Source: Planctomycetota bacterium
GTDB lineage: Bacteria; Planctomycetota; UBA1135; UBA2386
Direction of reading: 5' to 3'
Assembly: GCA_965228735.1 (NCBI GenBank)
Contig: OZ245838.1
Location: forward strand, 4,352,001-4,416,000
DNA: 64,000 nt
In this document: positions 1 through 64,000 of the stretch, piece after piece
Position numbering within the stretch: the first letter of the stretch is position 1
Layout of the letters: the number at the start of each line of letters is the position of its first letter
The notes under the pieces: model-generated
Seen by the model: only the letters and a program-made list of their open reading frames with translations
Told to the model about the DNA's origin: nothing
The model's database searches: none
Position numbers and translations under genes: made by a program

Positions 1-155
1 CGGTGCAGGCCCGCCTCGAATGGCTACGCAGCGCCTGCACGAGCGTCGACGCCGCCGCGATCCGCGCCGCGCATCCCGACGACGTGAGCGCGTTCAAGAC
101 CGCCCTGCACGAAGCCCGAGCCCGCGCGCTCCGCAGCGCGGAACCGCGACCGTAA
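1..155 (+). CDS. 3' end of a gene running in from the left edge, possibly the C-terminus of a CCA-adding tRNA nucleotidyltransferase
   Basis: Frame starting at nt 3 reads VQARLEWLRSACTSVDAAAIRAAHPDDVSAFKTALHEARARALRSAEPRP, stop TAA at 153-155, with typical high-GC codon usage. It loosely resembles the helical C-terminus of multifunctional Cca proteins. Confidence 0.4.
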   Translation, partial: VQARLEWLRSACTSVDAAAIRAAHPDDVSAFKTALHEARARALRSAEPRP

Positions 156-165
156 CCCCCGTAAC

Positions 166-259
166 CCCGTACGGTACCTGGTTCATGCTGCCGGCCGCGA
201 GGGCGTTACTCGCGGGTGGCGTTTCGGCGGCCGGCAGCATGAACCAGGTACCGTACGGG
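166..259. repeat. REP-like palindrome, copy 1 (33-bp perfect inverted repeat)
   Basis: 166-198 CCCGTACGGTACCTGGTTCATGCTGCCGGCCGC is the exact reverse complement of 227-259. It lies between convergent stop codons. Confidence 0.9.
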
Positions 260-266
260 CCCCCTG

Positions 267-3236
267 TCACTTCGGGAGTTGGAGGTCGGCCGTCGCCGTT
301 TTGCCGGCCTCGATCTCGACCTCGAGTTCGGGAGTCGAGGCGCGGGATGCGCCCGGGCCCATGCCGACGGACTGGCCGCGGAGCACGTAGCGGCCCGTCG
401 GTAGCGAGTCGATCGTGAACGCGCCGTTCATCGCCATCGTCGGCTGACCTTCTTCGCCGTCGATCGGGCGGTGGAAGACCAGGCCCATGCGCACCGGCTT
501 GCCATCCGCGCCGAGGATGCGGCCGCGCACGCGCCCGGCCTCCTGCAGCACGACCCGGCCGGCGTCGGCCTCCTGGAGCTCACGAACGGCGACCTTCGTG
601 GTGCCCGGCGCGTGGCCATCCTCCGTGAGGCGCACCTCGTACTCGCCGGCCGGCACGTCCTCGATCACGGCCCAACCCTCGCGGTCGGTCTTCACGGTCT
701 GACCGCCGACGGTCATCATCGTGCTGTCCTGACCCATGTCGCCGTCCGACGACACGGTCACCATCATCACGCGCACTTCGCGCCGCTCACCCTGCGCCTC
801 GGCACGCGCGCGCGTCAGTCGCACCTCGACGCCCTCGAGCGCGCGGTTCTGCGACTGGCTCCACGCCTGCACGCGTACGGTGCCGGCGCGCAGAACGAGA
901 TCCTGCCGCAACTCGGGGAGCTCCGGCGGGACGACGACCTCGGTCTCGGCCTTCACGAACTGGCCCGGCTTGCCGTAGCTCAGTTCGTACGTGCCGCGCT
1001 CGACGTCGGTGAACTCGAACACCCCGTTCGCGTCCGCCGTCACCGACCGGCCGCCGGCGAGCCCCATCGGCACACCGCCGGGCATCGTCGCTGCCGCGCC
1101 GCCCTTCTCGAGTTCGACCACCGCGCCGGCGATCGGTCCCGTCGCCCCGCTCACGACGCCGTGCACGCGGGTCAGCAGCGGCCGCTGAATGTTCACGACC
1201 GCCGTCTTCCCGGCCTCGACGCGGAACGTCTGCTCCGACCCCGCGATCCCCTGCGGACCGTCACCGGAGAACGAGATCATCGCGCCGCCGATGTTCTGAC
1301 CGCCGGGAGCGCGCACGAGCTCGGCCACGTAGTTGCCCGGCGCGAGCGGACCGACGACCGCCTTGCCCTCGCGATCCGTGCGCCCCGTCGACTCGTCCTC
1401 GTCCGGCTGTGCCTTCGGCCCGCGAACACGATAGCGCGCCCGCTCCGTCGCGGTGCCGTCCGTGCCGGTGATTCGCAGCTCGGCGTAGCCGGGCGTCCGC
1501 ACCGTGAGGTCGACGTCGATCGTGCCGTTCTTCACGAGCGCGAGCGTGACCGGCAGCGCCGGCGCGAAGTCCGGATGCTCGGCGTGGAACGCGACCCGCT
1601 CGCCCGGCAGACCCGCGATCACGGCGACGCCGTTCTCGTCCGTCTCGCCGGACCCGAGGGGCGCCGAACCGTCGCGAATGAGCACCTCGCCATCCACGTC
1701 CTCGACCTCGCGCGACCGCATCCGCAGCCCCATCCCCTCCTGGGCCGCCGGCGGTTCCTGCACCTTGATCTCGGCGCCGGCCACGGGCTCGCCGTCCTCG
1801 TTGCGCACGACGACGGTCGCGACCGCGCCGCGTTCGGCGACGAGATCGACGCCGGTGAGCTGCTGCGCGGGCGCCACCGCGATGCCCGACTTCTTCGCCG
1901 GCAGGTGGCCGTCGCCCGACGCGCTCAACGTGATCGCGCCGGGCGGCACGCCCTCGACCGTGAACGAGCCGTCCGCGGCCGTGCGCGTGCGCGCCATGCG
2001 ACCCTCGATCAGGCCATCGATGCCGTGCGACGCGAGCATCGAGTCCGTCGGCCCCGCCATCGCGCGGATTCGACTGCCGCCGATCGGCTTCCCGTCCTGA
2101 CCGCGCAGAACGCCCGAGATCGACGCCAGCCGCTCGACGCGCAGCAGCAGATCGCTCGTGCCGACCTCGACGTCGGCCGCGACCGCGGTGCCGTAGCCCG
2201 CGCCGGTCGCGCGCACCGTCGTGCGCTCGCCTTCGATGCCGGACAACGTGAAGAACCCGCGCGCGTCCGTCGTCGCCGCCTCGTCGTTGGTGAAGCGCTC
2301 GACCTCGATGCCGCCGCGCTGCTCGATGCGCTTCGCGCCGACCTGCATGCCTTCGACCGGCCGCCCGCGATCGTCGACGACCTGACCCGCGATCGCGGCA
2401 CCGACCGCGACCGTGAGCACGACGTCGCGCATCTTGACACCCTCCTGCACCGTCACTTCCTGCCGCGCCGGCAGGTGCTTCGCGGATGCCGTTCGCAGCG
2501 TCCACTTGCCCGACCGCAGTCGGCCGACGACGAACTCACCCTTCTCGTTGGTCCGACTCATGCTCATGTCGCCCAACGCCAACACCCCACGGACGGCCGA
2601 GACGCCGACATCGGCGACGGGGACACCGTGTTCGTCCTGCACGACACCCGTGATCGACGCGCTGCGCTCGACCACGACATCGCCGATGTCCTGATCACCG
2701 CGGAAGCCGTGCACGAGGTGGTGCTGGCTCGCCATCACGTACTCGCTCTGCGGCAACTCGAGCCCGGCGCTCCGATCACGGCCGAGCTCGAACATGAAAC
2801 GCCCGTCCGCGCCGAGCTTCAGCTCGTGGCGCGGCGCGTTCTCGCCGCCGGCTTCTGGCCCGAGGAACTCCGAACGTCCCGGGTTGCGGATCTCGCGCCA
2901 CCGCAGCTGCACGTCCGTGATCGCCGCGCCCGCGCCGTCGACGAGCCGACCCTCGATCCGCGCGCTGCGGTCGTTGGTCTCGGCCGGCGTGTCGACGGCC
3001 GTGCGCTCGGGATCCGAACCCGCGCCAGCGGCCTGGTCGGCCGTGTCGGCGTCCGCGACAGGCGCCTGTGCGATCCCGGCAGGATCGCCGCCGCCGCCGG
3101 CCTTGACCGGCGTCGTGACGTTGCCCCCGGGCGGCGTCGGCCCGGGCTGCGCGTCGTCACCGCGACCGAAGAGGAACCATGCCGCGGTCAGGAGACCCGC
3201 GACGAGGAGAACGAGAACGATGGGTTTGGCGTTCAT
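267..3236 (-). CDS. Membrane-anchored protein with multiple carboxypeptidase-regulatory-like (Ig/transthyretin-like) domains
   Basis: N-terminal TM segment MNAKPIVLVLLVAGLLTAAWFLF followed by repeated 'I.G.V.D..G.PV.G..V ... T...G.F....L..G.Y.L' units. Start moved to ATG 3236. Confidence 0.85.
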   Translation of the reverse strand: MNAKPIVLVLLVAGLLTAAWFLFGRGDDAQPGPTPPGGNVTTPVKAGGGGDPAGIAQAPVADADTADQAAGAGSDPERTAVDTPAETNDRSARIEGRLVDGAGAAITDVQLRWREIRNPGRSEFLGPEAGGENAPRHELKLGADGRFMFELGRDRSAGLELPQSEYVMASQHHLVHGFRGDQDIGDVVVERSASITGVVQDEHGVPVADVGVSAVRGVLALGDMSMSRTNEKGEFVVGRLRSGKWTLRTASAKHLPARQEVTVQEGVKMRDVVLTVAVGAAIAGQVVDDRGRPVEGMQVGAKRIEQRGGIEVERFTNDEAATTDARGFFTLSGIEGERTTVRATGAGYGTAVAADVEVGTSDLLLRVERLASISGVLRGQDGKPIGGSRIRAMAGPTDSMLASHGIDGLIEGRMARTRTAADGSFTVEGVPPGAITLSASGDGHLPAKKSGIAVAPAQQLTGVDLVAERGAVATVVVRNEDGEPVAGAEIKVQEPPAAQEGMGLRMRSREVEDVDGEVLIRDGSAPLGSGETDENGVAVIAGLPGERVAFHAEHPDFAPALPVTLALVKNGTIDVDLTVRTPGYAELRITGTDGTATERARYRVRGPKAQPDEDESTGRTDREGKAVVGPLAPGNYVAELVRAPGGQNIGGAMISFSGDGPQGIAGSEQTFRVEAGKTAVVNIQRPLLTRVHGVVSGATGPIAGAVVELEKGGAAATMPGGVPMGLAGGRSVTADANGVFEFTDVERGTYELSYGKPGQFVKAETEVVVPPELPELRQDLVLRAGTVRVQAWSQSQNRALEGVEVRLTRARAEAQGERREVRVMMVTVSSDGDMGQDSTMMTVGGQTVKTDREGWAVIEDVPAGEYEVRLTEDGHAPGTTKVAVRELQEADAGRVVLQEAGRVRGRILGADGKPVRMGLVFHRPIDGEEGQPTMAMNGAFTIDSLPTGRYVLRGQSVGMGPGASRASTPELEVEIEAGKTATADLQLPK

Positions 3237-3356
3237 GGCGTGGAGTGGCGCCGCCGCAACGAGCGGAGCGCGGCAGAACTTCCGACAGGCTTGCAGCGAC
3301 CGCACGAACCCGGAGACTGCGGAATCCCGCCCGAACCGCCGCCTGGAGACCCCGTC

Positions 3357-4769
3357 ATGCCCACTGTCAGCAACTTCAAGAAGCGCCGCCAGCAGTTCCT
3401 CGCCAGCATCGACTCCCCGGTCCTCCTCATGGCCGGCGGGTGGCTCGCGCGCAACTACCCCGCCAACCCGTTCCCGTTCCGCGCGGACAGCACGTTCTTG
3501 TTCTTTTTCCCCGAACCCGAGGCCAATTCAGCCGCGCTGTTCGACCCGAAGGACAGCTCCGTCACGCTCTTCCTCGACGAGCGCACGGCCGAGGACGCGC
3601 TGTGGCACGGCCCGTTGCCGAGCTTCGACGACATCAAGAAGAAGACCGGGGTGACGGCCGTCGAGAAGCGCGCCGACCTCGCGAAGCTGGTCGGCAAGAA
3701 GTGCGGCAAGCGGCAGGTGCGCGGCGTCGCGATCGCCGACCACAACGCGACGGCCGAGCTCAAGTCGATCACCAAGGAACGGCTCGACTTCCAGAACACC
3801 AAGAAGGTCGGCGACCCCGAACTGCTGCACGCGATCGCCAGGCTGCGCAACGTGCGAACGGCCGCCGAGGTCGCCGAGATGCGCGCGGCCGCCGCGGTGA
3901 CGCGCGAAGCGCACACGCTCGCGATGGCCCGCACGCGCGCGGGCATCACCGAGCAGGAACTCACGGGTCTCGTCCAGGGCACGTTCGCGCTGCACGGCTG
4001 CACCGAGGCGTACATGACGATCCTGTCCGTGCGCGGCGAGGTGCTGCACAACCACGACCACGACAACGTGCTGCACGACACCGACCTCGTGCTGCTCGAC
4101 GCGGGCGCCGAGATGCCGAGCGGTTGGTGCGCCGACGTCACGCGCACGTGGCCGGTGGGCGGGCGCTTCTCGCCCGAGGCCGGCGACATCTACGACATCG
4201 TGCTCGAGGCCGAGAAGCAGGCGATCGCCGCGGTCGAGCCCGGCGCGCGCTACCGCGACCTGCACATGATCAGCAGCCGCGTGATCGCCGACGGCCTCGC
4301 GCAGCTCGGCATCCTGAAGGGCAATGCGGACGATCTCGTCGAGAGCGGCGCGCACGCGCTGTTCTTCCCGCACGGCGTCGGCCACCTGATCGGCATCGAC
4401 GTGCACGACATGGAGGGCTTCGGCGACATCATCCACTACGCGCCCGGTCGCAAGCGAAGCACGCAGTTCGGCACGAGGAACCTCCGCCTCGACATCGATC
4501 TCGAGGCGGGCATGTGCTTCACGATCGAGCCCGGCATCTACTTCGTGCCGGCGATCCTGCGCGACCCCGAGATGCGCAAGCAGTTCAAGGACCAGGTCGA
4601 CTTCAAGAAGTGCGAACCGTTCCTGAAGATGAACGGCCGCGGCTTCGGCGGCGTGCGCATCGAGGACGACGTGATGTGCACGAAGCGCGGCCCGGACGTG
4701 ATCACCGCTGCGGTGCCGAAGGAACGCGCCGCCGTCGAGGCGCTCGTCGGCAGCGCGGGCAGTCTCTGA
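3357..4769 (+). CDS. pepP: Xaa-Pro aminopeptidase (aminopeptidase P, M24B)
   Basis: N-terminal 'FRADSTFLFF' AMP_N motif and metal-ligand motifs 'LLDAG', 'ADVTRTWP', 'HGVGHLIGIDVHD', 'TIEPGIYF', 'GGVRIEDDV'. Confidence 0.92.
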   Translation: MPTVSNFKKRRQQFLASIDSPVLLMAGGWLARNYPANPFPFRADSTFLFFFPEPEANSAALFDPKDSSVTLFLDERTAEDALWHGPLPSFDDIKKKTGVTAVEKRADLAKLVGKKCGKRQVRGVAIADHNATAELKSITKERLDFQNTKKVGDPELLHAIARLRNVRTAAEVAEMRAAAAVTREAHTLAMARTRAGITEQELTGLVQGTFALHGCTEAYMTILSVRGEVLHNHDHDNVLHDTDLVLLDAGAEMPSGWCADVTRTWPVGGRFSPEAGDIYDIVLEAEKQAIAAVEPGARYRDLHMISSRVIADGLAQLGILKGNADDLVESGAHALFFPHGVGHLIGIDVHDMEGFGDIIHYAPGRKRSTQFGTRNLRLDIDLEAGMCFTIEPGIYFVPAILRDPEMRKQFKDQVDFKKCEPFLKMNGRGFGGVRIEDDVMCTKRGPDVITAAVPKERAAVEALVGSAGSL

Positions 4770-6031
4770 TGACCGCACCGCAGCTCGATGCCGACACCGT
4801 CGCGGCGCTTCGCATCGCGGCGCAGGGTCTGCCCGCTCCGCGTGACGCCGGCGTCTCGGACCAGATCGCGACGAGCGGCTACCAGCGCACGCTCGGCGGC
4901 GCGGACGCCTACATCGCGGTGCGTGCCCGCGTGCCCAAGCTCGTTCGAGCGGACCTCGAAGCGCTGATCCAGGAAGGCGAACTCGTCGTCATCCCCGCCG
5001 TGCGCGGCTGCATCTATGTCGTGCCCGCGAGCGAGGCGCCGATGTGCCTGTCGATCGCCGGCAAGCTCACCGAACGACGCGACGAGCGCGACGCCGAGAA
5101 GGCCGGCATCCGCGAGGGTGAGCTCGACGAGGTCAGCGACGCCGTGCACGAAGAACTTCGCGCGGGCGGCCCGCGCACGACGGCCGGCCTGCGCAAGGCG
5201 CTCGGCACCGACCTGATCCGCAGCCTCGGCGATCGCGGCAAGAAGGTCGGCGTGAGTTCGACGCTGCCGCCGGCACTCCGGCGCCTCGAGTTCAGCGGTC
5301 GCATCTCGCGCGTGCCCGTCGACGGGCGGCTCGATCACGAGAAGTACGAGTGGCGCGCCGCGGACGGCGATCCGCTCGGGCGCGCGGAGCTGCCCGAGGA
5401 GCCCGCTCGACTGCACGCGCTGCTGCTCCATGGCTTCGTGCAGCGCGCCGGGGTCACGAACCTCGACGCGTTCTGCGCGTGGTCCGGGCTCACCAAGCGC
5501 GACGCCAAGGCCGCGCTCGCCGCTGCCGGCGACGAGGTCCAGGTCGTCGCTGCCGTTGGCATCGACGGCGACGCCCTCGCGCCGCAGGCCATGGGCGAAC
5601 TGCAGACGCGCGCCAAGAAGAGCGACGACGCGACCGCGTTCCTGCCGTTCGAGGACAACCTGATCCACCTGCACGGGGCGGTCGCCAACTGGATCGCACC
5701 CGAGCACCACGACCTCGAGGTGCCGGCCTGGAGCAACATGCGCGATGCCAAGGACACGACGCGGCTCGGCGACGCCCGCCACGTGCGTTGGCGCAGCATC
5801 CTCTGTGAAGGGAGAATTCGAGGATTCTGGGACTACGACCCCGTAGAGCAGGTCGTTGTGACCGGCATGTTCGATCCACCGTCCAAGACAGGCAGGCAGC
5901 GCGTCGAGACGCTCGCGGGCGAGCTCACGGCGTTCCTCCGTGACGAGATCGGCCACGGCCTGTCGTTCTCCATCGACACCGACGAGTCCCTGACCAGGCG
6001 CTGCCAACTGCTGCGCGACCTCATCGGCTGA
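4769..6031 (+). CDS. AlkZ/YcaQ-family winged-helix DNA glycosylase-like protein
   Basis: ATG overlaps the pepP stop (TGATG). Motifs 'AVRGCIYVV', 'FCAWSGLTKRDA', 'FLPFEDN' and 'GRIRGFW' match the HTH_42 layout. Confidence 0.7.
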   Translation: MTAPQLDADTVAALRIAAQGLPAPRDAGVSDQIATSGYQRTLGGADAYIAVRARVPKLVRADLEALIQEGELVVIPAVRGCIYVVPASEAPMCLSIAGKLTERRDERDAEKAGIREGELDEVSDAVHEELRAGGPRTTAGLRKALGTDLIRSLGDRGKKVGVSSTLPPALRRLEFSGRISRVPVDGRLDHEKYEWRAADGDPLGRAELPEEPARLHALLLHGFVQRAGVTNLDAFCAWSGLTKRDAKAALAAAGDEVQVVAAVGIDGDALAPQAMGELQTRAKKSDDATAFLPFEDNLIHLHGAVANWIAPEHHDLEVPAWSNMRDAKDTTRLGDARHVRWRSILCEGRIRGFWDYDPVEQVVVTGMFDPPSKTGRQRVETLAGELTAFLRDEIGHGLSFSIDTDESLTRRCQLLRDLIG

Positions 6032-6735
6032 TGTTCGACGCACTCAGTAAGGCCATCAACCAGCTGTTCGATCCGCGCATCCTGCGCGTGGTCGGAATCT
6101 CGCTGCTGCTGTCGATCGTGAGCTTCGTGCTCGTGCTGGTCGCGGTCTACTGGGCGCTCGACACGTTCGAGCTGTCGAGCATCGGCTGGCTCGAGGCCAC
6201 GGTCGACTGGCTCGGCATCTTCGCGGCGGTCGTCATCGCGCTGTTCTTGTTCCCGCCGGTCGCGGTCGTCTTCCTCGGCCTCTTCCTCGAGTCGATCGCG
6301 AGAGCCGTTGAAGCCCGCCACTATCCCGAACTCGACAAGGCGCCGGGCGTCTCGTTCACGCAGGGCCTCGTAGCTACGCTGCGGTTCTTCGCGCTGATCG
6401 TCGTCGTCAACATCGCGCTGCTGTTCCTGCTGCTGTTCCCACCCGCGTATCCGATCGGGTATCTGGTCGCGAACGGCTTCCTCATCGCGCGGGAGTATTG
6501 GGACCTCGTCGCACTGCGCCGCATGCAGCCGCGCGAGGCGAAGGCGCTGTTCTCACGTCACACAGCGGAGCTGGTGATGCTCGGGATGGGCACCGCGTTC
6601 TTGCTGACGATCCCGTTCGCCAACTTCATCGCGCCGGTGATTGCGACTGCGGTGATGGTGCACCGGTTTGAGGCGTGGCGGGGGTTGCCGCCGCCGGGGG
6701 CGATTTCGACGGGGCGCGGTGTAACGAGGTCGTGA
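6031..6735 (+). CDS. EI24/CysZ-family integral membrane protein
   Basis: Several TM helices with 'FLESIARAVEARHYP', 'NGFLIAREYWDLVALR' and 'IPFANFIAPV' motifs. Translationally coupled to the previous gene. Confidence 0.85.
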   Translation: MFDALSKAINQLFDPRILRVVGISLLLSIVSFVLVLVAVYWALDTFELSSIGWLEATVDWLGIFAAVVIALFLFPPVAVVFLGLFLESIARAVEARHYPELDKAPGVSFTQGLVATLRFFALIVVVNIALLFLLLFPPAYPIGYLVANGFLIAREYWDLVALRRMQPREAKALFSRHTAELVMLGMGTAFLLTIPFANFIAPVIATAVMVHRFEAWRGLPPPGAISTGRGVTRS

Positions 6736-7107
6736 GCTCGCACCGCGCAATCACTCATCGGTTACTCGAGACACCCCCTCGACGGGACTGTTCCGCGCTC
6801 AGGTCACTTCCGTGGATACAGCAAGTTCTCTTCGCCCACTCGTAAAGCTGCGTCGAACAGATCGCCGGGTTCAAAACGCTCACCAGCGGCGCGTTGCCGC
6901 TCCGCGGCCGTACGGCGCTGAACGCGCTCACGGCGTTCTACATCTGACAGAGCGTCAAACCCGCCGTCCGATCCGCAGAAATCGATGCGAAGCCCGGTCC
7001 TATCCGGTAGATCGACGCCTCGATCTCCGGTCTTGTCGATACCCGTCCTGCTTGGTGTTTGGTGAACCATGGCCATCGCGGCTTGTAAAGAAGTCGGCTT
7101 AGAGGAG

Positions 7108-8565
7108 CTACTGCGCCAAGAGCAATGCTGTCTCGGCGGCAAGCTTGCTTATGTCCGCCGACTTGCTCGTCAAAGCGAGCCGCTCGACGTCCACGGCCAA
7201 CTCTCTTAGCGGACTCCTTTTGAGGGCCGACAGGACGTACCGTTGCGACTCCATGGCGCTCGCATCCGCACTGGAAAGGCACTGCCTGAACAGGCGTATC
7301 GCTTCCCCTCGGTTGTTTGAGTCGACCATTCTGGCTGTATCAACTGCCGAGTAGAACCCCACTTGGAGCGCACTATTGTGCACTGCGGCTGGATCCGCAG
7401 CCACGACTTCAACAAACAGCTTGCGAACCTCGTCAATGGGTTGCGTATTTGCCAACTTCATGAATGCGGTCACCCGCACACCGTCTAACCGCCCATGCTT
7501 CGCAAGCTCCCGGAGAAACGTCACGGCTTGTGGAGACGCTCGCTCGCCGATGACCTCCAGCATCATTCGATGAAACGCATTTGCCTCGGTTGGCTCACTT
7601 GGCCACTCGGTCGCGAGAAGTTCGTCGACCAGATCTAGGCGGGTCAAGTGCGATACCGCATCCGCTTGGCTCGGCGTCCCGTCTACGAGCCGCCTCATCG
7701 CTACCGCCCAAGCGCTCATACTAGAGTTCCAAACTCCGAAACGTTTCACCGTCCCCCGACTAGATTCGTTAAGCTTCGCCAGGAATTGATCTCCAATTCT
7801 CGTTGCACCCGTGGTCACTGCCGCGATCGCGTCCCCTGGATCCGAGAACGAGAACATTGCTTCCATCACTAGTGTGATTCGCGCAATATCCGGCGGCCTC
7901 GCATCGGCCAGAGGAAGGCTCGCTTCGACTATTCCGCCCAGCGCCTGCGAACCCTCTCGCAACAGAAGCTCTCGCAGAAGCGCCCACAGAGCGTCGCCAT
8001 CGAGCCCCGCAATTGCCGCAGCTACGGATGCCTGGCACGAAGCTGCATCGAAACACGGCCACCCTGCAAGTAGGGCTTGGAGAGCGCGGTGGTGCCCAGG
8101 CGGCACGACGGAGCGCACGTATGCATGAACATCTGCGACCAGCGCCGGCCCGGGCTTCTGGTCCTGACGAATCATCGTCGCCACGGGCGCATCAATTGCT
8201 AGATTCGGATCTTCAAGTAGCGCATCTTCCCGAAGTAGCTCCAGCGTGAGTCGGCTGACGGCTTCCAAGCCGAACTGTCCGCTACGAACGCCCTCCGCCA
8301 AGCGCAAGCCTGCCGGACCCGACCGCACGGTGAAGAGCCACTCCTTCAGGAGGTCGCGCAGGACCGGGCTAGCTTTCGGCACCGAGACAACGGACCGGTT
8401 TGGAACCTCCACATCTTCTGCCACACCAACCTCGACGTCGTCACTGTGGCGAGACGCATGGTCCTCGAGCGGACTAACAACGCCCCCTTCGATAAAAAAG
8501 CAAATCACACCGACGCACGCCGTGCCGATGCCCGCCAGCAGGGCCACACGCATTAGCCTTCGCAT
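7108..8565 (-). CDS. Hypothetical membrane-anchored helical (HEAT/ARM-like) protein in the AT-richer islet
   Basis: Start MRRLMRVALLAGIGTACVGVICFF lies 10 nt after the stop of the upstream small gene. Leu/Ala-rich helical body with atypical codon usage. Confidence 0.6.
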   Translation of the reverse strand: MRRLMRVALLAGIGTACVGVICFFIEGGVVSPLEDHASRHSDDVEVGVAEDVEVPNRSVVSVPKASPVLRDLLKEWLFTVRSGPAGLRLAEGVRSGQFGLEAVSRLTLELLREDALLEDPNLAIDAPVATMIRQDQKPGPALVADVHAYVRSVVPPGHHRALQALLAGWPCFDAASCQASVAAAIAGLDGDALWALLRELLLREGSQALGGIVEASLPLADARPPDIARITLVMEAMFSFSDPGDAIAAVTTGATRIGDQFLAKLNESSRGTVKRFGVWNSSMSAWAVAMRRLVDGTPSQADAVSHLTRLDLVDELLATEWPSEPTEANAFHRMMLEVIGERASPQAVTFLRELAKHGRLDGVRVTAFMKLANTQPIDEVRKLFVEVVAADPAAVHNSALQVGFYSAVDTARMVDSNNRGEAIRLFRQCLSSADASAMESQRYVLSALKRSPLRELAVDVERLALTSKSADISKLAAETALLLAQ

Positions 8566-8575
8566 CGCACTCGCG

Positions 8576-9001
8576 CTACTGAGTACAATCAGCGTGTTGG
8601 TTACCGTTGGTGCATGCAAGCGGCGTCGCCTGCGTGAATGCTTGGTCGTTCTGCCATTGCGAAGCAACGCACGCAGCGCCATTGCAGGACCAGGATCGCT
8701 TCTCGCTGAACTTGGTAAACGACTTGCAGCAGGACTCCGGGACCGGTGTACCTGGATTACACTCGAAGATGGCGGGCCACTTGTACTCAGTATACCCACA
8801 CTCGTTGTCGCCGTCGTTATTGCAATCGGTAGTCGGCTGGTCGCTGTAAGTGTAGGCTTTCTCCGTGAGCTTGACCCCGATGTTGCTGCATGGGTCATTC
8901 CCGTGATCTGCAGGGCTCGAATCAAGGAAAAGACTAGCCGAGGCCATTCCAACGATGAGCATCATCGAATAGACGGCGTGGTTGATCGCTGAGGCGGACA
9001 T
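8576..9001 (-). CDS. Small secreted cysteine-rich protein (141 aa, 10 Cys)
   Basis: Clear RBS (GAAGGAG) before ATG 9001, hydrophobic signal MMLIVGMASASLFL, and 10 Cys in the mature part. Confidence 0.75.
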   Translation of the reverse strand: MSASAINHAVYSMMLIVGMASASLFLDSSPADHGNDPCSNIGVKLTEKAYTYSDQPTTDCNNDGDNECGYTEYKWPAIFECNPGTPVPESCCKSFTKFSEKRSWSCNGAACVASQWQNDQAFTQATPLACTNGNQHADCTQ

Positions 9002-9012
9002 GGTTGTGCTCC

Positions 9013-9042
9013 TTCGTTCTTGTTCGTTCTCGTTCGTTCTCG
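9013..9042. repeat. Three 10-bp-period tandem repeats (TTCGTTCT core) directly upstream of an RBS
   Basis: ttcgttct at 9013, 9023 and 9033. Confidence 0.7.
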
Positions 9043-9113
9043 TGGTTTGAACGCCTGGGCCGCCGACCAATTCCAGCGCCTCCAGGCATGGGTTAGGCGT
9101 TTGAGGTAAGAGA

Positions 9114-9123
9114 GGGGGGGGGG
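9114..9123. repeat. G10 homopolymer tract in an intergenic, probably promoter, region
   Basis: agaGGGGGGGGGGtcc between the sigma-like gene and the Cys-rich gene. Confidence 0.8.
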
Positions 9124-9146
9124 TCCTCGATCCGAGGAAAATCCGT

Positions 9147-9671
9147 TCAGCGGCCGCCTTCCCGCTGTCCCAACGTCGTAAGTGCGCGCTGAAACGCTCG
9201 GCGCAGGTTCGAGCGATCCATCCCCAACTCCTTCGCCGCGCGATGCTTCGACATGCCGGGCTCGGCCAGCTTCTCGACGACTCGAGCCTGCACTGGTGTC
9301 AGCTTCTTCCGCATGTGGCGGAAACGACTGCGCAGCTTCTCACGACTCCCCGGCACGCTACCCGACTGCTCGTCAACCGCGAGGCCGGCCTCGGCGTAAG
9401 CCAGGGCTCCGGACCCGACGCGCTTCACATGGTTCACCGCGACGCGAAACGCCCACGCGCTGGCATCCGCCGGCTCGTCGTCTTCGAGGATCCTTCGAAT
9501 CCAGATCGAGCGGGTCGCGTCGACTGCGTCTTCCACGAGCTGCCGCTCGGACGAGACAGAACTCGCCCCGCGTCGAGCCGAACGCTCGACATCGCGAAGT
9601 TGCGTCGTTAGTTGGGGGTCTGACTCGTTCAACAGAACGGGCGAGGGCGAAGGTTTTTCCGAGGCGGGCAA
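9147..9671 (-). CDS. Divergent ECF-type sigma-70 factor-like protein
   Basis: Region 2-like 'VEDAV...AWAFRVAVNHVKR' and region 4 HTH 'KLTPVQARVV...MSKHRAAKELGMDRSNLRRAFQRAL'. Start codon uncertain (TTG). Confidence 0.7.
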   Translation of the reverse strand: MPASEKPSPSPVLLNESDPQLTTQLRDVERSARRGASSVSSERQLVEDAVDATRSIWIRRILEDDEPADASAWAFRVAVNHVKRVGSGALAYAEAGLAVDEQSGSVPGSREKLRSRFRHMRKKLTPVQARVVEKLAEPGMSKHRAAKELGMDRSNLRRAFQRALTTLGQREGGR

Positions 9672-9841
9672 GCATGCCGCGCGGCGACCAAGCGTCTTCC
9701 GAACACCGATCGCGCCACGACTCTCTGATGATTAACGTGCATGCGCGAGGCGATCCGGTCAACCCCCTCGGCTCTCGCCGCCGCGGGCGAGTGCGCTGAC
9801 GACGGGGCGCGAGTATTCCCACTCAGTCGTTCGACGCGCGC

Positions 9842-11473
9842 TCAGCGCCGCCGTTCCGTCAGCGTGCACTCGGCAACCCAAGCATTGTGTTGCCCGGACC
9901 GCACGAGCCGGATCGGCACTTCTTCCCAACCGCGAACGTACACGTCCATAGTCGCCACGAGGTGACGCATCCAGAACGTGCAACCACCGCGGCTGTCACG
10001 CATCGCATCCGCCACGTAGCCGTTGCCGTCTCGGTAGAACAGGAACTGGCCGAAGGGCACTTCGGGCGCCCCGTCGATCTCGACGCGGTAACAGTGCACG
10101 CCTTCGCGCCACTTCATCTCGAAGACCGCATCGTCCGAGGTCGCCAGCTCGAAGGTCGTCTTCTCGAGAGCGGCGCTCCCTTCGACGACCGGACTGACCC
10201 GGTAGCGACCCAACGGCAGCTCGATCCGATCCCCGAGCCTCGCGCGGAGCCTCGACTTCGTCCCAATGCCCAGGACCGTCACTCGAAACCGCAGATCGTC
10301 GATCGGGTAGACGCCTTCCGGTGGCGGCAGCAACGTGACGAACGCCGTCTCGATCACGGGACCTTCGGCCTCGACCCGGATCTCGCGAGCCCCCTCGAAC
10401 TCGCTGAGACGTTCCAGCACCATCCGTTCCTCGCGCTCACCGCCCTGCCGCAACGCCACCTTCGCGATCGCGCTCCGCTCGCCCCAACGCACCGACGTCG
10501 GATCGGGCAAGAACAGCGCGCCTGTGACGTGCTTGCCGTCGCCGATCAGCGCCTCCCGCAGTTCGGCCAGCCGCGTGAGGCTCGCCGGGCGCATCGAATG
10601 CGGTGGCAGGGCGCCGCCAGCGCGCACGCGTTGCGTGACAATCTCGGTTCCGACGAATCGGATCGCACCGACCGCGGGTGTTTGAACGCGGATACGAGCC
10701 GTCCCGCCAACGCCGAGCCCCATGGTCCGGGGCTCGTCCCGCGCAACGAGGTAGTGCGGATGATCGACTTCGAAGTGCCATGCCTCGACGCCCGCGGGCA
10801 CTGCGACGACGCCGCGGCCATCGTCGTCCGATTTGCTCGCATAGATCGCGTTCGCGGAATCGGGGCCCGGCACTGCGCCTCCGGGTGGATACGTGCGGAT
10901 CAGCTTCTGTGACACACAGAGCCGCGCGTTCGCGATCGGCTCGAGGGTCTCGGTGTCGAAGACGAAGAACGCAGCGTTGTCGTACGGCGTGAGCTCGACG
11001 GTATGGCGTTGCCCTCGGTCGGGAGCGTGCAGCTCGACCGTCGCGTAGCCGTCGGCACCAACGAGTACAGTGCCGGTGTCCGCCGGCAGCATCGCAACAT
11101 CGAGGCCCAGCCAGCCGTCCTCGTTCACCGACGCAGCCGCGCGCTCGGCAACCCGGCCCTCCGCAGCAGCGACACCGATCGAAGCGGCGTGGATCGACTC
11201 CCCGGATGGATCGACTGCCATGACCCATAGTCGCCCATCGGGAACCCACCGGGGCTTCGCCCGCTCGACGGTCACGGGGTCGGCTTCGGTCGCCACGAGG
11301 ACGGAGCTGTCAGGGGCGGCCGACTTGGCAGTCGAGCGATCGCGGGCGAGGTCGCGGCGTGTCTCGCCCACGGCGTGGGGAGCCTTCTCGGGGTCGGTGA
11401 GGAGCAGCAGGAAAGCGGCGCAGCAGACGACCAGGATCGCGCTCAGAACGAGGTTCTTTCGTTGCCTCGACAT
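9842..11473 (-). CDS. Membrane-anchored hypothetical protein with carboxypeptidase-regulatory-like domains
   Basis: N-terminal TM segment (NLVLSAILVVCCAAFLLLL) and motifs 'VFDTETLEPIANARL', 'SDDDGRG', 'VDHPHY'. Confidence 0.7.
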   Translation of the reverse strand: MSRQRKNLVLSAILVVCCAAFLLLLTDPEKAPHAVGETRRDLARDRSTAKSAAPDSSVLVATEADPVTVERAKPRWVPDGRLWVMAVDPSGESIHAASIGVAAAEGRVAERAAASVNEDGWLGLDVAMLPADTGTVLVGADGYATVELHAPDRGQRHTVELTPYDNAAFFVFDTETLEPIANARLCVSQKLIRTYPPGGAVPGPDSANAIYASKSDDDGRGVVAVPAGVEAWHFEVDHPHYLVARDEPRTMGLGVGGTARIRVQTPAVGAIRFVGTEIVTQRVRAGGALPPHSMRPASLTRLAELREALIGDGKHVTGALFLPDPTSVRWGERSAIAKVALRQGGEREERMVLERLSEFEGAREIRVEAEGPVIETAFVTLLPPPEGVYPIDDLRFRVTVLGIGTKSRLRARLGDRIELPLGRYRVSPVVEGSAALEKTTFELATSDDAVFEMKWREGVHCYRVEIDGAPEVPFGQFLFYRDGNGYVADAMRDSRGGCTFWMRHLVATMDVYVRGWEEVPIRLVRSGQHNAWVAECTLTERRR

Positions 11474-11491
11474 TGGACTGGTCTCCAACTC

Positions 11492-12763
11492 CTACTGAAT
11501 GGTCAGCAACGCCGTATTGCTCGCATAGAGCGCTCCAGCACCAGCGGTATCCAAAGTGACCGACTGGGCCGCCAATCGCACACCGCTCAAACCCGGGTTG
11601 TTCGGAACCGGGATGTCGAGCACCGCCTCGCCGTTGGCGTTGTTGTGGGTCACCCACACGCTGTTCCACGCCCTGGCAGCGTCGATCCCGACCAATCCCT
11701 GAAGGGGGGCGAGCGCGGCACCACTCGCCAAGAACTGCGGGCTGGCCACGCAGAGGGATCGCCGCGGCGTTGCCGACGTGATCGGTGGCGCGAACATCCG
11801 CACCTGCATCGTGCCCCCGACCGGGGCGCTGCCGCCCGTCGTCCAGTACGAATCCACCGCCCGCAGCCTGGTGAGCGCGCTCGGATTGTTTTGATCCCAT
11901 TCGCTGAAGAACACCCGTCCTCCGGCGACTCCAGACATGTCGGTCTGAGTCACGGTGTCCGACACCCGAATCGATGGCGTCAACGGATCGAGGTCAAGAG
12001 CGATGTAGCGATCTGTTTCCGACCCAGCGCCGAGGTAGCCGAGGACGCTGTGAAAGACGCCGAGAATCTCGCCGCTCGCGTCTTCGATGGGAACCGGGTT
12101 CGTCGCCCGAACGGGAGCCGGCATGTCAACGATGACAGTCGGCGGGCCCAACGCAGTCGTGATTGTCGCGTCGAACGGGACCAGCGCGATGTCCCAGCTT
12201 GGCTGGATGTAGACCAGATGAAGTTGCCCGTTCCGATCCGTAAGCGCTGACCGCCAGGTCTTGTGCCCCCCGCAGCATGGCAAGCCCCAGACCGATCCGG
12301 CGACCTGCCACGGCGAACTCAACGTGGGCCGCGTCGCGAACTGCGGCGGCGAATACTGCAAGTACAGCGGGCGTTCGAAGACAGCCATGAGACCACTGTG
12401 GTGCAGCTTCATGAAACCCTCGGGTCCCGTCGTGTTCAGCGCCGCCGCATCGCTGTTGGCAGTGAACGTGTCGGTCGCGATGTCGTAGCGCCCACAGAGC
12501 AGATCCCAACTGCCGGCGCCCCCGGCCCCCGCCCCCAAACCCTGCACCATGATCGCGCAGTAAAACTCCGATTCGGGGCTGCCGGACAAGTGCACCATGT
12601 GCATCGCTCCCACTGCCGCGACCCCGAGCGTTGTCGCGTTCAACCCGAGCGGGGAACTCGGCGCTGCGGGCTCGAACGGGCCGACGGTGCCCTGTGAGCG
12701 CACGTTCAGCGCCAGGCTGAGCCCGACGGTGATTACGACAACGGCTGTGGGCCTCGTGTTCAT
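11492..12763 (-). CDS. Secreted hypothetical protein ending in the shared C-terminal domain
   Basis: Signal peptide MNTRPTAVVVITVGLSLALNVRSQ. C-terminus IPVPNNPGLSGVRLAAQ...ASNTALLTIQ. Confidence 0.8.
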   Translation of the reverse strand: MNTRPTAVVVITVGLSLALNVRSQGTVGPFEPAAPSSPLGLNATTLGVAAVGAMHMVHLSGSPESEFYCAIMVQGLGAGAGGAGSWDLLCGRYDIATDTFTANSDAAALNTTGPEGFMKLHHSGLMAVFERPLYLQYSPPQFATRPTLSSPWQVAGSVWGLPCCGGHKTWRSALTDRNGQLHLVYIQPSWDIALVPFDATITTALGPPTVIVDMPAPVRATNPVPIEDASGEILGVFHSVLGYLGAGSETDRYIALDLDPLTPSIRVSDTVTQTDMSGVAGGRVFFSEWDQNNPSALTRLRAVDSYWTTGGSAPVGGTMQVRMFAPPITSATPRRSLCVASPQFLASGAALAPLQGLVGIDAARAWNSVWVTHNNANGEAVLDIPVPNNPGLSGVRLAAQSVTLDTAGAGALYASNTALLTIQ

Positions 12764-12929
12764 GACGACTCGCAGGAAGCGATGCTCCCCCTCGATCCCA
12801 TGGTGAAGCGCGGGAACGGGTCCGGTCAAGCCCACGCGGTCGGCAGCAACCGCGCAGGAGAGCATTCCCACCGCAAACCGCAGCGGCACGCCAGCTGCCC
12901 CACCGCCAAGGGTATGATCGCCCGCCGCC

Positions 12930-14822
12930 ATGCGAACCGCCCTCCCACTCGCAGCGGCACTTGCCGCCACCGTTCTGCTGCCGGCGCAGCGGGACGTTCA
13001 TCCCGATGAGCTGAAGCTCAAGCCCGACATCGACAAGGCGATCGCCAAGGGGGTCAAGCACCTCATCGATACGCAGTATCGCGACGGCACGTGGGGGCAG
13101 TGGGGGCACTATCGCGGTGGCAAGACGGCGCTCGTCACCTATGCGTTGCTGAAGAGTGGGGTCGATGTCGACCATCCCGCGGTGCAGCGCGCGTTCTTGT
13201 ATCTCGACGACGTGATCCCGGCCGAGACCTACACGCTCGGCTGCATGATACTGTGTTACGCCGCCGCCGGGCGCGTGACGCTCGGCGAACGGCTCGAGGA
13301 GTGGACGGAGCTGCTGCTCGACTGGCAGCGCACGGGCGACTGGGCGTATCCGGGCGGCAACGCGGATCTGTCCAACACGCAGTACGCCGCGCTCGGCATG
13401 TGGGTCGCGCAGAAACACGGCATCGAGGTGCCGCGCAAGGCGTGGACCGACCTCGCGGCGGCGACGTTGCGTTACGCGGAGAAGGCGACCAGGGTCGAGG
13501 TCGAGACGAGCGGCAAGGGCACGGTGCGGAACGGCGGCATGGTCGAGATCGCGGGTTTCGGTTACCGGAAAGGGCAGAAGGCCACCGGCTCGATGACGAC
13601 GGCTGGAATCTCGACGTTGGCGATCTGCAAGATCGGGCTCGGCAGTCGCGCGGGCAAGCTGCGACGCGAGGCCGATCGGGCGATCGACGCCGGCATCGAG
13701 TGGCTGGGGCACCACTTCTCGGTCGAGAAGAACCCCAACAAGGGCGACTGGCACTACTACTACCTCTACGGCATGGAGCGCACGGGTTCGCTCACGCGGC
13801 GCGAGCAGTTCGGCAGTCACTGGTGGTACATCGAAGGCGCGCGCGAGCTGCTGAAGAAGCAGAACAAGGACCAGGGGCACTGGGGTGGCGGCGCGCAGAA
13901 GAAGGCGGTGCGGGCCGCGTTCGCCCTGTTGTTCTTGCGGCGGGCGACGGCGCAGGAGGCCGCGACGACCGGGGAGGGTCAGGCGACGGACGTCGTGAGC
14001 CACATCTTCGAGGGTGGCTCGGAAAAGGATGATGTCACGGTCGGGGGCGCGGGCCAGCAACCGCTCGCGGTCTGGGTGCCGGGCTTCGGCAAGGAGCTGC
14101 AGAAGCGGCACGAGAAGTTCGGGCTGCGCGTCGTCAAGGTCGAGTACTACGAAGGTGACGACGTCCTCGGCCAGGTCGCGGGCGATCCGACGAAGGCGTG
14201 GCAGAGCGACGCGTATCTCTACCGCGTGCCAGCGCTGGCGCGCGGGGAACATGAGATCCACGCCCGCGTCGAGCTGCTCGCGCCCGACGCGATGCCCGGC
14301 GAGGACGACGTCGAGGTCGAGACCGAGGAGGTGCGATCACCGCCGATGAAGGTCGTGATCCGCGACGTGTTCGCGCCGTGGATGGCGCAGGCCGCGCGCG
14401 CCGCGAAGAGCAACCTCGTCGCCCTCGCCGAGCCGGTCGCGGAGGCCAGCAGCACGGGCAAGACCGCGAAGCACGCGTGTGACGGCAAGGAGAACTCGCA
14501 CTGGGTGTGCAGCAAGGACGACAAGGCCCCGCGCATCTCCGTTCGCCTCGGCGGCTCGGTTCGCGCGAGTCAGCTGCTGCTGAGCCAGGCCGGCTCGTGC
14601 GCGACGGATATCGGCATCTACGACCGGATCACGGCGATCGAGGTCGCGATCAACCGCGGCACGCCGATCCGCGTCGAGATGGATCCGGACCAGCTCGCGG
14701 TCACGTCGATCCCGTTCGAGAAGAAGCGCCGCGTGCGTCAGATCGAGATCCGCATTCTCGACCGCGTGCCAGGCAAACGCGCGGGTCAGGCAGGGTTCAC
14801 CGAGATCGCGCTGATCGAGTGA
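12930..14822 (+). CDS. Exported prenyltransferase/squalene-cyclase-repeat (alpha/alpha barrel) protein with C-terminal discoidin-like domain
   Basis: Signal peptide, QW-type repeats ('QYRDGTW', 'QRTGDWAY', 'QNKDQGHW'), 'DLSNTQYAALG' and 'YYYLYGMER'. C-terminal 'ASS...ACDG..NSHW' resembles F5/8 domains. Confidence 0.75.
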   Translation: MRTALPLAAALAATVLLPAQRDVHPDELKLKPDIDKAIAKGVKHLIDTQYRDGTWGQWGHYRGGKTALVTYALLKSGVDVDHPAVQRAFLYLDDVIPAETYTLGCMILCYAAAGRVTLGERLEEWTELLLDWQRTGDWAYPGGNADLSNTQYAALGMWVAQKHGIEVPRKAWTDLAAATLRYAEKATRVEVETSGKGTVRNGGMVEIAGFGYRKGQKATGSMTTAGISTLAICKIGLGSRAGKLRREADRAIDAGIEWLGHHFSVEKNPNKGDWHYYYLYGMERTGSLTRREQFGSHWWYIEGARELLKKQNKDQGHWGGGAQKKAVRAAFALLFLRRATAQEAATTGEGQATDVVSHIFEGGSEKDDVTVGGAGQQPLAVWVPGFGKELQKRHEKFGLRVVKVEYYEGDDVLGQVAGDPTKAWQSDAYLYRVPALARGEHEIHARVELLAPDAMPGEDDVEVETEEVRSPPMKVVIRDVFAPWMAQAARAAKSNLVALAEPVAEASSTGKTAKHACDGKENSHWVCSKDDKAPRISVRLGGSVRASQLLLSQAGSCATDIGIYDRITAIEVAINRGTPIRVEMDPDQLAVTSIPFEKKRRVRQIEIRILDRVPGKRAGQAGFTEIALIE

Positions 14823-14837
14823 CGCTACGGCGCCTTG

Positions 14838-14889
14838 CGTACGGTACACGGTTCACGCCGGCGTGCCGGCGTGAACCAGGTTCCGTACG
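14838..14889. repeat. REP-like palindrome, copy 2
   Basis: CGTACGGTACACGGTTCACGCCGGC-gt-GCCGGCGTGAACCAGGTTCCGTACG between convergent genes. Confidence 0.85.
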
Positions 14890-14895
14890 GCGTGG

Positions 14896-15537
14896 TTACT
14901 TCGGGGTGACTCGGAGGTTGCGGAACTCGCCGGTGTCGTCGAAGGAGCCGACGCCGATGCGGCCCTTGCCGAGCGGGGCCTTGGCGGTGATGACGCGTTC
15001 GCCGTCGAAGAAGACTTCGACGTGTTCACCGCGGCGCGTGAGCTTGAGACTGTGCCAGGTGTCGCCCCAATCGACGCCCTCGGTGCGCTCGGTCGTCACC
15101 GGGCGCCGCGGCGCGCCGTCGACGAGCATCACGTGGTGTGCGTTGGGGTCCGCCTTGGCCGCGAGGTGGGCGTAGAGGTAGTGCGCCGGGTCGCGGTAGC
15201 CGAAGATCAGGCAAAGGTCGAGGTGGCCGTAGTACTCCTTGGTCGACTTCGCCTCGACCTCGAGGTCGAAGTCCTGCAGCTCGATGCCCTGCGCCAGCGC
15301 GAGGGAGTGTGGCGAGCGATGCGGCGGCTGGTAGTCGGCGCGCTTCTCGAGAACGAGCAGCGGGGTGCCGGTGCCGGCCTCCTTGCACCACTCCCACGCG
15401 TCGTCGTCGCTGTAGTCCCAGCCCGACGCTTCGTCGAACGTCGTCGCCCCGCCGAGCCCCGCGCAGGCGCTCACGCCGACGACGACCGGAAGCGCTGCCA
15501 GCGCGACTGCCTTGATCCACCTGTTCGAGTTCGTCAT
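14896..15537 (-). CDS. Lipoprotein with concanavalin-like (DUF1080/family-16-like) domain
   Basis: Lipobox VGVSA-C and motifs 'DFDLEVE', 'WHSLKLTR...VFFDG', 'GRIGVGSFDD..EFRNLRV'. Confidence 0.7.
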   Translation of the reverse strand: MTNSNRWIKAVALAALPVVVGVSACAGLGGATTFDEASGWDYSDDDAWEWCKEAGTGTPLLVLEKRADYQPPHRSPHSLALAQGIELQDFDLEVEAKSTKEYYGHLDLCLIFGYRDPAHYLYAHLAAKADPNAHHVMLVDGAPRRPVTTERTEGVDWGDTWHSLKLTRRGEHVEVFFDGERVITAKAPLGKGRIGVGSFDDTGEFRNLRVTPK

Positions 15538-16472
15538 GCGTTCTCCAACCATCGAAAGTCCGTGTTGCCGCCGCTGATCACGACGCCGACGCGCTTGCCC
15601 GCGAGCTCCGGCGCGAGGCGACGAAGTGCGGCGAGCACCGTCGCGCCACTCGGTTCGACGACGAGCTTCATCCGTTCGAGGAAGAAGCGCGCGGCCTGCG
15701 CGATGTCGGCCTCCTCGACCGTCTGCACGCGCACGCCGTGCTGCTGCATGAGCTCGAAGTTGATCGCGCCGAGGCCGGTGAGCAGGCCGTCGGCCCACGT
15801 CGTCGGATCGGGCACGCCGGGCTGCCGCACGCCGGTCGCCATCGAACGCGCGGCGTCATCGACGGCGAGCGGCTCGGCCGCGATCACGGCAGCGTCGGGC
15901 CGCATCGCCGCGACGGTCACGGCGGTGCCGGCACACAGGCCGCCGCCGCCGACCGGCACCATGACGACATCGAGATCGGGCACGTCCTCGAGCAGTTCGA
16001 GCGCCGCCGTCCCCTGGCCCGCGATCACGTGCGGGTTCTCGAACGGGTGGATCATCGTCGCGCCGCGCTCGTCCTGCACGCGCTGACACGTCGCCTCGCG
16101 CTCGCTCCGCTCACAGAACACGATCTCCGCGCCGTAGCCGCGGACGGCATCGACCTTCACCCGCGGCGCGTTCTCGGGCATCACGACGATCGCCGGGATG
16201 CCGCGGCTCCTCGCCGCGTAGGCGAGCGCCGCCGCGTGATTGCCGCTGCTGTGCGCCGTGACACCGCGCTCGGCCTCGGCGTCACTCAGCGCCGCGACCG
16301 CGTTGCACGCGCCGCGCGCCTTGAACGCGCCGACCTTCTGCAGGTTCTCGCACTTGCAGAAGACCTCTGCCGAGAGCTCGCGGTCGAGCGTCGCGGATGT
16401 CACGACCGGGGTGCGGTGCACGCGACCCCGGATGCGCGCTGCTGCGGCCTGAACGTCCGAGAACTCGACCAT
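15534..16472 (-). CDS. PLP-dependent threonine/serine dehydratase (serine racemase family)
   Basis: 'KCENLQKVGAFKARGA', 'SSGNHA', 'PVGGGGL', 'VEPSGA', 'SGGN'. Confidence 0.93.
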   Translation of the reverse strand: MVEFSDVQAAAARIRGRVHRTPVVTSATLDRELSAEVFCKCENLQKVGAFKARGACNAVAALSDAEAERGVTAHSSGNHAAALAYAARSRGIPAIVVMPENAPRVKVDAVRGYGAEIVFCERSEREATCQRVQDERGATMIHPFENPHVIAGQGTAALELLEDVPDLDVVMVPVGGGGLCAGTAVTVAAMRPDAAVIAAEPLAVDDAARSMATGVRQPGVPDPTTWADGLLTGLGAINFELMQQHGVRVQTVEEADIAQAARFFLERMKLVVEPSGATVLAALRRLAPELAGKRVGVVISGGNTDFRWLENA

Positions 16473-16493
16473 GGCGCGCGCGGCCCGACCGGA

Positions 16494-18623
16494 CTACTGC
16501 GGCGAGACCTTGAGCTTGCCGCTCTTGCGCTCGACGTCGTAGATCTTGTTGCCGAGCGGCATGCCCTGCAGCTTGAAGTCGATCGAGTCGCCGATCTGGT
16601 CGTCCTGCACCTCGCCGTAGCGGACGGCGAAGCCGCACGCGATGCGGAAGATGTTGTCGAGCATGAACGCGTTGAGCGACAGGTCGATGCCGCGGTAACG
16701 CGAACCGAGCCCGGTCTCCGGGTTGAAGTGCTCGAGCGAGTTGGGGAACTCGGTGTTCTCGAGCTCGCCGCTCATCATCGTGACCGTGCGCTGCAGCAGC
16801 TGATTGGCGAGCCGCACCGCGCGCTTGTTGCCGCGCTCGGCCCAGTAGGTCAGACCCTCGAGGATGTGGCAGTTGACGCCCGGCCAGGTGCGACCGTTCC
16901 ACGGCGCTTCCTTGCGCGTGTCCTTCCAACGCCCCGCGGGCTCGAACGTCGAATCGCTCATCGCGATGCTCGGCACCGGGTACTTCGCCCAGAACTCCTG
17001 CCGACTCGCGAGCTGCTCGATCATCTTGTCGACCTGCTTGCTGTTCGGGATGTCCGTCGCGAGCGGGTAGAAGCCGACCGCCGCCTTGACGTTGGTCTTG
17101 CGGCGGTTCTTCGGATCGAGATCCATGAACATGCCGGACTTCTCGTCCCACATCTTGCGACGGATCGTGTCCAGGATGACCTCGACCTCCGCGTGGAAGC
17201 GGTTGGCCATCGCCTTCTCCTGGATCTCCTCGGCGACCGCGTGCAGCCACTTCACGAGGCGGTAGCGGAACACCGACGCGTCGATGCCCTTGAGCCGGAA
17301 CTGCTCCTCGAACTCGACCGCGCGATCGTGCTTGCTGTCGACGATCGCGTAGCGCCGCGAGAACTCCTGCCGCGCCTCGAAGTGGTTGACGATGTCGGTC
17401 AGGCCGCTGCCTTCCGGATCGCGGTTGTTGCCGATCCACTTGACGTAGCGCTGCATCGCCGCGAGCACGGCCTTCTTCGTCGCCTTGTCGGGGTGGATCG
17501 CATCGAGCGCCTCGAAGCCACCGCCCCAGTCGGCGTGGAAGAAGTCGGCCGAGTCGAGCCCGCCGAGCTGCACGCGACCGGGCACCTGGCCGCTGTGCAT
17601 GATGTTCTCGAAGAACAGCTTGAGGTTGCCGCGCGCGAGCGTCGGGTCCTGCAGCCAGCGCGCTTCACGGATCGCGGCGGGCGCCGAGAACGACGTCGGG
17701 AAGTGCTGCGGGCCGTTGCCCTCGCAGATCGCGGGCGAGCTGAACTTGCCGGCGCCATGCGGCTGCCGCAGCAGGTAGAGCAGCTCGAAGCGGCTCTTCA
17801 CGACGCGCTCGAGCGCCTTGTCCTCGCACTTGAACGTCGGGACCGTGCTCCAGAACGCGTGGTAGCCGTTCTCGTCCTTGCTGTCCGGGCGACGCGGCCG
17901 GTAGTTGATCTTCTTGGCCTTGAACGCGACGTTGGCCTCGAAGCGCTGCTCGCTCTTGCCGTTGCCCTTGAACGTGATCGTGCGGAACAGCCCGCAGTAG
18001 ACGCGCGACTCCGCGATGATCGGGCTCGGCTTCTCCATCGGCCGCTTCGCGCGCGGCGTCGGCAGAGCGTGCATGTCGTACCACGGCGTCTCCTCGAAGT
18101 CGGGGCGATCGCTGCCGCCCTCGCAGAAGAAGCCCTGCAGGCAACGCGCGCCCTTCGGCCCGGGGTTGCTGAAGATGATTTCGCACGGCACGTCGGAGCC
18201 GACGCCGGGGAACGCGCGCTTGATGCGGAAGCTATCGCCCTCGAGCGAGACCGGTTCGCCCTCGGGGTCGGTCGTCGTCCACAGCACGCAGGAGAGCTCG
18301 CGCTCCTTCTTCGTCGAGTTGTGCAGCAGCAGCTCGGACACGAAGCGATCGTCCTGCGTGACGAAGCGGTGCTCGGTGACCTTCAGTCCGCCGGCCTCTT
18401 CATAGGTCAGGATCGCCTTGCCGTCCTTCTCCTCGATCTTGGTGCAGTTCAGGGTCAGCGGGATGCCGTCCTCGATCACCGCGAGGAAGAACACCGACGG
18501 CAGCATCGCGTTGGCGATGCACGCTTCGTCCGCGAAACCCGGCGACTCGAAGAAGCGCGGGTAGCGCGGCGCGTAGAGGCAGTAGCCGCCGCCAGCGAGG
18601 GCGATCTTTTTGTTCTGATTCAT
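16494..18623 (-). CDS. MGH1/GH63-like (alpha/alpha)6 glycoside hydrolase
   Basis: C-terminal 'MWDEKSGMFMD', 'GFYPL', 'YPVPS', 'WNGRTWP..N', 'EHFNPETG'. No signal peptide. Confidence 0.7.
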   Translation of the reverse strand: MNQNKKIALAGGGYCLYAPRYPRFFESPGFADEACIANAMLPSVFFLAVIEDGIPLTLNCTKIEEKDGKAILTYEEAGGLKVTEHRFVTQDDRFVSELLLHNSTKKERELSCVLWTTTDPEGEPVSLEGDSFRIKRAFPGVGSDVPCEIIFSNPGPKGARCLQGFFCEGGSDRPDFEETPWYDMHALPTPRAKRPMEKPSPIIAESRVYCGLFRTITFKGNGKSEQRFEANVAFKAKKINYRPRRPDSKDENGYHAFWSTVPTFKCEDKALERVVKSRFELLYLLRQPHGAGKFSSPAICEGNGPQHFPTSFSAPAAIREARWLQDPTLARGNLKLFFENIMHSGQVPGRVQLGGLDSADFFHADWGGGFEALDAIHPDKATKKAVLAAMQRYVKWIGNNRDPEGSGLTDIVNHFEARQEFSRRYAIVDSKHDRAVEFEEQFRLKGIDASVFRYRLVKWLHAVAEEIQEKAMANRFHAEVEVILDTIRRKMWDEKSGMFMDLDPKNRRKTNVKAAVGFYPLATDIPNSKQVDKMIEQLASRQEFWAKYPVPSIAMSDSTFEPAGRWKDTRKEAPWNGRTWPGVNCHILEGLTYWAERGNKRAVRLANQLLQRTVTMMSGELENTEFPNSLEHFNPETGLGSRYRGIDLSLNAFMLDNIFRIACGFAVRYGEVQDDQIGDSIDFKLQGMPLGNKIYDVERKSGKLKVSPQ

Positions 18624-18836
18624 TCCGTGATCCCGAAGCGAAAGTGGCCGGTTCCCGGTGCTCGGCACGTGGGCGGCCAGGGGGCCTGCGCCTGCGCGTC
18701 CGGCTCGATCGCGTTAGTCACTGATGCGGTAACCACTTGCGTGGCGTCATTGGGCCTGGGCAGGCCGCTGGCGAGTCCGATGCCACCGGATTTTCAACGG
18801 GTATGTGACCGCATCTTGGTCGCCTTCCCTTGACAG

Positions 18837-19547
18837 TCAAGAGGTTTCCTGACAGGCGGACTCGCCCGCGGATTCGGCACGCAGGCGCTGCAACACGGCC
18901 TCGAGCTCGTCCGGCAACGGGTCGACGAGCTCGAGCGGCTCGCCCGTCGTCGGATGGCGCATGCTCACGCGCTCGAGGTGGAGAAACAGCCGAGGCAGCC
19001 CGTATTTCTCGCGAAACAGCGCGTTCATCCGGCCCTTCCCGTGCGTCGTGTCCCCGAGGATATGGCGCCCGCAGTGATTGGCGTGGCGCCGGATCTGGTG
19101 ATAGCGGCCCGTGTGGATCCGGCAGCGCACGAGCGCACAGCCGCGGAACGTTTCGAGCATCGCGAAGTCGGTGCGCGCCGCCTGCGGGCGGTCGTCGTCG
19201 GTGTGCAGCGTCTGCTCACACGTCCATTCGTCACCGAGCTGCCCGAGCGTGCCGCGGCTGCCGGGCCAGCGCATGAGCGCGAGGTATTCCTTCACCGCGG
19301 CTGCGTCCGACAGCGACGCCTGCAACCCGGCTGCGGCGGCCGACGACAGACCGAAGATCAGGATCCCCGACGACGGCCGATCGAGCCGATGGAACGGCCA
19401 CAGCTTGCGCCCGAGCTGATCGCGCACGATCTGCAGCGCGGCCGGCGCGTCGGGGTGATGCTCGTCGCGGTGCACGAGGAGGCCGCCCGGCTTGCTCACC
19501 GCGACGAGGTCGTCGTCGAGGTGCAGAACCCTCAGGGACTCCGTCAC
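18837..19547 (-). CDS. RNA pseudouridine synthase, RluA/TruC family
   Basis: 'KPGGLLVH', catalytic 'HRLDRPSSG', 'TGRYHQIRRH', 'ILGDTTHG', 'RLFLH'. Confidence 0.92.
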   Translation of the reverse strand: MTESLRVLHLDDDLVAVSKPGGLLVHRDEHHPDAPAALQIVRDQLGRKLWPFHRLDRPSSGILIFGLSSAAAAGLQASLSDAAAVKEYLALMRWPGSRGTLGQLGDEWTCEQTLHTDDDRPQAARTDFAMLETFRGCALVRCRIHTGRYHQIRRHANHCGRHILGDTTHGKGRMNALFREKYGLPRLFLHLERVSMRHPTTGEPLELVDPLPDELEAVLQRLRAESAGESACQETS

Positions 19548-19603
19548 GGCGTCTTTGCTGCCCCGTTCTTTGAGCCGGTCATCGCTTCGGTTCTAACACG
19601 GCG

Positions 19604-21115
19604 ATGAACGTCTGGCACCTGCTCGACCGCGCTGCCGAGGACCCGCGCGGCGCGTTGATCGAGCCGGGGCCCGGAGCGGGACGCGAACTCGACTACGTCG
19701 CAGCGCGGGCCGCTGCGCTCGCGCTGGCGCAGCGACTGCGAGACGCCGGTGCGGCGCCCGGCGATCGCGTCGCGGTGCTGATGCACAACTCGATCGAATA
19801 CTGGCTCGCCTACTTCGCGGCCGCAGCCGCCGGCGCGATCCTCGTGCCGCTCAACACGCGGCTGACCGCGGCCGATCACCGGCGCGTGCTCGCGCACAGC
19901 GGCGCGACCGTTCTGCTGCACGACGACGCGCACGCGGTGATCGCGGGTGAGCTCGGCATTCCCCGACTGCGCATCGATGCGGCTTCGACGGGCGCGAGTT
20001 CCGACGTCGCGCCGACGCTCGCCGGACCGGACGATCCCGCCCAGCTCTACTACACGAGCGGCACGACGGGCGCGCCGAAAGGGGTCGTGCTGACGCACCG
20101 CAACGTGTGCACGCACGCCGAGTCCGCGATCGTCGAGCTCGGCCTGAACGGAGCGGATCGCTGGGCGCACATAGCGCCGATGTTCCACCTCGCCGACGCG
20201 TGGGCCGTCTTTGCGATCACCGCGGTGGCCGGCACGCACGTGTTCGAACCACGGTTCGAACCGCGACGCGCGCTCGACCTGCTCGCCGAAGAACGCATCA
20301 CGATCACCAACCTCGTGCCGACGATGCTCAACCTGATGGTGGCCGAACCCGGCGCGCAGACGCGCACCTACGCGCTGCGCCGGATGCTCAGCGGCGGGGC
20401 GGCGATCGCGCCCGAGACCGTGCAGCGCATCCTTGCGACGTTCGGCGACGAGGGCCGCGCGTTCGAGTACGTGCAGACCTACGGCATGACGGAGACGAGT
20501 CCATACCTGACGCTGAGCCTGCTGCCGAAAGCGCTGCGATCGCTGCCGGCCGCCGATCGGCTGCGACTGGTATGCCGCACGGGGCGCCCGTTCCGCGGCG
20601 TCGCGCTGCGCGTCACGCGCGAGGACGGCAGCGAGGTCGCGCGCGATGACGTGGAGGTCGGCGAGATCCGCGTGCGCGGCGCGACCGTGACCCCGGGTTA
20701 TTGGCAGAACGACGAAGCCACGGCAGCCGCGTTCGACGCCGACGGCTTCCTCTACACCGGCGACCTCGCGACGATCGACGAGCACGGCTTCGTCAACATC
20801 GTCGATCGCAAGAAGGACGTCGTGAACACCGGCGGTGAGCTGGTCTACTCGATCGAGGTCGAGAACACGCTGCACGAGCATCCGGCCGTGCTCGAGTGCG
20901 CGGTGTTCGGCCGGCCCGACGATGTCTGGGGCGAACGCGTGACCGCGGCCGTCGTGTTGCGCGCCGATGCGGCGGCTCTCGACGGCGACGCCCTGATCGC
21001 GTTCTGCCGCGACCGTCTCGCGGCCTACAAGGTGCCGAAGGCGATCGAATTCCTGGCCACCCTGCCGCGCACGGGTTCGGGCAAGATCAGCAAGCGCGCG
21101 CTGCGTGAGAGCTGA
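19604..21115 (+). CDS. Long-chain acyl-CoA synthetase (AMP-binding enzyme)
   Basis: 'YTSGTTGAPKG', 'YGMTE', 'TGDL', 'DRKKD', 'GKISK'. Confidence 0.93.
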   Translation: MNVWHLLDRAAEDPRGALIEPGPGAGRELDYVAARAAALALAQRLRDAGAAPGDRVAVLMHNSIEYWLAYFAAAAAGAILVPLNTRLTAADHRRVLAHSGATVLLHDDAHAVIAGELGIPRLRIDAASTGASSDVAPTLAGPDDPAQLYYTSGTTGAPKGVVLTHRNVCTHAESAIVELGLNGADRWAHIAPMFHLADAWAVFAITAVAGTHVFEPRFEPRRALDLLAEERITITNLVPTMLNLMVAEPGAQTRTYALRRMLSGGAAIAPETVQRILATFGDEGRAFEYVQTYGMTETSPYLTLSLLPKALRSLPAADRLRLVCRTGRPFRGVALRVTREDGSEVARDDVEVGEIRVRGATVTPGYWQNDEATAAAFDADGFLYTGDLATIDEHGFVNIVDRKKDVVNTGGELVYSIEVENTLHEHPAVLECAVFGRPDDVWGERVTAAVVLRADAAALDGDALIAFCRDRLAAYKVPKAIEFLATLPRTGSGKISKRALRES

Positions 21116-21130
21116 CCCGAGTTCGCCGGA

Positions 21131-21721
21131 TCAGAGCAGGAAGTCGTAGACGAGCCAGACCGCCGCGCCGGCGATCGCCCAGCCGACGAGCGCCAGCACG
21201 CCGTCGTACGCCATCACCGCGAGGCCCAGCAGCATCGCGCTCGCCGCCGGCACCGCAGCACCGAACGGCACGATCTCGAGCGGTGGCATCAGGCAGCCCA
21301 TGACGACGACCGCGAGCGCGTTGATCGGCTGGGCCACGCTCTTCGTGAGGAACGTCAGGCGCGGGTGCACCCAGCGATCGATGCGTTTCGCCCACGGCCG
21401 CACCTTCTCGAACCCGCTCTCGAGCTTCTGCCGGTCGATGCTGCGCTCGCGGATCCGGCGCGGCAGCCACGGGTTCTTCAGGCCGACCGCGCGCTGACCG
21501 GCGATCAGGACGAGCAGGATGCCGACGATCGTCGGCAGTAGCGGAATCGCGCCGAGTGGGCTCACGATGATGAACCCGAGCAGCGCGATCGCGGGGCCGA
21601 GCAGGCGGTGCGAGAACGTGTCGAGCACGTCCTGGACCTCGACCTCGTCCTCGCCTTCGGTCCCTTCGAGCAGGGCATCGATCGCCTCCTCGATCGACCG
21701 CACGTCGCCGTTGCCGCTCAT
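21131..21721 (-). CDS. exoD: ExoD-family exopolysaccharide biosynthesis membrane protein
   Basis: 'SPLGAIP', 'PWLPRRI', 'PPLEIVPFGAAVPA', 'DGVL' motifs and TM helices. Confidence 0.85.
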   Translation of the reverse strand: MSGNGDVRSIEEAIDALLEGTEGEDEVEVQDVLDTFSHRLLGPAIALLGFIIVSPLGAIPLLPTIVGILLVLIAGQRAVGLKNPWLPRRIRERSIDRQKLESGFEKVRPWAKRIDRWVHPRLTFLTKSVAQPINALAVVVMGCLMPPLEIVPFGAAVPAASAMLLGLAVMAYDGVLALVGWAIAGAAVWLVYDFLL

Positions 21722-22944
21722 GGCCGCCGCAACAGCACGATGCGGTTGGTGTTGGTGCCGCGACGGTTGTTGTCGACGCCCCAGCAGTTGGCGGTCTTGG
21801 TGAACTCCTGCGCATTGACCATCACGAGCTCGGGCTCGAGACCGGCGCTCACGGCGGCCGGCACGACGGCCTCCTCGAGTCGCACCTTGCCGCCGCGCAC
21901 CTCTCCGACCTCGAACGCGATGTGCCCACCGGGGCGCACGACGCGGTGCAGCTCGACGAACACCTCGGTCATCGCGGCCTGCCAGGCATCGACCGTGCGC
22001 GCCATCGTGATCGGCACGGTCGCCGCATCGATCCCGGCGAACCAGCAGCGCAGCCAGTTGTCATTCGCGTACTGCACGACGTCGAGGAACGGCGGCGACG
22101 TGACGACGAGCTGCACGCTCGCGTCGAGAACCCCGGCAAGCTCGGCCGCCGCGCCGGTCGTGAGCACGGCCCGTTGCGCGAGCGCGCTGCTCGCGGCGCG
22201 CCAGAGCGGGTCGACGTTCTTGAACAGTGCCGCCGACTTCTTGCGCAGGATCGCCTTGACGTCGCGGACGGGCGGCTCTTGCGCGCGCTTCTCGTTGATC
22301 TTGCGCTGGGCCGCGACGGTGACCGCCTGGTTGGGCGGCATTGTGTAGACCGAGAAGAACCCGGCCGAGTGTCCCGTGAGCCGGTTGATCGCGACCATGC
22401 GCAGCCAGTCGTCGACCGCGTCGAGCTCACCCGCCGCGTCGCGCTGCAGCAGGTACTCGCGCAGGGCCCGGATCGCGCCCAGCGTCTCGGGATGGAAGAA
22501 CACGAGCAGGTCGTCGTCCGCTTCGTCCGCCACGCCCGCCGCGGACTCGGCGAGATCCAACGCGTCGATCCGTTCGAGCACCCGCGAGAGCGGCGGCGGG
22601 TCGAGCCGCGGCCGCACGAGCATCGTCGACAGCGGGTTGACGTCGTTGCCGCCCGGCACGCGTTCGCGCAGCACGGCTTCGAGCGGGGTCGTGCCGCGCC
22701 CCATGAACGGATCGAAGACGAGATCGCCGGGCTTCGACAGCCGTTCGATGAAGAAGGCGGGCAGCGACGGCTTGAAGCACGCCCGGTAGCTGACCTCGTG
22801 CAGGCTGTGCCCTTCGCGTTGCGCCGACGTCCAGAACTCGTTGGTCAGCATCGGCACGCGCCGGCCGTCGACCGCGAGCGCGTCACGGTGCGTCGCCGCG
22901 CCGAACTCGGCGAAGTCCTCGAGCTCTCGTAGCAACGACGTCAC
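21718..22944 (-). CDS. Orphan N4/N6 DNA methyltransferase
   Basis: SAM-binding motif I 'FDPFMGRGTT' and catalytic motif IV 'VTSPPF'. No restriction endonuclease is adjacent. Confidence 0.85.
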   Translation of the reverse strand: MTSLLRELEDFAEFGAATHRDALAVDGRRVPMLTNEFWTSAQREGHSLHEVSYRACFKPSLPAFFIERLSKPGDLVFDPFMGRGTTPLEAVLRERVPGGNDVNPLSTMLVRPRLDPPPLSRVLERIDALDLAESAAGVADEADDDLLVFFHPETLGAIRALREYLLQRDAAGELDAVDDWLRMVAINRLTGHSAGFFSVYTMPPNQAVTVAAQRKINEKRAQEPPVRDVKAILRKKSAALFKNVDPLWRAASSALAQRAVLTTGAAAELAGVLDASVQLVVTSPPFLDVVQYANDNWLRCWFAGIDAATVPITMARTVDAWQAAMTEVFVELHRVVRPGGHIAFEVGEVRGGKVRLEEAVVPAAVSAGLEPELVMVNAQEFTKTANCWGVDNNRRGTNTNRIVLLRRP

Positions 22945-23004
22945 GGCGGGATGCGAACCCTTCGGCGGCCGCGCCGCAAGCTACGATCCGGGTTCGTGGA
23001 GACC

Positions 23005-24423
23005 ATGATGTTGACGACCCTCGTTCTCTCGATCGCCGGCGCCGTTTCCGGGCTCGACGCGGAGCCAGCTACCACAACGATGACCGCTCCCGCCGCTGCC
23101 GCGGCCGCGGCGACGATGCCGCGCGGCGAGACCCCGCCGCCCGGCCCACCGTGGCTCCTGACCTACCGCGAAGCGCGCCGCGACGCGCTGCTGCGCGGTC
23201 GGCCGGTCATGGTCTACTTCACCAAGACCTATTGACCGCACTGCCTCCCCCTGGAGCAGCAGGTGCTGTCCAACGAGAAACTCGCCGCGCACTACGACAA
23301 GGTCACGTGGCTGTTCGTCACGCGCAACTTCAAGAACGACGCGAAGGACCGCGAGGCGGCGCGGACGCACGATCGCTTCGGCATCACGTCGTGGCCGCAC
23401 TGCGAGCTGTTCGATCCGCGCGACGATCGCGTGCTCGCGGACCTGCCGCGCGATCTCGCGGGCTTCGTCGCGGACATCGACCGGCACGCTGGCGCGGTGA
23501 AGAAGGCCGGCCGCCGGAGCGAACGAGCCGCGGCGACGGTCGCGCGGGCCACCGCGTTGTTCGAAGCCGGCAAGACGAAGGCCGCGCTGACGAGCATCGC
23601 GCCGGTCGCCAACGGGAAGGACGATGCGTTCGTCCATCTGTGGGCGCGCGAGCTCGAACGTGAGTGGCGCGGCAAACCCGTCCCGATCGCCGACCGGCTC
23701 GCCGACCCGGACGTGCGCGAGCGCGCGATCGGGCTCGAGGAGGCCTTCGAACGCGAGGCTCGCAAACTGCGCCCCCTGCAGGAACGCATCCGCGAGCTGC
23801 TGCTCGATACCGACGAACACCTCGTCGTTCGCCTGCGCGCGCTCGCGATCGTCGCGCGCGACGAACCCGAGCTCGTGCGCGATCACGCCGCGGATCTGCT
23901 CGCGATCGAGAACGACAACTTCCGCTTCCAGGTGCTGCAGACGCTCAGCAAGCACGCGGATCCCGAACTCGTTCCATTGCTCGTGATGATGTTCGAGGGT
24001 GCCGGGACGAAGGTCAGGAGCGGCAACCCCAACGTGCTCCGCATCCACATCGCGCGCTGCCTCGGCGCCGCCGGCGATCCGCGCGGCCTGCCGCCGCTGC
24101 AGTCGATCGCCGAGGCCGCGGACCCGCGCAACGGCCTCACCCACGTCGGCCTGAAGGCCCTCGGCACGCTCGGCCGCGACGGCGACCGCAAGCTGCGCGC
24201 GCAGGTCGTCGACATCCTGCGCGGGGCGTTGCCGCCGGCGATCGCGGACGCGGATCCGAGCCTCGGCGAACATGCCGAGCGCCGCTTGTTGGGCGTCGTG
24301 CGCAGCCTGCGCGAAGCGCTCGATGGCAACGTGACCGCGGTGCCACCGCTGCCTTCGGGCTGGACGAAACGCGACCGCACGGCGTTCGCCAAGGCACTCG
24401 AGCGAGCGCGCCCGCGCCGCTGA
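23005..24423 (+). CDS. Putative selenoprotein: thioredoxin-like domain (UxxC) fused to HEAT-like repeats, about 472 aa, Sec at about residue 77
   Basis: ORF-track fragments 22951-23235 and 23263-24423 share a frame. Reading through TGA 23233-23235 gives PVMVYFTKTY-U-PHC-LPLEQQVLSNEKL, a thioredoxin active-site context. Confidence 0.85.
23252..23272 (+). promoter_or_regulatory. Putative bacterial SECIS element
   Basis: UGGA-(G bulge)-CAGC-[AGGU loop]-GCUG-UCCA, with the loop starting 25 nt after the UGA. Confidence 0.7.
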
Positions 24424-24428
24424 ACTGG

Positions 24429-24485
24429 CGTACGGTACCGGGTACATCCTGCCGGCACCCGGCAGTTTGAACCAGGTACCGTACG
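24429..24485. repeat. REP-like palindrome, copy 3
   Basis: CGTACGGTACCGGGTACA...CTGCCGG-cac-CCGGCAG...TGAACCAGGTACCGTACG, just after the stop at 24423. Confidence 0.85.
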
Positions 24486-24517
24486 GGTGCCTTGTTAGGA
24501 TCCGCGGCCCGTTTTCG

Positions 24518-26806
24518 ATGTCGATTCGCCGCGAAGGACCCGTTGCCGAGCGTCTGCTCGAGCTGTTGCAGAACCATCCGGGGGCGGATCGGGCGCGCGC
24601 CGGGGCGCTCGACGGGCCGATCGCGCCGCACGCGTCGATGACGCGACGGCAGGCCGTCGCGATCTTCGAGTCGGCGATCCAGTCGCGCCTGCAGGACCTG
24701 CTGTCGCGCGAGCTCAAGGACCGGGGCCTGAGCTACTACACGATCGGCAGCAGCGGGCACGAGGCGAACGCGATCTTCGGCGCGCTGCTGCGGCCCACGG
24801 ACACCGCGTTCTTGCACTACCGCAGCGGCGCGTTCATGGCGGCGCGACTGCGGCAGGGGCGCGGCGAGACGCCGTTCTTCGACGCGATGCTGTCGTTCTG
24901 CGCGTCGGCCGAGGATCCGATCAGCGGCGGGCGACACAAGGTGCTCGGCTCGCCGACGATGCACGTGCCGCCGCAGACGAGCACGATCGCGAGCCACCTG
25001 CCGAAGGCGCTCGGCTTCGCGATGGCGATGTCACGACTGCGGCGCCAGGGCATCGAGCCGGGCTCGGGCGTGCCGCTCGACAGCATCGTCTACTGCAGCT
25101 TCGGCGACGCGTCGCTCAACCATGCGACGGCGCAGGCCGGCCTGCACAGCGCGGGTGCTGCGGTGCTGCACGCGCAACCGTGCCCGGTGCTGTTCGTCTG
25201 CGAGGACAACGGCATCGGCATTTCGGTCAAGACGCCGGCGGACTACGTCGAGCGCATGATGCGGCACCGGCCGGGGATCAAGTACTTCGCGTGCGACAGC
25301 CAAGACTTCCCCGGCGTCTGGTCGACCGCGCAGCGCGCGATCGAGTTCGTGCGACAGCAGCGCCGACCGGCGTTCCTGCACGTGCGGACCGTTCGCCTCA
25401 TGGGGCACGCGGGCTCGGACGTCGAGGCCAACCACATGCCGCTCGAGCAGATCGAGGAGAACGAACGACGCGACCCGTTGCTCGCGTTCACCGATCTGCT
25501 GCTGACGACGGGTGCGATCAGCAAGGACGGCATCCTCGCGCTCTATCGCGATACCGACGCTCGCCTGCGCCGCGCCGCCGACGAGGCGGCGACGCGCAAG
25601 AAGCTCACGACCGTCGCGCAGATCACCGCGCCGCTGATCCGGCCGACCGCCGGTCAGTGCGAGGTGCAGGTCGCCAGCAACGAACGGCGGCTCGAGGTCT
25701 TCGGCGGCAAGCTGCCCGAGGACGACAAGCGCAAGCGCCACCTCGCCTACCGCATCCCGCAGGCGCTGACCGACATCCTCGCGGCCTACCCCGAGGCGTT
25801 CGTCTTCGGCGAGGACGTCGCGAAGAAGGGCGGCGTCTACAACGCGACCAAGGGCCTGCACGAGCGCTTCCGCGGCGGACGCGTGTTCAACACGATCCTC
25901 GACGAGACGACGATCCTCGGCCTCGCGCAGGGCATGGCGCAGGCCGGGTGCCTGCCGATCCCTGAGATCCAGTATCTCGCCTACCTACACAACGCGATCG
26001 ACCAGATCCGCGGCGAGGCCGCGTCGCTGCAGTTCTTCAGCACGGGCGCGTCGCATCGGGACATCAAGGACGCGCAGTTTCCGAGCTACGCCAACCCGAT
26101 GGTCGTGCGCATCGCCGGGCTCGCCTACCAGAAGGGCTTCGGCGGCCATTTCCACAACGACAACTCGGTCGGCGCGCTGCTCGAGATCCCCGGCATCATC
26201 CTCGGTGTGCCGGCGCGCGCCGACGACGCGGTGCTGATGCTGCGCGCGATGACGGCGGCGGCGCACGAGCACGGCATGGTCAACGTCTGCCTCGAACCGA
26301 TCGCGCTCTACATGCAGAAGGACCTGCACGAGCCGGGCGACGGGGAGTGGCAGTTCGACTACCCGGCACCCCACGAGGTCATGGACGTCGGCGAAGGTCG
26401 CGTCTACGACGAGGGCGACGACGACGCGCTGACGATCGTGACCTACGGCAACGGTCTGTGGATGAGCCTGCGCGTGCAGCGGCGACTGCGGCAGGAGGGC
26501 ATCAAGGCGCGCGTGTTCGATCTGCGCTGGCTGCTGCCGCTGCCGATCGAGCAGATCAAGGAGCACGTGCGTGCGACGAAGCGGTGCCTCGTCGTCGACG
26601 AGTGCCGCAGCACGCACGCCGGCCCGAGCCCGATGATCCTCACCGAGCTCTGCCAGGATCCCGAGCTGCGCGGCGCTGTCCTGCGCCGAGTCGCCGCGGC
26701 GGACAGCTACGTGCCGCTCGCCGCGGCCGCCAATCTCGTGCTCGTGCAAGAACCCGACATCGAGCGCGCCGCGCGCGAGATCGTCGAAGTGGAGGTCGGT
26801 CGATGA
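24518..26806 (+). CDS. Fused E1 alpha/beta TPP-dependent 2-oxoacid dehydrogenase (branched-chain-like)
   Basis: TPP motif 'FGDAS...EDNGIGIS', 'RLMGHAGSD', and beta-half motifs 'FGEDV..KGGV', 'EIQY', 'FGGHFH'. Confidence 0.9.
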   Translation: MSIRREGPVAERLLELLQNHPGADRARAGALDGPIAPHASMTRRQAVAIFESAIQSRLQDLLSRELKDRGLSYYTIGSSGHEANAIFGALLRPTDTAFLHYRSGAFMAARLRQGRGETPFFDAMLSFCASAEDPISGGRHKVLGSPTMHVPPQTSTIASHLPKALGFAMAMSRLRRQGIEPGSGVPLDSIVYCSFGDASLNHATAQAGLHSAGAAVLHAQPCPVLFVCEDNGIGISVKTPADYVERMMRHRPGIKYFACDSQDFPGVWSTAQRAIEFVRQQRRPAFLHVRTVRLMGHAGSDVEANHMPLEQIEENERRDPLLAFTDLLLTTGAISKDGILALYRDTDARLRRAADEAATRKKLTTVAQITAPLIRPTAGQCEVQVASNERRLEVFGGKLPEDDKRKRHLAYRIPQALTDILAAYPEAFVFGEDVAKKGGVYNATKGLHERFRGGRVFNTILDETTILGLAQGMAQAGCLPIPEIQYLAYLHNAIDQIRGEAASLQFFSTGASHRDIKDAQFPSYANPMVVRIAGLAYQKGFGGHFHNDNSVGALLEIPGIILGVPARADDAVLMLRAMTAAAHEHGMVNVCLEPIALYMQKDLHEPGDGEWQFDYPAPHEVMDVGEGRVYDEGDDDALTIVTYGNGLWMSLRVQRRLRQEGIKARVFDLRWLLPLPIEQIKEHVRATKRCLVVDECRSTHAGPSPMILTELCQDPELRGAVLRRVAAADSYVPLAAAANLVLVQEPDIERAAREIVEVEVGR

Positions 26807-27810
26807 GCCGCCCCACCGCCGTTCTGTTGTGCCCCGGTCGCGGGGCCTACACGCGCGAAGAGCTCGGCTTCCTCGGTCGCACCGTTGCACCCGGTCCGGT
26901 GCAGGACGCGCTGACCGCGAGCGACGAAGCGCGACGCGCAACGGGCCGACCACCGCTGAGCGAGATCGACGCAGCCGAGAAGTTCCGCCCCGGCCTGCAC
27001 CTCGACGGCGAGAACGCGGCCGAGCTCATCTACTTCTCGACGATGGCGCACGTCGAGCAGCTGCGCGAGCGCTACGACATCCTGGCGGTCTCCGGCAACT
27101 CGCTCGGCTGGTACACCGCGCTGCCGGCGAGCGGCGCGCTCGACCCGACCGCGGGCTGGCGACTCGTGAGCACGATGGCCGCGCTGCAGAAGGAGGTCGC
27201 GGGCGGGCAGCTGCTGACGACGGCCGTCGACGAGCAGTGGCGTCCCGACCTGAAGGCGCGTTCCACGATCCGCGAACTGCTCGTCGAACTCGACGACCGG
27301 GGACCGGAATGGGCCTGCGACTACAGCATCCACCTCGGCGGTCACATCGTGCTCGCGGGCACGGACCGCGCGATCACGGAGTTGCTCGACCGTCTGCCGA
27401 AGCACAAGGTCGGCGCGCGCGAGTTCCCGTTCCGCCTCGCGGGTCACGGCCCGTTCCATACGCAGCTCTGTCAGCCGACATCGGACGCCGCGGCCGAGCG
27501 CCTCGCGGACCTGCCGATCCAGCAGCCGCGCTGTCACCTCATCGACGGCTTCGGCAACGTGCACTCGCCGTGGTCGGCCGACCCGCGCGAGCTGCTCTAC
27601 TACACGACGCACGAGCAGGTCGTCGACACGTTCGACTTCACCGCGTGCGTGCGGACCGCGATGCGCGAGTTCCAGCCCGACGTGCTCCTGTGCGCGGGTC
27701 CGGGATCGTCACTGCGCGCGCCCGTCGGCCACTGCGTCGTCGCGGAAGGCTGGCGCGGCGTGAACGACAAGGACGCGCTCTTCGCGAGCAACCTCGTCGC
27801 CATCGACTGA
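26803..27810 (+). CDS. FabD-like (ACP S-malonyltransferase-like) acyltransferase
   Basis: 'CPGRG', nucleophile motif 'GNSLGWY', 'GPFHT', 'GPG'. ATGA overlap with the E1 gene. Confidence 0.8.
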   Translation: MSRPTAVLLCPGRGAYTREELGFLGRTVAPGPVQDALTASDEARRATGRPPLSEIDAAEKFRPGLHLDGENAAELIYFSTMAHVEQLRERYDILAVSGNSLGWYTALPASGALDPTAGWRLVSTMAALQKEVAGGQLLTTAVDEQWRPDLKARSTIRELLVELDDRGPEWACDYSIHLGGHIVLAGTDRAITELLDRLPKHKVGAREFPFRLAGHGPFHTQLCQPTSDAAAERLADLPIQQPRCHLIDGFGNVHSPWSADPRELLYYTTHEQVVDTFDFTACVRTAMREFQPDVLLCAGPGSSLRAPVGHCVVAEGWRGVNDKDALFASNLVAID

Positions 27811-27834
27811 CCGCGCTGGCGGTACCGCCAGCGC

Positions 27835-28350
27835 TCACCCGACCCCGTAGCGCTCGCGCAGCACCTCGAGGTGATGCAGTTCGTGCCCGGCGATCATCCA
27901 CGGCAACGCGCGCACGCTGACCGGTGACCCATTGGCCGTGCCGCGGCGCTCCCACGCCGCGGCGTCGAAGCCCTCGAACAGCGCAATCGTCGCGCGCCGC
28001 ACCGCGAGGAACTCCTGCAGCACGTCGGCGAGCGGCCGCGTGTCGCTGCCGTCCTGCGCGGCGTAGGCGTTCTCGTCGAAGCCCGGCAGCGGAGCCGTGT
28101 CGCCGCGCGCGATGCACATCGCGCGATAGCAGAACATCCGCTCGCTGTCGCTGAGGTGCTGCAGCAGCCGCTTCACCGACCACTTGTCGTCCGCGTAGGC
28201 GTGGTCGCCCTGCTCCTCGGTGACGCCCTCGAACAGCGCCTCGGATCGTTCGGCCTGCGCCCGCAGCCGGGCGAGCACGTCGCCGTCCGGGACCTTGCCG
28301 ACGTAGCCGGTGAACATCGGGTCGAACTCGTCGGCGGCGGGACGCTGCAT
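27835..28350 (-). CDS. DinB-family protein
   Basis: 'YADDKWSVK..LQHLSDSER', 'LPGFDENAY', 'IAGHELHH'. Confidence 0.9.
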   Translation of the reverse strand: MQRPAADEFDPMFTGYVGKVPDGDVLARLRAQAERSEALFEGVTEEQGDHAYADDKWSVKRLLQHLSDSERMFCYRAMCIARGDTAPLPGFDENAYAAQDGSDTRPLADVLQEFLAVRRATIALFEGFDAAAWERRGTANGSPVSVRALPWMIAGHELHHLEVLRERYGVG

Positions 28351-28399
28351 GCCACTTCGAATACTCTGCGCCCTTCGCCGCATCCACCCCCAGTCACCA

Positions 28400-28732
28400 A
28401 TGAAGACCTTCGTCTGCGTCCTCTCCGCTGCCGTCGCCGCCGGCCTGTTGACCTATTTCGGGTTCGACGCAATGAACGCGTTCGGCCTCATGAGCAATCG
28501 CGTCCACGTGAACATCAGCGTGTTCATCGGGTTCATCGCGATCCTCGCGTTGCTGGCCGCGCTGCTCGCCGTGACGTTTCGCGGCGCCGTCGCGCGCGCG
28601 GACGACCGACTCGTCGCGCGACTCGAAGCCCGGGTCGCCCAACTCGAGAGCGACGCGGTTGCGGCGGCGCCGCGGCCGACCCCGCCCGCGCAGGGCTCGC
28701 CGGCGGCCGTGCCCCCGCCGCCCCCCGCCTGA
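28400..28732 (+). CDS. Small membrane protein (2 TM plus coiled-coil/Pro-rich tail)
   Basis: Two hydrophobic helices, then 'RLEARVAQLE'. Confidence 0.6.
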   Translation: MKTFVCVLSAAVAAGLLTYFGFDAMNAFGLMSNRVHVNISVFIGFIAILALLAALLAVTFRGAVARADDRLVARLEARVAQLESDAVAAAPRPTPPAQGSPAAVPPPPPA

Positions 28733-28735
28733 CGT

Positions 28736-30418
28736 TCAGCGCGCCTCGACGCGCACGGCTGCCGCGACCTTGTCGGGCTCCTTGAACATGCCGTCGTAGT
28801 AGCGCACGAAGCGCTTCGCCTCTTCGGCCTCGACCTCGCGCAGCGCGTCGACCCAGACCGGCGGCACGGGCTGGTAGTAGAGCTGCGCGATCACGCGCAA
28901 CCGGCTGCGGCGCCCCTCGGGCAGCGGCAGGTCGAACTGCACCGTGTCGCTGCCGCCGACGAAGTCCGCGTCCCCGTCGATGCCGACCGGCTGCGTCTCG
29001 CCGACGTGCGGTCCGTCCGCGCGCCAGCCCCTCGGCAGCAGCCGGTTGTCCTTGAGCTTGCGCTTCATCTTCGACAGGTACGTCGTCGGCACGTCATGCT
29101 CGTCGCCGGCGACCATCTCGTAGACGACGACGTCATCCTCCGTGCGCACGGTCTGCACATGCGGGATATTGAGCTCGTCGACGATCTCCTCGAGCCGGCC
29201 GCTGTCCTCGTCGACCGCGCCCGTCTCGAACAGCAGGCGCCGTCCGTTCACCACCTGCACGTGCAGCCACGCGCGGCGCGCCGGATAGCCCGTCGGGAAC
29301 TTGTGGCCCGTGAGGTTCTCGACCGTGATCGCGAAGCGCGCGCGCCCGTCCTCGCGGCGGATCTCCGAGATCGACAGTTTCGCGGTGCGTTCGGCGAGCT
29401 GCTTGCGCGTCGCCGCGGCCATCAGCGCCAGCTTGTCCGGGTCCGCAGTGACGTCGAGCTCCTCCGCGTTCTCCGCGAGGATGTCGAGCATGAACGCGTT
29501 CCCCCCGACGAAGCCGTGACCGCGGTAGCCGTCGCGCACCGCGATGTTGAAGTCCGCGCCCATCGGGCTGCGCGCGATCCGGGCGCTGCCGAGGTCGGGC
29601 ATGTGGCACTGCTGGCACGTGCGACCTTCCGCGTTGTCACCGTCGCCCTCGTTGTTGAACACGCTGTTGCGCCACTCGAGGTAGGGCGTCTGCTCCGGGA
29701 ACGCCGTGCCGGTGTGCTCGGTGAACAGCGTGTGACACGTCGCGCACAGCGCCGAGCTGCTGACGTGCGGCGCGTGCTCCGGCGTGTAGTTCACGAGGTT
29801 CTGCATCGGCCGCACCGCGGGCTCCTCGAACGGGCCGAAGATCGCGCGCCGGTGGTTGAACTCAGGCTGGCCCGACCACGTCGACGGCTCGCCGAGTCCC
29901 GCCGGCGAGATCATGTGACACACCGTGCAGGACACGCTGTCGTCCGCGAAGATGCTGCCGACGACGTCCTTCAACCGCGGCGCGGGCTTGCCGCGTCGCA
30001 CCCGGTCGTGGTGCTCCATCGGCGTGTGGCAGCGCAGGCACAGCTCCTGGATCTGCTCCCCCGCGGCCGCGGTCTCCTTCATGATCTGGGCGCGGAAGTA
30101 GGGGTCGCGGAACGAGTTCGCCATCATCGTGCCCTGCCACGTGCCATACGGCGAGATGTCACCGCCGAGGCGGCCGGTCATCGCCGTCGCGCCGGGGGCG
30201 GGCGTGTGGCAGACCGCGCACTGTTCGGACGTCGTGAAGAAGTCGTCGCGCGCGAGCTCACCGAACGCGTCGCCGAACGGGGCGTGCGGATCCGGCGATT
30301 CGGCGCGTTCTTCGCGTAGCGCGCTCGCCGCGCCGGGTTCGACTGCCGTCGACACGGTGATCGCGCCAATGGCCAACACGGGCAACAGCCAGACGGGCAG
30401 GGTCGAAGTAGCAGTCAT
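28736..30418 (-). CDS. Exported multiheme c-type cytochrome (5 CxxCH)
   Basis: Signal peptide. CAVCH, CLRCH, CTVCH, CATCH, CQQCH, plus 'GHKFPTG'. Confidence 0.9.
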   Translation of the reverse strand: MTATSTLPVWLLPVLAIGAITVSTAVEPGAASALREERAESPDPHAPFGDAFGELARDDFFTTSEQCAVCHTPAPGATAMTGRLGGDISPYGTWQGTMMANSFRDPYFRAQIMKETAAAGEQIQELCLRCHTPMEHHDRVRRGKPAPRLKDVVGSIFADDSVSCTVCHMISPAGLGEPSTWSGQPEFNHRRAIFGPFEEPAVRPMQNLVNYTPEHAPHVSSSALCATCHTLFTEHTGTAFPEQTPYLEWRNSVFNNEGDGDNAEGRTCQQCHMPDLGSARIARSPMGADFNIAVRDGYRGHGFVGGNAFMLDILAENAEELDVTADPDKLALMAAATRKQLAERTAKLSISEIRREDGRARFAITVENLTGHKFPTGYPARRAWLHVQVVNGRRLLFETGAVDEDSGRLEEIVDELNIPHVQTVRTEDDVVVYEMVAGDEHDVPTTYLSKMKRKLKDNRLLPRGWRADGPHVGETQPVGIDGDADFVGGSDTVQFDLPLPEGRRSRLRVIAQLYYQPVPPVWVDALREVEAEEAKRFVRYYDGMFKEPDKVAAAVRVEAR

Positions 30419-30455
30419 CGGGGGCCGAGAGCTTAGCCGTTCTGCGCCGCGACGA

Positions 30456-31658
30456 TCAGCGGAGAACGGCCCGCGTCACGACCTCGCCGATCGCATCGAG
30501 CACGGGGTCGGCCAATTCCTCGTAGGCGTAACGGTCGTCGTTGAGGATGCCGTCGGGATTGGTGTAGAGCACGATCGCGAGGAAGAAGCCGCGGCCCGTG
30601 CGCGTGTCCTCGATGTACGCGTTCTCGGTCGAGAAGCCGTAGGCCCGCCCGATCTTGTCGTAGACCCGCAGGTGTTCCGCCGCCACGACGCGCCGCGCGC
30701 CGCGCAGCACGAACTTGCAGTGGTGGTCCGCGACGCCTTCGAACGACGGGTCCTGCGATTCGCGCGGCAGCTGGCCGAGGGACTGCGCGACGAACGCGCG
30801 CTGCGCGACCGTCAGCTCGGGAAACCCGCGCTTGCCCGTCGCGATGTCCGGCCGCACGACCGCGACGAGCACGTCCTGCAGATCGCGCAGGTCGATCGCG
30901 TTCTTCGGTGCGAACGACATCGGCCCCTCGACCTTCTTGCCGCCGGACATGTAGCCGTCGCCGACCTCGAGATCGTGCCACGCCGAATTGTCGAGCTCGA
31001 TCGGGGTCTCGCGCGCGGGCAAGCCGAACCGCTGCGGACCACGACCGATCGCGACCGGGCGCGTCTGGCGGTTCTCTTCGAGCGTGCGCCACTCGGACAG
31101 CCGGTGCCACAGGCGCGCCGACTCGCAGCCGGCCGCCCACATCGAGCGATTGAGCCGGTCCGCGCCGACGACCTCGATGCAGTGGTTGTAGGCCGCGTTG
31201 TCGCTCACGAGGAACAGCTGCCGCAGCATGTGCGCGACGCTCGGCACGGCGCGTTCCTCGTCGCCGTCGAAGCGCTTCCCGATCGTGAGCGGCGTGTCGA
31301 GCCCGAACGCGGTGCCGTGCTCGGCGTTGATGCGGTTGAGCTCTTGCAGCAACGCGATCGCGCCGCAGAGCTTGATCGAGCTCGCGGGGTAGAAGTACTG
31401 CCCCGGGTCACCGAGCCGCGATCGTCGCAACTCGACCCGGCCGCCCGCGCCAGTGACCGGCTCGGCGACCGGCTCCGCGAGCAGCACGTGCAGGCGATGC
31501 GCCGCCGGGTCCGCGAGGATCGGACCGAGGAGCTCGGCGTGCGCGGACTCCGCGAGCAGCGCCGCGAGATCACGCGAACCCGGATCCTGCGCCGGTGCCA
31601 GAGCAGCGGTCACGGCCATCAGACCGGGGAGGAGGAACGGGCGGGGGCGAGCAACCAC
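30456..31658 (-). CDS. Exported serine hydrolase, class A beta-lactamase-like fold
   Basis: 'FYPASSIK' (SxxK), 'SDN', 'DKIG'. Signal peptide ending ALAPA-Q. Confidence 0.8.
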   Translation of the reverse strand: MVARPRPFLLPGLMAVTAALAPAQDPGSRDLAALLAESAHAELLGPILADPAAHRLHVLLAEPVAEPVTGAGGRVELRRSRLGDPGQYFYPASSIKLCGAIALLQELNRINAEHGTAFGLDTPLTIGKRFDGDEERAVPSVAHMLRQLFLVSDNAAYNHCIEVVGADRLNRSMWAAGCESARLWHRLSEWRTLEENRQTRPVAIGRGPQRFGLPARETPIELDNSAWHDLEVGDGYMSGGKKVEGPMSFAPKNAIDLRDLQDVLVAVVRPDIATGKRGFPELTVAQRAFVAQSLGQLPRESQDPSFEGVADHHCKFVLRGARRVVAAEHLRVYDKIGRAYGFSTENAYIEDTRTGRGFFLAIVLYTNPDGILNDDRYAYEELADPVLDAIGEVVTRAVLR

Positions 31659-31700
31659 TCCAGCAAGCCTAACCGACGCCCGGCCGGATCCACGGCGGAC

Positions 31701-32351
31701 CTACCGATCGTCGGCGGCGACGGTGCGCATGCCGATGCGCAACGCGGCCAGCATGCGGGCACAGTCGCCGGCCAGCAGCGCGGGCACATCGAGCCAGAGC
31801 CCGGCGAAGACCGCGCTGCGCAGCATCCCGGCCGCGTCTGGCGCGAGCCGTTCGTGGGCGCTGCGGCGCAGGACGAACCAATCGACCGCGGCGTCCTCAC
31901 TGCGCAACACGAGATACTCGCGCACGCCGGCCCGCAGGTAGGCCCGCTTCTGCTGGTGCATGTCGCGGCTCACCGAACTGGCGGCGACCTCGACGAGCAG
32001 TTCGGGCCGGCCGGCGACGAAGCCGTGGGCGTCGATGTGCGAACCGGCACCGGCGCCGGTGCGGCGGAGCATGAGGTCGGGCTGCACCTCGGTTTCGAGA
32101 TCCAGGCGGAACGACGGTCCGATCGCGCACTCGGTGCCGGGATTGCCGGCGACGAAGTACCCGAGTCACGCCGCGAGGTGCCCGTGCGGCCGGCTGTGCT
32201 CGGGGTAACGAACGGGTGATGGCATGTAGACCACTCCCTCGATGAGCTCCGCCCCCTCGAGCTCCGGCATCGCCTCGTAGCGTCGCTCGAACTCGTCGCG
32301 CGTCAGCACGTCGCCGGAGCGGAGTTCGGGGATCCTCGGGTTCGCCGTCAT
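31701..32351 (-). pseudogene. Uma2 (DUF820) PD-(D/E)XK endonuclease interrupted by an in-frame TGA at 32166-32168
   Basis: '[13 protein letters not shown]...H' upstream and 'QPD', 'PELLVEVA', 'K..Y...GVREY' downstream are in the same frame. The stop falls in HGHLAA*LGY. Confidence 0.75.
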
Positions 32352-32439
32352 GGGAGGAGCCATGCCTGGTCGTGGCACTGCCGGGGGCAAGACTAGCACA
32401 GTTTTCGCCGGCAGCCGTCGCGCGTGGAGCGCCGCAGGC

Positions 32440-33042
32440 TCAGGCCGCGCGATCCCCGCGCAGCACCCAGGCCGGCGGGAAGTTCTTCCAGACGAGCCCG
32501 CTGCTGCCGGCGCCGTCGAAGTGCGCGCGAATCAGTCGCCGCAACCGGCGCGCGTTCGGGGTGATCGCGGACTGCAGGTAGGTGAACGTGCGGAACGAGC
32601 CCCCGGGCGCGATGACCTCGCTCGCGGTTGCCACGATGTCGCTCATCGTCGGCAGCAGGATGAGCGGCAGGCCCGAGATGATCGCCTTGGGCGCGGGCAG
32701 GCCGCGTTCAGCGAGCAGCTGCTGCACGTCCTCGACCTGCGCGCACGCGAACTCGAAGTCCGGCATGCGCTCGCGCAGCACCTCGCAGAAGCTGGCCTCA
32801 CGTTCGATGCCGAGGTAGCGCAGACCGCCGATCGCATGGCTCCTGCGCCAGATCGACTCGGTCAGCGATCCGGTGCCGGCGCCGTACTCGACGACGACGT
32901 CGCCGGGCTGCAGATCGAGTCCGTCGAGCATCGCGTCGCCGAGCGCGCGCGTGCTCGGGCACACCGCGCCCACCTCGCGCGGATTGCGCAGGAAGCAACG
33001 CAGGAAGTGCAGGCCCCGCGCGGCCCGGCCACGGCCGGCCAT
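32440..33042 (-). CDS. Phospholipid/ornithine-lipid N-methyltransferase family (PmtA/OlsG-like) SAM-dependent methyltransferase
   Basis: '[14 protein letters not shown]', 'VVEYGAGTG', 'IISGLP', 'FTY', 'WKNFPPAWV'. Confidence 0.82.
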
Positions 33043-33304
33043 CTCCTGATCCGCGACCCGCCCAGAACCACCCAGTGCAGACGTCATGCGCGGAGTGTGA
33101 CCGTGAACGCCGCGGCAAGGAAGCGGTCACGCGCGCGATCGGCGCGCTTCACGAGTTCTTCGCCCTGGCCTGTCCGCGCCTGAACGTGCCGCTGTTCGAT
33201 GGTTGCCGTGCAGCGATGTGACTGCCCGACGGGCGCACGACACGCGAACCGACACCCCCGACCCCGCGTCGACCGCGCGGGCGACCCTGCTCTGTGGTAA
33301 CCCG

Positions 33305-35998
33305 ATGACGTCTCACGGCAAGATCCACCGCCTCGACTTCCACCTCCATTCGTACGCGTCGAATCTGACGGACTACTACGCCGCGAACACGTTCGCGATC
33401 CCGGAGTCGTACTCGGAGCCGCTCGAGCTCTACGCGACGCTGAAGGAACGCGGCATGGCGCTCGTCACGCTGACCGATCACAACTCGATCGACGGCGTGA
33501 AGGAGCTGCTCGACGCGGGCAAGCAGGACGTGTTCATCAGCGCGGAGATGACCACGACGTTCCCCGACGACGGCTGCAACATCCACCTGACGGTCGCGAA
33601 CGTCACGGAGGCGCAGTTCCTCGAGATCGACCGCCTGCGCGGCAACGTCTTCGAGATGGTCGACTACCTCGATCGACAGATCGCGGCCGAAGCGGGCGCC
33701 GCCGTCAAGAACCGGATCGCGTACTTCATGACGCACCCGCTCATGAGCACGCAGAACCGCGAGTACGGGCGCGAGGGCTCGCTCACGGCCGATCACATCG
33801 AGCAGTGCCTGCTGCTGCTCGACACGTTCGAGGTGCGGAACGGCACGCGTACGCGCGCGGTCAACGAGCTGACCGTTCGGCTGCTCGAGTCGCTGACGAA
33901 GGCGAAGATCGAACAGCTCGCCGACAAGCACGGCATCGCGCCGAAGGGCCCGACGCCGTGGCTCAAGGGCCGGGTGAGCGGCTCGGACGATCACTGCGGC
34001 ATCAACCCGGGCCTGACCTGGACCGAGTTCGTCGTCGATCACGGCGGTGACCCGACGCCCAACGACGTCGTGGATTCGATCCGCCGACGCGAGACCCGCG
34101 CCGGCGGCAACCACGGCGGCCCGGTCACGCTCGCGCACGCGGTCATCAAGCTGCTGCACGACGGCAAGACGAAGAACCAGGATCCGAACACCAAGACCGT
34201 CGAGATCGGCGGCCCGCTCGGCTCGCTGCTGCGCCTGGCGTTCGGCCCCGGCCGCCCGTCGCTGCGCCGCAAGCTCGCGATCGGCGGCAAGGCGCTGCTG
34301 CAGCAGGTCGGCAGCCGCGTGTTCAAGAAGAAGCGCCGGCAGCGCAGCGCGCCGTTCGAGCGCACCCTGTCGCGGGAAGCGCACGCGATGCTGCTCGATC
34401 CGACGTTCCAGCGTCGCCTCGCGACCTGCGAACGCACCGACGACAAGATCTTCCTGATCGTCAGCAGCCTCATCAATCGGATCTTCGTGCACTACGTCAA
34501 CCAGATCGGCTCGACGGCGTCGCTCGATCTGGTCGCCGCGGTGAAGGAGATCGTCGCGCTGGTCTCGTCGAACATCTTCGTCTCGCTGCCCTACCTGCTG
34601 TCCTACTTCCACACCAACGCGGACCGCCTGATCCTGCGCGACGTGCACAAGCAGTTCGACATCACCGAGCGCCCGCGCACCGTGCTCGTCACGGACACGT
34701 TGTTCGAGGTCAACGGCGTCGCGCGCACGATCCGGCGCATGATCGACGAGGCGCGGCGCCGCGACCTCGACTTCACCGTCGTCACCTGTCTCGACGGCAC
34801 CGAACGCGAGGAGCAGATGAAGGACCCGGCGATTCGCGAGCTCGTCGACAGCGGTCGCCTGAAGATCTTCGACGCGCTCGTGAGCCGTGGCTTTCCGCAG
34901 TACGAAGGGCTGTCGGTGCGGTTCCCGCCGTTCCTCGAGCTGCTCAAGTATCTGCAGGAATCGGGCTTCACCAAGATGCAGATCAGCACGCCCGGCACGA
35001 TCGGCGTCGCCGGCCTGCTCGCGGCCAAGGTGCTGCAGATCGAGACCTCATCGACCTATCACACCTGCTTCCCCGAGTACGTCGAGAACTACACCCGCGA
35101 CATCAGCCTCGAGGCGATCGCGTGGAAGTACATGGTGCTGTTCTACCACTCGGTCGACGAGGTCGTCGTGCCGTCGAAGTTCATCGCCAAGCTGCTGCAC
35201 GATCGCGGGCTGCGGAAGCGGAAGCTGCTCGTGCTCGACCGCTGGGTCGACGTCGACCGCTTTCATCCAAAGAAGCGCGTCGCCGACTACTGGACGCGCC
35301 ACGGCGTCGCGCAGCCCGAACGCAAGGTCAAGTTCACCTACGTCGGCCGCCTCGGTGTCGAGAAGAACCTGTCGGTCCTCGCCGACGCGTTCCGCGGGCT
35401 GGCCGAGGAACGTGACGACGTGCACCTTTGCCTGATCGGCGACGGGCCGTTCCGCGCCGAGCTCGAGCAGCGGCTCGGCGGCCTGCCCGTCACGTTCACC
35501 GGCTTCCTCGGCGGGGACGAACTCGGCGTCGCGGTCGCGAGCTGCGACGCGAAGATCTTCCCGAGCACGACGGACACCTGGGGCAACGCGCCGCTCGAGG
35601 CCCAGGCCGCCGGTCTGCCCGTCGTCGTGAGCGACATGGGCGGCCCGCAGGAGCTGATGATCGACGGCACGACCGGCTTCAAGGTGAAGGGTCGCGACGT
35701 CCAGGGTCTCATCGAGGCCATGCGCAGGCTGACCGATCGCCCGACGCGAACCCGGATGGGTCTCGCGGCCCGCGCGTTCACGGAGCGCAACCGCATCGAC
35801 GAACCGTTCACCGCGATCCTCGACAGCGCGACGTTCCGCCGCCGGGCCAAGGCCGCGAAGCAGGACGTGCAGGAAACCAAGACCGAGATCCGCCGGGAGT
35901 TCGGCGACGCGCGCGACGACGCGGTCGTCGAGCCGCCCGAGGTCCTGGTCTTCTCCAACGACACCGAATCCACCCATGCTGGCATCCTCGACCGCTGA
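33305..35998 (+). CDS. PHP phosphoesterase-like domain fused to GT4 (GT-B) glycosyltransferase
   Basis: PHP motifs 'DFHLHS', 'TDHNSIDG', 'GSDDH'. GT4 motifs 'TDT..EVNGVA', 'YVGRLGVEKN', 'FPSTTDTWGNAPLEAQAAGLPVV'. Confidence 0.88.
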   Translation: MTSHGKIHRLDFHLHSYASNLTDYYAANTFAIPESYSEPLELYATLKERGMALVTLTDHNSIDGVKELLDAGKQDVFISAEMTTTFPDDGCNIHLTVANVTEAQFLEIDRLRGNVFEMVDYLDRQIAAEAGAAVKNRIAYFMTHPLMSTQNREYGREGSLTADHIEQCLLLLDTFEVRNGTRTRAVNELTVRLLESLTKAKIEQLADKHGIAPKGPTPWLKGRVSGSDDHCGINPGLTWTEFVVDHGGDPTPNDVVDSIRRRETRAGGNHGGPVTLAHAVIKLLHDGKTKNQDPNTKTVEIGGPLGSLLRLAFGPGRPSLRRKLAIGGKALLQQVGSRVFKKKRRQRSAPFERTLSREAHAMLLDPTFQRRLATCERTDDKIFLIVSSLINRIFVHYVNQIGSTASLDLVAAVKEIVALVSSNIFVSLPYLLSYFHTNADRLILRDVHKQFDITERPRTVLVTDTLFEVNGVARTIRRMIDEARRRDLDFTVVTCLDGTEREEQMKDPAIRELVDSGRLKIFDALVSRGFPQYEGLSVRFPPFLELLKYLQESGFTKMQISTPGTIGVAGLLAAKVLQIETSSTYHTCFPEYVENYTRDISLEAIAWKYMVLFYHSVDEVVVPSKFIAKLLHDRGLRKRKLLVLDRWVDVDRFHPKKRVADYWTRHGVAQPERKVKFTYVGRLGVEKNLSVLADAFRGLAEERDDVHLCLIGDGPFRAELEQRLGGLPVTFTGFLGGDELGVAVASCDAKIFPSTTDTWGNAPLEAQAAGLPVVVSDMGGPQELMIDGTTGFKVKGRDVQGLIEAMRRLTDRPTRTRMGLAARAFTERNRIDEPFTAILDSATFRRRAKAAKQDVQETKTEIRREFGDARDDAVVEPPEVLVFSNDTESTHAGILDR

Positions 35999-37736
35999 CG
36001 CCGACGCGCTGCGGGCCGCACCGGAGACGGCGACGCCGCGGCGCCCCGAGAAGCGCTCGGCTCCCGTGCGGGCGCTGCTCGGCACGCTCTCGTTCCTCAA
36101 CCTGCCGGGCCGCGTCTACCGCCGCGTGATGCTGTCCCGGGCCAAGCACCCGTCGCTCGCCGGCCATCCCAAGATGGCCCGGCGGATCGCGCCGCTGATC
36201 CCGTTCTACGAGTACGGCGACGACGAGTGGTTCCGGACCGACGACGCGCCAGTCGAGGTCGCAGCGCAGCGTCGTGCCGCGTTCGAGCACCTGAGCGCAC
36301 GCCTCACGGGCAAGAAGCCGAAGACGCTGCAGCTGAGCCGCGAGCTCGGCGAGTCGATCTCCGACGTCGAGTTCACGAGCCACTACCGGGTGCCGTTCCA
36401 GTTCCGCCGCCGCGTGCGCGAGCATCTCGAACCGGGCTGCGTCCTGCAGCGCAGCGAGGGCGCCAACGTCACCGACCTCGACGGCAACGTCGCCTGCGAC
36501 GTGACGGGTTCGTACGGCGTCAACCTGCTCGGCACCGACTTCTACCGTGACTGCATCGAGCGCGGCGCCCAGCGCGTGCGCGACCTCGGCCCGGTCCTCG
36601 GTTCGTATCACCCGATCATCGGCGACGTCGCGAACAAGCTGTGCGCCATCGCCGGCCTCGACGCGGTCTCGTTCCACATGTCGGGCACCGAGGCCGTCAT
36701 GCAGAGTGTCCGCCTCGCGCGCTACCACACCGGGCGTTCGCACCTCGTGCGGTTCTGCGGCTCCTACCATGGCTGGTGGGACGGTGTGCAGACCGGCATC
36801 GGCAATCCGCGCCCGGGCCAGGAGCTCTACACGTTCAAGGAGATGAGCGAAGACACGCTGGCGGTCCTGCGGCAACGCCGGGACATCGCGTGCGTGCTCG
36901 TGAACCCGCTGCAGGCGCTGCACCCGAACGCGAGCGCGCCGGCGGATTCGACGCTCATCAGCAACGGCCGCCAGGCCGGCTTCGACAAGGCCGCCTACAC
37001 GGCATGGCTGCGGCAACTGCGCGAGGTCTGTGACGCGCGCGGCATCGTCCTGATCTTCGACGAGGTCTTCCTCGGCTTCCGTCTGGCCAAGGGCGGCGCG
37101 CAGGAATACTTCGGCGTCAAGGCCGACCTCGTGACCTACGGCAAGACCCTCGGCGGCGGCCTGCCCGTCGGCGTGCTCGCCGGCAGGCGCGAGCTCATGC
37201 GCCGCTTCCGCGCCGATCAGCCGACCAACTTCTGCTTCGCGCGCGGCACGTTCAATTCGCATCCGTACGTGATCGGAGCGATGTACGAGTTCCTGGCAGC
37301 GATCGACCGACCCGAGGTCGAGCGGACGTACGAGAACCTCGACGCGGTCTGGGACGGCCGCTGCGAGCACCTCAACCGGCGGCTCGACGAGCTCGGCTTC
37401 CCGCTGCGGATCGAGAACATGACGTCCGTCGCGAGCGTGATCTACACGCGCCCCGGCCGCTACCACTGGATGCTGCAGTTCTATCTGCGCGATGCCGGCA
37501 TCTACCTGCCGTGGATCGGCACTGGGCGGTTGATCTTCAACCACGCGTGGACCGATGCCGACTTCGACGGCTTCGCGGAGCGCTTCGTGTCCGCGTGCGA
37601 AGCGATGCACCGGGACGGTTGGTGGTGGACGAGCCCGAAACTGACGAGCAGGTGGATCAGGCGCCGCATCCTGCGCGAGACGCTGCGGGCGCGGTTCGGG
37701 CGCGGGCGGCGGCCCGGCGTCCGCCCCGAGAAGTGA
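35976..37736 (+). CDS. Class-III PLP aminotransferase (glutamate-1-semialdehyde aminomutase-like) with N-terminal extension
   Basis: 'SGTEAV', 'YHGW', 'LIFDEVFLGFR', 'TYGKTLGGG', 'GTFN'. Confidence 0.88.
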   Translation: MLASSTADADALRAAPETATPRRPEKRSAPVRALLGTLSFLNLPGRVYRRVMLSRAKHPSLAGHPKMARRIAPLIPFYEYGDDEWFRTDDAPVEVAAQRRAAFEHLSARLTGKKPKTLQLSRELGESISDVEFTSHYRVPFQFRRRVREHLEPGCVLQRSEGANVTDLDGNVACDVTGSYGVNLLGTDFYRDCIERGAQRVRDLGPVLGSYHPIIGDVANKLCAIAGLDAVSFHMSGTEAVMQSVRLARYHTGRSHLVRFCGSYHGWWDGVQTGIGNPRPGQELYTFKEMSEDTLAVLRQRRDIACVLVNPLQALHPNASAPADSTLISNGRQAGFDKAAYTAWLRQLREVCDARGIVLIFDEVFLGFRLAKGGAQEYFGVKADLVTYGKTLGGGLPVGVLAGRRELMRRFRADQPTNFCFARGTFNSHPYVIGAMYEFLAAIDRPEVERTYENLDAVWDGRCEHLNRRLDELGFPLRIENMTSVASVIYTRPGRYHWMLQFYLRDAGIYLPWIGTGRLIFNHAWTDADFDGFAERFVSACEAMHRDGWWWTSPKLTSRWIRRRILRETLRARFGRGRRPGVRPEK

Positions 37737-37783
37737 GCGGCGCGGGGTCCGCACCGCCCCCTTCCCGGCCGAACGCGCCGGGC

Positions 37784-39649
37784 TCAGTTCCCGACGTTGG
37801 CGCACAGCCCGTTCGTGGACTGCGCTCCGAGCGAGTTGATGCCCGGCAACAGGGTCAGGGTCTGCGCGTGGAAGTTCGTCGAGAGGAACGTCGGGTTGTT
37901 CGGCACCGTGAGCTGGACGCTGATCTCGTTGTTGGCGTTGAGGCCCAGGAAGTTGCCGCCGACGAAACCGTTGGTCGTGTCCACGTGGCCGAAGCACCCG
38001 GGTGCGCCGAACGACGCGAGGCTCACCGGCGACGTGGCGTTGAGCCCGACGAGGAAGATCCCGCCGAGCGTGCCGGGCGTGATATCGCTGGTCACGAAGT
38101 TGACCGACGTGCCGAGCTGCGGGCGCCCGTCGAGACTCAGGACCGGCGGCGCGTCACCGTTGCCCGTTTCGGGCAGCGAGCTGATCGCGAGCACGGACCA
38201 GTCGAGCGGCTGCGAGATGGGCGCCATGTTGCCCTCGAAGTAGCCGACGAGCGCGTTGTTGCCGGCGCCGACGTTGCCGAGGCTCACGTAGGCGATCTCC
38301 ACGTCACCGCTGTCGCGCATCGTGACGGAGAAGGTGTTGATCGACGCCGGGTTGCCGGGCTCCTGCAGCTGATCCCAGCTGACCCGCACCCAGGCCCCGG
38401 CCGGATCGAAGTCGACGTGGATGCCGCCGCCCAGCGTGGGATCGAGACTGCAGTTGTACGGCCGGATGCTCGGCTCGTAGTCGGTCGCGCCGACGAGGAA
38501 GCCATTGGGCGGGCCGCACACCAGCGGCGAGTTGTTGTTGACGTCGCCGAGGTAGACGTGACCGTTGGACGCGACACAGAACTGCGTCGCGACACCGGCC
38601 GGATGCCGGAAGCCGCCGCCGGGCCAGCTCGACGGGAACGCGAACGGCGCCGAGATCGCGTCGTTCCAGCTCGCCGGCACCGACGAGCTCGCCTGGAACG
38701 CACCGGCCGTGATGCTCGCGCTCGTCGGCGTGACGTAGGCCGGCGCGGTCGGGATCACGAGGTAGTTGTCGACGTTGTAGAGCCACGTCATGCCCCCGCC
38801 GGCACCGATGGCCGTCGACGGATCGATGAGATCCGGGCCGTTGGCACTCGGCGGGAAACTCTCGTAGCCGGTGCGGTAGCGCGCGTAGCAACCATCGCCG
38901 TAGCTGACCGACCCGGCGTCCGCCGGATCCGGCGAGTAGTCGATGCAGATGTTGATGCTGTCGGCTACCCCCGTCGGCGTCGCGTTCGCAGTGAGCGGGA
39001 ACGGCCCGACGCCGACCCCGGTGGTTTGCCAACCGCTGTTCTGGATGCCGTCGTTCTCGATCTTGACGAACTGATCCTCCCAGACCAGCGCCGGGTTGGG
39101 CGACAGTCCGAGCGTATGGACCGGGCCGACGTTGCCCGCGTTCGGCCCGGTCTGCGGCGGCGTGCCGACGGCGTTGGTCGGCACGAGCTCGAGACACACG
39201 CCGAACGTTCCGTTCGGGACGACGACCGGCGCCGAGGTGACGGGGTCCACGATGTTGACGACCGGCGAGTGATCGTTCTGGTAGGCGAAGATCGTCATCT
39301 CGCCGACGCCGATGTGGGTCCAGCCCGTCATGCTGGTCTCCGCCCCGACGCGACTGCCCGGGATCGTGTAGATGTTCACGAGCCCGACGTTGCCGATCTG
39401 GTTGGGGTTGGCCGGATTGCCCGTGCCGTCGTCGTACATGACGATGCCGAGCTCGTTGAGGATGATCGACGAGCCCTTGACCTCCAGGTCGAAGTAGAGG
39501 TTGAGCGTGTTGCCGGTGGTGTTGCCGTAGTAGAAGCTCGCGTTCCACGGATCGTGGGTGTAGATGAGCTGGTCGGGCAGGGGATCGCAGACGACCTGCG
39601 CGACCGCGGGAACGCCGAGCAGCGCGAGAAGTGGGGTGATCTTGAGCAT
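37784..39649 (-). CDS. Secreted hypothetical protein (nidogen/NIDO-like central region) ending in the shared C-terminal domain
   Basis: Signal peptide MLKITPLLALLGVPAVAQ, 'VASNGHV', 'NTFSV....G.VEIAY'. C-terminus LTVPNNPTF...HAQ...STNGLCANVGN. Confidence 0.8.
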   Translation of the reverse strand: MLKITPLLALLGVPAVAQVVCDPLPDQLIYTHDPWNASFYYGNTTGNTLNLYFDLEVKGSSIILNELGIVMYDDGTGNPANPNQIGNVGLVNIYTIPGSRVGAETSMTGWTHIGVGEMTIFAYQNDHSPVVNIVDPVTSAPVVVPNGTFGVCLELVPTNAVGTPPQTGPNAGNVGPVHTLGLSPNPALVWEDQFVKIENDGIQNSGWQTTGVGVGPFPLTANATPTGVADSINICIDYSPDPADAGSVSYGDGCYARYRTGYESFPPSANGPDLIDPSTAIGAGGGMTWLYNVDNYLVIPTAPAYVTPTSASITAGAFQASSSVPASWNDAISAPFAFPSSWPGGGFRHPAGVATQFCVASNGHVYLGDVNNNSPLVCGPPNGFLVGATDYEPSIRPYNCSLDPTLGGGIHVDFDPAGAWVRVSWDQLQEPGNPASINTFSVTMRDSGDVEIAYVSLGNVGAGNNALVGYFEGNMAPISQPLDWSVLAISSLPETGNGDAPPVLSLDGRPQLGTSVNFVTSDITPGTLGGIFLVGLNATSPVSLASFGAPGCFGHVDTTNGFVGGNFLGLNANNEISVQLTVPNNPTFLSTNFHAQTLTLLPGINSLGAQSTNGLCANVGN

Positions 39650-39890
39650 GGCGGAGTGGCGGGTTCGGGAACGACACCGCTGAGGGAGACCCTGGCGATC
39701 CGATCGCGGTGCGGACTCTCCGGGCGGCGATAAGCCCACCGGCACCAGGAACGGGCGGGCGAGCACGTACGATCCAGCATACGGAGAACGGGTGAGCGCC
39801 CTTGCTAGTGATGCGCCCAACGCTGCCCGGGACGGCACGGAATCATTCCGGGCTGCCGCGATTCGCCCGGGTCGTGCCCGATCCCGACGG

Positions 39891-40472
39891 TCAGCAGCTC
39901 GTCGTCGGAGACTCGGTCAGGTACAGCTTGAGTCGCGGCACCCGCTGACAGCGCAGTGCACCGGCACATAGCTCGCGCTGGAGGTTGGCGGCGTAGTCGA
40001 CGAGCTCGTCACGCTGCGCGCAGACCGTCGCCGCCGTCGCGGCACAGCGCGGCTCGAAGTTGCGATACTTGAGGTGCAGGATCGTGATCCGGTCCAGCAA
40101 CGCACCGAGTGACTCCGAGTGCAGCGGCGCATCGTCACGCCCGAACGGCGCCATGACGGCATCGATCGCATTGATGCACTGATTGCGGAACTTGTTGTGC
40201 CGCATCGCACCGCGCCAGCCGATGAGGATCTGCTCGTCGTCGTCGGTGCGGCCGAGGTCTTCGTAGTGCCACACCTGATGGTTGTGGTACTGCAGGCGGG
40301 CGACGTGCTCCGCGAGATCGCGCTGCTCGATCGGCAGCTCCGCGGGCCAATCGAACAGGCCGCGGGCCGCCGCGAACCAGCCGTCGGCCCGCTCGAAGGC
40401 CGCCCGCAGCACGTTCGCGACGTCGGGCAGCGCGCCATCGCCGGCAGGCGCGGGGTTCGGTTCGGATCGCAT
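39891..40472 (-). CDS. DUF4254-like protein
   Basis: 'WHYED', 'N..RN..I..ID', 'ESLGALLDRITILHLK'. Confidence 0.75.
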   Translation of the reverse strand: MRSEPNPAPAGDGALPDVANVLRAAFERADGWFAAARGLFDWPAELPIEQRDLAEHVARLQYHNHQVWHYEDLGRTDDDEQILIGWRGAMRHNKFRNQCINAIDAVMAPFGRDDAPLHSESLGALLDRITILHLKYRNFEPRCAATAATVCAQRDELVDYAANLQRELCAGALRCQRVPRLKLYLTESPTTSC

Positions 40473-40605
40473 CGTCCTGGGTCACGGACCGGGTCCGCTC
40501 GCCGAACCATCGGCCGTTCCCGCCATCCGACTTGATCCGCAAGCGCCCGCGGCATGGGCCGAACGGTCAAGGCGGCGGGCACGATCGGCCGATGAGAACC
40601 GACGG

Positions 40606-42003
40606 ATGAGGACCCTGGCCGAATCGCACGCGCCGCCCCTGGCGCAGGCACTGGCATTGCTCGTCGACAGGCTCGGCTGCGACAGCATCGTGGCGGTGGG
40701 CAAACTCGCCGCTGGCCTGCGCGACGCCCTTCCGGGCACTCTCGTGCTCGACAGCGACGGGGCGGTTCATCCGGGCAACGGTCCGCAGGCGATCCGCGAT
40801 CTGCTGCCGGGCTTCTCTCGGGACACGCTGTTCGTCCTCGGGTCCAACCTGCTCGACCCCGCCTACGTCGCCCGCTGCCTCTACGAGCTGCCGCGCGGAG
40901 TCGGAGCCCTGCTGATCGCGCTCGGGGAGATCAACGGACCGGCGAGCCCGGCAAGCCTCGCGGACCAGCTGCTCCTGTGGGATCCGCATCGGCGTCTCGA
41001 CCTCCTGCAGCTGGCCGGCCGTTCGTGGCTGCTCGTGCAGCCCAGACGCCGCGTCCACGTGACGCTGCTGATGGAACGCTACTCGCACACCTACGGCGCG
41101 TCGGGCCCTTCGATCAACTGGGACAACCTCGTCGCGTCGCTCGCGCAGACGGGGCTCGCGACGAGCTCGACCGTGCTCTACGACGAGCGCCACCACGAGG
41201 GGCGGCCGTACACCGCGGCCGACTTCCGCCGCCCCGACGGCGTCGACGACCACGTCATCGTCTGCATCTACGACGTGGCCAACCAGTACAACCCGGCGCC
41301 CGAACTGCTGCGCGAGGCCCAGGCGGACGGCAGTCGAATCGCCTACCTGTGGCTCGACTCTCGCATCCTGCCGCACGATCCCGTCTATCCCGAGCTCGCC
41401 GACCTCAACATCGTGCTCGATGCCAGCGAGTACGACCTGCCCAACGCGTGGCCGGCGTTCACCCCGAAGAACCCGGCGTTCTTCCGTGACCCAGGCCGCG
41501 ACGATCCGACCTGGGAACGGCCGATCGACGTGTCGCTGCTCGGCGAGATGCGCTTCCTCGCGCAGCGCAAGGACCTCCTGCCGCGGCTGCAGGCCGAACG
41601 CCGGCTGTCGATCCACGCCCCCGGATCGAGCGCCACCGACACGGGCCGGCGGCTGTCGACCGAGGAGTACGCGCGGGTCTACCAGCAGTCGAAGATCTCG
41701 ATCGTCCTGACCAAGGACCGCGTCCGGCAGCTCAAGGGCCGGATCTTCGAGGTCCCGCTGTGCGGCGCGCTGCTGCTGTCCGACGTCAACCCGTACGTGG
41801 ACCGCTTCTTCGAGCCGTTCCGCGAGTACGTCCCGTTCACCGACTACGAGGACATGATCGCGCTCTGCCGCCACTACGTCGCGCACGACGACGAGCGCCG
41901 CGCGATCGCGGCCGCCGGCAGCGCCAAGGCCAACCGTTGCTACACCGCGCAGGTGTTCTGGGGGGCGCTGTTCGCCCGACTGTTCGACGGAGATCGCGGA
42001 TGA
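40606..42003 (+). CDS. Glycosyltransferase, CgeB/Glyco_trans_1_2-like
   Basis: 'RPIDVSLLG', 'YARVYQQSKISI', 'KGRIFEVPLCGALLL', 'F.P..EYV'. Confidence 0.8.
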   Translation: MRTLAESHAPPLAQALALLVDRLGCDSIVAVGKLAAGLRDALPGTLVLDSDGAVHPGNGPQAIRDLLPGFSRDTLFVLGSNLLDPAYVARCLYELPRGVGALLIALGEINGPASPASLADQLLLWDPHRRLDLLQLAGRSWLLVQPRRRVHVTLLMERYSHTYGASGPSINWDNLVASLAQTGLATSSTVLYDERHHEGRPYTAADFRRPDGVDDHVIVCIYDVANQYNPAPELLREAQADGSRIAYLWLDSRILPHDPVYPELADLNIVLDASEYDLPNAWPAFTPKNPAFFRDPGRDDPTWERPIDVSLLGEMRFLAQRKDLLPRLQAERRLSIHAPGSSATDTGRRLSTEEYARVYQQSKISIVLTKDRVRQLKGRIFEVPLCGALLLSDVNPYVDRFFEPFREYVPFTDYEDMIALCRHYVAHDDERRAIAAAGSAKANRCYTAQVFWGALFARLFDGDRG

Positions 42004-42824
42004 TCGGACTCTATCTGTACAACAACCTCCACGCCGGGGACCAGCTGTTCAGCCGGCCGCTCTACCGGGCCCTGGCGGCGACGGGCCGCTTCGCGCTCGT
42101 GCTCGGCGCCCACCGCAACAACGCGTACCTGTTCGAGGATCTAGCGGGGCCGAACGTCCGCCTGCACGTGAGCGACTACGTCGAACGCGGCCCGACCGTG
42201 CTCTACGACCTCGGGGCCGACGCCCCTGCCGGAACGCTGCCGGTCAGCACCTGGCTCGGCGAGTATCCCGACACCGGCAATCACCAGTGGCGCCACGTCG
42301 TCGAGGTATGCCGGCGGCAGCTCGCGGATCACGGCATCGAGTGGCCGGTCGACACCGAGCGCGTGCCCATGCTCGACTTCGCGCCGCGCGCGCTGTCGAT
42401 GCAGGTGCGGCGTCCGGCCATCTACATCGACAACAGCCGCTGCCGCAGCGGTCAGTCGGACTTCGAGTTCGACCTCGACGCGCTGGCCCGGCTCGCACCC
42501 GATCACGCGCTGATCTGCACACAACGGACCGACTCGACGGCCACCAACGTCGTCGACGCTTCGCATCTCGACCTGCGTGATCTGTCGATGCTCAGCGAGC
42601 AGTGCGACCTCGTGCTCGGCAAGGGCAGCGGCCCGTTCTGCTGCACCTACACCGAGGCCAATCGATTCCGTCCGCGGGCGGTGTGTGGCTACCACTCCGA
42701 GCTCTCGCCGACGTTCTGGGACTACGAGGGCAACCCGCTGCAGTACCTGGACACGATGGCCGAGGTCCTCGAGTTCGTCGGCGCGACGCTCGCTGCCCGA
42801 GAGGAGGAGGTGACGGCATGCTGA
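42000..42824 (+). CDS. Hypothetical protein with GT9-like glycosyltransferase features
   Basis: ATGA overlap with the previous gene. N-terminal 'HAGDQLFSRP' and C-terminal 'LSEQCDLVLGKGSGP' resemble GT9 motifs. Confidence 0.6.
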   Translation: MIGLYLYNNLHAGDQLFSRPLYRALAATGRFALVLGAHRNNAYLFEDLAGPNVRLHVSDYVERGPTVLYDLGADAPAGTLPVSTWLGEYPDTGNHQWRHVVEVCRRQLADHGIEWPVDTERVPMLDFAPRALSMQVRRPAIYIDNSRCRSGQSDFEFDLDALARLAPDHALICTQRTDSTATNVVDASHLDLRDLSMLSEQCDLVLGKGSGPFCCTYTEANRFRPRAVCGYHSELSPTFWDYEGNPLQYLDTMAEVLEFVGATLAAREEEVTAC

Positions 42825-44092
42825 CCATTCCCCGACCCGAGGCCGTCGCGCTTCCCGAGCCGGTCGAGTCCGACAGCGGCCGGTGGCACGTCCGCGTTCC
42901 CGTCGGCGAACGCGGCGCCGCCCACGTCGTCGCGCCCACTCGCCGACAGGTCGTTCGCGACGCCAACGCGCTGCGCACGGCGGCTCCGGAGCTCGAACGT
43001 CTGCACCGCGCCCTCGCGGCGAACGATGTCGTCACCGCTCGCGATGCGCTGGCCGAGCTGTCGTCCGAGGCCGCGGCGCTGCGGCTCGTGCTGATCGCCG
43101 GCTACCTCGACGAGCCGTCGTGCGCGGCGACGCAGACGATGCTCGGCCTGACGTGCCTCGCGGCCGGCCGGCTGCGCGAAGCCCGCTTCCACCTGCTGCG
43201 CGCCGTTCCGGGTCAACCCGAGCAGTTCGCGGTCGGCCGCGGGCTGCGCGGCTTTCGCTGGCATCCCGAGGCGGCCGCGGCAGCGCTCGTCGCGGGCGTC
43301 GCGATGCAGGCCGTCGGCGAGACCGAAGCGGCTCACGATCTGCTCGCGCTGCTGCGCGAGCAGGTCGAGGTCGCCCGCATCGCGGCGATCTGCCGCGACT
43401 TCCCCAATCACGTGCTGTGGCGCCGCCCTGACGTCCTGCGACACGTGCGCGGCGTGGTGCAGGTCGGCGCCAACGTCGGCGACGAGGCCCCGTGCTGGCG
43501 CGATCTCGGGATCCGTCACCTGCTCGCGTTCGAGCCGGTACCCGCGGCCTACGACACCCTGTGCGCGACCCTTCGGCGGCACGCGCCGCCGGCATCCGAC
43601 TGGCGCGCGCTGCCGCTCGCGGTGGCGGACCGAGCCGGTTCACTGCCGTTCTGGGAGGGCGAGCAGACCGGCAACAGCTCGTTCCTCGAGCTCCACCCGG
43701 AGCGCTCCGAGTTCCACCAGCAGAACCGGCACGCCCATCGCATCACGGTCGAGACGACGACGCTCGATCGGTTCTTCGCCAGCGCCCCCGAGCGGCTACG
43801 CGAGCACAACCTGATCTTCATGGACGTGCAGGGCACCGAGCACCTCGTGATCGAGGGCGCGCTCCACAGCCTGCCGGCCTTCGACTTCGTCTGCATGGAG
43901 CTCAGCGAGACCGAGATCTACCGCGATTCGTGGACCGTCGATCGCATGGACGCGCTCATGCACTCGAAGGGCTTCGTCAAGATCGCGGCCGAGCCGAACG
44001 ACTGGCCCGAACAGCTCGATGCGATCTACGCCCGGGCCGACCGGCTCACGCCGAACGGAGCCGTGGCCGCCGGGGATTCGACCGCGCGCTGA
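42818..44092 (+). CDS. FkbM-family methyltransferase with N-terminal TPR-like helices
   Basis: 'VQVGANVG', 'AFEP', 'GNSSFL', 'TTLD', 'MDVQGTEHLVIEG'. Confidence 0.85.
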   Translation: MLTIPRPEAVALPEPVESDSGRWHVRVPVGERGAAHVVAPTRRQVVRDANALRTAAPELERLHRALAANDVVTARDALAELSSEAAALRLVLIAGYLDEPSCAATQTMLGLTCLAAGRLREARFHLLRAVPGQPEQFAVGRGLRGFRWHPEAAAAALVAGVAMQAVGETEAAHDLLALLREQVEVARIAAICRDFPNHVLWRRPDVLRHVRGVVQVGANVGDEAPCWRDLGIRHLLAFEPVPAAYDTLCATLRRHAPPASDWRALPLAVADRAGSLPFWEGEQTGNSSFLELHPERSEFHQQNRHAHRITVETTTLDRFFASAPERLREHNLIFMDVQGTEHLVIEGALHSLPAFDFVCMELSETEIYRDSWTVDRMDALMHSKGFVKIAAEPNDWPEQLDAIYARADRLTPNGAVAAGDSTAR

Positions 44093-44879
44093 CCTGACTG
44101 CGCACGAAGTCGGCGAGCTGGTCCATCGTCCCGAGATACTCGAGCGGGTTGCCGGGATAGTCCCAGAACGTGCCGTGGTCGTGGCGGTCGTGACCACAGA
44201 CGGCCTTGGGCTTGTCACGATTGCGTTCGGTCAGGGTGACCGCGAACGGCTGCCACGTCGTGCCGATCAGGAACTCGCAGCGTTCGGCCAGCAGCGCCGT
44301 CTGCACGAGATCACGATCGGAGACGTCGAGCAGGCGATCGTGCGAAAGCGGCGGCGGCTCGGTGCAGAGGAACGCGTGGTCGGGCAGCACGGCGAGCAGG
44401 CGCTCGACATCGAACACGAACCAGGTCTCGGCATCGTGGCTGCGCCGGGTCTCGAGCAGGACCGCGGGGCGCAGCAGATCCCAAGGCGGCGGCGCCACCT
44501 CGAACTGCAACAGCGGCGCGTCCCGCTCCGCATCCAGACAGACCGGCAACCCGAGGGCGCGCAGCCGACGGTTGAGCACGGTCGCGACCGAGCGCCACTG
44601 CGGCTGCCGCGTGTCGCGATAGCCCTCGAGGGCGAGGTCGACCGCGGCGTGGTCGGGCGGACACCAGGCTCGCAGGTCCGCGAGCGCGCCGCCGAGGTGT
44701 CCGGGCAGCGGCGCCTCGACGACGCGGATCCCGGGCAGATCGGCGAACAGATACCCATCGCCGCGGCTGCATCCGACCGCCACGTCATAGCCGGCCTCGA
44801 CCAGACCGCGCAGCGCCGGACGCTGGATGACGCGCGCCGCGAGCGGTGCGTTGTCGTAGACGTAGAGCGACGCGGTCAT
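44046..44879 (-). CDS. Paralogue of 42000-42824 (GT9-like, degenerate motifs)
   Basis: Collinear shared motifs YLFADL, QWR, FDVERL, FWDYPGNPLEYLGTM. Confidence 0.75.
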   Translation of the reverse strand: MTASLYVYDNAPLAARVIQRPALRGLVEAGYDVAVGCSRGDGYLFADLPGIRVVEAPLPGHLGGALADLRAWCPPDHAAVDLALEGYRDTRQPQWRSVATVLNRRLRALGLPVCLDAERDAPLLQFEVAPPPWDLLRPAVLLETRRSHDAETWFVFDVERLLAVLPDHAFLCTEPPPLSHDRLLDVSDRDLVQTALLAERCEFLIGTTWQPFAVTLTERNRDKPKAVCGHDRHDHGTFWDYPGNPLEYLGTMDQLADFVRSQVSARSNPRRPRLRSA

Positions 44880-46666
44880 GACCCCACCCGTTCGAAGAAA
44901 CCGATGACGCGGTGACCGAGCGGCGTCGGGTCGGAACCCACGAATAGCAAGCCGCGGTCGCCGAGCCAGCGGACGAGCTCGTGGTGCGGCCCGGTGTCGG
45001 CATAGGCCGCGTGGTGATGCATGGCGACGCACAGCGTTCGCACGTTCGCCAGCAGCTGCTCGCCACCGCGCAGCACGGCTGCTTCCTCGCCCGGCAGATC
45101 GAGGACGAGGACCTCGGCGTCGGCCGGGTCGAGCCCCCCCTCCGCCACGAGCCGATCGAGGGTCGTGGTCGCGCACGGCGCCATGGGTTCGAGCACCGGC
45201 GTGCCGCTACGGCCGGCGAATGCCGCGGTGAACGGCCGCAGCGTCACCTGGCCAGTGGACGGGTCACGCCAGCGCTGCCGCTCGGCACACGCGTCCGAGA
45301 GCCAGCAGGTCAGCACCGGGTCGGCAAGACCTGGCGACACCGGCTGACCGTGCGGCAGCCAGGTCACCCGAAGGCCGAGCTCGCCCGCGAATGCCGCGCC
45401 GGCGTCACCCCCGGCGCCGATCCAGAGCACCGCTCGCGCGACGCCCAACAACTCCGGCTGGGTCCACAACGGGTGCGCCGGCGCCGAGGCGAGGCAGAGC
45501 TGCTGCCGCCGCCGCGTCTCGACGCGACGTCGCACGCGATCCAGCAGCTGCCGCGCGGCGCCCTCGTCATGGCGGAGCGCGAGGTGGACCTGCGCGAGCG
45601 CGGCCACCAACTCGCTGTCGGTGAGGTCGTCGTCGAGCAGCCGCTCCAGCAACGCGGCGCCGAGATCGAGGTTGCCGCGGAGGCACCAGAAGGCGCCGGC
45701 CGTTCGCAGCAGACGTCGACCGTGAGGCTGCGCGAGCAGCGCTTGCTCGAGCCAACCCTCGAACCGGTCATCGAGTTCCAGCAGGTGCGTTCGCAGACCC
45801 TCGAAACCATCGATCTCACCGCTGGCGAGGCACCGCAGCGCGTCGCGCCCGCGACCTTCGAGCACCGGCCACTGGCGCACGGCCGTGCGGAGCTGGCCCT
45901 CGTCGGGCGCCGCGAGAACGAGCTCGTAGGCGTGCCGGGCGCGATCGCGGTCGCGATAGGCAACATGCCGACCCGCGACCGCGAGCCACTGATCGGAGTC
46001 GGTGAACACCGAGAACTCGCCCGCCTCGCCGCCCTCGCCGGCCACCTGGCGCCAGCGCGGGCCACTGCTCACGCACGCCGGCACGAACGAGCGTTCGTCG
46101 TCACCGTCCCGACGCTGGTAGAGGTGGATCGCGTGCCCGTGACCGAGGCGCTCGAGCGGACGGCCACGCGGCCGGAGGAAGCGCTCCTCGAGATCGAAGA
46201 CGAAGCGATCGACGTCGTCGGGTCGCGCGACGTCGACCCGTTCCTGGGCGCGATCGACGATCGCGATGAGCCCGCCGACCCGGACCGACGGCGCCAGGGC
46301 GCGCCAGCACGCCGCGACGTCGTCGTAGCCCTGGTCGCGATCGATGAGCAGCACGTCGATGGCCGCCGGCGTCGGCTCGTCCGGATCGGTGATCGTGACG
46401 ACCCGATCGGCGAGGCAGAGCAGCGCGCGTTCACGCGTGCCGTCGCCGCCGTGGCCGAGCTGCACGATCGTGCGGCACGGCTCGAGCTGCAGCAGGCGGC
46501 GGAGCAGCGCGTCGAACACCGCCTGTGGGTGCTCGATCGCGGCGGCATGACGCCCGGGGCGCTGGTCCTCGTCGAAGCCGAACGTGGCCCGGCCGACCCC
46601 GGCCAGAATCAGCTCGCGCACCGCCTCGAGGCAACGGTGGGCCCGGTTCGGAGTCGCCACCGCCAT
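44876..46666 (-). CDS. Multidomain protein: class I methyltransferase-like, TPR-like and degenerate FkbM-like domains
   Basis: 'IVQLGHGGDGT', 'IDVLLID...Y......W..L...VRVGGLI..VD', and C-terminal 'TTLD...LVLDLPGEEAAVLRG'. Confidence 0.7.
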   Translation of the reverse strand: MAVATPNRAHRCLEAVRELILAGVGRATFGFDEDQRPGRHAAAIEHPQAVFDALLRRLLQLEPCRTIVQLGHGGDGTRERALLCLADRVVTITDPDEPTPAAIDVLLIDRDQGYDDVAACWRALAPSVRVGGLIAIVDRAQERVDVARPDDVDRFVFDLEERFLRPRGRPLERLGHGHAIHLYQRRDGDDERSFVPACVSSGPRWRQVAGEGGEAGEFSVFTDSDQWLAVAGRHVAYRDRDRARHAYELVLAAPDEGQLRTAVRQWPVLEGRGRDALRCLASGEIDGFEGLRTHLLELDDRFEGWLEQALLAQPHGRRLLRTAGAFWCLRGNLDLGAALLERLLDDDLTDSELVAALAQVHLALRHDEGAARQLLDRVRRRVETRRRQQLCLASAPAHPLWTQPELLGVARAVLWIGAGGDAGAAFAGELGLRVTWLPHGQPVSPGLADPVLTCWLSDACAERQRWRDPSTGQVTLRPFTAAFAGRSGTPVLEPMAPCATTTLDRLVAEGGLDPADAEVLVLDLPGEEAAVLRGGEQLLANVRTLCVAMHHHAAYADTGPHHELVRWLGDRGLLFVGSDPTPLGHRVIGFFERVGS

Positions 46667-46818
46667 CACCGATCGCAGCCGCGCCTTCCGAGGTCGACCT
46701 GGGTCTCGACGCTCGCCATACCGCGGTGGTATCGGAACTTCGGCCGCACCGGCTTGAGCGCGGCGCGCCCGAGGTCGCCGCACCTCGAAACCCGTGTGAT
46801 CGCCCGGCCGTGAATCGG

Positions 46819-49287
46819 TCAGTGCACGGTGACCACGAGCGTATCCGTCAGCGCCACGGGCGCCGGCGTGACGCACCCCGGCGAGGTGAACAGCTCCGCA
46901 GCCTGGATGCCGATCGGCTGACCGATGAACGCCGGCGCGTACGGGATCGCGAGCGAATGCGTCTGCGCGAGAACGGGTGACACCCAGCTGTGCCCGAGCG
47001 TGCAGCTGCTGCAGAGTGCCTGGGAGCCGACGAAGCCGTAGCCGATGAACGTCAGCCCGCTGGCACCACCGACGGTCGTCCTGACATCGGTTCCGATCGC
47101 GCCGTTGCCCACTGCCGCGATCGTCGCCGTGCCGCAGCCGTGCGGGATGCGCTGCACGGCGCACGTCGAGCCGTAGAACCCGAGCCCCGGTGACGGCGCC
47201 CCGCCCGCCAGTGCGAAGTTGCCGCCGATGAGGAGCGTGCCGTTCGGCTGGACGGCCAACGCGTCGACCGCGCCATCCGTGCCAGGCGGCAGGGCGGACC
47301 ACGTCGTTCCATCCCAGGCGGCGACGTTGTCGGCAGGAACGCCGTCCGCCACGGTGAAGCTGCCGCCCGCGATCAGCTCGCCGGTCGGCAACATCCGCAG
47401 CGCGCTCACGGCGCGATCCATGCCCGCACCGAACGCCGACCAGTTGCTGCCGTCCCAGCGCGCGATGTGGTTCGCCGGTGTGGTGCCGGCCTGCGTGAAC
47501 GAGCCGCCGACGACGAGGTCGCCGCCGGGCAGAACGGCGATGGCGTTGACGCCGGTGAACGTGCCGGCGATTCCCTGGCCGAGCGGGGACCACGTCGCGC
47601 CGTCCCAACGCGCGATGCGATTGCAGACGGTGCCACCCGCCATCGAGAACCCGCCGCCGGCGACGAGGTCACCGTTCGGCAGCCGGGCGAGCGCCTGCAC
47701 CGGGCCATCGAACCCGGGGCCGAAGGTGTGCCAACTCGCGCCATCCCAGCGCGCGATGCCGTTGCAGACCATGCCGCCGGCGGTGGTGAAACTGCCACCG
47801 GCAACCAGATCGCCATTGGGCAGGGTGAGCAGGGCGTGCACGCGCCCGTTGGCGACGCCGCTCCCCAGGGCCAACCAGTTCGACCCGTCCCACAGTGCCA
47901 GGATGTCGATGCTGGGAGTGCTCGCCGAGAACCCGCCGCCGACGGCGATCTCGCCGCTCGGCAGCTCCGCGAGCGCCTGGACCGCCGAGGTGCGCCCCGG
48001 ACCGAGCGCGTTCCACGTCGAGCCGCTGCGCAGCGCGACGCGCTGGGCCAGGACGCCGCCGACACCGGTGAACGTGCCGCCGGCGACGATGTCGCCGTTG
48101 CTCAGGGCGAGGACGGACTGGACCACACCATTGAAGCCGGCCTCGCCCAGCGACGACCAGCTCGCGCCGTTCCACTGCGCGATCGAGCTCACCGCCGTGC
48201 CGCCGGCGAGATTGAAGTTGCCACCGGCCACGATATCCCCGCCGGGCATCGCGGTGAGCGACTGCACGTTCGGGCCGAAGCTGCCGCCGAGGACCTGCCA
48301 CGACGTGCCGGTCCAACGGGCGACGCCGTTGCGCGAGATACCGCTCATGATGAACCGACCGCCAGCAACGAGATCGCCGTTCGGAGCGGTGGCGAGCGCC
48401 GCGACGGTCGTATTGCCGAGGACGCCGAGCGGCGTCCACGTGGTGCCGTCCCACAACGCGACACGCGGACCGGGACTCGAGAAGTAGCCGCCCGCGACGA
48501 CGTGCCCGTTCGGCAGCGTGGTGACCGCGAGCGCGGTGCCGTTTAGGCCGGCGCCGAGCGGGGACCAAGACGTTCCGTCCCAGCGCGCGGCGCGATTGGC
48601 GGCGACGCCGCCGGCACTCGTGAAGTTGCCGGCCGCGATCAGGTCGCCGCCGGGAGCCACGGCCAACGCCTTGATCTCCTGGTTCATGCCACTGCCGAGC
48701 GGCGACCAGCTGCTGCCGTCCCAGCGCGCGATGCGATTGGCTGCGACGCCGCCGATGCTCGTGAAGTCGCCGGCCGCGATCACGTCACCGCCAGGCATCT
48801 TCACCAGCGCTTCGACGGTGTCGTTGGCCCCGATGCCGAGCGGCGACCAGGCCGAACCGTCCCAGCGCGCGAGGCGTTGGCACGGGATGCCACCCGCGGA
48901 GCTGAAGTGCCCGCCGGCGACGAGATCGCCGTTCGGCAGCGCCGTGACCGCGAGCACACCGTCGTTCATGCCGCTGCCGAACGCGGACCACTGACCGTTG
49001 TGCCAGGACGCGATCCGGGAGGCCGCGATGTTGCCGGCATACCGGAAGAAACCGACCGCCACGAGCCGCGGCGCGGCCGGCCCCGAACCATCGGGGTCCC
49101 AGGGCGTCATCGCCGACACGGTGCCGGTCACGCCCGGGACGCCGTCACCGGGCAGCCACTGGGTCGAGCATTGGGCGACGGTGGGCGCGGCGAGCGTGAG
49201 CGCGAGCAGCGCCGCAAGCGCGCGAAGTGAACGTGGGCCAGGTGGAATCGGGCCAGGTGAGTTCGGACCAGTGGCGAGGTCGATCAT
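46819..49287 (-). CDS. Secreted beta-propeller repeat protein ending in a variant of the shared C-terminal domain
   Basis: Signal ending PTVA-QC and more than 12 repeats of 'AL..PNGDLVAGG.F..AGG.....IARWDG..W..LG.G'. Confidence 0.9.
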   Translation of the reverse strand: MIDLATGPNSPGPIPPGPRSLRALAALLALTLAAPTVAQCSTQWLPGDGVPGVTGTVSAMTPWDPDGSGPAAPRLVAVGFFRYAGNIAASRIASWHNGQWSAFGSGMNDGVLAVTALPNGDLVAGGHFSSAGGIPCQRLARWDGSAWSPLGIGANDTVEALVKMPGGDVIAAGDFTSIGGVAANRIARWDGSSWSPLGSGMNQEIKALAVAPGGDLIAAGNFTSAGGVAANRAARWDGTSWSPLGAGLNGTALAVTTLPNGHVVAGGYFSSPGPRVALWDGTTWTPLGVLGNTTVAALATAPNGDLVAGGRFIMSGISRNGVARWTGTSWQVLGGSFGPNVQSLTAMPGGDIVAGGNFNLAGGTAVSSIAQWNGASWSSLGEAGFNGVVQSVLALSNGDIVAGGTFTGVGGVLAQRVALRSGSTWNALGPGRTSAVQALAELPSGEIAVGGGFSASTPSIDILALWDGSNWLALGSGVANGRVHALLTLPNGDLVAGGSFTTAGGMVCNGIARWDGASWHTFGPGFDGPVQALARLPNGDLVAGGGFSMAGGTVCNRIARWDGATWSPLGQGIAGTFTGVNAIAVLPGGDLVVGGSFTQAGTTPANHIARWDGSNWSAFGAGMDRAVSALRMLPTGELIAGGSFTVADGVPADNVAAWDGTTWSALPPGTDGAVDALAVQPNGTLLIGGNFALAGGAPSPGLGFYGSTCAVQRIPHGCGTATIAAVGNGAIGTDVRTTVGGASGLTFIGYGFVGSQALCSSCTLGHSWVSPVLAQTHSLAIPYAPAFIGQPIGIQAAELFTSPGCVTPAPVALTDTLVVTVH

Positions 49288-49386
49288 CAGGGGTTCCGCA
49301 GAAGGCGAAGTCGAAGCACGTGCGAGCCCCGAGCGTATCGATTCCCGAGTGCGCCGGGGGGATTCGGCGGCATCCCCGCCCCGGCC

Positions 49387-49962
49387 TCAGGCGTAGAGCC
49401 AGAGGAAGAACAGCGGAACCGCGAACCCCGTGGCGGTCAGCCACGCGCCGCGGCCGGTGATGCCCTTCTTGCCCTTGAGCATGAACATGCCGGTGATCGC
49501 CAGCACGATCAGCGCTACCGCGAACGCGTCGGCGATCCACGTCCACAACCGCTTGGGGTGGTTGAGGTGCAGCGAGTTGGCCTCGCGCAAGAGGAACCGC
49601 GGGGTGACGCGCTCCTGTCGGACGTCGCCGTTCTCGAGCTCGACGTCGATGGTGTGGTTGGTGCGGATGATCCGCAGCTGCCCGGGCTCGGGCACGAAGA
49701 CGGTGCGGAAGTCGGTCGGGCTGTGCAGTCGCTCGAGCACGTCGCGCGCGACCGCTTCGTCGTCGCGGCCCGCGGCCGAGCCGGCTGCGGCAACCGGACC
49801 GATGTTCGACTGCGTGACCTCGATCGAGTAGTTGGGGTTCCAGTCCTCGACGTGGTTCACCGCGATGCCGGAGATCGAGTAGATCAGCACGAGCCCGACG
49901 CAGAGATAGCCGACGTCGCGGTGGATCGTGCGGAACCACCAGCGCCAACCGCGACGTGCCAA
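49387..49962 (-). CDS. PepSY-associated TM-helix protein
   Basis: 'RTIHRDVGY...IYSISGIAVNH', 'LHLNH', 'AITGMFM'. Confidence 0.85.
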   Translation of the reverse strand: MARRGWRWWFRTIHRDVGYLCVGLVLIYSISGIAVNHVEDWNPNYSIEVTQSNIGPVAAAGSAAGRDDEAVARDVLERLHSPTDFRTVFVPEPGQLRIIRTNHTIDVELENGDVRQERVTPRFLLREANSLHLNHPKRLWTWIADAFAVALIVLAITGMFMLKGKKGITGRGAWLTATGFAVPLFFLWLYA

Positions 49963-49966
49963 CGGC

Positions 49967-50611
49967 TCAGATCTCCCAGCGCGCGCCGAGTCCGCGGAGC
50001 TGCCAGCTGATGCGCGGCTCGGTCACGGTTGCCGGGTCGAACTCTTCGCCCTTCGCCTCGGCGCGCGCGGCCATGATCTCGCGCACGCGTTCGACCGGCG
50101 TGACGATCTTCTGCACGATGCCCTCGGCCGTGATCTCGTGACCCATCGCCTCCATCGGGAAGACGATCTCACCGTCCATGACCTTCACGAACAGCGACTT
50201 GCTGTTGTCGTCGTCGCTCTTGAGTCGGGCCCAGCAGCCGGCCTTGGCGCAGACGCCGACGGCGTCGCCCTTGACGAGCACGCGCTTGCCCTCGTAGTCC
50301 GCGGGCGCGGCGAGGATCTTCGAGATCGGCGTGATCTCGGTCAGCGTGAACCCCATGCCGGCACCCGGGGTCGGCGCGGCGGCGGCCACGCCTTCTGCCG
50401 CGCAGTGGTCGCAGGCCTCGCCCTCGGCGTGGTCCGCGCCGTGTTCCTCGGCGTGCTCGGTCGCCGCGAGGCCCTCCGCCGCACAGGCGGCACAACCCGC
50501 GTGCTCACCGTTGCCGGCGGCGTGATCCGCGGCCTGGGCCTGGGATTCCTTGCTGCAGCCGAGGGGAAGGGCGCAGAGCGCCATGACGAACAGTGCGATC
50601 GGGGTCTTCAT
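49967..50611 (-). CDS. DUF4920-like lipoprotein with His/Cys-rich linker
   Basis: Lipobox LPLG-C, 'VCAKAGCW', and a linker carrying CAAC and CDHC. Confidence 0.75.
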   Translation of the reverse strand: MKTPIALFVMALCALPLGCSKESQAQAADHAAGNGEHAGCAACAAEGLAATEHAEEHGADHAEGEACDHCAAEGVAAAAPTPGAGMGFTLTEITPISKILAAPADYEGKRVLVKGDAVGVCAKAGCWARLKSDDDNSKSLFVKVMDGEIVFPMEAMGHEITAEGIVQKIVTPVERVREIMAARAEAKGEEFDPATVTEPRISWQLRGLGARWEI

Positions 50612-50836
50612 CGGTGGGATCCGGGTGTCGTGGGGAAACGGGCGAAACAACATAGCGTACGATCAACTCGCATCGAGGGAATACGACGTACACCCCACCC
50701 CGCGAACGGCCGGTGGCCGAGTCTGCGTGATCGGCGCAGCGACCGGCAACGCGAACACAGGGTCGCCTCCCAGCCAACTTGCCCGGATCTGGCTACTCTG
50801 GCTCTGTTCCTCGAGACCCGAAAGGAAGCCCCAAGC

Positions 50837-53272
50837 ATGAACCGAACCCGCTCGCACTCGCGCCTGCTCGGCACGTTTCTCGCCTGGCTCCCGATGACCG
50901 CACTCGGCGCGCAGTGTGCGACGCAATGGCAGGCGTCGGATCCGCGCCCCGGAGTGCAGTCCGCTTCCATGACCCCGGGATTGGTCGGCGCCACGACGCT
51001 CTGGGATCCGGACGGCGCGGGACCACTTCCGGTGCGACTCGTCGTCGCGGGCGAATTCCGGACCGCCGGTGGCCTGCCGGCGCCGAACGTTGCGTGGCTC
51101 GACCCCGGCACGGGCAATCTGCGACCGTTCGCAGCCGGGACACCGGAGTATGTTCGCGCGGCAACTGCACTGCCGAACGGCGCGCTGTTCGTGGGCGACT
51201 CGAGCGGTGTCCGCGAATGGAACGGCAGCACGTGGAACCTGCTCCCGGGACTCAGTGGCAGCGTGACCAAGATGACCGGCCTCGCGAACGGATCGCTCGC
51301 AGTGGTCGGCAACCTCACGACACCCGCGACCGACGTTGCGATCTGGGACGGCGCCTCGTGGTCCACGGCGGGCGGCGGCACCAACCGCGGCGTCCGGGAC
51401 CTCGCCGGGCTGCCGAACGGCGATCTCGTCGTCGGCGGCACGTTCACCAGCGTCGGCGGTACGGCGGCGCCGTACGTCGCAAGCTGGGACGGGCAGGCCT
51501 GGTCGGCACTCAGCGGCGGTCACCCAGGCCCGATCTTCGGACTCGAAGTGCTGCCGAACGGCAACCTCGCCGCGGCCGCCTTCGGCAGCCCCGTCGTCAG
51601 CATCTGGAACGGCGCGTCGTGGTCCACCCTGCCGAACCCGCCCATGGCCGGACTCGACGAAGTGCGAGCAGCACCGACCGGTGAACTGTTCGTCAACAGC
51701 TCGACTCGGGTCGCGCGCTGGGACGGAGCATCCTGGAGTTCGCTCGGCGAGATCGAGTACGCGATCTTAACGATCGGCCTCACGCCGAACGGTGACGTCG
51801 TCGCGGGGGGCAATTTCACGCAGTGCACCGACGGACCACTCGACGGGATCGGTCGCTGGGACGGCAACGCCTGGCAACCGGTCGGCCGCGGACTGGGCGG
51901 CCGAGCCCGGGCGCTGCTGACCCTCCGAGACGGCGACGTGGTCATCGGCGGCGACTTCTCGCAGATCGATGGCACCGCGGCCAATCGCGTCGCGCGCTGG
52001 GACGGCACGGCGTGGGCAGCGCTCGGCGCGGGGCTCGGCAGCGTGTTCTCGAACCCGCCGCTGTCGTACAACGGAGTGCACGCCCTCGCGGAGATGCCGG
52101 GCGGCGACCTCGTCGCCGGCGGCGCGTTCGAAGTCAACCAGAACTACGAGACGGTCGCCCGCTGGGACGGCAACGCCTGGTCACCCATCAGTGGTCCGCT
52201 CAATCAATCGGTCGACGCGCTGGCCGTCCTGCCGAACGGCGACCTCGTCGCCGGCGGCCCGTTCGTCGACCACGTCCAGCGCTACGACGGCAGCACGTGG
52301 TCGCCACTCGGCGGTGGCGCAAATGCGCGCGTCCGAGCGCTCGCCATGCTCGACAACGGCGACCTCGTCGCGGGCGGCGACTTCACCACGATGGGTGGGC
52401 TCACGGCGAGAGCGCTGGCCCGCTTCGACGGAGCGACGTGGCACTCGATGGGCAACGGACTCTGGCAAAGCTCCGTGACCGCGCTCCTGCCGCTCTCCGG
52501 CGACGAGTTCGTCGCCGCTGGCGTGATCCCACTCGGCGGCGTCCACGCGTGGCGCGTCCTGCGCTGGCATGGCACCGGGTTCCAGAACCTGGGGCTCGAC
52601 ATGAACGGCCCGATCCACGCCCTCGCCCAGCTACCGAACGGCGACGTGCTGGCAGCGGGCGACTTCACCACCGCGGGCGGCGGCATCCCCGCGAACGGGG
52701 TCGCGCGTTGGGACGGCAGTGCGTGGTCGGCCGTGGGCGCCGGAACCACAGGACCGGCTTTGGCGCTGACACTCGCAGGTGACGAGATGTTCGTTGCCGG
52801 TGCTCTCGAGACCGCAGGCGGCGTGCCGGCGGGCGGCCATGCGCAACTCATGACGACCTGCCCCGCGGCAGCCCAGTCGGTCGCGACCGCCTGCGTCGGT
52901 CCCGCGGGACCCGTCACGCTCACGGCGGACGGCCTGCCGTGGACGGGGTCGACGTTCGTGACCACCGCAACGGGGTTCGCCACGGGCAGCCTCGGAGCCG
53001 CGATCATCGGGCTGACACCGCAAAGCCTGCCGCTTGCGGCGCTGCACCCGACCGGGCTGCCCGGCTGCGACCTGCTCGCGACCACCGACTCGGTACAGCT
53101 CGTGGTCCCGGCCGGAGGGCGAGCGCAGAATTCGCTGACGATCCCCAACGATCCCGTGCTCGCGGGGCTCGCGCTCGCGCACCAGTTCGTGCAAGGCGAA
53201 GTCGACGCGCTGGGCGCGCTGACTTCGCTCAGCAGCTCGAACGCGCTCGCGCTCGTGATCGGCGCCTTCTGA
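50837..53272 (+). CDS. Secreted beta-propeller repeat protein ending in the shared C-terminal domain
   Basis: Signal ending ALGA-QC, PNGDLV..GG/RWDG repeats, C-terminus LTIPNDPVLAGLALAHQ...SSNALALVIGAF. Confidence 0.9.
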   Translation: MNRTRSHSRLLGTFLAWLPMTALGAQCATQWQASDPRPGVQSASMTPGLVGATTLWDPDGAGPLPVRLVVAGEFRTAGGLPAPNVAWLDPGTGNLRPFAAGTPEYVRAATALPNGALFVGDSSGVREWNGSTWNLLPGLSGSVTKMTGLANGSLAVVGNLTTPATDVAIWDGASWSTAGGGTNRGVRDLAGLPNGDLVVGGTFTSVGGTAAPYVASWDGQAWSALSGGHPGPIFGLEVLPNGNLAAAAFGSPVVSIWNGASWSTLPNPPMAGLDEVRAAPTGELFVNSSTRVARWDGASWSSLGEIEYAILTIGLTPNGDVVAGGNFTQCTDGPLDGIGRWDGNAWQPVGRGLGGRARALLTLRDGDVVIGGDFSQIDGTAANRVARWDGTAWAALGAGLGSVFSNPPLSYNGVHALAEMPGGDLVAGGAFEVNQNYETVARWDGNAWSPISGPLNQSVDALAVLPNGDLVAGGPFVDHVQRYDGSTWSPLGGGANARVRALAMLDNGDLVAGGDFTTMGGLTARALARFDGATWHSMGNGLWQSSVTALLPLSGDEFVAAGVIPLGGVHAWRVLRWHGTGFQNLGLDMNGPIHALAQLPNGDVLAAGDFTTAGGGIPANGVARWDGSAWSAVGAGTTGPALALTLAGDEMFVAGALETAGGVPAGGHAQLMTTCPAAAQSVATACVGPAGPVTLTADGLPWTGSTFVTTATGFATGSLGAAIIGLTPQSLPLAALHPTGLPGCDLLATTDSVQLVVPAGGRAQNSLTIPNDPVLAGLALAHQFVQGEVDALGALTSLSSSNALALVIGAF

Positions 53273-53445
53273 TCGGGCGGGCACGCGCCGCTGGCGCCTC
53301 GCGGCCGCCGGCGATGATCGGCAGGGCGCCTCGACGGCTCCGACTGACGGTTGGTAGTAAGTCCTGCCCATGGACGAGTCCCCGGCGGCGAAGGGGCGCT
53401 ACACTTCGGGCGCCGCCAGCCCCTGAAGGCCACCGCCACTCTCCC

Positions 53446-55269
53446 ATGCAACACCTCGCTCCTGCTCTGCTCGGCCTGCTCGTCGTCGGGACCGCGTCCG
53501 CGCAGTCCGCGCCCGGCTACCTCTACGAGATCGCGAATCCGACGCCGGCCCAGCACCTCCTCCTGCGCCGGCACTTCGACGTGCTCGGCAACTGCTGCGG
53601 CAGCTCGTCGTTGACCGGCAAGCGCCTCGAGATCGTGATCGAGAAGGAACAGGTCGCGGCGCTGCTCGCGATTGCGCCGACCGCGAAGCTGGTCGACATC
53701 GGCCGACCGTTCCACGAGGTCCGACTCGCCCGCGCGCAGGCCGCCGGCGTCGACGTTCCGGACCCTGGCTATTTCACCGTCGCGGAGACCGAGGCCGAGA
53801 TCGACGCGTTGGTCGCGACCTACCCGACGCTCGCCGCGAAGGTCAACCTCAGCACGTTGCCCGGCGGTTCGCTCACGCACGAGGGCCGGCCGATCTGGGC
53901 GCTGAAGATCAGCGACAACGTCGCGGCGGACGAGGACGAACCGGCGATCGTGCTCGCCTGCCAGCACCACGCGCGGGAGCTCAACACCGGCGTGGTCGCG
54001 ATCGGCGGCATGCAGCGCGTGCTCGCGGGCTACGCGACGGACCCGGCGGTGCAGGCCGCGGTCGACGAGCACGAGATCTACTTCGTGCCGATGGTGAACC
54101 CCGACGGCGTCCACCACGTCTGGACGGTCTACGACTACTGGCGCAAGAACCGCCGCAACAACGGCAGCAATTTCGGCGTCGACCTCAACCGCAACTTCCC
54201 GTTCCTCTGGGGCGCCTGCGGCTCGTCGAGCTCGACCAACTCCAACATCTATCGCGGCCCGGCGCCGGGCAGCGAGCCCGAGACGCAGACGATGCGCAAC
54301 CTGATCGCGCTGCTGCGGCCCGAGATCTACCTCGACTACCACAGCTACGGGCAGGAGGTGCTGCGCACCTACGCGCCGTGCGCGACCGTGAGTCCGGCGA
54401 TCGACGGCCTGCTCGAGCATTACGTCGACGATCTGCGCGCGCCGATGAACTATGCGAAGCGCAGTCCGTCGGCGTCGGGCGAGGCGCCCGAGGACCACTG
54501 GGCGAGCGGCGGGACGCTGTCGTTCCTGACCGAGACGGGCACCTCGTTCCAGCCGCCGATCGCGACGGCGCAGGCCGAAGAGGCCCGCGTCTGGCCGGGC
54601 ATGCGCCACGCGCTGACCGCGTGGAAGCCGGCCGTTCGCGGTCACGTGCGATCGACGCTCGGCAACCAGCCGCTCGGCTCGACGATCACGTTCACGCCCA
54701 ACGTGTTCCACCACGGCGAGGTGACCAAGAGCCGCTCGCGCGACGGGCGCTACGGCCTGTGGCTGCCGCTCGGTTCGTGGGACGTGACCTACGCGGCGCC
54801 CGGACATGTGAGCGTGACCGTGCCCGTGACGGTGACGACCTACGACGCGCCGATGACCATCGAGGTCGTCCTGAGCCCGTCGGGGACGCCCGCAGTGCTC
54901 GCGAAGAGCGGCGCGGGCAACATCGGCACGAACGTCAACTTCACCTACACGAGCCCCGGCGACGCCGGCAAGCTCGCGCTCATCGGCTGGGCGCTCGACA
55001 CGACGCCAGGCCTCAGCCTCGGCGGTCAGCGCGCCATCCCGCTCAACCCGGACTTCCTGTTCAGCGCCGCGCTGAGCGGCAACGCGTTCCTCACGCCGAC
55101 GTGGCTCGGGCTGGACGGCGCGGGGCAGGGCCAGTCGGTGCTATCGATCCCGAACCAGCCGTGGATCGTCGGCTTCACGTCCTACTTCGCCGGGATCACG
55201 TTCGACCCGGCGTACCACTACGGCGTGAAGACCTGGAGCAATCCGATCGCGGTGACGCCGATCCCGTAG
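53446..55269 (+). CDS. Secreted zinc carboxypeptidase (M14) with regulatory domain and shared C-terminal domain
   Basis: 'HHARE', 'NPDG', 'WRKNR', 'GVDLNRNF', 'SEPET', 'DYHSY'. Confidence 0.92.
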   Translation: MQHLAPALLGLLVVGTASAQSAPGYLYEIANPTPAQHLLLRRHFDVLGNCCGSSSLTGKRLEIVIEKEQVAALLAIAPTAKLVDIGRPFHEVRLARAQAAGVDVPDPGYFTVAETEAEIDALVATYPTLAAKVNLSTLPGGSLTHEGRPIWALKISDNVAADEDEPAIVLACQHHARELNTGVVAIGGMQRVLAGYATDPAVQAAVDEHEIYFVPMVNPDGVHHVWTVYDYWRKNRRNNGSNFGVDLNRNFPFLWGACGSSSSTNSNIYRGPAPGSEPETQTMRNLIALLRPEIYLDYHSYGQEVLRTYAPCATVSPAIDGLLEHYVDDLRAPMNYAKRSPSASGEAPEDHWASGGTLSFLTETGTSFQPPIATAQAEEARVWPGMRHALTAWKPAVRGHVRSTLGNQPLGSTITFTPNVFHHGEVTKSRSRDGRYGLWLPLGSWDVTYAAPGHVSVTVPVTVTTYDAPMTIEVVLSPSGTPAVLAKSGAGNIGTNVNFTYTSPGDAGKLALIGWALDTTPGLSLGGQRAIPLNPDFLFSAALSGNAFLTPTWLGLDGAGQGQSVLSIPNQPWIVGFTSYFAGITFDPAYHYGVKTWSNPIAVTPIP

Positions 55270-55328
55270 CCGAACGGCCGGCGGGCCCCGCTGGCGGATG
55301 AGCTCCTGCTCGAAGTGGCAGTGGGCCC

Positions 55329-56828
55329 TCAGAAGACGCCGGTCGTCAGACTGAGGGCGTTCGTCGCGGTCAACGCGACGACCTGCCCCTGGGCGCCGAG
55401 CTCGACCGGGAACATCTGTTGGTGATAGGTCACGCCGTTGAGCGCGGGTGTCAGCGGCATCGTCGTCTCGAACCGCACCGTCCCGGCAGTCGCGGGCAGG
55501 GCCACGACCGCATCGCTGCTGACGTTCGCCACGCATCCGGCGCCGCCCTGCGGCAACAACGCGCTCAAGGGCGTCGATTGCGTGGCGAACCCGAGCACGA
55601 GCAGCACGAGGGCATTGCTCGGCAGGCCGGCGCCCGTCGTCACCGCGGTGCCGCCGAGCCATGGCGGCGTGCTCGTCATCGCGTTGCTGCCGCCCGAGCT
55701 CGGGCACCCGGCCGCGAGCGCCGTCGCCGCCGCCGGACACGTCGACGCCAACCGGATGAGGTAGGGCGACCCCGTCGGGCCTGCGTTGGTCCAGCCGCCG
55801 CCGAGCAGCAGCTCGCCGTTCGGCGCCACGGCGCAGGTCCGCGGCGCGCTGCCCCCGGAGAACGAGAGCGCACCGAGCGCGGTCAACGAACTGTCGTTCC
55901 AGCGCGCGGCGCCGACCGCCGGCACGCCGCCGATCAGCGAGAAGTTGCCGACGATGCCCAGCGAGCCGTCCGGCAGGTCGGTCATCGCGCTGGGGACGCC
56001 GTTCGTCGACCCGCCGAGCGCATGCCAGGCGCTGCCATCCCAACGCGCGAGGCGCTGGGCGCTGACGCCGTTCATCATCGAGAACGCACCGACCGCGATC
56101 ACGTCGCCGCTCGGGCGCAGCGCGAGGTCCTCGACCGTCGAGTTGGCGCCGCTGCCGAACGGCTGCCACGACGAACCGTCCCAGCGCGCGATGCGAGATG
56201 CCGCGGTCGCGCCGGCGTTCTGGAACATGCCACCGGCGATCACGTCGCCGTTCGGCATCGTGAGCAGGCAATTCACCTGCGCGTCGAAGCCGCTGCCCAG
56301 CGCGTGCCAGGCGGTGCCGTCCCAGCGCGCGACGCGCTGCGCCGGGGTGCCGCCCGCGCTCGTGAAGCTGCCGCCGACGACGAGGTCACCGCTTGGCATC
56401 AGGCAATGCGCGTACACCTGGCCGGCGATCCCGCTGCCGAACCCCGACCAGTTCTGCCCGTTCCAGCGCGCGACCCCGGTCCGCGGCGTGCCGTGGACCT
56501 CCCAGAACTCGCCGCCCACGAACAGATCGCCGTTCGGCAGGGTCCCCATCGTGCGCACCGCGGCGTTGACGCCATTGGGCGTGCCGCCGCCCAGCGGGTG
56601 CCAGGCGTTGCCGTCCCACCGCGCGATGCGGCGCGTCACGACGCCGTCGATGCGGTCGAAGTTGCCGCCGACGATGACCTGGCCCTGCCAGGACGCGACC
56701 GCCGTGACGGCGGCCGGGCCGACGTTGCGGACGATGTTGCCGGCGCCGTACGCGGGCAGCACGCTGAGGCTGCACTGCGCTGCGGCACAGCCGAGCAGAA
56801 CGGGAAGAACGGCCAGGAAGCGGGTCAT
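55329..56828 (-). CDS. Secreted beta-propeller repeat protein ending in the shared C-terminal domain
   Basis: Signal ending AAA-QC, RWDG repeats, C-terminus MPLTPALNGVTYHQQ...ATNALSLTTGVF. Confidence 0.9.
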   Translation of the reverse strand: MTRFLAVLPVLLGCAAAQCSLSVLPAYGAGNIVRNVGPAAVTAVASWQGQVIVGGNFDRIDGVVTRRIARWDGNAWHPLGGGTPNGVNAAVRTMGTLPNGDLFVGGEFWEVHGTPRTGVARWNGQNWSGFGSGIAGQVYAHCLMPSGDLVVGGSFTSAGGTPAQRVARWDGTAWHALGSGFDAQVNCLLTMPNGDVIAGGMFQNAGATAASRIARWDGSSWQPFGSGANSTVEDLALRPSGDVIAVGAFSMMNGVSAQRLARWDGSAWHALGGSTNGVPSAMTDLPDGSLGIVGNFSLIGGVPAVGAARWNDSSLTALGALSFSGGSAPRTCAVAPNGELLLGGGWTNAGPTGSPYLIRLASTCPAAATALAAGCPSSGGSNAMTSTPPWLGGTAVTTGAGLPSNALVLLVLGFATQSTPLSALLPQGGAGCVANVSSDAVVALPATAGTVRFETTMPLTPALNGVTYHQQMFPVELGAQGQVVALTATNALSLTTGVF

Positions 56829-57046
56829 GCCCTTCGAATCGCGAGAGTCGGCCCCGCGTCTCGCGGCTTCTCCGAGAAAAACGCTTGGGGCTGGATCCTG
56901 GATCGGCGGCGGCAGCGGCCGGCAACCGAACCGCGCTTCCTTGTCGGAACGCCGACGATCGGCGACCCGCCGACGCGCAATCAGGCACTCTCACGGCCGT
57001 GCGCCCCGCCGCGCGTGCCGGCCGCATGGGCACGGTCTTTGCTCTA

Positions 57047-57086
57047 GAACGGCCTCGAACGGCCTCGAACGGCCCCGAACGGCGCC
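57047..57086. repeat. Four tandem 10-bp direct repeats (GAACGGCCTC-like) in a divergent intergenic region
   Basis: gaacggcctc gaacggcctc gaacggcccc gaacggcgcc. Confidence 0.8.
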
Positions 57087-57118
57087 GACACGGCCGCCCA
57101 ACGACACCTCGAATCGCC

Positions 57119-58225
57119 ATGCCGCCATCCGCCCCCCGCACTCGCATCCTGGCAGCCTCGTTGCTCGCCCTGGCCACACTGACCAGCGGCTCACGGACCC
57201 AACAGACGCTCGTCGTCGGCGCCGGCGGCACGTTCCCGACCATCAGCGCCGCGATCGCCGCGGCTCAGCCAGGTGACACCGTGCTCGTCAACGGCGGCAC
57301 GTGGGCCGAGAACCTCGACATCGACAAGGGCATCCACTTCGTCGGGCGCGGCGCGAGTCTGCGGTATCAGATCTTCCAGTTCCCGATGCGCGTGCATGAC
57401 GTGCCGGCGGGCCAGGTCTTCTCGATGCGCGGGTTCCGCGCCGACGGCTCGTCCGGCGCGACCGACACGATCGTGCAGGTCGACGACTGTGACGGAACCG
57501 TCGCGATCCAGCACCTCGAACAGGGTGGACTCAACCAATGGGCGTTGCGCGCCGTCAATTCGCGCCAGGTCCACGTCGCCGGCACCGCGATCGCCGCCAT
57601 GCGATGCCAGGACAGCACCGTGGTCATTCACGGCTGCGTGTTCGACCCCGGGGTGCTCGCGGGGCTGACCCTCGACGGTGGGCGGGTGGCGATCGTTGGC
57701 TGTTCGATCCGCGGCGCCTTCGCTCCGTTCACCGGCCCGGGCATTCACATGACCGGCACCGAACTCGCGATCGCGGCATCCCAGGTCACCGGCACCGGCA
57801 GCAGCGCGGCGATCCTGACCAGCGGTGGCGTGATCCTGAACGACCCGAGCAACGTGCTGGCAGGCGCAGGATCGTCGCCGGCGATCGCCGGCAACGCGCA
57901 GGTCGCGGTGTACGAGTTCGGCACGCTGCAGGCGGCGACCGACGGGCAGACACTGTCCATGACGGTCAACGGCCCGACCGGCAGCGCATTCGTCACGCTT
58001 CTCAGCCTGCCACGACCGGTCGTGCCGACGCCGTCAGGCCTCGCCTGGGTCGACCCGCTCGCATTCGCGATCGTGCAGACCGGTACGCTCGCCGGTGCGG
58101 TACCGCAGGTCGGCCAGCTCGCGCACCCAACGTTGCCGCCCGGCGTGACGGCGGCGCTGCAGATGGCGTACGTCGGGCCGAGCGGCGTCGCGTTGTCGAC
58201 TCCGAGCCTGGTGATCGCTCCATAG
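57119..58225 (+). CDS. Secreted right-handed beta-helix-like protein with divergent shared C-terminal domain
   Basis: 'FPTISAAIAAAQPGDTVLV..GT..E' pectin-lyase-like start. C-terminus HPTLPPGVTAALQ...LSTPSLVIAP. Confidence 0.75.
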   Translation: MPPSAPRTRILAASLLALATLTSGSRTQQTLVVGAGGTFPTISAAIAAAQPGDTVLVNGGTWAENLDIDKGIHFVGRGASLRYQIFQFPMRVHDVPAGQVFSMRGFRADGSSGATDTIVQVDDCDGTVAIQHLEQGGLNQWALRAVNSRQVHVAGTAIAAMRCQDSTVVIHGCVFDPGVLAGLTLDGGRVAIVGCSIRGAFAPFTGPGIHMTGTELAIAASQVTGTGSSAAILTSGGVILNDPSNVLAGAGSSPAIAGNAQVAVYEFGTLQAATDGQTLSMTVNGPTGSAFVTLLSLPRPVVPTPSGLAWVDPLAFAIVQTGTLAGAVPQVGQLAHPTLPPGVTAALQMAYVGPSGVALSTPSLVIAP

Positions 58226-58351
58226 GGGCTCGGCCGGGCCCGCGCGCCCTGACCGATCAGAAGCGCAGCGTGCAACCGCCGGTACGGGATTGGCGCGCGC
58301 AACGGCTGCGCTGCGTCGGCGCCCCGCGCTGGCGGGTTCCGGATGTTCACT

Positions 58352-59194
58352 TCAGCTGCCGATCGTCACATCGACAGCGTTGCTGAACGCGACGCCGCCG
58401 GTTGCGACCGGGTCGAACACGGCCGCCTGACACGTGAAGCGCAGTCCGCACAGCAGCGCCGGGTCGCAGTCGAGCGGCACGGGCAGGTCGCCGAGTCCGG
58501 TGCTGTCGGTCACGCTGATGATCGAGTACGCGTAGGGGTCGATGAGCAGCGTGGCGCCGAAGTCGGGCAACGGCGTGCTGCCCTGCCCCCAACCGATGAG
58601 CCAGCCCATCGCGCTGCTCGGCGCGGCGGCGCTGAGCTGGAGCGCGAAGTCCGCGTCGCCGAGACGCGGCAGGTCGTTGCCCGCGAGCGCCGGCACGCCG
58701 GCCGTGCCGTTCGTGCCGCTGCCGTAGGTCGCCAGCGCCGCCGGACCGCTGCAGCCTGCGATCGCGTCGATACGCAGCGAGATGCCGCCGAGGTTGCCGA
58801 TGACGTAGTTGTCACCGACGGCGAAGCGCACGGTGGCGGCCTGCGGCAGCCAGTAGGTCGACGGCGTCGAGTTCGCGAGCGCGAGCGCCGGGGTCGACAT
58901 GAAACCCGTGCCGCCGTACTGGCCGCCGCCGGGGCCCGACCACATGTAGTACAGGGTGGCCCAACCCTGACTGCAGTTGAGTCCGTTGGCACCGCACCCG
59001 GAGTTGGCGCCGTTCCACGGGTGGAACGCGACGTAGGTGCTGGCGATCGGGGTGACCCGCCAGCAGCCGGCGCCGAGCTGCAGCGTGATCGGCGCCGACG
59101 TGTTGTTCACGGCGCCATCCAGATGGACGAACTGCTGGGCCGCGGCGGGCGCGGCGAGGACGGAATAAAGGACGACAGCGGCGGAACGGTTCAT
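58352..59194 (-). CDS. Small secreted protein ending in the shared C-terminal domain
   Basis: Signal ending PAAA-QQ. C-terminus PVPLDCDPALLCGLRFTCQ...FSNAVDVTIGS. Confidence 0.8.
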   Translation of the reverse strand: MNRSAAVVLYSVLAAPAAAQQFVHLDGAVNNTSAPITLQLGAGCWRVTPIASTYVAFHPWNGANSGCGANGLNCSQGWATLYYMWSGPGGGQYGGTGFMSTPALALANSTPSTYWLPQAATVRFAVGDNYVIGNLGGISLRIDAIAGCSGPAALATYGSGTNGTAGVPALAGNDLPRLGDADFALQLSAAAPSSAMGWLIGWGQGSTPLPDFGATLLIDPYAYSIISVTDSTGLGDLPVPLDCDPALLCGLRFTCQAAVFDPVATGGVAFSNAVDVTIGS

Positions 59195-59385
59195 GGCAGT
59201 CTCGATGTGGGCGGGTGGAATTGCCCTCCCGACCACCGAAGCGAACTCGCGCGGCGGCGACCGCCACCCAATCACGAATGTCCGTTCCGCGACAGGCCGG
59301 GCTCGCGTCCGGCCACCTGGCCGCTCATGGTACTGGCGCGCTTCCAGTTTCGGCCCTCGACGAGCCGGTGAGGCGGTTTTCGAAC

Positions 59386-61242
59386 GTGACCGAAGCCCTG
59401 GCCATCCACGATCTGCGATTTCGCTACGGCGCGCGCGACTGCGTGCGCGGCGTGTCGCTCTCGATCCGGCCCGGGGACTGCTACGGCTTTCTCGGCCACA
59501 ACGGCGCCGGCAAGACGACGGTGATGCGGCTCGTGCTCGGGCTGCTGCGGCCCGCCGGCGGCACCGTGAGTGTTTTCGGCCACGACGCCAGCAACGAGCG
59601 ACGCCGCGTCAATGCGCTCATCGGCGCGGTGATCGAGCGACCGGGCTTCCGCCCGCAGCTGACGGCGTCCGACAACCTCGTGGCGCTCGCCCGCCTGCAG
59701 GGGATCGAACGGCGCGCGGCTCGAGTCGAGAGCGGGCGGGTGCTGCAGGCGGTCGGTCTCGACGGGGCGGCGAAGCGGCGGGTCACGACGTTCTCGATGG
59801 GCATGCGGCAACGACTCGGGATCGCGCAGGCGCTGCTCGGCGGCCCGCGGCTGCTGCTGCTCGACGAACCGACGACGGCGCTCGACCCGGAGGGCATCGC
59901 CGACCTGCGCGCGCTGCTGCTGCGGCTCACGCGCGACCACGGCGTCGCGGTCATGCTGTCGAGCCATCAGCTCGCCGAGCTCGAAGGGCTGTGCAATCGC
60001 GTCGGCGTGCTGCGCGACGGGGCGATGGTCGTCGAAGGCGAGCTCCAGGCGCTGCGGCGCCGCCTCGCGACGCGACACGTCGTCACGGGCACGCCGCTCG
60101 ACCGGCTCGCCGACCGCCTGCGCGAGCTCGAGCTCACACCGACCATCGAGGCCGACCGGCTGCTCGTGGAGCTCGACGGCCAGCGCCCCGGAACCGTCGT
60201 GCGCGAGCTCGCGCAGGCGGGTGAGCTGGCGTCGTTCGGGCCCGAGCAGGCGACGCTCGAACGGATCTATCTGCAGGCCGGTCTGGCCGACCTCGGGCCC
60301 GGTCGCATCGACGCCGACCCGGAGCCGGAGCCGGCTACGGAGCCGCAGCCGCCGGCCGCGCCGGCGCTCGGCACGGCGCTGCGACCGTGGCGGCGGGTCG
60401 CGAGGTTCGAGGCGCGCGCACTGTTGCGGCCCCGCGCGCTCGCCGCGCTCGTGCTCGTCCCGGCGGCCATCGCGGTCTGGTCCGTGCTCGGCTACGCGCG
60501 CGGAGTCGACGAGGCGCTCGCCCTGGTGCGCGCCGAGGAGCGTTTCAGCGCCGACGCAGGCAGCGGCTTCTTCGCGTTCGCCCAGGCGCTGCAGCAGGCG
60601 ACGCCGTGTCTCGGGCTCGTGCTGCTGTGGTTCGCCAGCCAGTCGATCGCCGGTGAACTGGGCAACGACACGCTGCGGAACACGCTGATACGCAGCGTGC
60701 GGCGCATCGACGTTCTGCTCGGCAAGCTCGGGGTCCAGCTCACGGCGATGCTCGTCGGCTGGACCGCGCTGCTCATCGCCGCCACCACTGCGAGCGCGCT
60801 GACCGTCGGCTTCGGCGATCTCGAGGAGGTCACGCGTTACGGCGATCGCGACCTGCTCGTCGGTGCCGACGAGGTCTGGCCGACCGCGGTCCTGGCCGCG
60901 CTGCAGCTGCCGCTGCCGCTCGCGGCGTTCGTCGTGCTCGGCGTCGCGGCATCGGTGGTGGCCCGCCGGGCCGCGCTCGCGCTCGCGCTCGCGATGTTGC
61001 TCGTGCTGGTGCCCGAGCTGCTGCGTGGCGTCGTCGGGGAGCAGGCCGGCTGGCTGCTCACGAGCCACGTGCCGGTATTCTCGCGCGACGACTCCGCGCT
61101 CGGCTATCTCGCGGCCACGGCGCGCGGCGCTGCGGACGCGCTCTGGCCGCACGCCGAACACGCCGTCTCGGTGCCGCTGGTCTGGCTCGCGAGCGGCCTC
61201 GGCGTCGTCGGCCTCGTCTTCGTCCGCCTGCGTATCCGCTGA
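59386..61242 (+). CDS. ABC-2 type transporter with the ATP-binding domain fused to the permease
   Basis: Walker A 'GHNGAGKTT', signature 'FSMGMRQRL', 'LDEPT'. C-terminal TM helices with 'SIAGE...TLR..LIRSV.R..VL.GK'. Confidence 0.88.
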   Translation: MTEALAIHDLRFRYGARDCVRGVSLSIRPGDCYGFLGHNGAGKTTVMRLVLGLLRPAGGTVSVFGHDASNERRRVNALIGAVIERPGFRPQLTASDNLVALARLQGIERRAARVESGRVLQAVGLDGAAKRRVTTFSMGMRQRLGIAQALLGGPRLLLLDEPTTALDPEGIADLRALLLRLTRDHGVAVMLSSHQLAELEGLCNRVGVLRDGAMVVEGELQALRRRLATRHVVTGTPLDRLADRLRELELTPTIEADRLLVELDGQRPGTVVRELAQAGELASFGPEQATLERIYLQAGLADLGPGRIDADPEPEPATEPQPPAAPALGTALRPWRRVARFEARALLRPRALAALVLVPAAIAVWSVLGYARGVDEALALVRAEERFSADAGSGFFAFAQALQQATPCLGLVLLWFASQSIAGELGNDTLRNTLIRSVRRIDVLLGKLGVQLTAMLVGWTALLIAATTASALTVGFGDLEEVTRYGDRDLLVGADEVWPTAVLAALQLPLPLAAFVVLGVAASVVARRAALALALAMLLVLVPELLRGVVGEQAGWLLTSHVPVFSRDDSALGYLAATARGAADALWPHAEHAVSVPLVWLASGLGVVGLVFVRLRIR

Positions 61243-61265
61243 ACGACTCTGCTGACCCTCTGCCC

Positions 61266-62234
61266 ATGATCCGAAGACTGTGGATGCTCTTCGCGGGCGC
61301 GCTCGCCGCGTGCGCGGCCGGACTGCCGATCGACCCGCCGGCTCTCCGAGACATGGAGGAGCCGCTCGCGCTGTTCGAGGAGCCCGACGACGAAGCGCAG
61401 CGCCGGGGATTGCCCTACGGCAGCTTCTCCGGCCTCTACCTCGGTGACGCGCGCGACACGCTAGCGAGCAAGCTCGACGACGACGCCGCGGTCAAGGTCG
61501 TGCGCGTCGTCGAGAACTCTCCCGCGGACCGCGCGGGGCTGGCGGCCGACGATCTGGTGCTCGAGGTCGTCGTCAACGGTGCGGCCCGCGAGGTCGCGCA
61601 CCCGAGCGAATGGCGTGAGCTGGAGCTCGGCAGCCCGCCCGGCACCCGCGTCGAGGTGTTCGTCGACCGCGCCGGTCGCGAGGCGCGCGCCGTCATGGAG
61701 TTGACCGCGCGGGTGCGCCCGGCGGCGCGTGACGTCGCCGAACGGTTCCGCGAAGAACAGCGCGTCGGCGTCGTGTTCCGGACCGCGACCGAGGTCGAGG
61801 CGCGCGGCGCCGGACTCGGCCCGGGCGGCGGCGCCGTGATCGTCGGCCTGTCGGCGCGCAGCCCGTGGCGCGGTGCCGGCCTGCGGTTCGAAGACCTGAT
61901 CGTCGCCGTCGACCGGGCGCCGCTCGCACACCCCCAGGACCTGCTGCGTGCACTCGCCGAACCCGAGCGGGAGCGCGTCGCGATCACGTTCGTCCGCGAC
62001 GGCGCAGCGCCGCAGACCGTCGACGCCGCGCTCACCCGGCGCGAGCACGACATGCGCGAGATCTACGTGCCGTTGCTCTACTCCTACGAATACGAGCGCG
62101 GCCGCACGGCGTGGTCGATGCTGTTCGGCTTCCTCGGCTACGAGAGCACCGCGGCGGCCTGGCGCTTCCGTCTGCTGTGGTGGATCCGGTTCGGTGGCGG
62201 CGATGCCGACACCCTGTTGGAGGGCGACTCGTGA
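61266..62234 (+). CDS. Lipoprotein with two PDZ domains
   Basis: Lipobox LAA-C, 'VVENSPADRAGL...D.V' and 'SPWRGAGLRFEDLIVAVD'. Confidence 0.85.
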   Translation: MIRRLWMLFAGALAACAAGLPIDPPALRDMEEPLALFEEPDDEAQRRGLPYGSFSGLYLGDARDTLASKLDDDAAVKVVRVVENSPADRAGLAADDLVLEVVVNGAAREVAHPSEWRELELGSPPGTRVEVFVDRAGREARAVMELTARVRPAARDVAERFREEQRVGVVFRTATEVEARGAGLGPGGGAVIVGLSARSPWRGAGLRFEDLIVAVDRAPLAHPQDLLRALAEPERERVAITFVRDGAAPQTVDAALTRREHDMREIYVPLLYSYEYERGRTAWSMLFGFLGYESTAAAWRFRLLWWIRFGGGDADTLLEGDS

Positions 62235-63739
62235 GGGGTTCGGCGCTGCCGCGCGTGCTGGCTGCGGCCGCGATGGCCACGACGCTCGTCGCGCAGTCGG
62301 CCGCGGTCGCGACGATCCAGCTCGCCCCGAACGCCCGCGCGACCGGCCACATGTTCGCCGATCTCGATCGTGACGGCCGCGACGATCTCGTGCTCGCTTG
62401 CCGCGACGATGCGGCCGGCGGCCGCTGGCTGCAGGTGCACCTGCACACCGCGAGCGGGCCCGCCTACGAGTCACGCCCGTCCCGCAACGAAGCCGTCGAT
62501 CGCGACGTCGTCGCGTTCACGTTCGCCGACCTCGGGCCGGGCCGGGGCGCCGAGCTCGTGCTCTTCACGAACGAGCAGGCCGTCCTCGTAACCGGCGAAG
62601 CGGACGACAGCGCGCGCTACCAGCGACTGCTGCGGCATCGGCTGGTCTGGCCGGCCGCCGATCCGAACCAGGTCGTGCCGCTGCCCGGCTCGGTGCTCGA
62701 CTACGATCAGGACGGCGATGCCGATCTGCTGTTGCCGCGACCCGACGGCTGGTCGGTGTGGCTGCAGCAGACCGGCACGTTCGGCGCGCCGCTCGAGCTC
62801 GAGCTGCCCCGTCACCGCAGCCGATTCGCGCGGTTCACGGGCGGCAGACCGGACGGCGAGTCGGACGGTGGGCCGGCCGCGGCGTTGGGGTTCGGGCGCC
62901 GGCAGTCCGATCTGCCGCTGGTCCGCGCCGCGGCGCGGACCCCGCAGTGCAAGCGCATCGACGTCGACGGCAACGGCTTCGTCGATCTCGTCACCTACCG
63001 CAACGGCACGTGTTTCATCGGTTCGCAGACCGCGGCGGGCGAGCTCGTGCGCCGTGAGCTCGCGGTGCCGCTGCCCGAGGACCGCCTGCAGCTGCTCGAT
63101 CCCGCGTTCGACGTGCAGGTGGTCGACCTCGATGCCGACGGCCGCGCGGATCTGCTGCTCACGACGTCGACTTCGCGCGATGGTGAACTCGAGGCCCGCG
63201 TCGACTGGCACCTCGCGCAGCCGGACGGCACCTGGGCAACGAAGCGCGCGGGCCGGCTGCGGCTGCAGCCGCTCGCGTTCGCGCCGCGGCTCGTGGACGC
63301 CGACGGCGACGGCCACCGTGACCTCGTCTGCGTCTCCGTGCGCACGTCCGCGATGCAGGCGATGACCGGGGATACCGTGACCGCGCTCGACGGCCAGCTC
63401 AGCATCTTCGCGGGCGACGGCGCCGGCGGCTTCGCGCGGCCGGCATTGGTCAATCGACCCCTGCCGCTGCGGCCGGGCAGGGGCGGCGGGTCGGAGCCGT
63501 TCTTGATCGTGCGACCGCGGACGCGGGACGCCGACGTGCCGAGCGAAGTGCTGCTGCTGGGCGAGGGTCGGCTCGAGCGGCGACCACTCACTCGTCGCGG
63601 CAACCGCCTGCGGCTCGGCGCCGGCGAGGCCGGCGTCCCGCTGCCGGAGGACGCGCGCGTCGTCCCGCGAACGGACCATCCGGACGAGCTGCTGCTGCTC
63701 ACCGATGGCGAGGTCCGCCACGTGAGGTTGCGCCGATGA
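62231..63739 (+). CDS. Secreted FG-GAP/VCBS repeat protein
   Basis: Repeated DxDxDGxxDL motifs (DLDRDGRDDL, DYDQDGDADL, DVDGNGFVDL, DLDADGRADL). GTGA overlap with the previous gene. Confidence 0.85.
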   Translation: MRGSALPRVLAAAAMATTLVAQSAAVATIQLAPNARATGHMFADLDRDGRDDLVLACRDDAAGGRWLQVHLHTASGPAYESRPSRNEAVDRDVVAFTFADLGPGRGAELVLFTNEQAVLVTGEADDSARYQRLLRHRLVWPAADPNQVVPLPGSVLDYDQDGDADLLLPRPDGWSVWLQQTGTFGAPLELELPRHRSRFARFTGGRPDGESDGGPAAALGFGRRQSDLPLVRAAARTPQCKRIDVDGNGFVDLVTYRNGTCFIGSQTAAGELVRRELAVPLPEDRLQLLDPAFDVQVVDLDADGRADLLLTTSTSRDGELEARVDWHLAQPDGTWATKRAGRLRLQPLAFAPRLVDADGDGHRDLVCVSVRTSAMQAMTGDTVTALDGQLSIFAGDGAGGFARPALVNRPLPLRPGRGGGSEPFLIVRPRTRDADVPSEVLLLGEGRLERRPLTRRGNRLRLGAGEAGVPLPEDARVVPRTDHPDELLLLTDGEVRHVRLRR

Positions 63740-64000
63740 ACGCGCTCCTCACAACATCGACCGCCGCGCTCCTGTTGCTCACTTCGGCCGTGAGCGCGCA
63801 GGACGCCGTCGCGAGCGGCGTCTTCACGGACGTGCTGGAGCAGCGGCTCGTCGATACCGACGGCGACGGGCGCGTCGAGCTGCTGCTGCTCCGTGGCTCG
63901 TCGCCAGAGCGCCCGGCGGCGATGGTCCGCTGCGTGCTCGGCGCCGACGGGGCCGGCTTCGTGCCGGCCGGCGCGATCGCGATCGCGGACCCCGCCCATA
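63736..64000 (+). CDS. 5' part of a second secreted FG-GAP/VCBS protein, truncated by the window edge
   Basis: ATGA overlap. Reads MNALLTTSTAALLLLTSAVSAQ...DTDGDGRVELL. Confidence 0.7.
   Translation, partial: MNALLTTSTAALLLLTSAVSAQDAVASGVFTDVLEQRLVDTDGDGRVELLLLRGSSPERPAAMVRCVLGADGAGFVPAGAIAIADPAH

Follow-up and report, generated by a model that had tools for sequence, protein, structure and literature searches.

Thioredoxin-fold selenoproteins with a UxxC motif are the commonest bacterial kind, and selenocysteine (Sec) in such a site is ordinary chemistry. The gene described here is like them in its thioredoxin fold, in the predicted Sec at the first position of CxxC, and in a predicted in-frame SECIS element. 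It lies in a window, the whole stretch of 64,000 nucleotides that was analyzed, from the genome of a Planctomycetota bacterium (G000; a single contig of 7.19 Mb with 69% GC, rated 93% complete) and codes for a thioredoxin domain fused to HEAT-like repeats (Trx-HEAT). Against the UxxC thiol:disulfide interchange family PF13098 the window protein scores 24.7, below the cut-off of 27, and its homologue P0057 scores 30.7. Neither this family nor any other entry in the 119-family listing discussed below names a HEAT fusion.

Other described proteins share parts of the architecture. The best NCBIfam row was NF041199, a Trx7/PDZ (seleno)protein family that also joins a Thioredoxin_7-type domain to a fused partner. 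It differs in score (15.8 bits, where the cut-off is 300), in having CxxU rather than UxxC, and in carrying PDZ rather than HEAT; the Pfam scan of the Trx-HEAT protein returned no PDZ row. Chlamydia DsbH (PDB 2ju5; NF043050) and the DsbD gamma domain are 16% identical (16.5 bits, where the cut-off is 190) and, unlike Trx-HEAT, have neither Sec nor a helical solenoid. CnoX/YbbN likewise fuses a thioredoxin domain to helical repeats. However, the repeats of CnoX are TPR and its partner is cytoplasmic GroEL, as described in PMC8129009, whereas the repeats of the window protein are HEAT-like, and it is predicted to carry a signal peptide and Sec. In the Pfam scan HEAT rows and no TPR row were found. 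One clear repeat matches by profile the HEAT_2 or PBS-lyase type known from alphaRep scaffolds and deoxyhypusine hydroxylase, though the Trx-HEAT repeats are degenerate, carry a family-specific N-P-N-V-L-R, and show no His-Glu iron ligands among their conserved columns.

No NCBIfam family reaches its cut-off for the Trx-HEAT protein, and none of the 119 families in Table 1 of a 2026 review (PMC13188914) is a HEAT fusion; an earlier note on this DNA did not recognise the architecture among described selenoprotein families. The terms 'HEAT' and 'Planctomyc' have 0 occurrences in the text of that review, and the same holds for the BSepDB, deep-Sep, and SelCysML papers in their main text. The BSepDB supplement includes Planctomycetota genomes, with no HEAT entry among the entries listed. 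Literature searches did not find the family, though BSepDB may list some of its members simply as thioredoxins. Trx-HEAT is apparently an uncatalogued Planctomycetota selenoprotein family, outside the named families tested, that probably works like other UxxC thioredoxin-fold selenoproteins.

A plain ORF caller reports two pieces at the locus, 22951-23235 (94 aa) and 23263-24423 (386 aa), reproducing the split that the earlier note had described. Translation confirmed that both share one frame and are parted by the TGA at 23233-23235 alone, the sole internal stop within 23005-24423 when TGA is read as U. All the motifs quoted in the note were found in the translated frame. The codons at 23221-23244 are acc aag acc tat TGA ccg cac tgc, giving the context Y-F-T-K-T-Y-U-P-H-C. 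The features of the reading frame are:

22998..23001, plus strand: Shine-Dalgarno-like GGAG, a putative ribosome-binding signal from the sequence
23005..24423, plus strand: whole gene, 472 aa with U77, translated with TGA as U; the start may be 23008
23233..23235, plus strand: in-frame TGA read as the predicted Sec77, which opens U-P-H-C at a helix start
23242..23244, plus strand: Cys80, predicted resolving cysteine, present in 28 of 28 full-length rows
23252..23272, plus strand: predicted bacterial SECIS, UGGA-G-CAGC-[AGGU]-GCUG-UCCA, loop 23261-23264, 25 nt past the UGA

The GGAG is 3 nt from the ATG at 23005 and 6 nt from the ATG at 23008, a spacing that suggests the second ATG may be the start. 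Codon usage is gene-like both before and after the TGA; the coding scores on its two sides (0.41 and 0.43) are among the best of the genome's 96,763 scored TGAs. A divergent DNA-methylase-like gene (PF01555) occupies 21718-22944 (minus strand), and only 60 nt separate it from the Trx-HEAT start. On the other side, 24521-27810 (plus strand) encodes a fused E1 alpha/beta 2-oxoacid dehydrogenase and then an acyltransferase-like gene.

Were the TGA a true stop, the locus would be a pseudogene, a pair of small genes, or the product of an assembly error. The 386-aa ORF has a possible start in the GTG at 23263, and databases annotate it that way. The assembly error that the earlier note had considered does not explain the codon: a contig from run X10 has 0 differing letters across 23136-23688, TGA included, and the diverged strain in X13 (45-46 differences) has no change at 23233-23235 among the 40 differences listed. 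X10 and X13 are runs labelled coral and macroalgae metagenomes. Contigs from X1 and X2 are identical to the window and, as they are possibly the source of this DNA, were left uncounted.

A database search returned 43 homologues, of which 41 start just past the TGA site and two span it with a Cys; the full-library search gave 147 matches at E <= 0.001. Four proteins (P0150, P0155, P0159, and P0179) are N-terminal fragments ending exactly at K-T-Y. By alignment-based search, 28 of 251 genomes of the order and 31 of 401 genomes of the phylum match, G000 counted in both. The titles of 38 named loci are Planctomycetota-type in 34 cases, Gemmatimonadota in two, and plain 'bacterium' in two. We read the codon at the site in 44 distinct orthologous loci, those with a readable site (one contig fragment without it was left out). 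It is TGA in 41 and TGC in three, counts that include kin and are not independent. A phylum-wide search added 24 loci of other genomes, several repeating loci already counted, with TGA in 23 and a Ser without CxxC in one. Coding scores on both flanks and retention of the TGA in 41 of the 44 loci show that the codon is more than chance.

With further Cys homologues beyond the 44 loci, the alignment of C or U at this position that the earlier note expected is what we observed. A non-Cys residue, which the note would have counted against Sec, is confined to a few exceptions that lack the whole CxxC; site-spanning homologues mostly have Cys. Four homologues (P0072, P0074, P0104, and L196) keep the Trx-HEAT build while having lost CxxC and may be pseudo-enzymes, so the scaffold can persist without redox chemistry. 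Genomes with the Cys form keep parts of the Sec machinery, with selA in G021 and G034 and tRNA-Sec in G021 and G148. In a quick unrooted tree of 38 rows, the starred branches force at least three Sec/Cys changes, and a single Cys clade was rejected on the same tree (p-AU 6e-7). The nesting of Cys rows among Sec rows suggests reversions, though an unrooted tree gives no direction. Two loci titled Gemmatimonadota (L094 and L097) have the Sec form, but their hairpin loop differs (GGGAC), possibly through transfer or a binning effect.

The hairpin follows the codon. It was found after 40 of the 41 TGA codons and after none of the three TGC codons; when the peptides behind the TGA codons are recoded at random with synonymous codons, the expected number is 5.7. 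In the family it has a loop of 4-5 nt with G at loop position 2 and starts 22-25 nt past the UGA; the window copy, with loop AGGU and -10.2 kcal/mol, agrees with the bSECIS model as published in PMC13188914. The largest group has 25 loci, and in 23 of them codon +8 (first base) is paired with the Leu codon at +11 (third base), as CAG-CTG (11), GAG-CTC (8), GAG-CTT (2), and AAG-CTT (2). The Leu codon at the loop position is TTG in 20 of 20, and TTG makes up 5% of Leu codons in G000. In an 11-sequence alignment, 87.5% of stem cells are paired, with eight two-sided changes, and none of 500 shuffles was as high, a control that ignores relatedness. A generic hairpin rule alone is unspecific in G000, where 219 of 499 candidates pass it, and the stability of the window hairpin is itself unremarkable (z -0.3 to -2.2). 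The support for the hairpin comes from conservation.

The earlier note had pointed to selA, selB, selC, and selD as the genes to look for, and to their absence as a reason to drop the Sec reading. G000 encodes the full set: selA, selB, and selD are all above their family cut-offs, and a tRNA-Sec (selC) with anticodon TCA is present. The selD gene has its own in-frame TGA, within G-S-G-U-A-A-K. Because the Sec machinery, the Cys alignment, and the hairpin coincide, we place high confidence in UGA decoding; the locus is very likely one continuous gene with its TGA read as Sec. Against a true stop stand the full-length Cys homologues, the retention of TGA across many families of the phylum, the hairpin present with TGA and missing with TGC, the independent runs carrying the TGA, and a break that would land inside the thioredoxin fold, and we regard that explanation as effectively refuted.

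The predicted domains of the protein are:

23005..23064, plus strand: predicted signal peptide, then an Ala/Thr-rich linker (Kyte-Doolittle mean about 2.2 over 10 aa)
23134..23502, plus strand: thioredoxin-fold domain, residues 44-166, Thioredoxin_7/DsbH/DsbD-gamma-like
23395..23397, plus strand: Pro131 of S-W-P, at the thioredoxin cis-Pro place, in 62 of 62 rows
23512..24402, plus strand: all-helical HEAT/armadillo-like solenoid, residues about 170-466, from PF13646 and the model
24019..24042, plus strand: conserved S-x-N-P-N-V-L-R motif, candidate binding or domain-docking site

A hydrophobic stretch follows the start codon in all 44 orthologous loci. The export proposed in the earlier note is a prediction from this hydrophobicity and is very probable. 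Its proposal of a continuous thioredoxin fold across the TGA was upheld, as PF13899 passes (34.2 against a cut-off of 27) and AlphaFold (pLDDT 96.5) places the stop inside a DsbH/DsbD-gamma-like thioredoxin domain. In the model's numbering a strand at 25-31 precedes Sec at 34 and a helix at 35-45, which puts UxxC at the helix start after a strand. The HEAT-like helical C-terminus was recovered too, with PF13646 over its cut-off (29.5 bits against 27.7; one clear repeat by profile) and a HEAT/armadillo-like solenoid in the model. The solenoid part from about 170 to 230 is absent from short forms. Its most conserved part is S-x-N-P-N-V-L-R together with D304, R307, and N376; S339, N341, N343, R346, and the latter three are each found in 62 of 62 rows. 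No conserved His/Cys ligand set was found among the conserved columns outside UxxC.

Such a build could belong to an exported chaperedoxin similar to CnoX, its solenoid holding unfolding envelope proteins while Sec makes protective mixed bonds. The combination of thioredoxin and helical repeats fits, as do the homologues that retain both domains without CxxC, which leave a chaperone or binding role open. CnoX unites holdase function and redox protection according to PMC8129009, and Foldseek gave weak YbbN/CnoX rows (3qdn, E 0.0027; 3qou, E 0.0052). However, those rows are poor (rmsd about 25, TM about 0.2), the repeat is HEAT-like and not TPR, and Cys80 in all full-length rows fits catalytic turnover. 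The tightly invariant polar motif also suggests a specific ligand and not a general holdase, and we consider a chaperedoxin unlikely. The same invariant residues (S-x-N-P-N-x-x-R, D304, R307, and N376) could instead serve a single dedicated partner on the solenoid motif, with the protein acting as an oxidant sensor or holding an apo-protein that binds metal or heme in its reduced state. A weak Pfam SCO1/SenC row (E 0.009) is consistent with this; the missing His/Cys ligand set and a gene neighbourhood in which nothing was conserved across 28 loci are not, making metal or small-molecule handling the more improbable of the two.

An exported UxxC thioredoxin domain requires a redox partner. G000 encodes only one DsbD-type membrane domain (TGA at C1 4263499, minus strand; L119, L138). 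This DsbD has two DsbD_N domains, and its C-terminal gamma thioredoxin domain reads F-N-U-G-S-C, with the in-frame TGA at the first CxxC position, so that DsbD is itself a predicted selenoprotein. The hairpin rule found no SECIS at the DsbD TGA. The C-terminal part of DsbD has a match in 57 of 61 family genomes, and in 45 of the 57 a TGA occurs anywhere inside the match. Three Trx-HEAT homologues (P0069, P0075, and P0076) have an extra N-terminal C-x4-C domain that is weakly DsbD-alpha-like. In two of the three the resemblance has Pfam E values of 0.0028 and 0.07, below cut-off, and the pairwise E is 0.018; a PDB profile search with the fused domain returned no DsbD chain. DsbD/ScsB feeds exported thioredoxin-like proteins, peroxiredoxins, and Msr, as reported in PMC3322552.

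C-P-H-C is a DsbA-type dipeptide, usually found with oxidases, and the P-H dipeptide, present in most loci, would count against a reductase. Like the hydrophobic N-terminus, it favors a DsbA-like oxidase or isomerase that makes or shuffles disulfides of exported proteins. However, neither DsbB nor VKOR has a match in G000, an absence that the 93% completeness leaves unproven, and P-A-C and P-S-C variants exist. In fold the protein matches DsbH, DsbD-gamma, and thioredoxins, with no DsbA among the 50 rows listed. Se-S bonds tend to be more reducing than their S-S counterparts, which also speaks against an oxidase, and we find a DsbA-like role unlikely. Given the missing DsbB and VKOR, the lone Sec-containing DsbD, the weak alpha-like fusions, and the DsbD/ScsB precedent, we favor, with some confidence, an exported dithiol/disulfide reductase fed by DsbD whose solenoid chooses its clients. 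The lack of a conserved neighbourhood means that there is no genomic tie to DsbD or to any client.

In the proposed mechanism, SelB and tRNA-Sec would bind the downstream hairpin, 25 nt past the UGA, and insert Sec, the machinery and the hairpin being those found above. The signal peptide would then export the protein, as its hydrophobicity suggests. By the established chemistry of CxxC proteins, the Sec77 selenolate would attack a client disulfide or oxidised cysteine and Cys80 would resolve the mixed bond. The DsbD alpha domain of G000 would then reduce the resulting Se-S bond again, a putative partnership between genes that are both present. In the weakest step, the HEAT solenoid with its invariant Asn, Asp, and Arg may select or hold the client.

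To survey selenoproteins in G000, we scanned all TGAs for candidates and hand-picked 52 sites for family scans. At 26 of these sites (24 genes) the TGA takes the place of a Cys within or next to a redox or metal-binding domain from Pfam; counting selD and the Trx-HEAT gene, 26 genes are firm. Another 15 sites (14 genes) are likely, on the basis of paralogues, hairpin, and coding score only. Six sites were rejected as gene junctions and five as unsupported. By this hand-curated estimate G000 is predicted to hold about 40 selenoprotein genes, and many candidates have hydrophobic N-termini by eye. The top ten organisms given by BSepDB have 46-63 selenoproteins and include no Planctomycetota. No formate dehydrogenase was among the G000 TGA candidates that came up.

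Several candidates lie outside known families. A second exported-looking Trx7 family (C1 4984718-4985722, minus strand; L123, L034-L050) has Y-F-T-R-x-Y-x-P-U-x-x-C and a helical C-terminus; many relatives have it, mostly with TGA and hairpin, and no NCBIfam family is over cut-off. FG-GAP-repeat proteins at C1 3065085 (+), 5872224 (-), 406817 (-), and 5458926 (+) (L121, L125, L127, L162) have an in-frame TGA beside a Cys and a hairpin. They are absent from Table 1 of PMC13188914 and are candidate new selenoprotein families. Four G-H-P-L-G-x-T-U paralogues at 4855623 (-), 3484699 (+), 7087946 (-), and 6929513 (+) (L132, L136, L137, L146) are weakly Trx7-like without an NCBIfam match. Seven more read-through candidates, at 5497385 (+), 2546238 (+), 3235945 (+), 7165651 (-), 5150736 (+), 3763190 (-), and 3485980 (-), have hairpins and no family over cut-off. 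Three genes are predicted to contain two Sec: a double HMA (583337 and 583577, +), a double HMA-like protein (2372 and 2123, -), and a fusion of a VPGUxxT thioredoxin with an MsrA-like domain (6694255 and 6693895, -), all on C1.

COX1 matches G000 at full length twice and more weakly a third time, from which we infer that it respires oxygen. According to the 2026 review (PMC13188914), aerobes rarely retain selenoproteins, and an apparent selenium-rich envelope redox system with a predicted Sec-containing DsbD in a genome with terminal oxidases contrasts with that account. The Trx-HEAT selenoprotein family spans many Planctomycetota families, and since databases hold it almost only in truncated form the finding corrects annotation. 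Its natural Sec/Cys series, with the hairpin absent beside Cys even where Sec genes persist, offers a clean set on which to test how SECIS elements evolve. Tentatively, Trx-HEAT may be one terminal of a selenium-wired envelope redox network in oxygen-respiring Planctomycetota, in which a Sec-DsbD hub would pass electrons to exported selenoproteins by the dozen, including several uncatalogued families (Trx-HEAT, the helical Trx family, and FG-GAP propellers). If so, these bacteria would stand near the top of known selenoproteomes, contrary to the view of selenoprotein-rich bacteria as anaerobes.
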